Shown here one piece after another: positions 1 through 25,297 of a stretch of 25,297 nucleotides of DNA. The translations under genes and the position numbers were made by a program. Location: positions 1 to 25,297 of IMG/VR virus record IMGVR_UViG_3300043409_001340, one strand, 5' to 3'. The stretch is from a virus. Its lineage: Duplodnaviria > Caudoviricetes. The notes beneath the pieces were generated by a model. It did not search any database. It saw only the letters and a program-made list of their open reading frames with translations, and was not told the origin of the DNA. Each line of letters begins with the position of its first letter. The first letter of the stretch is position 1.

Positions 1-100
1 TGCTCTTTATTGCTGTTGCATTCCTTTTATTTGCTACATAGTCGTTAAAATTTAATGTGTTATCTGATGCTAGTCTTGGACGCTGTTTGGCTTTTGACAA
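1..100 (-). CDS. 5' end of a divergently transcribed gene (partial, runs off window start); possibly a PhoH-like protein
   Basis: Not in the ORF track. Minus-strand TTG at 100 has a GGAGG Shine-Dalgarno (complement of 107-111) 6 nt upstream. The frame is open to position 1: MSKAKQRPRLASDNTLNFNDYVANKRNATAIKS. A TAAATA element lies on the minus strand at 130-135. The PhoH guess rests only on recalled similarity of basic N-termini in such phages, and no Walker A is visible. Confidence 0.6.
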   Translation of the reverse strand, partial: MSKAKQRPRLASDNTLNFNDYVANKRNATAIKS

Positions 101-129
101 GAGTGACCTCCATTAAGTTATCACAAAAG

Positions 130-137
130 TATTTAAT
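130..137 (-). promoter_or_regulatory. T4-late-like promoter (ATTAAATA) for the divergent minus-strand gene
   Basis: The reverse complement reads TTAAATACTT, the same TAAATACT context as the + strand sites at 241, 14902 and 16697. It lies 30 nt upstream of the TTG. Confidence 0.45.
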
Positions 138-184
138 TAAGTTTTGTTGTTTCATAAACGTACAGTAAAACCAACAGAAACTAG

Positions 185-192
185 TATAAATA
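185..192 (+). promoter_or_regulatory. T4-type late promoter TATAAATA
   Basis: Exact match to the T4 gp55 late consensus in an intergenic region. Confidence 0.5.
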
Positions 193-238
193 AAGGGCTG
201 TGTCAGATTTAATTACTAGAATAAAATATCTCCGCATG

Positions 239-246
239 TATAAATA
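239..246 (+). promoter_or_regulatory. T4-type late promoter TATAAATA
   Basis: Exact consensus, 5 nt before the ATG at 252, with no SD in between. Confidence 0.65.
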
Positions 247-251
247 CTATT

Positions 252-857
252 ATGGATAATCCCACTACCCCATTAATTAAACGTGTAATTGAGAACACTC
301 GCCAGATCTCATTGAGTACCACAATGCTCAATCAACTTATGGATTTTGAGCGAGTATTAGATAGTGTTAACCTATATGTATTCGACAACTGGATCAATGG
401 TGAATTAGTTGAAGGTCCGGTAGTTAAAAAATACTGGACCACATGCAAATTCATGTGGCCATTGCATAAAATGCCCGACCCACGTGGTGGGCAAAAATTA
501 TTAAATTACGGATGTAGAGTTACATACGAGAAAAGCAAGTTAGAACACCCAGTCAAAGTTGAGTCGTACGACGACTTTGAATCTGGTACAAAATACCCCA
601 AAATGAAATTGCGGCCAATTTGGATAGTGGAAATTGCCATGCCAAAATCGCTAATGGGCGAAATTAAACGTGGTAGTTTAGATGTTGAGGGCGAGGATAT
701 TGATCTAAGCGATGTTGAAAAAGCATACGAGAATGATTTAGATGATCAAAGCAATGAAATAGCGGGAATGGAAGGGAATGCCGCACCTGCAGGCCCCCCA
801 GGTTCTCCGTTACTAGCCCCAGGTGCTCCACCACAACCTGCACCCCCTTTGGCCTAG
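252..857 (+). CDS. Hypothetical late protein (201 aa) with acidic then Pro/Ala-rich C-terminal tail
   Basis: Long ORF directly after a late promoter. Globular-looking N-terminal part and low-complexity tail. No recognised motif. Confidence 0.85.
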   Translation: MDNPTTPLIKRVIENTRQISLSTTMLNQLMDFERVLDSVNLYVFDNWINGELVEGPVVKKYWTTCKFMWPLHKMPDPRGGQKLLNYGCRVTYEKSKLEHPVKVESYDDFESGTKYPKMKLRPIWIVEIAMPKSLMGEIKRGSLDVEGEDIDLSDVEKAYENDLDDQSNEIAGMEGNAAPAGPPGSPLLAPGAPPQPAPPLA

Positions 858-865
858 GACTTATT

Positions 866-1414
866 ATGACAAAACTTACTGAAAGTTTAAAACAACACGA
901 CCTAATCAATCTAGTGAGCAATAAAATTCACATTGACGAATACAAGAGCAAAATGGGTAGTGATAATGATGTAATAGTATTGAGCTTCAAAGTCAAAGGC
1001 AAAGAACCAGGTTTAGACTTGGTAGATTATATTGAAAAGTCACAACCAAATGTATTAGATGCTGATGTTAGTAGTGGTGAATTAGATGATGGTGAATATT
1101 TAGTATTTGTTGAACTGGAACGTCGCCACAGTGCTGTAGAAGATATAATAACGTTAGTAGATGAGCTAAAGAATTTAGTAGATATTGATATTGAGGATTT
1201 TCAATTTAGATATACCAAAGATGGTGCCTATTCACCACTTACATTCAATGCGTTAAGCAGATCAGTACCATTAACTTCTAGAGAGTACAAATCAAAATAT
1301 GGCAAAGAGCCAATTGACGAGATACGTACAGCCGCAGGACTTCCTATACCCAAGAGTCGTGCTAAAAAAACTAAGTATATGGATGATTTGCAAGTCGCTG
1401 CCGGAATAAAATAA
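866..1414 (+). CDS. Hypothetical protein (182 aa), possibly head-associated
   Basis: AGGA SD at 856-859. N-terminus MTKLTE|S resembles an LxE protease site. The C-terminal IRTAAGL and LQVAAGIK motifs resemble LKVLAGI in ORF 14913. Confidence 0.85.
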   Translation: MTKLTESLKQHDLINLVSNKIHIDEYKSKMGSDNDVIVLSFKVKGKEPGLDLVDYIEKSQPNVLDADVSSGELDDGEYLVFVELERRHSAVEDIITLVDELKNLVDIDIEDFQFRYTKDGAYSPLTFNALSRSVPLTSREYKSKYGKEPIDEIRTAAGLPIPKSRAKKTKYMDDLQVAAGIK

Positions 1415-1415
1415 T

Positions 1416-1907
1416 ATGAATGCCTATGCTGGACTAATCAAAGTGGCAATTATTGCGGCTATATTACTGGCTGCATGGTTTGCAATGGATAGTTTAACTA
1501 GTCTTAGGGCTGATTTGGCTATTGCACAACAAAATACTAAAAAGTTGGAAGATGGCATCAAAGATCAAAAAGCGGCAATTGATCAAATGCAAGCTGAGAA
1601 TAAACAAATACGTGAAATAAACTCCAGTTTAAACACACAAGTACAATTACAGAATCGTGATGTACAGAATTTACAAGATAAATTTAAAACTGACAACAAA
1701 GGCAATCAACGTGATTTTGGCGCACTGGCCACAAAAAACCCCGGTGCTATTGAAAATGCAGTAAATAGAGGTACGCAAAATACCACCAGATGTTTGGAGA
1801 TTGCTAGCGGTAGTCCATTAACTGAAAAAGAACGCAGTGCTACATTAAAGACAGAAATCAATCCCGAATGCCCAAGCATTGCAAATCCTAAATATGTTCC
1901 TAAATAA
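1416..1907 (+). CDS. Putative inner-membrane spanin (Rz-like, i-spanin)
   Basis: Single N-terminal hydrophobic TM (LIKVAIIAAILLAAWFAM), long Q/N/K-rich coiled-coil region and two C-terminal Cys. Its 3' end overlaps a lipoprotein gene. Confidence 0.75.
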   Translation: MNAYAGLIKVAIIAAILLAAWFAMDSLTSLRADLAIAQQNTKKLEDGIKDQKAAIDQMQAENKQIREINSSLNTQVQLQNRDVQNLQDKFKTDNKGNQRDFGALATKNPGAIENAVNRGTQNTTRCLEIASGSPLTEKERSATLKTEINPECPSIANPKYVPK

Positions 1908-2301
1908 AATCATCCTTGTAGTTAGTATACTAGCACTATCAGGCTGTGCTAGTTTTGATTTTGGCTTTGGTAAACCCACTGAAAAGCCTATTATTATTGC
2001 TACTAAAGCAGTAGAAAAAACACCGTTGGCATTGGCAGATCCAGCGCCGCTACGTTTAAAAGTGCCCAAGTGGAAAGTAGTTACACCACAAAACGTTGAT
2101 GCAATCTGGAAAGATCTGCAAGATAAGAAAGTAGATTTGGTTTTATTTGCATTAACTGACGATGGGTATGAAGAATTAAGTGTAGATATGGCTGAAATAC
2201 GTAATTTAATCGCAACACAGCGGAGTATCATACTTAAATATAAAGAGTATTATGAGACTTCACAGCCTTCTCAGCAAAAAGAAGCAATAAGTAATAAATA
2301 A
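1894..2301 (+). CDS. Putative outer-membrane spanin lipoprotein (Rz1-like, o-spanin)
   Basis: The start is likely the ATG at 1894 rather than the TTG at 1879. MFLNKIILVVSILALSG|C is a signal peptide II with lipobox LSGC. The +2 residue is Ala (not Asp), consistent with outer-membrane sorting. Pro-rich segment follows, and the gene overlaps the i-spanin. Confidence 0.75.
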   Translation: MFLNKIILVVSILALSGCASFDFGFGKPTEKPIIIATKAVEKTPLALADPAPLRLKVPKWKVVTPQNVDAIWKDLQDKKVDLVLFALTDDGYEELSVDMAEIRNLIATQRSIILKYKEYYETSQPSQQKEAISNK

Positions 2302-2321
2302 AATATAGGGAGATTTTTAAC

Positions 2322-2552
2322 ATGGCAAAATCAGCAATGGAGTTAATGAGAATTTATTCGGATATTGTACGTGAAGCCGAAGAAAAAGAAGTTGGATTTT
2401 ACAATAAGCATACTGGTAAAACAGACAAGGCTCGCGAAGTTAAAGGTAAAAGCTATGGCAATCAAAAGCCAGACTTTGCTGATATCGATGATGACGGCGA
2501 TGAAGATGAAGCAATGAAAAAAGCGGCCAAAGATAAAAAAGCCAAGAAGTAA
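2322..2552 (+). CDS. Small highly charged protein (76 aa), possibly a head-internal protein
   Basis: AATAAATA at 2293-2300 and GGGAG SD at 2308-2312. Contains IVRE|AE, an acidic patch and a Lys-rich C-terminus. Confidence 0.75.
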   Translation: MAKSAMELMRIYSDIVREAEEKEVGFYNKHTGKTDKAREVKGKSYGNQKPDFADIDDDGDEDEAMKKAAKDKKAKK

Positions 2553-2576
2553 TTTTAAAAATACAAGGAGCTCAAC

Positions 2577-2870
2577 ATGGCTGCACCACAAGAAGAACAT
2601 TGGATGCAAAAACTATGGCGTCCAGCAATGGGTTGGACATACATGGCAATTAACGTATTTGACTTTATTTTGGCACCAGCATTTGTTCTATATCTTAGAA
2701 TGAAGGGTGTACAAGTTGATATGTGGAAAAGTTTGACCTTGGATAACGGCGGATTTATTCACCTAGCCTTTGGTGCAATATTGGGGGTTAGTGCATATGG
2801 TCGTAGTCAAGAAAAAACCAAATCACTAGAAATGAACGGCAACAATATTGACGCTGACGATAAGAAGTAA
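2577..2870 (+). CDS. Putative holin (resembles the GTA 'holin of 3TMs' family)
   Basis: AAGGAG SD. WRPAMGW motif, two hydrophobic segments, LGVSAYGRSQEK and a charged C-terminal tail. Located just downstream of the spanin pair. Confidence 0.65.
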   Translation: MAAPQEEHWMQKLWRPAMGWTYMAINVFDFILAPAFVLYLRMKGVQVDMWKSLTLDNGGFIHLAFGAILGVSAYGRSQEKTKSLEMNGNNIDADDKK

Positions 2871-2886
2871 TTAAGTTCAATTAGCG

Positions 2887-2915
2887 TTGACAGCGGTGTG
2901 GGGCTCACGTATAAT
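2887..2915 (+). promoter_or_regulatory. Consensus sigma70 promoter upstream of dnaJ
   Basis: TTGACA (2887-2892), a 17-nt spacer, then TATAAT (2910-2915): a perfect consensus. Confidence 0.85.
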
Positions 2916-2933
2916 ACGTATGTGAGCCCCATA
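2897..2933 (+). repeat. Inverted repeat/hairpin enclosing the -10 box of the dnaJ promoter
   Basis: TGGGGCTCAC (2899-2908) and GTGAGCCCCA (2922-2931) form a perfect 10-bp stem, extendable with G-U pairs on the + strand. Confidence 0.85.
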
Positions 2934-2938
2934 TCATT

Positions 2939-3793
2939 ATGAAAAATCCCTACGAAATATTAGGCATTACTGCTTCAGCTAGTCCTGAGGAAATTAAGAA
3001 AGCCTATCGTAAACTGGCCAGTACACATCATCCAGACAAGGGTGGAGATACGGCCAAATTTCAAGAGATACAAACAGCATACGATATAATAAGCGATCCG
3101 GCTAAACGAGCTCAATACGATACAGGCGGATATCACCAAACTACCGGTCAGCAACAATCAGGTTGGCATAACTTTGGTGGTCCATTTAGCAATGGATTTG
3201 GCCCACAGTTTGATGACTTGCGTGACTTTTTTAGTCATGCCTCAGGCGGCGGTGGGGGTCAACGAGTACGACCAAATCAGGACATTGCAATAGATCATAC
3301 TATCACATTGTATGATAGTTTGCATGGTAAAAAAGAAACAATGCAATTTAAGACAGCACGTGGTACATCAACCACAATAGAGATTGTTATACCGCCTTTT
3401 GCTACTAACGGACTTAGAATACGATATCCAGAACATGGTGATGATAGATACACTGGCGTAAAACGCGGAGATTTAGTAGTTAACATTCATTTAGTGTTGC
3501 CACCAGGATATTGGCTGGAGCATGGAAACTTATTATGTAAAGATATTGATTTAACAGTGTGGCAAGCAATGACTGGTGCTGAATATGAATTTAACACGTT
3601 TGATGGTAAAGTGTTTAATATAAAAATTCCAGCTGGAACACAGCCAGGTACTAGATTTAAGTTAGCGGGCCAGGGAATGATGATTAGTAAAATAAAGCGA
3701 GGGGATTTATGTTTAGTAGCAAATATTAAAATACCAGCAATAACACAGCAAGAAAAAGTTGATATTATTATGTCTTTAACCTATAACGAATAA
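2939..3793 (+). CDS. dnaJ: DnaJ/CbpA-like J-domain co-chaperone (class B, no zinc finger)
   Basis: J-domain NPYEILG...[19 protein letters not shown] with HPD motif, a G/F-rich linker and C-terminal GDL / IPAGTQPG motifs. No CxxCxGxG repeats. Confidence 0.92.
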
Positions 3794-3806
3794 ATATTTC
3801 TATCAT

Positions 3807-6041
3807 ATGATAAACTATAATGCAGATTTGGAAAAGATTATAAACGATGCAATTGCCCTGGCGCAAGAATACACTCACGAATACGTGATGTTGGAACATG
3901 TATTGCTATCCTTGGTTAAGAACAAAAAATTTAAAGCGTTTTTAACGGATTATGGCCTAGATGTGGTCGGGTTAGTTACTGATATCGAATCTTATCTGGA
4001 AAGTTTAGAAAAATCAGCCACAACAGAAAAACCCAAACGTACTAATAGTTTAGAACGTGTGTTTAGCAGAGCCCTTACGCAAGTATTGTTTAGTGGCCGC
4101 GGAGAAGTATTGCCGCTTGATGTGTTCCTTAGTATCAGTGTTGAGTCACATAGTCATGCCAGCTACTTTATACAAAAGTATGGAGTGGATAAAGCTAAAC
4201 TAGTAAAGTTCTTTAATAAAAACTACAGCAAAGCCAACAAGGATGTTTCGGATTCCCGAGCAGACAGTATATTAGACGAATACTGTACTAATGTAAACAA
4301 GTTATGTGAAGAAGGAAAGATTGATCCAGTTATCAGTCGTGATGATGAACTGGCCGAAATTATTCAAGTACTAGCTCGTAAGAATAAGAGTAACGTATTG
4401 TTAGTGGGTGATCCGGGTGTGGGCAAAACGGCTATTGTGGAAGGATTGGCATACAATATACTCAAGGGTTTTGTGCCAGATTACTTAAAAAACTTTATAG
4501 TATACAATCTAGATGTTGGTAGTTTGCTGGCTGGCAGTAAGTATCGTGGTGAGTTTGAAGAAAAACTCAAAGACATACTTACTGCAATGGAAGCAAAAAA
4601 GAACTGTATCTTGTTTATTGATGAAGCACATCAAATGAAAGGCGCTGGTGCCGGAAGTCAAAGTAGTGTGGATTTGGCCAACATGTTAAAACCATCCCTG
4701 GCTAAAGGAAAAATCAAAGTGATCGCCTCTACTACGTGGGAAGAATATACTCAGAGTTTTGAAAAAGATCGCGCATTAATGCGTCGATTCTATCGGTTAA
4801 GTGTTGATGAACCCACAGTAGATACTACCAAGAAAATTTTACGTGGACTAAAATCCAGTTACGAGGAATTTCATGGTGGCAAGATATCAGAAACTGCTAT
4901 TGATATTGCAGTTGAGTACAGTGACAGATATATTCGTGATAGGAAACTACCTGACAAAGCTATTGACTTAATTGATATGGCATGTGCTAAAGCCAAAATT
5001 AAAGCAGGCAAATTTTTAATTACCAAATCACATATTTTAGACATAGTGAGCAAGCAAACTAAAATACCATTACAGCAGTTAATGGGGGAACGTGATCAAG
5101 TGTCGGTGACGCTAGAGGATACTATTAAAGAGAAGTTATATGGGCAAGACCATGCTGTTGATACGGTATTGGCAAAAATATTTGTGGCCAAAGCTGGCCT
5201 TAAATCGCTTAATAAGCCCATAGGTAATTTCTTATTCACCGGCCCAACCGGTGTTGGTAAGACAGAACTTGCTAAGTTATTAAGTCAACAGTTAAGCATG
5301 AAGTTGTTGCGATTTGATATGAGTGAATACCAGGAACGGCATAGTGTTGCTAAACTAATTGGTGCTCCTCCTGGCTATGTGGGTTATGAAGATGGCAGTA
5401 TGGCTGGTGGGTTACTTATTAGTGAAGTAGAAAAGCATCCTCACTCAATTATATTGTTTGATGAAATTGAAAAAGCGCATCCAGATGTTTATAACGTATT
5501 GTTGCAGGTAATGGATGACGGTGTAGCCACTGGCAGCAACGGAAAGAAAGCCGACTGTCGTAACACTATTGTTATTATGACCAGTAACTTGGGTGCTGAA
5601 GCTAACGAACGCAGTAATATAGGATTTACCACAGCATTAGACCGTACAGATGCTGATGATAAAGAGGTCAAGGACTTCTTTAAACCTGAATTTAGAAATA
5701 GATTGGATGCAATTGTTAAATTTAAGTCATTGGATACTCTCAGTATTAAGAAAGTAGTTAATAAGTTCGTGCAAGAGTTAAATGAACTACTTAGTAGCAA
5801 ACAACTTAAAGTTCGTTGCAGTGAGAGTTGTATCGATGCATTAATAACAAAGGGATACGATAAAAAGATGGGTGCAAGACCGTTGGCCAGAGTCATTGAC
5901 AACGAAATTAAAACACCATTAAGCAGGAAGTTGTTGTTCGAAGTAGTTAAACCCAATAGTATAATCACTATTGATTATATTGATTCTAAGTTTGCATTTG
6001 AAATAGAGTCCAGTAAGGTAAAGGTGTTTGATGATCAATAA
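3807..6041 (+). CDS. clpA: ClpA-like ATP-dependent Clp protease ATP-binding subunit (AAA+)
   Basis: Clp N-domain (HEYVMLEHVLLSL). NBD1 GDPGVGKT / LFIDEAH and GSKYRGEFEE pore loop. NBD2 GPTGVGKT / LFDEIEKAH, GAPPGYVGY and MGARPL. IGF loop (SNIGF). At 744 aa it lacks the ClpB M-domain. Confidence 0.93.
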   Translation: MINYNADLEKIINDAIALAQEYTHEYVMLEHVLLSLVKNKKFKAFLTDYGLDVVGLVTDIESYLESLEKSATTEKPKRTNSLERVFSRALTQVLFSGRGEVLPLDVFLSISVESHSHASYFIQKYGVDKAKLVKFFNKNYSKANKDVSDSRADSILDEYCTNVNKLCEEGKIDPVISRDDELAEIIQVLARKNKSNVLLVGDPGVGKTAIVEGLAYNILKGFVPDYLKNFIVYNLDVGSLLAGSKYRGEFEEKLKDILTAMEAKKNCILFIDEAHQMKGAGAGSQSSVDLANMLKPSLAKGKIKVIASTTWEEYTQSFEKDRALMRRFYRLSVDEPTVDTTKKILRGLKSSYEEFHGGKISETAIDIAVEYSDRYIRDRKLPDKAIDLIDMACAKAKIKAGKFLITKSHILDIVSKQTKIPLQQLMGERDQVSVTLEDTIKEKLYGQDHAVDTVLAKIFVAKAGLKSLNKPIGNFLFTGPTGVGKTELAKLLSQQLSMKLLRFDMSEYQERHSVAKLIGAPPGYVGYEDGSMAGGLLISEVEKHPHSIILFDEIEKAHPDVYNVLLQVMDDGVATGSNGKKADCRNTIVIMTSNLGAEANERSNIGFTTALDRTDADDKEVKDFFKPEFRNRLDAIVKFKSLDTLSIKKVVNKFVQELNELLSSKQLKVRCSESCIDALITKGYDKKMGARPLARVIDNEIKTPLSRKLLFEVVKPNSIITIDYIDSKFAFEIESSKVKVFDDQ

Positions 6042-6828
6042 CAATATATGGAGTACAGTCAATCCAACAGCAACTATTGTTCCAGTTAGTAGAAAGTTTT
6101 ATGGCCAGTATTACTATAAGATTACTATCAAATCGCCAGAAGTACAGGACATAGTGAGTGGGTTGCGGAAAGGACAATCTAGCGATATTGTACTTGCCGA
6201 AGCCAAAAAGAGACGTAACTGGCGCAATAGTTATAATAACACGTATACAAGATCGTTTACTGGTGCAGATGAGCAATTGTTAATGGACCTAACAATCTAC
6301 CTAACAGCGCAGTCACCACCAGTCAAGATGCGGGTAGAGCGCGACAACTTGGCTTGTTATTTTGTTACAGAACAAGAAGCTGAAAAATTTACAAAATCAG
6401 TATCGCCACAAGTGAGACAGAAGATTGAAACAATAAGTGTGCCTGACAGTGAGCAAAGTTTACGGATTTTAGCCAAAGACTTAATCATACTCAAACGAGA
6501 AACCCCTTATCGGTTTTTGGTTACTATACGAGAAGGTAGATATCAAATAGCAGATACCAAACGGTTATTAACATATCTTAAGAATGTGGATGCTAAAGTA
6601 TCAGCTGGGCTTGCAGAAAAACTTAACGGTACCTTTGCAGATCGAGTCAAATCTACCAGGCTGGCATGGCAATCGTTATCAAACATTGTTACTGATACTT
6701 ACTACTTTAATGGTATTAGATTTTACCTAAAAGAAGAAGCAGAAGTCAGTTGGTTACATTTGACTTGGCCAGGCAAGATAGGAAAAATTCAACAGGTAGT
6801 TTATGCAGGTAAATACACTGAGGAGTAA
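6031..6828 (+). CDS. Hypothetical protein (~265 aa)
   Basis: Long ORF overlapping the clpA stop. The start is the ATG at 6031 or the TTG at 6028. No recognised motif. Confidence 0.8.
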   Translation: MINNNIWSTVNPTATIVPVSRKFYGQYYYKITIKSPEVQDIVSGLRKGQSSDIVLAEAKKRRNWRNSYNNTYTRSFTGADEQLLMDLTIYLTAQSPPVKMRVERDNLACYFVTEQEAEKFTKSVSPQVRQKIETISVPDSEQSLRILAKDLIILKRETPYRFLVTIREGRYQIADTKRLLTYLKNVDAKVSAGLAEKLNGTFADRVKSTRLAWQSLSNIVTDTYYFNGIRFYLKEEAEVSWLHLTWPGKIGKIQQVVYAGKYTEE

Positions 6829-6833
6829 TTTAT

Positions 6834-7001
6834 ATGGCTAAAATCCAGGAAGAAGTAATAACATTGAAGTTTAGTAAGTTAATTAAAAGCACTGACGAAT
6901 TAGGTGCTGATCTACTTGCATCTGCAGACACAATTGCTGCCTTGGTGCAAGTTGCACAAGAATTAGTCGGATCAGATGTAATTGTTGAATTAGCCGAGTA
7001 A
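6834..7001 (+). CDS. Small hypothetical protein (55 aa) missing from the ORF track
   Basis: GAGGAG SD at 6820-6825, ATG at 6834, TAA at 6999-7001. Translation: MAKIQEEVITLKFSKLIKSTDELGADLLASADTIAALVQVAQELVGSDVIVELAE. It exactly fills the gap to the next ATG (7003). TAAATA at 6810-6815. Confidence 0.8.
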   Translation: MAKIQEEVITLKFSKLIKSTDELGADLLASADTIAALVQVAQELVGSDVIVELAE

Positions 7002-7002
7002 T

Positions 7003-7710
7003 ATGTCTGAACCAAAAAAATCGCATGTCTATTTTGCGTTGCCGTGCTATGGTGGATTAATGTACGAAGCTTGTTTTATGAGTTTGCTTCGGTTTACAGT
7101 GATGTCCAAAGCAGTTAATATTGAGTGGACTGTGGATACTATGGTAAATGAAAGTTTGATTCCCCGTGGAAGAAATAACTTAGTTGCCAAGTTCTTAACT
7201 AATACAGAGGCTACACATTTAATGTTTGTTGATGCAGATATCAGATGGAATCCTGAATATTTGATCAGAATGTTACAAGCTGACAAAGATATTGTGTGTG
7301 GACTATATCCAATGAAGTCCATGCCACCACGATTTGTAATTAATGCATTAAAAGATGGTGAAAAACAAGGTCACTTAGAAGAAGTAGAAACTGCTGGTAC
7401 TGGGTTTATGCTTATCAAACGTAGTTGTTTAGAAGAAATGGTTGCAGCCTACCCAGAAACCAAATACAATGACAACATTGGGATTGGTAAAAAGTACGAA
7501 CCAAACATGTATGCATTATTTGATACCATGATTGATGAAAAGCAGAATTATTTAAGTGAAGATTGGGCGTTTTGTCATCGTTGGCGAGCATTGGGCAAGA
7601 AAGTTTGGGTCGATAAAAGTGTTATACTTGACCATCAAGGAACTTATTTGTTCCAGGGCCAAGATGCATTAGAAAACTTAAAAAATGAACAGGTGAGGAA
7701 TAGTGTATGA
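7003..7710 (+). CDS. GT-A fold glycosyltransferase-like protein
   Basis: FALPCYGG N-terminal strand, SLIPRGRNNLV, DxD motif (LMFVDADI), GTGFMLIKR and LSEDWAFC: typical of GT2-like nucleotide-diphospho-sugar transferases. Confidence 0.8.
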   Translation: MSEPKKSHVYFALPCYGGLMYEACFMSLLRFTVMSKAVNIEWTVDTMVNESLIPRGRNNLVAKFLTNTEATHLMFVDADIRWNPEYLIRMLQADKDIVCGLYPMKSMPPRFVINALKDGEKQGHLEEVETAGTGFMLIKRSCLEEMVAAYPETKYNDNIGIGKKYEPNMYALFDTMIDEKQNYLSEDWAFCHRWRALGKKVWVDKSVILDHQGTYLFQGQDALENLKNEQVRNSV

Positions 7711-8195
7711 CAGACAACACAGCACGTGAAAACTTAAATGTAGAAATACATTTCAAACCCACTATTTTAACTATTGGTGACAGAACAAAACTTCCCCAGT
7801 ATAGTGTGCATTTCAACAACAATCTCGCGGTACTTACATTTGCTGAACCAAAAGATGAAATACATATAGCATCGTTCTCTATCGTTACTATAGTTGACGG
7901 TGACAACGTTATTGATGTGCGGTTGTTAAACAAAGGTCCAAGAGATACACAGCAGGATGATGCTGGAAATATTGTTGGAGATTTGTCGCTAGAAATAGTT
8001 AAAATAATGATCGACGATATTGATTTGGGTGATACCCTTATTAAACAACACTGCATATACGACTTAGATCAAGAAGTTAATTTTGGCGGTGAGAAAACCA
8101 AACAATTAAAAGAACACGTAAATCTTAGTTGGAATGGTTCATGGAAACTTACATTTAAATCCCCCTTCTATCTATGGCTGCTTGAATCCCTTTAA
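7707..8195 (+). CDS. Hypothetical protein (162 aa, beta-rich)
   Basis: ATGA overlap with the upstream gene. Ends with a WNGSW...SPFYLWLLE motif. Confidence 0.8.
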   Translation: MTDNTARENLNVEIHFKPTILTIGDRTKLPQYSVHFNNNLAVLTFAEPKDEIHIASFSIVTIVDGDNVIDVRLLNKGPRDTQQDDAGNIVGDLSLEIVKIMIDDIDLGDTLIKQHCIYDLDQEVNFGGEKTKQLKEHVNLSWNGSWKLTFKSPFYLWLLESL

Positions 8196-8224
8196 GCTAA
8201 ATAAAGCAATAGGGGATATTTCAG

Positions 8225-9139
8225 GTGAATTCTATTGCTAAACACACAAAAATTGCAACAAACATAGCAGAAGCCGGCAAGAGATTAGCCGCCGCGGGCG
8301 TGGATGTATCACGTATTACAAAAGATGCTTTTCTCACAGCAAAAGCCAAGATAAATCCCATCCTTAAAAAAGCCGGCATTGGTGCAGGCTGGACATCAGG
8401 TGGGGCAGGCAGTTTTGATCCAGAACATCCGTATTCTGGAACACTAAGACAGGATTCTGGCGATGTGGATATCATGATTGACCCACAAGAGTTAGTTAAA
8501 AAATTCCCAGCAGATATAGCACAGTGGAATGCCGCATCAGCCAAACCCTTAGGCCCCAAAGCAATAGACAACGCCATGGCAGATCCAGCCAAAAAAGCTG
8601 GGTTGCAAATGAAAGCCAGCAAGGCAGCATTGGCTGCTTTTATGACACAAAATGGCTTACCAACGGATCCTGGCACATTGACAATGGAATATACTGCTGG
8701 TGGCAAACACTACTCGGTAGATTTAATCGTACGGCCACGGTCAGCCTGGATGCTACATACACACGATTTTAGTTTGGATCAAAATATGCGTGGTGGAGAT
8801 TTGTGGAACGACCTATATGCGGCACTGACCAAAGTGAGTAGTCCACAACAATTTACTGATCCCAAAACTGGTGATGTCAAGGGTAGTTTACAATTTAGTC
8901 CTGACAATGGACTGGTAGATAGAACAACTGGAAAGGTTGTGGCTATTGATAAAGATCAAATAGCAAAAATATTAATTGGGCCAGAAGCCAAAGCTCGTGA
9001 TATATCCAGTTTAACCGGTATCAAAAATGCCTTGCAAAAATATCCTAAAAAATGGGATGCAGTAAAACAGTTTTATCCAGTCCCGGTTCAAGAAGGAACA
9101 TCAGACTGGTTTAGAAGTATATTGGACAAAGTAAAATGA
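8225..9139 (+). CDS. Putative Pol-beta-superfamily nucleotidyltransferase
   Basis: GTG start with AGGGGA SD and GCTAAATA at 8196-8203. G62-S63 ... D80-x-D82 (AGSF...SGDVDIMID) plus a third Asp in YSVDLIV (D166). Confidence 0.6.
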   Translation: MNSIAKHTKIATNIAEAGKRLAAAGVDVSRITKDAFLTAKAKINPILKKAGIGAGWTSGGAGSFDPEHPYSGTLRQDSGDVDIMIDPQELVKKFPADIAQWNAASAKPLGPKAIDNAMADPAKKAGLQMKASKAALAAFMTQNGLPTDPGTLTMEYTAGGKHYSVDLIVRPRSAWMLHTHDFSLDQNMRGGDLWNDLYAALTKVSSPQQFTDPKTGDVKGSLQFSPDNGLVDRTTGKVVAIDKDQIAKILIGPEAKARDISSLTGIKNALQKYPKKWDAVKQFYPVPVQEGTSDWFRSILDKVK

Positions 9140-10992
9140 GATTATTTGAGATTTTTAACCAGTCGGATAAATTCCCACTACATACCGCCCCCAGGGTACT
9201 AACCGAAGGTATTACTCACGTTGAAGATTTGATTATTGACGATGGTGCCGCAGGTGCTGAACGAGCAGTTGCTGAGTTAAAAGGTCTGGGTAAAAATACC
9301 GATACAGTAACCGTTAAATGGGATGGATTTCCAGCAGTGGTGTTTGGTCGCGATGCCACAGGACAAATAGTATTTGTAGACAAACACATGTACGACAAAG
9401 TCTCCAAGGGCAAGATGGAGTTTATGAGCATTGCTGCCTATGACGAGCAACGTGGATCTAATCGCAATGATCTATGGGATAAAGAAGGTATCATACGCCC
9501 ACTGCTAGAGAAAATAGTACCCATGGTCAAGGATCAGTATTGGATGGGTGACTTAATGTGGTCACATACTCCCGCTACCAAAGATGGATTCTATGTCTTT
9601 AAACCCAATACTGTGGAATACAAAGTTAAAATTGATAGTCCACTTGGTGACAAAATTACCAAGAGTGCTGGTGGTATAGCAGTACATACCTTTATCAATG
9701 GGTTAGGTCAGGGCGATGTTCCGCTGGTGGGATTACGGGGGCTTAAAGAAAAAGCTGGTATCACTTTCCTAGTTGGAGAAATGACCGAGAAGCCCAAAGT
9801 TGTCGTTGATAAACGAGTGTTGGGTGAAGCTGACGCAGTAATTAGACAGCATAAAAAAGCAGTAACTAAATTCATGGCAGATGTAACTGCCATGAAGGGC
9901 AAGAGTATTATAACAGCAATGAGCCCGTTTATTACACGTATGTTGGAAGAGAATGATATAAGTGCAGACATTGTACCACGCTTTTTAAATTTCCTACGTG
10001 AACGATTCGCTGATAATAAAGTAGTAACAGCAAAGTTTTTGGGTGCAAACAATGATGGTTGGTTATATCAAGAAGATGGTGGTGCACCGGGATTATTGGG
10101 ATTGTGGAGTATGTGGGCCTCAGTAACAGATTTAAAACTACATATTAAACAACAGATAGACACACAGCAACAAAATAGTGAAATTATTGCCATCACAGAT
10201 GGTGCAACTGCACATGAAGGATATGTATTTGGTGCTGGTCGAGATAAATTAAAACTAATTGATCGACTGGGATTTAGTAAAGCAAACTTTGCTAAACATC
10301 GTGTATCCGATGACGAGGTAGCAGCCAAGCAGAAGATGCCATTGGCCGCATTTTGTTTCGGACGTATGAATCCACCCACTCTGGGTCATAATTTAGTTAT
10401 GGCCAAAACAGTAGCAACAGGTGGAAAGAACAGTTATATATTCTTAAGTAATAGTAACAAAGCACCGGATGATCCATTAGATCCAGCAACCAAAGCAGCC
10501 TTTATCAAAGCAATATATCCCAAGTATGCGGCCCGTATTGTGTCTGACCCAGTGCAAGGTCCTATATACGCAGCCAATTGGTTGTACGACAAAGGCTTCC
10601 GCAATATAGCTTTTATTGGTGGCAGTGACCGTTTGGGTAATAGTGCTGGCAGTATTGAAAAGTTATTAACTGGATGGAATAGTGGATCAGTTCGCACCAC
10701 AGACAATGCCCGTGGACCCACTGGACGTGAACACGTTCATCTGACATTTGTTAGCAGTGGTGACCGTGATCCTGATGCGGGTGGGTTAGCTGGGATTAGC
10801 GGGTCGCTAGCACGTAAATTGGCCACTGCTGGAGATGAGGCTGGCTTTCAGAAAGCCACAGGAGTAGGTCCAAACATTAAAGTGGGTGGCAAAACATTGT
10901 ATCAAGCCACACGTGATGGCATGGGTATTGCTGATAAACCAATCGCACCAGCATTACCAGTCAAGCCAGTCAAACCTGTAGCTAAAAAATAA
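9136..10992 (+). CDS. Two-domain protein: N-terminal ligase-like (KxDG) nucleotidyltransferase domain fused to a C-terminal HIGH-superfamily (cytidylyltransferase-like) domain
   Basis: TVKWDG (K61, motif I), WMGDLMW, HEGYV and KLIDR resemble ATP-dependent ligase motifs I/III/IV/V. The C-terminal FGRMNPPTLGH (from F408), GGSDR and ISGSLAR are HIGH-family motifs. Confidence 0.7.
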   Translation: MRLFEIFNQSDKFPLHTAPRVLTEGITHVEDLIIDDGAAGAERAVAELKGLGKNTDTVTVKWDGFPAVVFGRDATGQIVFVDKHMYDKVSKGKMEFMSIAAYDEQRGSNRNDLWDKEGIIRPLLEKIVPMVKDQYWMGDLMWSHTPATKDGFYVFKPNTVEYKVKIDSPLGDKITKSAGGIAVHTFINGLGQGDVPLVGLRGLKEKAGITFLVGEMTEKPKVVVDKRVLGEADAVIRQHKKAVTKFMADVTAMKGKSIITAMSPFITRMLEENDISADIVPRFLNFLRERFADNKVVTAKFLGANNDGWLYQEDGGAPGLLGLWSMWASVTDLKLHIKQQIDTQQQNSEIIAITDGATAHEGYVFGAGRDKLKLIDRLGFSKANFAKHRVSDDEVAAKQKMPLAAFCFGRMNPPTLGHNLVMAKTVATGGKNSYIFLSNSNKAPDDPLDPATKAAFIKAIYPKYAARIVSDPVQGPIYAANWLYDKGFRNIAFIGGSDRLGNSAGSIEKLLTGWNSGSVRTTDNARGPTGREHVHLTFVSSGDRDPDAGGLAGISGSLARKLATAGDEAGFQKATGVGPNIKVGGKTLYQATRDGMGIADKPIAPALPVKPVKPVAKK

Positions 10993-10993
10993 T

Positions 10994-11266
10994 ATGGAAG
11001 ACAAGTTAACAGTTAATGTACATTGTGCCGATTCTGCATTAACACCAGTATATCGTTTGTATATTAATTCTGATTTGATCACAGAACGAACTTTTATCTG
11101 GGATCATACTAAAACATATATTACTGAGAACTTGTTGTTAAATTTACCAGCAGGAAAACATAAAGTTTGGATCAGCGCAGGCAGACAAGAGATGTTTCAA
11201 TTGCGTGATGCAACATTGAACCAAATACCGATTACACTAGATTCAATCGGTAATTTCACTAAATAA
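10994..11266 (+). CDS. Hypothetical protein (90 aa)
   Basis: Starts 1 nt after the upstream stop. Contains PVYRLYINSDLITERTFIW. No known motif. Confidence 0.75.
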   Translation: MEDKLTVNVHCADSALTPVYRLYINSDLITERTFIWDHTKTYITENLLLNLPAGKHKVWISAGRQEMFQLRDATLNQIPITLDSIGNFTK

Positions 11267-11283
11267 AGATAAAGGATACTCCA

Positions 11284-13440
11284 ATGAAGTTTGCCGATTT
11301 TCATAACACAAAACTAGCAGAAGCATCTAAAACTAGAAATCCAACTAGGGATTATTTAAGAAACAATCCTGTTAGTCCAGATCAGATGGCAAAGCCGGTT
11401 AAACAAATGTCCCAACCTGTAATACCGCAAGATCAAATAGCTAAAGCATGGACACAGAATAAGTCTAAAGCACAGATGTTTATTAAGAATGTGCCGGTTG
11501 CAATTATGCCTACATCTAAACTTCCACCAAATTCAGTTGATAGTGTAAAACAAGAAGCCGGCAAAAGAGATCAAACTTCTTATAGTCCTGAAAAATTTGC
11601 TAACGGGTTGGCAGCGATACAAGCACCAAAGCAGGGTAAGGGTGAAATTTATATATTTGATCAGAGTAGTATGGCAAATTATGGCCCGTATTCTAGTCAA
11701 ATAACTCCCGCTTTATCAGAGTATCTACAACAATTAGGAATAGACTCGGCTATAGCCAAATTATATATTAAGAAAGTACCAACTCCGTTTATACCGGCAT
11801 CGGTATTTGGTATAGAGGGTAAACGAATACAAACTTCTTGGGGAGATCAAGCAGTTGATTCAGGAGCCTTTATTACTCAAGAGGCAAATGGTCATACTTA
11901 TTGTTGCAACCCGGATTCACAGGGGTTACCTATCGGATATATACCTGCACAGCAAGGTGTGGCGGAAGCTTCAAACACGATGCAAAGATATGGTCAACTA
12001 ATACTTAAACGTGCTAAGGCGAAACGAGAGGCCGAAGCAAGGGAAAAGGCTGAGAAAGAAAAGGCTGAGCAGGAAAAGGCTGATAAAGAAAAGAAGCCGG
12101 GTGTGGCGGAGGCCCGCGATCCAAAAACTGAATATGATCGCAACTTATTAGTGTCATGGATACAAAATTATATACCGCACAGTGATGCCGGTAAACAAGT
12201 TCAACGATATTTTAATACTCCTGACACATTACTACCTCAACTATCCGAGGTAGTTGGATTGATAGATGAAATATTTTATGAATCTTTAGAAAATGGCAGC
12301 GAAGGGGATGTTCTGCCTGATGAGAAAAAAGACTTAAGATTTTTCTACCAGGCGGTTAAACAAGCTAAAAAGCAAGGTGTGGCGGAAGGCTACTGGGATG
12401 ATGCAGTTAAAGCAATCGAGAAAGCAAGCAAAGAGCGTGCCGGCAAACCGTTTGAAAAGAACCCAGCAAGTCATGACAAGAACGGTGTCTATCTAGGCGA
12501 TAAAGATTTAGCAGGAAACCCAGTACCAAAGCATAAAGAACCGGGAGTAGCGGAAGCCAAAGCTGATCCACTTGGTTCTTGGATAGCACATAAAAACGGT
12601 ACAGAGGCAAGAAAATTCAAAACACGTGAAGGTGCTAAAAAATATGTAGCATCACATGAGGGATTTACTGTTAGTTCGTCAGAAGCATTTCACGATACCT
12701 ATCGTAAGAAAAAAGTACAAGAAGTAAAGAAATTTCGCACTACTTATGGCTGGGCAGGCGGTAGTAAAGAACCTCGATCGGCCCACGCCAAACAAGTTGC
12801 AGCCAAGCGTAAAGAATATGAAAAGGGCCTGGGAAAATTTGAACCCACGGATGATATGGTTGGCACTGCCAAGATGATTAAAGATATCGCAATGAGCGAT
12901 GCATCACCTGAACATAAAAAAGCCGCGATTGATGCGTTGAATAAGAAAGGTGTGGCGGAAGAATACAATCCAGAATATGATGACGAAGCAGGTATGGCAG
13001 ACAACAATCTTAGCACCCTGCGCCGTGCCGTGGACGGACTAGATGACTTGATTGACACTGGTGATAATTTGCCTGAATGGTGTCAAGAAAAGATTGCTGT
13101 GGCTAAATCTATGTTAGTCACTGTCTGGAACTATATGGAATCCGAAGATGACGTTATGGCGGAAGGTGAAAAATGGATACAAAAGGCAGTGAATCCCAAG
13201 ACCAAAGGCGATTTACACAAAGCATTACATGTACCACAAGATGAAACGATTCCTAAATCCAGAATAGCCCAAGCTATACATAGCACAGATCCACATCTAC
13301 GCCATATGGCACAATTTGCTAAAAATGTAGCTAAAGAAGATGCTGGTGGCATGGGTACAGGCAGTGTGGCAACAAGTATGGGTGCTGGTAACGGATTTGC
13401 AAATGGCGGTCCGGGTACTATAACACGTAGAAGAAAATAA
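11284..13440 (+). CDS. Modular 718-aa protein made of unrelated segments joined by GVAE|x linkers; putative capsid-internal polyprotein
   Basis: ACTAAATA at 11258-11265 and AAGGA SD. N-terminus MKFADFHNTKLAE|A. Linkers: QGVAEA, PGVAEA, QGVAEG, PGVAEA, KGVAEE, VMAEG. Gly-rich C-terminus. Confidence 0.85.
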   Translation: MKFADFHNTKLAEASKTRNPTRDYLRNNPVSPDQMAKPVKQMSQPVIPQDQIAKAWTQNKSKAQMFIKNVPVAIMPTSKLPPNSVDSVKQEAGKRDQTSYSPEKFANGLAAIQAPKQGKGEIYIFDQSSMANYGPYSSQITPALSEYLQQLGIDSAIAKLYIKKVPTPFIPASVFGIEGKRIQTSWGDQAVDSGAFITQEANGHTYCCNPDSQGLPIGYIPAQQGVAEASNTMQRYGQLILKRAKAKREAEAREKAEKEKAEQEKADKEKKPGVAEARDPKTEYDRNLLVSWIQNYIPHSDAGKQVQRYFNTPDTLLPQLSEVVGLIDEIFYESLENGSEGDVLPDEKKDLRFFYQAVKQAKKQGVAEGYWDDAVKAIEKASKERAGKPFEKNPASHDKNGVYLGDKDLAGNPVPKHKEPGVAEAKADPLGSWIAHKNGTEARKFKTREGAKKYVASHEGFTVSSSEAFHDTYRKKKVQEVKKFRTTYGWAGGSKEPRSAHAKQVAAKRKEYEKGLGKFEPTDDMVGTAKMIKDIAMSDASPEHKKAAIDALNKKGVAEEYNPEYDDEAGMADNNLSTLRRAVDGLDDLIDTGDNLPEWCQEKIAVAKSMLVTVWNYMESEDDVMAEGEKWIQKAVNPKTKGDLHKALHVPQDETIPKSRIAQAIHSTDPHLRHMAQFAKNVAKEDAGGMGTGSVATSMGAGNGFANGGPGTITRRRK

Positions 13441-14311
13441 AATGAAATCATTTAGAAAACACCTGTCAGAAGTTGCCGCAGTTAAACCCAGAAAAGCACC
13501 AAAGAAGTTTCCGGGATATTGGGCTGGAAAAGACTCAGCTAAAGCGTCACGTAGTAAAATGGTTGGTGGTGAGAGTATAACCTCTGCACCATCCGGACAG
13601 GATTATCTAAAAGAGTTTGAAAACTTCCAGGAGCCTGCTGTGGTAACGGGCTTATTAAATGAATTGTCAGGTTATAAGGCTAATAATCTATATAAAAATT
13701 TAAGTTCACACAAAAGATACAATGTTTATGTAAGCAAACAGAAGTTTAAAAATTTATACTTTATTGCGGTTGCTGAAAATCCAAGAACATTGCAAGCAAC
13801 ATTTAAAGCCAAAGGTCAGAATCCAGAAGAAGCAGTTAATAATTTAAAATTAGAAATTGATAAGGAAATTGATGTAGCTACTAAAGTTAGCGGATACGCT
13901 ACATTGGATTTTAATGTTGAGTTTGCAAAGGATATATTAGAACTAAGCACAGATACTTTCTATGCCAAAATTAACCCTGGTCCACAGTTAGTGTTGGCGG
14001 GTGCCGAGATAATGGAATATCCTGAAATAATGCGAGACGAGGGGTTTAAACCCAGCACTATTAGAACTTATAAAGGTGGTGAAGGTACTACTCTACTTCC
14101 GGGTGTTCCGTTAAGTTCCAAAGCGGCAATGACTGCAAATCTTATTGCCAATGGCAGATATGTTTTGGGAGATGAAACAATAGATAAAGATGGCAATAGA
14201 GTATTTAATTTAACTTTTGATAGTGTGGTGCAAGCATCCAACGATAAAATGCGAATGAGAGCGCCAGCGGTTACTATAGGTACTAATAGATCTCAAGGTG
14301 TGACAGAAGCG
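11951..14311 (+). repeat. Dispersed in-frame direct repeats, core GGTGTGGCGGA (Gly-Val-Ala-Glu)
   Basis: Cores start at 11956, 12100, 12376 and 12949 (identical GGTGTGGCGGA), 12544 (GGAGTAGCGGAA), 13153 (GTTATGGCGGAA) and 14297 (GGTGTGACAGAA). 11951-11968 and 12371-12388 are an identical 18-mer, AGCAAGGTGTGGCGGAAG. Confidence 0.9.
12043..12093 (+). repeat. 15-nt period tandem repeat encoding (EKAxx)n
   Basis: GAAAAGGCTGA at 12043, 12058 and 12073, with a partial copy at 12088. Confidence 0.8.
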
Positions 14312-14884
14312 CCGATTGAAATGGATCCAGCAGAGCCAATGAATCCCATGATCCACAATCATCAAGGTGCCAATCCTGCCAAACTACAATACCGTATGGC
14401 CAGAGCCGCCGCACAATTTAAAGAGTTAGCAAAACGAGCTGAAAATGGCAGTGCCATTGGTTGGGAAAGTATTGCTCGCCAATTTGGTGAACTAGCAATG
14501 AATGTTGAACAAATTAAACATGGATTGGATGAACTTGCCGCTATACGTAAAAAAGGTGGAAGAGGTTCCAGAGGGATTGATCCCAACATTGGTGAAGCGG
14601 CTTCAGTAGTTCCTGGTGCTACAGCGCCAGGTGCGGTGCCAGACCCAATTGAAGTTAAAAAGGCACAAATTCAGAAAACCCAGAGTGGCAAATTGGCTTC
14701 TGTTGTTGGTGCCAATCCGGCTGCGTTGGTGAAATCATTGGCTGCGGCTGGTAACGGAACATCTACTCCAGCAACAGCACAAGCATTGTCACCAGCAATT
14801 GACGACATAGCTAATTTATTAAAAGATCCCACATTGGGCCCACAGTTAATTGCTTTATTAGCCAAAGCTAAACAAATTAAATAA
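13442..14884 (+). CDS. Modular 480-aa protein, putative capsid-internal protein
   Basis: N-terminus MKSFRKHLSE|V resembles the T4 capsid-targeting sequence MKTYQEFIAE. Internal candidate sites LLNE|L, QGVTE|A and IGE|A. Ala/Pro-rich C-terminal part. Confidence 0.85.
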   Translation: MKSFRKHLSEVAAVKPRKAPKKFPGYWAGKDSAKASRSKMVGGESITSAPSGQDYLKEFENFQEPAVVTGLLNELSGYKANNLYKNLSSHKRYNVYVSKQKFKNLYFIAVAENPRTLQATFKAKGQNPEEAVNNLKLEIDKEIDVATKVSGYATLDFNVEFAKDILELSTDTFYAKINPGPQLVLAGAEIMEYPEIMRDEGFKPSTIRTYKGGEGTTLLPGVPLSSKAAMTANLIANGRYVLGDETIDKDGNRVFNLTFDSVVQASNDKMRMRAPAVTIGTNRSQGVTEAPIEMDPAEPMNPMIHNHQGANPAKLQYRMARAAAQFKELAKRAENGSAIGWESIARQFGELAMNVEQIKHGLDELAAIRKKGGRGSRGIDPNIGEAASVVPGATAPGAVPDPIEVKKAQIQKTQSGKLASVVGANPAALVKSLAAAGNGTSTPATAQALSPAIDDIANLLKDPTLGPQLIALLAKAKQIK

Positions 14885-14899
14885 AGCTATGTTGTGGTA

Positions 14900-14907
14900 G
14901 TTAAATA
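14900..14907 (+). promoter_or_regulatory. Late-type promoter (GTTAAATA) upstream of the terminase operon
   Basis: TAAATACTT core 5 nt before the ATG at 14913, with no SD. Confidence 0.55.
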
Positions 14908-14912
14908 CTTCT

Positions 14913-15125
14913 ATGAATGAATATGATCCATTACAGGAACTCAAAGTCCTAGCTGGAATAACTAATAAACCAAATTGGCAACCATACAGCATGGGTAGCA
15001 ATGTCAGCATTACTGGACAAGAAAAAGCCGACCTACAACGTAAACACGATATACGACCAGGTACTCCAGAATGGTTTAAACTTTGGTTTGCCAAACCATA
15101 CCTGACAGGCGAGAAACCCATATAA
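14913..15125 (+). CDS. Small hypothetical protein (70 aa) translationally coupled to terminase
   Basis: Contains LQELKVLAGI and PGTPEWFKLWF motifs. Its stop TAA overlaps the terminase ATG (TAATG at 15123-15127). Confidence 0.75.
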   Translation: MNEYDPLQELKVLAGITNKPNWQPYSMGSNVSITGQEKADLQRKHDIRPGTPEWFKLWFAKPYLTGEKPI

Positions 15126-16690
15126 TGTCATCACAAGACGGATCGTTAATAAAACGACCAAATCGGCAAGAGAACTATACCGAACAACAAATGCGCGAGT
15201 TTGCCCAGTGTGCTGACCCAGTAACTGGCCCATTATATTTCTTAACTCACTTCTTCTATATACAACATCCCATGCAAGGCAAACTGTTGTATCAGCCTTA
15301 CGGATTCCAAGTCAGACTGATTGCAACTTATCATAACTATCGATTTAACATTAATATGTTACCTCGGCAAATGGGCAAAACAGCAACAGCCGCTGGATAC
15401 TTGTTATGGTATGCCATGTTTGTCCCCGACGCAACTATATTAGTGGCGGCACACAAGTATAGTGGCGCACAGGAAATTATGCAACGAGTACGTTATGCAT
15501 ACGAAGATTGTCCAGATCATATACGTGCTGGTGTTACCAGTTACAACAAAGGCAGTATAGAGTTTGAAAATGGTAGCCGTATAGTTAGTCAAGCAACCAC
15601 AGAAAATACTGGTCGTGGTATGTCCATAACATTGCTGTATTGCGATGAGTTTAGTTTTGTGCGACCAACGATTGCTCGTGAGTTTTGGACCAGTATTAGC
15701 CCCACATTGGCAACTGGTGGTAAAGCCATTATAACCAGTACTCCAAACAGTGACGAAGATCAGTTTGCACAACTTTGGCAAGGTGCCAATCAGTGCTTAG
15801 ATGAGTTCGGCAATGAAACTGATGTTGGACGAAACGGATTTAAATCATTCAGAGCATACTGGAATGAACATCCAGATCGTGATGAGAACTGGGCAAGTGA
15901 GCAACGAGGACAATTGGGTGAAGAACGCTTCCGTCGTGAAATGGATTGCGAATTTATTCGCGATGATGAAACACTGATTGATCCACTGAAACTAGCACGT
16001 ATGGAAGGTGTTAGTCCCATTAACAAGCAAGGACAGGTACGCTGGTATAAGGAGATAGATCCCAAATCCACTTATATAGTGGCATTAGATCCCAGCATTG
16101 GTACTGGTGGTGATCCTGCTGCAATAGAAGTATTTGAATTGCCCAGTTGTGAACAAGTAGCAGAATGGTGTCATAATAAAACACCGGTGGAACAACAAAT
16201 TAAAATTTTGGCAGAAATTATAACTCTTATTGCAGAAACAGTTAAAACCAACGAGCAAATATACTACAGTTTAGAAAATAACACAATTGGTGAAGCAGGA
16301 TTGGTTAGTTTACGTGAGTATGGCGAGGAAAACATACCGGGCACAATGTTAAGCGAGCCGCATAGACTGGGTAATGTACGAAAACATCGCAAAGGGTTTT
16401 CAACCACACACTCAAGCAAACTAAGTGCCTGTGCTAAACTTAAGAATTTTGTAGAAACAGACAAACTAGTGATCAAAAGTAAACCACTGATATCAGAGCT
16501 TAAAAACTTCATTTCCAGTGGTACCACATACAAAGCACTAACTGGGCAAACAGATGATTTAGTAATGGCCACTGTATTAGCAGTTAGAATGATAGCATTT
16601 TTACAGAGTTACGACGCCAATCTAGATGATAAAATGCGTAATGGCAGTGACGAACCCACACGTATGCCAATGCCCTTTATAATAATGTAA
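15125..16690 (+). CDS. terL: Terminase large subunit (T4 gp17-like)
   Basis: Walker A LPRQMGKT, Walker B LLYCDEF, motif III ITSTPN, FRREMDCEF, and nuclease acidic residues in VALDPS and TDDLVMA. The likely start is the ATG at 15125, not 15083. Confidence 0.93.
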   Translation: MSSQDGSLIKRPNRQENYTEQQMREFAQCADPVTGPLYFLTHFFYIQHPMQGKLLYQPYGFQVRLIATYHNYRFNINMLPRQMGKTATAAGYLLWYAMFVPDATILVAAHKYSGAQEIMQRVRYAYEDCPDHIRAGVTSYNKGSIEFENGSRIVSQATTENTGRGMSITLLYCDEFSFVRPTIAREFWTSISPTLATGGKAIITSTPNSDEDQFAQLWQGANQCLDEFGNETDVGRNGFKSFRAYWNEHPDRDENWASEQRGQLGEERFRREMDCEFIRDDETLIDPLKLARMEGVSPINKQGQVRWYKEIDPKSTYIVALDPSIGTGGDPAAIEVFELPSCEQVAEWCHNKTPVEQQIKILAEIITLIAETVKTNEQIYYSLENNTIGEAGLVSLREYGEENIPGTMLSEPHRLGNVRKHRKGFSTTHSSKLSACAKLKNFVETDKLVIKSKPLISELKNFISSGTTYKALTGQTDDLVMATVLAVRMIAFLQSYDANLDDKMRNGSDEPTRMPMPFIIM

Positions 16691-16694
16691 TTGG

Positions 16695-16702
16695 TATAAA
16701 TA
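16695..16702 (+). promoter_or_regulatory. T4-type late promoter TATAAATA
   Basis: Exact consensus 6 nt before the ATG at 16709, with no SD. Confidence 0.7.
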
Positions 16703-16708
16703 CTTGAT

Positions 16709-18676
16709 ATGAAACCTATAGAACAAATCAGTACCGACCTTTTTGAAAAGCTCAGAGCTCGTTCTGAAGATATCAACATGGGCGATGAAGAAGCCAACGA
16801 TACAGTAGACCCTGCAGAAGCCAGGTTTTTTAACTTTGACTACAAACAACGCAAAGAAAGTTTTGGTAACATTACTATTACTGTTGCTGACAAGAAGGGG
16901 TTGAAAGTATTTTATAGTAAAAATATAACAAATAATCCAGACCTTGATTCCAAGGATTGGTATGCATTTTTAAAAGGATTAAGGAATTTTGCTATGAGAA
17001 ACTTACTAACTTTTGACGCTAGAGACATTGGCAAATCCAGTCTAGCATTGCGCGATATCAAGACATTTGCTAAAACGTATTCCAAAGATTCCACAGTTAA
17101 AGATATTGCTGAAAGCAAGCTATACGGGTCAACTAAAAGCAGTTATCAGAAAATGGGTCCGGTTAAACTAATTGTCAAACACAGCGCACAAGTTGATGAG
17201 AACATCCATGGTGCTCGTAGCAGAAATATTGAAAAGATTTTCATTGAAAACAATGAAGGTGAACGTTTTAAATTAGAAAGCAACAATCTATTGGCTGGCA
17301 GAGTTATTGCTCGCCATGTCAGCAATGGTGGTGCTCACAATGATGCATTTTCCAAACATGTAAATGAATCCATTAACGAATTAAAAGATTTGCGTTACTT
17401 TGTGATGTCCAGCAAACGTAGACAATTTGAAGATGCTACTACGACACAGATGGTGGAATCAGCAGTAGAGTATTACAACACATTACGTGAAACACTACAT
17501 CGTCTTAAAGGACAACGTGGCTATACCAAATATATGGAAAGTTTTGAAGAAAGCTCATCTGCCGAACAGTTAGATGAGATGACTGAAGATCTCAAAGAAC
17601 GCTTTATCCAAAAGTATTTTGATCAAAGAATGGAACAAGCGATCCCACACATTGCCAAAGCATATGCTGCCACAATCCGTGAAGCCGCACAAGTAGCCAA
17701 ACAAATTGCACAATTTGAAACCGGTACCGTCAGATTTGGATTAAATGAATCTGATCGTGACATGTTGGGCTTGTTGGAGTTTACCGACAAGAATGCATTT
17801 ATGATCAAGATGTTGGAAAACATCAGTACTAAATTATCTGAATCTGATAAAGTAATAGCCAAGTTTGCTAGACATGTTATGGAAAACTGGGATACTGCCA
17901 ACAAAACAAATCGCGAGATGGCCGGCAAATTGGTTCGTAGCTATGTTAAAGAAATCAAAGACATCGTAAAAAAAAACCATAACATAGTTGAACAAGAAGT
18001 ATCAGAAGCCCCTTCAGATACTGGCCATTTACGTTTGATACTGCAACAAGCATTGCGAGCTAAGAAATTAGGTAAGCCATTGGCTAGTGTGATGCGTCCA
18101 GCTGATATCAATTTATTAATTATGGCGCAAGGTGCTGGTTCGTTATCCGACTTACTTAAACAACCCGTAGTAAAGGAATCTGAGTACCAATTAGACGAAG
18201 GTACCTGGGAGTTACCACTCAGTGAAAAACAAGTAGACAAATTTATTAAATTAATGGCTTCACCATTGGAACTAGGCCCAGATTCTGACAATGCTACCAA
18301 TGCATTGGGTGACTTATTTGGTGATGATGAGTTATTTGATGCATTGGCATCCAAAGCAGACCACCAGCCAGACTTTGATGCAAGACCATTAATTATAAAC
18401 AGACTGTTGCAACTTGCCGCCAAACCACAAAGTATGAAAGCAGACGATGATGAATTGGCAAATATGGCCAATTTATTGAACCAACTTAAAACTTCTGATG
18501 CTGGAAAAACTTATGTTAGTAAAATTGATCTAATATTGAAAAAATATCCTCAAATTAAATCACCAGAACCTGCTACTCCGGCACCAGTAGCACCGCCTGC
18601 TCCAGTAGCACCACCGGCACCAGTAGCGCCTGCTCCAGTAGCACCACCGGCACCAGTAGCACCACCTGCAGCCTAA
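16709..18676 (+). CDS. Large hypothetical late protein (655 aa), probably virion/head-associated
   Basis: Follows a late promoter next to terminase. Several (I/L/V)xE|(S/A/G) sites (DIAE|S, IRE|A, LNE|S, VSE|A, VKE|S, LDE|G). PAPVAP repeat tail. Confidence 0.85.
   Translation: MKPIEQISTDLFEKLRARSEDINMGDEEANDTVDPAEARFFNFDYKQRKESFGNITITVADKKGLKVFYSKNITNNPDLDSKDWYAFLKGLRNFAMRNLLTFDARDIGKSSLALRDIKTFAKTYSKDSTVKDIAESKLYGSTKSSYQKMGPVKLIVKHSAQVDENIHGARSRNIEKIFIENNEGERFKLESNNLLAGRVIARHVSNGGAHNDAFSKHVNESINELKDLRYFVMSSKRRQFEDATTTQMVESAVEYYNTLRETLHRLKGQRGYTKYMESFEESSSAEQLDEMTEDLKERFIQKYFDQRMEQAIPHIAKAYAATIREAAQVAKQIAQFETGTVRFGLNESDRDMLGLLEFTDKNAFMIKMLENISTKLSESDKVIAKFARHVMENWDTANKTNREMAGKLVRSYVKEIKDIVKKNHNIVEQEVSEAPSDTGHLRLILQQALRAKKLGKPLASVMRPADINLLIMAQGAGSLSDLLKQPVVKESEYQLDEGTWELPLSEKQVDKFIKLMASPLELGPDSDNATNALGDLFGDDELFDALASKADHQPDFDARPLIINRLLQLAAKPQSMKADDDELANMANLLNQLKTSDAGKTYVSKIDLILKKYPQIKSPEPATPAPVAPPAPVAPPAPVAPAPVAPPAPVAPPAA
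18578..18670 (+). repeat. Tandem repeats encoding (PAPVAP)n, including a perfect 33-nt tandem duplication
   Basis: GCCTGCTCCAGTAGCACCACCGGCACCAGTAGC at both 18595-18627 and 18628-18660. Five APVAP units in the protein. Confidence 0.9.
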
Positions 18677-18702
18677 ACTGATAAAAAAGTTTTGAATTTC
18701 TC

Positions 18703-18732
18703 TTGACTTGCTAAATAGATGTAGCATATACT
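18703..18732 (+). promoter_or_regulatory. Overlapping sigma70-like and late-type promoters for the SSB gene
   Basis: TTGACT (18703-18708), an 18-nt spacer, then TATACT (18727-18732). GCTAAATA at 18710-18717 lies within the spacer. Confidence 0.65.
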
Positions 18733-18749
18733 ACAGGGGTAGTATGTGC
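18724..18749 (+). repeat. Hairpin overlapping the -10 box
   Basis: GCATATACTAC-AGGG-GTAGTATGTGC: an 11-bp stem with one G-U pair. Confidence 0.8.
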
Positions 18750-18750
18750 A

Positions 18751-18796
18751 ATAGGCATGTATTACAGGCAACGCAACATAGGCAAATTTATAGGCA
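18751..18796 (+). repeat. Four A(T/C)AGGCA direct repeats in the SSB leader
   Basis: ATAGGCA at 18751, ACAGGCA at 18764, ATAGGCA at 18778 and 18790, followed immediately by the SD AAGGAGA. Confidence 0.8.
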
Positions 18797-18810
18797 AAGG
18801 AGAAATTACT

Positions 18811-19785
18811 ATGGCAACATCATTAGCAGAAATCAGAGCAAGGCTTCAACAGCAAGACACAAAAACTCAGGGCACAGGCGATAAAGGAATTTACGCTCAC
18901 TGGAATATCCCAGAAGGTGCTACCACAACAATCCGTTTCCTCCCAGACAGTGACCCTAAGAATTCTTTCTTTTGGGTAGAACGTGCAATGATTAAATTGC
19001 CGTTTGCTGGTATCAAGGGACAACCAGAAAGCAAGCCTACTTGGATTCAAGTACCTTGTATGGAAATGTGGAATGAAACTTGTCCAATACTTACAGAAGT
19101 ACGTCCTTGGTTCAAAGATGAAAGTTTGAAAGAAATGGGTCGCAAATATTGGAAGAAACGTAGTTATGTTTTCCAAGGATTTGTTCGTAAAGATCCGTTG
19201 GGAGAAGAAACTCCAGAAAATCCTATCCGTAGATTCATTATTAGCCCAAGCATTTTTGGTTTGGTTAAGAGTGCATTGATGGATGCAGAGATGGAAGAAA
19301 TGCCCACAGATTATGAACGTGGTCTGGACTTCCAAGTTACTAAAACTACCAAAGGTGGTTATGCCGATTACAGCACCAGCAAATGGAGCCGTAAAGAAAG
19401 CGCATTAACTACAGATGAATTGGCCGCTATTGAAAAATATGGCTTATTTGATCTCAACAGTTTCTTACCCAAGAAACCCGGTGATGTTGAACTCAAGGTT
19501 ATCAAAGAAATGTTTGAAGCCAGTGTAGATGGGCAACCATACGACATGGAACGTTGGGGGCAGTATTACAAACCTGCAGGTGCATCTAGTGGTTACAACG
19601 CATCAGCAACATCGGCCGCATCCAGTGTAGTAGTTGATGATGCCGAGCCTGAAGCACAAGTAAGTGTTGCACCACCATTTACTCCCAATGCATCAGTTGC
19701 GACACCAAGCGAGGCACCAAAGCCAAGTGGACAAAAAGCTGAAGATATTTTAGCAATGATCCGCAGTCGGCAGAAGAAGCAATAA
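18811..19785 (+). CDS. gp32: Single-stranded DNA-binding protein (T4 gp32-like)
   Basis: AAGGAG SD at 18797 supports the ATG at 18811 (MATSLAEIRARL). Contains IRFLPD, VPCMEMWNETCPI, KYWKKRSY and GYADYSTSKW, with a low-complexity linker near the C-terminus. Lies next to UvsX. Confidence 0.85.
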   Translation: MATSLAEIRARLQQQDTKTQGTGDKGIYAHWNIPEGATTTIRFLPDSDPKNSFFWVERAMIKLPFAGIKGQPESKPTWIQVPCMEMWNETCPILTEVRPWFKDESLKEMGRKYWKKRSYVFQGFVRKDPLGEETPENPIRRFIISPSIFGLVKSALMDAEMEEMPTDYERGLDFQVTKTTKGGYADYSTSKWSRKESALTTDELAAIEKYGLFDLNSFLPKKPGDVELKVIKEMFEASVDGQPYDMERWGQYYKPAGASSGYNASATSAASSVVVDDAEPEAQVSVAPPFTPNASVATPSEAPKPSGQKAEDILAMIRSRQKKQ

Positions 19786-19792
19786 AGGGAAA

Positions 19793-19826
19793 GACAACCA
19801 CCTTAACCGGTGGTTGTCATCTTTAT
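19793..19826 (+). terminator. Stem-loop after SSB (possible weak intrinsic terminator or stabiliser)
   Basis: GACAACCACC-ttaacc-GGTGGTTGTC is a perfect 10-bp stem followed by ATCTTTAT (a short U tract). Confidence 0.6.
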
Positions 19827-19886
19827 GAAACTTGTTTGGAGCTCGTCTGGCGGCGGCCGCACACTATTACATTAAAGGAATAAACT

Positions 19887-20948
19887 ATGGGACGACCATT
19901 TGACGTAAGTAAATTTAGAAAAAGTATTACAAAATCAATCGACGGAATTAGTTTTGGGTTTAACGACCCCACAGATTGGATCAGTACCAGCAACTATACA
20001 TTGAACTATCTTATCAGCGGAGACTTTAATAAAGGTATTCCACTAGGCAAGGTTACTGTATTTGCTGGTGAATCAGGTGCGGGTAAAAGTTTTATCTGTT
20101 CAGGTAACCTAGTAGCTAACGCACAGAAACAAGATATTTTTGTTATTCTAATAGATAGCGAAAACGCATTGGATGAAAAATGGCTACATGCACTGGGTGT
20201 AGATACTAGCGAAGATAAATTACTCAAACTCAATATGGCTATGATTGATGATGTGGGTAAGATGATCAGTGAGTTTGTTAAAGAATACAAAACATTACCA
20301 GAAATAGAACGTCCCAAGGTCTTGTTTGTGGTTGACTCGCTGGGTATGTTGCTAACTCCCACGGATGTTAACCAGTTTGAAGCAGGCGATATGAAAGGTG
20401 ACATGGGTCGTAAGCCCAAAGCACTGGCCGCACTGGTTCGTAACTGTGTTAACATGTTTGGTAGTTTAAACATTGGGCTGGTTGCAACCAACCATACCTA
20501 TGCCAGCCAAGATATGTTTGATCCTGATGACAAGATCAGCGGTGGCCAAGGGTTTATCTATGCCAGCTCAATTGTAGTGGCAATGCGTAAACTCAAGCTC
20601 AAAGAAGATGAAGATGGTAACAAAACTTCAGATGTTAGCGGTATACGTGCAAGTTGTAAGATTATGAAAACACGTTATAGCAAACCTTTCGAAACGGTGC
20701 AGATTAAGATTCCCTACGAACAGGGCATGAACCCTTATTCTGGATTAGTTGATATGTTTGAGCACAAAGGTTTATTATCCAAGGAAGGAAATAGTCTTAA
20801 ATATACACTGACAGATGGCACAGTGATCAAGCAATTCCGCAAGGCTTGGGAACGAAATGAAGACGAATCACTGGATAAGGTCATGGCAGACTTTACTGCT
20901 AATCCGCATCATGCTACTGTACAACCTGATAAGGAAACCGCAGAATGA
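19887..20948 (+). CDS. uvsX: RecA/UvsX-family recombinase
   Basis: Walker A GESGAGKS, IDSENA, Walker B VVDSLG, ATNHTY and SGGQGFIYASS. AAGGA SD. Confidence 0.93.
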   Translation: MGRPFDVSKFRKSITKSIDGISFGFNDPTDWISTSNYTLNYLISGDFNKGIPLGKVTVFAGESGAGKSFICSGNLVANAQKQDIFVILIDSENALDEKWLHALGVDTSEDKLLKLNMAMIDDVGKMISEFVKEYKTLPEIERPKVLFVVDSLGMLLTPTDVNQFEAGDMKGDMGRKPKALAALVRNCVNMFGSLNIGLVATNHTYASQDMFDPDDKISGGQGFIYASSIVVAMRKLKLKEDEDGNKTSDVSGIRASCKIMKTRYSKPFETVQIKIPYEQGMNPYSGLVDMFEHKGLLSKEGNSLKYTLTDGTVIKQFRKAWERNEDESLDKVMADFTANPHHATVQPDKETAE

Positions 20949-21169
20949 GTATAGATGTAGAAGTATTAAGCGAGACATATGCAATCTTAATTCAACACGT
21001 ACCACAAAAAGATCGTCAAGAAGCTGCCGATAGTTTAATTAGTGTATTGGTAGATATGCTGGGTGATTCAGAATTACAAGAATTTGGTGGGAGTGATCCA
21101 ACACTTAAACGATCGTTACGGGAATATGCTCCTGAGGACGAGGATGCAGACGACGAAGAAGACGAATAA
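20945..21169 (+). CDS. Small acidic hypothetical protein (74 aa)
   Basis: ATGA overlap with uvsX. Ends in an acidic tail, EDEDADDEEDE. Confidence 0.75.
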   Translation: MSIDVEVLSETYAILIQHVPQKDRQEAADSLISVLVDMLGDSELQEFGGSDPTLKRSLREYAPEDEDADDEEDE

Positions 21170-22340
21170 TATACAGTCTCCCACTAACTTTTACTGTAGT
21201 CAGAAATTTTGGTGGTTGACTGTTGATATTAGTAAAATTCAAACTCTAAGTTGTTGTGCGGCAACTCCAGCTAAAATTAATTTATCATGGTTGCGCGAGA
21301 ATCCAGGCAAACTATTTAATACACCAGAACTACAACATGAGCGTAAGTTAATGTTGTCAGATGTCAAAGTAGATAGTTGCTCAGCTACATGCTGGAATGC
21401 CGAACAACAAGGATTGACAAGTCGTAGGCTAAGTTCAGAAAGCCAACTACGTACACATACTGACATTGATGCATCGCCTCGTATATTGCACATTATCATT
21501 GGTAATGATTGTAATATGACTTGTGTATATTGTTGCAAACAATATAGCAGTGCTTGGACGCAAGATATTCTAACTCATGGCTCTTATGTGGGAGTGGATA
21601 CCCAAGATGATCGATTTACTTTAAATAATACTGATCGAGTGTTGTTAAAACTTAGTCAGAAAGATATTAGCAATTCAGACAATACTCAATTACTATTTGC
21701 TGAGATCAATAGACTTGCGGCTAGTTCTAACTTGGAAGAAATAACTATAACTGGTGGAGAACCTTTTCTTTACTTGGGACTGAGAAATCTAGTAAGAGCG
21801 ATCCCATCACATATTAAAGTTAATATTTGGTCAGGGCTAGGAGTTGACACTGCTCGGTTTACGAGAGAATTATCTTTGTTACCACGGCAAGTTAATGTAT
21901 GTATTAGTGCAGAGAGTACAGATAAACTTTATGAATTTATAAGATATGGAAATACCTGGGACAGATTACAGCGTAATATTGCAGTATTAACAGAGCAACA
22001 AGTAACATATTCATTTTATGCTACCATAAGCAATCTTACATTAAGCGGGCTTCCTAACTTTATTAATTGGGCTGGCGATACTCCTGTGATATATTCACCA
22101 TGTACTGATCCGGAGTTTTTATCAATCCATGTATTGGATGATGAATCTAAAGAAAGAGTATTTAACTTATTGGATAAATTTCCACCATCAGTGCAAAGTA
22201 TGATAACTACTGCTATGCCAAATATCCCATCTGTAAAACAAAGATTAAATTTTAAGAATTATTTAACAACATTTGCTCAACGACGTTCTTTAGAACTAAC
22301 TATGTTTCCTCAATCGCTAATTAACTGGGCAACGAAGTGA
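21144..22340 (+). CDS. Radical SAM protein with N-terminal Cys-rich (twitch/SPASM-like) region
   Basis: CxxxCxxC (CNMTCVYC) and ITGGEPF. N-terminal FYC...SCC...CSATCW. The likely start is the ATG at 21144 (GAGG SD); the track start is 21063. Confidence 0.85.
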   Translation: MQTTKKTNNIQSPTNFYCSQKFWWLTVDISKIQTLSCCAATPAKINLSWLRENPGKLFNTPELQHERKLMLSDVKVDSCSATCWNAEQQGLTSRRLSSESQLRTHTDIDASPRILHIIIGNDCNMTCVYCCKQYSSAWTQDILTHGSYVGVDTQDDRFTLNNTDRVLLKLSQKDISNSDNTQLLFAEINRLAASSNLEEITITGGEPFLYLGLRNLVRAIPSHIKVNIWSGLGVDTARFTRELSLLPRQVNVCISAESTDKLYEFIRYGNTWDRLQRNIAVLTEQQVTYSFYATISNLTLSGLPNFINWAGDTPVIYSPCTDPEFLSIHVLDDESKERVFNLLDKFPPSVQSMITTAMPNIPSVKQRLNFKNYLTTFAQRRSLELTMFPQSLINWATK

Positions 22341-23617
22341 ACAAATACTTCCCAATAAAAACCGATACTGCATGTCAACTCAAATGGACCTGGAGCACAA
22401 TATTCTTAAATGATGGCACTACAGCATCTTGCCATCGTGTGGGTAGACATCCTATACCAATTGACAATTTTGACAAATTTCATAACACAGAAGAGAAGAT
22501 ACGACAACGGGAAAGTATGTTACGTGGAGAATGGCCACAACCATTGGAGTATATGCATGATGATGAGGGATGTAGATACTGCGAAAAAATTGAAAAAAGT
22601 GGTGGACATAGCGACAGACAGCACCATTTAACAATACCAAATTTATCTCCCAAGGAATTGGAAGTAACTCCCAATGCAGTGATTGTAACTCCAAAAATAC
22701 TTGAAGTTTTTATTAATAATACATGCAATTTATCCTGCACTTATTGTAATGCTAGTAATAGTTCTCAAATTGAACGTGAGAATAACAAATTTGGTAATTT
22801 TAATAAAAATGGCGTAACTATACCTATCAAGACAATTGATCGTAATTTAAATCAACAATATATTGAAAAGTTGTTTACGTGGCTTGAAAATAACTCAAAT
22901 GAATTACGAAGATTACATATATTGGGTGGCGAACCTTTATATCAGAAAGAATTTTATAGATGTGTGGATTTCTTTAAAACTCATCCCAATAGAGAATTAG
23001 AATTAAATCTAGTAACCAACCTAATGCTTGCACCTGCTAAATTTCAGTTATTTTTGCAACAGGTGAAACAAATGATAATTCAACGATGTATCAAGCGATT
23101 TGATATTACTGTTAGTTTAGACTGTTGGGGGGATGAACAGGAATATGCTAGATCAGGAATTAAATTAGATACTATTGAAAAAAATATGCAAACATTGCTT
23201 GATGAAAAATGGGTATATCTTAACATTAATAGTACATTAACTCCGCTGACTATTCGTACCTTTCCTGATCTTATAAAAAAGATAAATGAATGGAGAACAG
23301 CTAGGTCAATTCATCATTATTTTCAAACAGTGTTTAACCCCTCGTATCATAATCCTGAAATTTTTGGTGGAGAAGTTTGGCGTACTGATTTTGAATTAGC
23401 ATTATCTCTAATGCAACAAACTAATCCACAGGAAATTACGGCATTTAATTATCTCAATGGTATTTGGTCTCAATTACAAAGTACTTGCGAAAATACAGAA
23501 AAGATAGTACAATTGATTACACATCTAACTGAGTTAGATAGACGCAGAAATACAAACTGGCAACAAGTGTTTCCATGGCTAATCAAATATGAGGAATTAT
23601 GTGGTATAACAAAGTAA
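22337..23617 (+). CDS. Radical SAM protein with N-terminal Cys-rich (twitch/SPASM-like) region
   Basis: CNLSCTYC, ILGGEPL, VTN and VSLD. N-terminal ACQLKW...ASCHR...GCRYCEK. GTGA overlap with the upstream gene. Confidence 0.88.
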   Translation: MNKYFPIKTDTACQLKWTWSTIFLNDGTTASCHRVGRHPIPIDNFDKFHNTEEKIRQRESMLRGEWPQPLEYMHDDEGCRYCEKIEKSGGHSDRQHHLTIPNLSPKELEVTPNAVIVTPKILEVFINNTCNLSCTYCNASNSSQIERENNKFGNFNKNGVTIPIKTIDRNLNQQYIEKLFTWLENNSNELRRLHILGGEPLYQKEFYRCVDFFKTHPNRELELNLVTNLMLAPAKFQLFLQQVKQMIIQRCIKRFDITVSLDCWGDEQEYARSGIKLDTIEKNMQTLLDEKWVYLNINSTLTPLTIRTFPDLIKKINEWRTARSIHHYFQTVFNPSYHNPEIFGGEVWRTDFELALSLMQQTNPQEITAFNYLNGIWSQLQSTCENTEKIVQLITHLTELDRRRNTNWQQVFPWLIKYEELCGITK

Positions 23618-24051
23618 CCCAAGATCTTGGTGAATTGCCAGAATTTATTAATTTTTATATGGCCGAGCTAGACGAGGCCAAACGTGAGATTAGTATAAAT
23701 GGTGTAGTTGAACGTAACATTAGAGATCTGCCTGGTGTAACCGAACGTAGATTTAATCAGCTACAAGAAATTGAAGCGGTATTAAACTATATGAACATTC
23801 AACTACGTAAACTACGCAAAGGATATTTCCAAAAATATCTTGAGAATTATAATCGTGCCCTTACTGCCAGAGATGCTGAAAAATATGTTGATGGAGAAGA
23901 TGAAGTAATTGATTATGAAACACTGATTAACGAAGTAGCATTACTACGTAATCGTTGGTTGGGAGTGATGAAGGCATTGGAATCTAAAAACTTTATGTTG
24001 GGCCATTTAGTTAAACTAAAAACTGCTGGTATGGAGGATTTCTCTCTGTGA
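23599..24051 (+). CDS. uvsY: UvsY-like recombination mediator protein
   Basis: 150-aa helical protein with KYLENYNRALTARDAEKYVDGEDEV. Its size and context (gp32/uvsX cluster) match UvsY-family proteins. Confidence 0.65.
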   Translation: MWYNKVTQDLGELPEFINFYMAELDEAKREISINGVVERNIRDLPGVTERRFNQLQEIEAVLNYMNIQLRKLRKGYFQKYLENYNRALTARDAEKYVDGEDEVIDYETLINEVALLRNRWLGVMKALESKNFMLGHLVKLKTAGMEDFSL

Positions 24052-24326
24052 TATCATATGCAGACATTGAACATACACTACTGGAATGGCGACAGTGGCG
24101 CAATATTGATCATCGTATGCTTAATGATGGCAACCCTACCAAAGTAGCGGTTGGTGTTGATCTGTTTATAATAGAACAAGAGATTGAACTTGTTATTAAA
24201 GATCTTAAACTTAGTTTGATGTCCACTAATGAAGAAGTGGCTGAGCAAAACTATAAGAAATTGTGTGAATTAGTTTGTCAGTATCAACACAACGCCTATA
24301 TAAATCTGCTCAAGGGCGAACATTGA
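24048..24326 (+). CDS. Hypothetical protein (92 aa)
   Basis: GTGA overlap with uvsY. Fills the gap to the next gene. Confidence 0.65.
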   Translation: MISYADIEHTLLEWRQWRNIDHRMLNDGNPTKVAVGVDLFIIEQEIELVIKDLKLSLMSTNEEVAEQNYKKLCELVCQYQHNAYINLLKGEH

Positions 24327-24327
24327 T

Positions 24328-25297
24328 ATGTCAAATATTCTTGGTATCAGTGCAGGTTTCCATGATGCAGCCGCAACAGTAATCAGTCCCTGTGGTGATA
24401 TATTATTTGCTGGCCACAGTGAGCGTTATAGCAAACGTAAGAATGACCACAACTTCTGCCAGGGATTGCTTGATGATATTTTACCATATGGGCCAGAAAC
24501 GGTCGCATATTACGAACGTCCCTGGGCCAAACAATTACGTAGACTATACAGTAGAGAAGGCGTTGAGTGGGATAAACTCACGGTACATCAAATATTAAAA
24601 AAACAACTAGGTGGATGGATAGATCCAGAACGGGTATATTCTTTTAATCATCACCTAAGTCATGCAGCCGCTGGCTTTCAAACAAGTCCATTTGATCGTG
24701 CCACTGTGGTAGTAATAGATGCAATTGGGGAGTGGGATACTATAAGTATATGGGGAGCTGAATATGACAAAACAGGTATTGCAAAGTATCATAGATTATA
24801 TAGACAGTTTTACCCGCACTCCATTGGGTTATTTTATAGTGCAATTACTGGCCGCGCTGCCTTACAACCATTAGATGAAGAATACATCCTGATGGGAATG
24901 AGTGCTTATGGAAACCCTGGACTGGCCAAACAGTTTAAGCAAGATTTTATTCGTAATAGTTGGGATATTAGATTTAAGGAAAATTTACATATAGGTGTTG
25001 ACCCGTTATATTTGCCTGATGCTTCTAATGAAGACTTAGCAAGAGGGGCACAAGATCTAGTGGAAGAATTAATTGGTAGTGTTATGGCGCGGGCAAGACA
25101 GGTTAACTGGAGCAATAACTTAGTTTATATGGGTGGTGTAGCATTAAATTGTTTAGCTAACAGAAAATTAGGAGAATATTTTGAAAACATTTGGATTATG
25201 CCTTGTCCTGGCGATGCTGGTAGTAGTCTTGGCGCCGGTGCTCTTGCCTATGGTGGCCGTCTTAACTGGGTTAATGCTTTTCTCGGGCATAATATTC
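24328..25297 (+). CDS. Carbamoyltransferase, NodU/CmcH family (partial, runs off window end)
   Basis: Not in the ORF track because there is no stop in the window. ATG at 24328: MSNILGISAGFHDAAA...HSERYSKRKND, HHLSHAAAGF, VIDAIGE, MGMSAYG, GGVALNC and PGDAGSSLGA. Confidence 0.9.
   Translation, partial: MSNILGISAGFHDAAATVISPCGDILFAGHSERYSKRKNDHNFCQGLLDDILPYGPETVAYYERPWAKQLRRLYSREGVEWDKLTVHQILKKQLGGWIDPERVYSFNHHLSHAAAGFQTSPFDRATVVVIDAIGEWDTISIWGAEYDKTGIAKYHRLYRQFYPHSIGLFYSAITGRAALQPLDEEYILMGMSAYGNPGLAKQFKQDFIRNSWDIRFKENLHIGVDPLYLPDASNEDLARGAQDLVEELIGSVMARARQVNWSNNLVYMGGVALNCLANRKLGEYFENIWIMPCPGDAGSSLGAGALAYGGRLNWVNAFLGHNI

Follow-up and report, generated by a model that had tools for sequence, protein, structure and literature searches.

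In-frame arrays of exchangeable protein modules joined by a linker conserved as DNA in a jumbo T4-related lake phage

The DNA analysed here, a stretch of 25,297 nucleotides referred to as the window, belongs to an uncultured jumbo T4-related lake phage, in which the modular gene at 11284-13440 is followed by a second modular gene, the terminase gene and a virion protein gene. Genes for UvsX, UvsY and gp32 lie within the window, while no protease gene is present in its own 25-kb fragment and no Rfam family was found in it. Contigs over parts of the gene at 11284..13440 occur in two RNA runs, by which transcription is not in itself demonstrated. The features are as follows.

11284..13440, plus strand: cassette polyprotein gene, 718 aa; both ends common to 13 orthologues, inner modules differing
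11284..11322, plus strand: leader, 13 aa, ending L-A-E; common to all 13 orthologues; likely a capsid-targeting propeptide, by analogy with T4 internal proteins
11323..11411, plus strand: 30-aa piece, constant; swaps occur at its right end without a linker, and relatives diverge sharply past 11411
11412..11955, plus strand: M1, 180 aa, self-contained domain; occurs elsewhere within scaffold genes and as a gene of its own
11956..11967, plus strand: linker 1, GVAE, consensus codons
11968..12099, plus strand: M2, basic, coiled, 44 aa; present in 5 of 13 orthologues
12100..12111, plus strand: linker 2, GVAE; a precise deletion of 276 bp in other lake samples has its left end here
12112..12375, plus strand: M3, 88 aa; stands elsewhere in a different context after a native M-T-E site (P0021, P0034; in contigs of other samples, loose ends at 12107 and 12390)
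12376..12387, plus strand: linker 3, GVAE, full consensus, GGC next
12388..12543, plus strand: M4, 52 aa; present in 7 of 13 orthologues
12544..12555, plus strand: linker 4, GVAE, decayed codons GGA GTA GCG
12556..12948, plus strand: M5, 131 aa; three fused pieces, internal V-Q-E site; 12874-12944 missing in several relatives
12949..12960, plus strand: linker 5, GVAE
12961..13152, plus strand: M6, acidic, 64 aa; widespread phage module, also found after native hydrophobic-x-Glu sites
13153..13164, plus strand: linker 6, variant V-M-A-E; QGVTE in relative L133
13165..13440, plus strand: M7 and tail, constant C-terminal module; present in 13 of 13 orthologues
13442..14884, plus strand: second gene of modular build, product of 480 aa; L-S-E closes its leader; a mobile module runs from a native L-N-E (aa 74) to linker 7
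14297..14308, plus strand: linker 7, GVTE
15122..16690, plus strand: terminase large subunit (context)
16709..18676, plus strand: virion protein gene; holds an additional 200-bp insert and, at 17996, the decayed site E-V-S-E

The preliminary description of this region had divided the 718-aa product by six GVAE-like linkers into mutually unrelated modules and had placed a seventh linker (QGVTE before Ala) in the next gene. This layout was reproduced, with linker cores at 11956, 12100, 12376, 12544, 12949 and 13153, spacings of 48, 92, 56, 135 and 68 codons, the seventh linker at 14297, and no pairwise BLASTP match among the window modules at E <= 1. All six sites exist, although the sixth reads DVMAE rather than GVAE and the fourth uses GGA GTA GCG; likewise, the N-terminus of about 220 aa is present but is not a single unit, as it comprises the 13-aa leader, then 30 constant residues, then a 180-aa cassette that can be swapped and has its left junction (11411) away from any linker. 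A further decayed linker site, absent from the earlier list, was located in the gene that follows the terminase, at 17996; relatives carry the consensus linker in its place and do not have the 200-bp insert.

At the DNA level, the codons GGT GTG GCG were confirmed to be exact in four linker copies, against a per-copy expectation of 0.84% from codon usage in the window (4 of the 5 window GVAE peptides, p = 2e-8), and the copies at 11956 and 12376 do share an exact 18-mer. When up to 2 mismatches were allowed, the linker 11-mer gave 13 matches against 2.9 +/- 1.9 in shuffled sequences, and 0 of 100 shuffles reached 13. The same conservation beyond codon usage was found among relatives, in a set of 54 GVAE peptides from 154 loci chosen by protein homology and not by DNA pattern: GGT GTG GCG encodes 35 of the 54, against an expected 0.62% (p = 1e-63). 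The linker unit amounts to about 15-20 bp of fixed DNA, and 265 of 267 exact 11-mers sit in the GVAE frame of long open reading frames. An estimated ~1400 IMG/VR stretches hold the linker 16-mer, and exact copies number 1-7 per near-complete genome and 0-11 per record, clustered in few places. The terminases of linker-bearing phages are only 60-67% identical, yet one linker sequence dominates. Bases deviating from the linker consensus are rarely common to partners (1/33 and 3/54), whereas flank variants often are (105/127 and 44/50), as expected if consensus copies join and later decay; the set compared includes copies picked by DNA pattern, which favours the consensus. Among cultured phages no convincing linker match was found (chance-level E-values), and PA5oct contains 0 copies; its gp278, the record of which notes ESI-MS/MS detection, is a homologue of the linker-bearing gene at 16709. 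M6 is the sole module with cultured-phage matches, namely four weakly matching Synechococcus phage records.

The relatives bear out the proposal that the linker is a breakpoint at which cassettes come and go, change order and pass from one gene to another. A fixed collinear order was not seen: all 13 orthologue arrays differ, and 8 module pairs occur in inverted order. Relatives with 96-98% DNA identity diverge at linkers. From 184 raw alignment ends (62 at linkers in both partners), 79 that were not true breaks were dropped, leaving 105 breakpoints from pairs that are not independent; one partner or both have a linker at 88 of them, and both do at 64, with linkers making up 11% of positions. 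The other 17, the window junction at 11411 among them, are away from any linker. In two other samples (X6 and X12), a precise linker-to-linker deletion joins 12099 to 12376 over 11 shared letters. M1 occurs in other scaffold genes and alone, and two segments of the 480-aa product of 13442..14884, q72-289 and q285-385, have homologues in many other proteins. In total, 293 modules from ~340 loci fall into 244 module clusters, nearly all of them unannotated.

The protein-level reading of the linker can be approached through partners that lack it. In 76 of 114 such pairs, the linker-less partner carries a native Glu in register (averaged over families, 0.64; codons on either side, 0.01-0.21), and DNA identity between linker and linker-less partners goes up from 0.16 to 0.76 on reaching the Glu codon. 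Internal [ILVM]xE sites are avoided in 139 short modules (43 against 77 +/- 8 expected, z = -4.3), in which seven control motifs are not (z >= 0.2), while in modules >100 aa internal sites are not depleted (z = +1.8). One or two internal hydrophobic-x-Glu sites are present in each of M1, M3, M5 and M6, which means that cutting cannot be predicted from the pattern by itself. Such sites occur at ~7 per 100 aa in scaffolds, against 0-0.4 in long tail-region proteins. Both modular genes start with a short leader, which ends with L-A-E (residue 13) in the first and with L-S-E (residue 10) in the second, and stand-alone M1 genes have a Glu-ended leader and a stop where the linker would start. A gp21-type prohead protease (PF03420) was found above the cut-off in 4 of 5 near-complete relatives and matches the T4 protease chain 5JBL at E = 2e-15; in relative G007 it is encoded at L321:16744-17379 on the minus strand. 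The linker peptide is therefore likely, on this indirect support, to be a head-protease cutting site that would free the modules as capsid cargo.

The locus is probably best explained as an in-frame array of exchangeable modules, in which the standard linker Gln-Gly-Val-Ala-Glu-Gly is both a microhomology swap point and a likely gp21-type site. In older polyproteins the joints would have been ordinary protease sites, unrelated to one another as DNA, after which one joint sequence would have taken over, because its ends (AAGG ... GAAGG) match a native Glu codon over 3-7 bases, allowing capture, and because two copies share 11-18 bases, permitting in-frame cassette exchange. The exchange itself may be performed by the general recombination machinery of the phage, UvsX, UvsY and gp32. 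With more linker-bearing cassettes each would find more partners, so that the linker DNA would stay uniform without a dedicated enzyme. Cutting after Glu by a T4 gp21-type head protease would allow one leader to carry many small proteins into the capsid, and the freed mini-proteins, mostly basic, may be injected alongside the DNA, as T4 internal proteins are, some of them possibly acting against host defence. A point against the microhomology reading is that T4 recombination is described as needing patches <50 bp (PMC2839356), and the 11-18 bp shared between linkers might be too short for a useful rate.

The alternative that survives best retains cassettes and cleavage and treats the linker DNA as a sequence-specific trigger, that is, a nickase or recombinase site, a Chi-like hot spot or a two-tier G-quadruplex; it is held only tentatively. 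The dominance of a single sequence across such divergent phages speaks for it, as do the rarest silent choices (GTG and GCG), which with the next Gly complete four GG pairs at spacing 3-1-2, a pattern carried by 51 of the 103 linkers whose loci were chosen without regard to DNA pattern, against ~40 per strand in 342 kb. ViennaRNA predicts a quadruplex at 2 of 7 window sites, and the downstream junction is sharp to one codon. GAG is also commoner where the fourth GG is otherwise missing (12/85 against 9/178, p = 0.015; p = 0.054 in unpicked loci), but this excess is explained by a carried-over native Glu codon, seen directly for M3, and silent positions other than G are equally conserved. Clustered copies, 1-7 exact ones per near-complete genome, are unlike the genome-wide distribution of Chi; the clustering of the 0-11 copies per record and the single frame of 265 of 267 likewise speak against a Chi-type hot spot. 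A non-coding master copy, including a tRNA end, was not found in the 343-kb relative G003, which has no match >10 bases outside cargo genes, tRNAs included.

Searches for machinery, which covered tyrosine recombinases and reverse transcriptases, bear on the same alternative. Tyrosine recombinases (PF00589) were found in 0 of 5 near-complete relatives, with 14 of 14 controls recovered in a search of phage-encoded proteins, and reverse transcriptases (PF00078) likewise in 0 of 5, where divergent enzymes could be missed; retroelement diversification (DGR, retron or group II intron) was rejected on the latter result. No dedicated enzyme of these two kinds and no template for linker spread was found in the relatives searched. 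No inverted-repeat site recurs at the linkers, which are direct repeats within an open reading frame, and promoter and terminator scans of 10900-15200 were at or below shuffle level. The label 'integron-like' of the preliminary description is not supported in its strict sense, with tyrosine recombinase absent in 5 of 5 near-complete relatives and no inverted repeat at linkers. A still bolder version, which we consider doubtful, holds that an integron-like system is written within coding sequence, its joint being a protease site combined with an actively recognised recombination signal (possibly a minimal G-quadruplex or nickase target) that would capture stand-alone genes and pass them between phages, serving a pool of many hundreds of injected anti-defence proteins across a clade of 300-520-kb aquatic phages.

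It may also be that shuffling is real and the product is not delivered cargo, being either chopped core or filler that leaves the head or an uncut multidomain protein with GVAE as a spacer. We judge this improbable, although cleavage of T4 core proteins occurs at motifs of this kind and the resulting fragments exit, according to the available text of PMC5694885. Several modules are short, of low complexity or contain internal sites, and known effector families are lacking among those of the window: Pfam and PHROG gave no match for the gene at 11284 or its modules, nor any homology to IPI, IPII, IPIII or Alt, in searches that can miss short divergent proteins. The effector or anti-defence role put forward earlier is thus without direct support, as no window module falls in a named family; of the 150 longest of 235 module representatives in relatives, 15 had a Pfam match at E <= 0.001 and 4 passed the cut-off. 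PADLOC, which detects defence and not counter-defence systems, returned 1 match in 48 proteins, a deaminase. Against a filler role, enzyme-like modules (cytidine deaminase and GNAT) do occur among relatives, internal sites are avoided in short modules and abundant in scaffolds, and filler has no need for 244 clusters among 293 modules. M1, which is also a stand-alone gene, is predicted to be a confident 179-aa domain (alignment-based AlphaFold model, pLDDT 93.5; the single-sequence model, at pLDDT 36, was unusable). The M1 model had no Foldseek match in the PDB at E <= 0.001, a best VIA Z of 2.8, a match at E = 1e-5 to one unnamed viral entry, and weak rows for the PGDYG family; its sequence had no PDB match, and Atlas scores were <0.9. 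For M3, a word-based search found no stand-alone homologue of similar length.

That the silent-site conservation serves RNA or translation, through an internal GTG start or ribosome pausing between domains rather than recombination, is very improbable. The linker is purine-rich and uses GTG for Val in 48 of 54 copies, with ATG the commonest variant, but breakpoints lie at the linker, a Shine-Dalgarno-like consensus is absent upstream of GTG, GAG, which would make GGAGG, is below background (4/54 against 19%), and native partners carry a Glu in register and no start codon. All data are metagenome contigs, yet assembly chimeras at a short repeat are a negligible explanation of the differing arrays, given that the 11-18-bp repeat is below the usual assembler word size, run X1 covers 30 of 30 bins of the window array with few differences, the same alternative junctions recur across runs of different studies and independent records, and linkers bear private mutations.

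Several known systems resemble this exchangeable array in part. Integrons draw on an open cassette pool, and a repeated site is where units enter, leave or change places in their arrays. The phage system shares the open pool and the arrays changing at a repeated site, but it is not an integron: no IntI-type integrase or inverted-repeat attC was found, and its cassettes are in-frame protein modules that have no start or stop of their own. T-even tail fibre and gp38 adhesin genes reportedly exchange variable segments in frame at conserved coding motifs; those segments are homologous loops in fixed order within one folded protein, whereas here unrelated domains occur in free order and are predicted to be cut apart. 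In the PeSLs of the T4-type phages RB49 and phi1, a short conserved linker focuses the insertion, deletion and replacement of small ORFans, and the available text of PMC2839356 reports no dedicated recombinase, draws a comparison with integrons and places analogous elements at T-even IP loci. The linker described here is likewise a short conserved focus of small-unit exchange, with no dedicated recombinase found in the relatives searched; PeSLs as described there are an intergenic promoter and stem-loop flanking whole genes, whereas this linker is coding, in frame, 15-20 bp long and free of promoter or stem-loop, and joins modules within one open reading frame.

On the protein side, the T4 internal proteins IPI, IPII, IPIII and Alt, as portrayed in the available parts of PMC9026906 and PMC5694885, are similar in their short leader ending hydrophobic-x-Glu, in the gp21-type protease of the clade and in their small, mostly basic and highly variable products (here predicted from genes). 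T4 propeptides are given as 10-19 residues (PMC9026906), foreign proteins fused to the leader are packaged and delivered (PMC9026906, PMC5694885), and gp22, gp67 and gp68 of the core leave the head (PMC5694885). According to these accounts, T4 uses one leader per small gene, whereas here one leader heads seven or more modules, and up to nine or more in the system as a whole, with only stand-alone M1 fitting one leader per protein; moreover, the joint here is fixed as DNA and coincides with the swap point. In phiKZ and SPN3US, many head proteins are cut after Glu at several sites per protein and the products are injected (PMC5694885, PMC9026906, PMC13282480), which resembles the multiple sites predicted here; the motif in the available texts is S/A/G-x-E or A-x-E and removes propeptides, and they describe no DNA-level joint. 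The word 'polyprotein' has 0 occurrences in the available text of the 2026 review PMC13282480, and the literature covered, which leaves out most subscription journals, yielded no account of the linker or of polyproteins of this type.

If the preferred reading is true, large phages would have a way to load a changeable set of capsid proteins with a single targeting leader, and a single sequence would serve both DNA exchange and protein processing. This would be a natural case, below the gene level, of the linker-mediated modular evolution of Botstein and Campbell. It would also supply a sequence rule by which each linker-bounded module is a candidate injected protein with defined ends, and the 244 clusters from 293 modules would form a ready, delimited library for counter-defence screens in laboratory strains.

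Modules of the cassette gene are shuffled at its linkers. Two relatives with 96-98% DNA identity align with the window except within this gene, where identity begins or ends at linkers, and 13 orthologues with the same N-terminus carry 13 different arrays with up to 36 module types. The order of 8 module pairs is inverted among these orthologues, the relative order of the window's own modules being unchanged. The modules M1 (180 aa), M3, M4 and part of M5 are also present in proteins with other N-termini, and M1 additionally in stand-alone genes; recurrence in other genes and alone was among the checks proposed in the preliminary description. Alignments of 165 linker-bearing genes gave 184 internal ends, of which 79 were discarded because the proteins are still similar past the end; at the remaining 105 true breaks a linker lies in both partners in 64 cases, in one in 24 and in none in 17, the value for random positions being 11% and the pairs not being independent. 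In eight runs, contigs break off or fork at 11411, 11950, 12107-12110, 12376-12390 and 12945. Contigs of two runs have lost exactly 276 bp from linker 2 to linker 3, with 11 letters shared at the joint, and in one of the two samples the deleted module (M3) is also present in another context. As the junction at 11411 lacks a linker, capture can also occur via chance microhomology.

Within the window, the first description holds for the six linkers and their spacing, for the seventh linker in the following ORF, for the codon triplet that four copies have in common and for the exact 18-mer, except that the sixth site reads V-M-A-E rather than GVAE. The modules are indeed mutually unrelated, none matching another, and the N-terminal 220 residues, previously taken as one unit, contain a further cassette. 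The codons GGT GTG GCG occur in 4 of 5 GVA peptides in the window against 0.84% predicted by its codon usage, as had been suspected. In other phages, circularity was avoided by counting codons in loci that had been retrieved through protein homology. This triplet is used at 18 of 26 GVAE sites in 80 terminase loci, 10 of the 26 coming from two near-identical relatives, and, when near-identical relatives are excluded, at 35 of 54 sites in 154 loci (0.62% expected), which confirms the anticipated conservation of silent positions beyond codon usage. Flanking codons are biased too (Gln as CAA in 31/32, Gly as GGC in 21/26, G-ending codons two positions upstream), and the majority motif covers about -5 to +14, with AAGG at both start and end. 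Nearly all distinct exact 11-mers of the consensus (265/267) lie in the GVAE frame of a long ORF, and its 16-mer is carried by an estimated ~1400 IMG/VR stretches. Of 26 large records, 17 contain the 11-mer, which keeps to a single strand within each; its reversed control gives 2 matches in total. Eight of these records were reached through the DNA pattern. A doubled linker, GVAE-GVAE, in a locus of one relative (L332; G009:167001-187000, minus strand) is what slippage or recombination between the two terminal AAGG sequences of the motif would produce.

In 35 module families the downstream module is also seen without a linker, and in 76 of 114 pairs the native residue in register with the linker Glu is itself Glu. 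The average over families is 0.64 (0.49 for hydrophobic-x-Glu), compared with 0.01-0.21 at neighbouring codons. On this downstream side DNA identity rises from 0.16 to 0.76 exactly at the in-register Glu codon, and in close pairs a few bases around GAAG are common at the junction; the upstream edge (125 pairs, 42 families) is less sharply defined, and Glu is enriched there one or two codons ahead of the linker. Among the 42 relatives of M1 in a 50%-clustered library, several are stand-alone genes of ~200 residues whose short leader terminates in hydrophobic-x-Glu and whose stop lies where the linker begins. Together with the in-register native Glu, these genes indicate that the linker takes the place either of both the leader and the stop codon of a gene that was once independent, or of an older joint that was not conserved. 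Deviant linker-core bases are shared between common-flank partners in 1/33 and 3/54 cases and flank variants in 105/127 and 44/50; joins appear to form between consensus copies and to decay later.

The simplest reading is that general recombination would act on the 11-18 shared bases of two linkers, that selection for frame and an intact Glu would filter the recombinants, and that a network effect would keep one linker sequence dominant. Five near-complete relatives yielded neither a tyrosine recombinase nor a reverse transcriptase, and the one relative searched yielded no non-coding master copy of the linker; the system falls outside integrons, and the earlier term integron-like does not hold in the strict sense. 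A specific recombination trigger in the linker DNA is possible, perhaps a two-tier G-quadruplex, whose spacing is matched by four GG pairs spaced 3-1-2 at linker positions 0-13 in 51 of 103 unpicked linkers, but carry-over of the native codon, as seen for M3, accounts equally well for the apparent GAG compensation.

The 25.3-kb window is a complete virus record and a fragment of a large T4-related phage. Its identified genes include terminase, spanins, holin, DnaJ, ClpA, UvsX, UvsY and three virion-protein families, relatives with terminases 60-67% identical reach 316-354 kb, and the runs holding the stretch are labelled as freshwater or lake metagenomes. Further genes are as follows:
9136-10992, gene with DUF6267 and a cytidylyltransferase-like part and a short Glu-ended leader
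21225-23617, two radical-SAM genes side by side, flanked by UvsX and UvsY
Transferases related to the former bear the module found after linker 7. Among cultured phages, the virion protein gene at 16709 finds its nearest matches in Pseudomonas phage PA5oct and related phages (~32%), the PA5oct record noting detection of the homologue by ESI-MS/MS. At 17996-18197 the site in this gene is decayed and an in-frame insert of 200 bp is present; in relatives and in two RNA-run contigs a consensus linker stands there without the insert. A 96%-identical relative has two additional genes (L133:8506-9745 against window 14884-14899), encoding 245 aa with a leader ending L-L-E and 171 aa with WPPGEAAIA-type repeats, and between its genes for the ssDNA-binding protein and UvsX (window 19930-19879) a further gene of 270 aa is present at L133:14602-15411. 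Pro-Val-Lys and Pro-Ala-Pro-Val repeats at two gene ends (window 10950-10985, 18560-18676) differ in copy number among relatives, and in the related phage G003 a permuted tmRNA adjoins a large tRNA cluster (L218:10048-10526).

The proposed role of the linker as a protease site is supported by three independent sequence tests. A gp21-type protease, matching the T4 enzyme structure, is present in 4 of 5 near-complete relatives, in a portal-core-protease-scaffold-capsid cluster. Passages of PMC5694885 describe T4 cleavage after Glu, for example at ITE and LTE sites in Alt, and passages of PMC9026906 describe 10-19-residue propeptides that target proteins, foreign fusions included, to the head. 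Per 100 residues, hydrophobic-x-Glu is found ~7 times in scaffolds, 3-5 times in the core protein and 0-0.4 times in long tail-region proteins; the first 42 residues of one capsid protein contain four of these sites, and the region past them aligns with mature T4 gp23 from residue 11. The 139 short modules, which are Lys/Arg-rich (17% vs 9%), hold 43 internal sites against 77 +/- 8 in shuffles, with no depletion of control motifs ending D, Q, K, R, N, S or T, and the motif is enriched in a whole phage proteome. Counting against this role, internal sites are not depleted in 96 longer modules and occur in four window modules. In this role the linker would let the modules be cleaved apart and packaged as separate proteins.

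Clustering of the 293 linker-bounded modules (median 79 aa) gives 244 clusters, of which 208 have a single member, so sampling of the module pool is far from complete. Annotation exists for few of them: cytidine deaminase, DUF6321 and Gp88, with weak GNAT, PGDYG and Tat-signal-like matches. The predicted fold of M1 is confident (pLDDT 93.5), and its model has no match among solved structures. Several modules (L222:8818-9609, L086:452-886, P0035, P0059) have a twin-arginine-signal-like or hydrophobic stretch directly after the linker, hinting that some cargo may target the membrane or periplasm. By analogy only with T4 internal proteins, the cargo may have an anti-defence role.

A search of a paper library found no description of the linker system. 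As protein it behaves like T4 internal proteins and as DNA like PeSL cassettes (PMC2839356), but it falls outside both as they are defined. Its interest is high because shuffling is observed, the protease role has the support of the three sequence tests and the linker-bounded modules make up a large collection of candidate injected proteins with defined ends.
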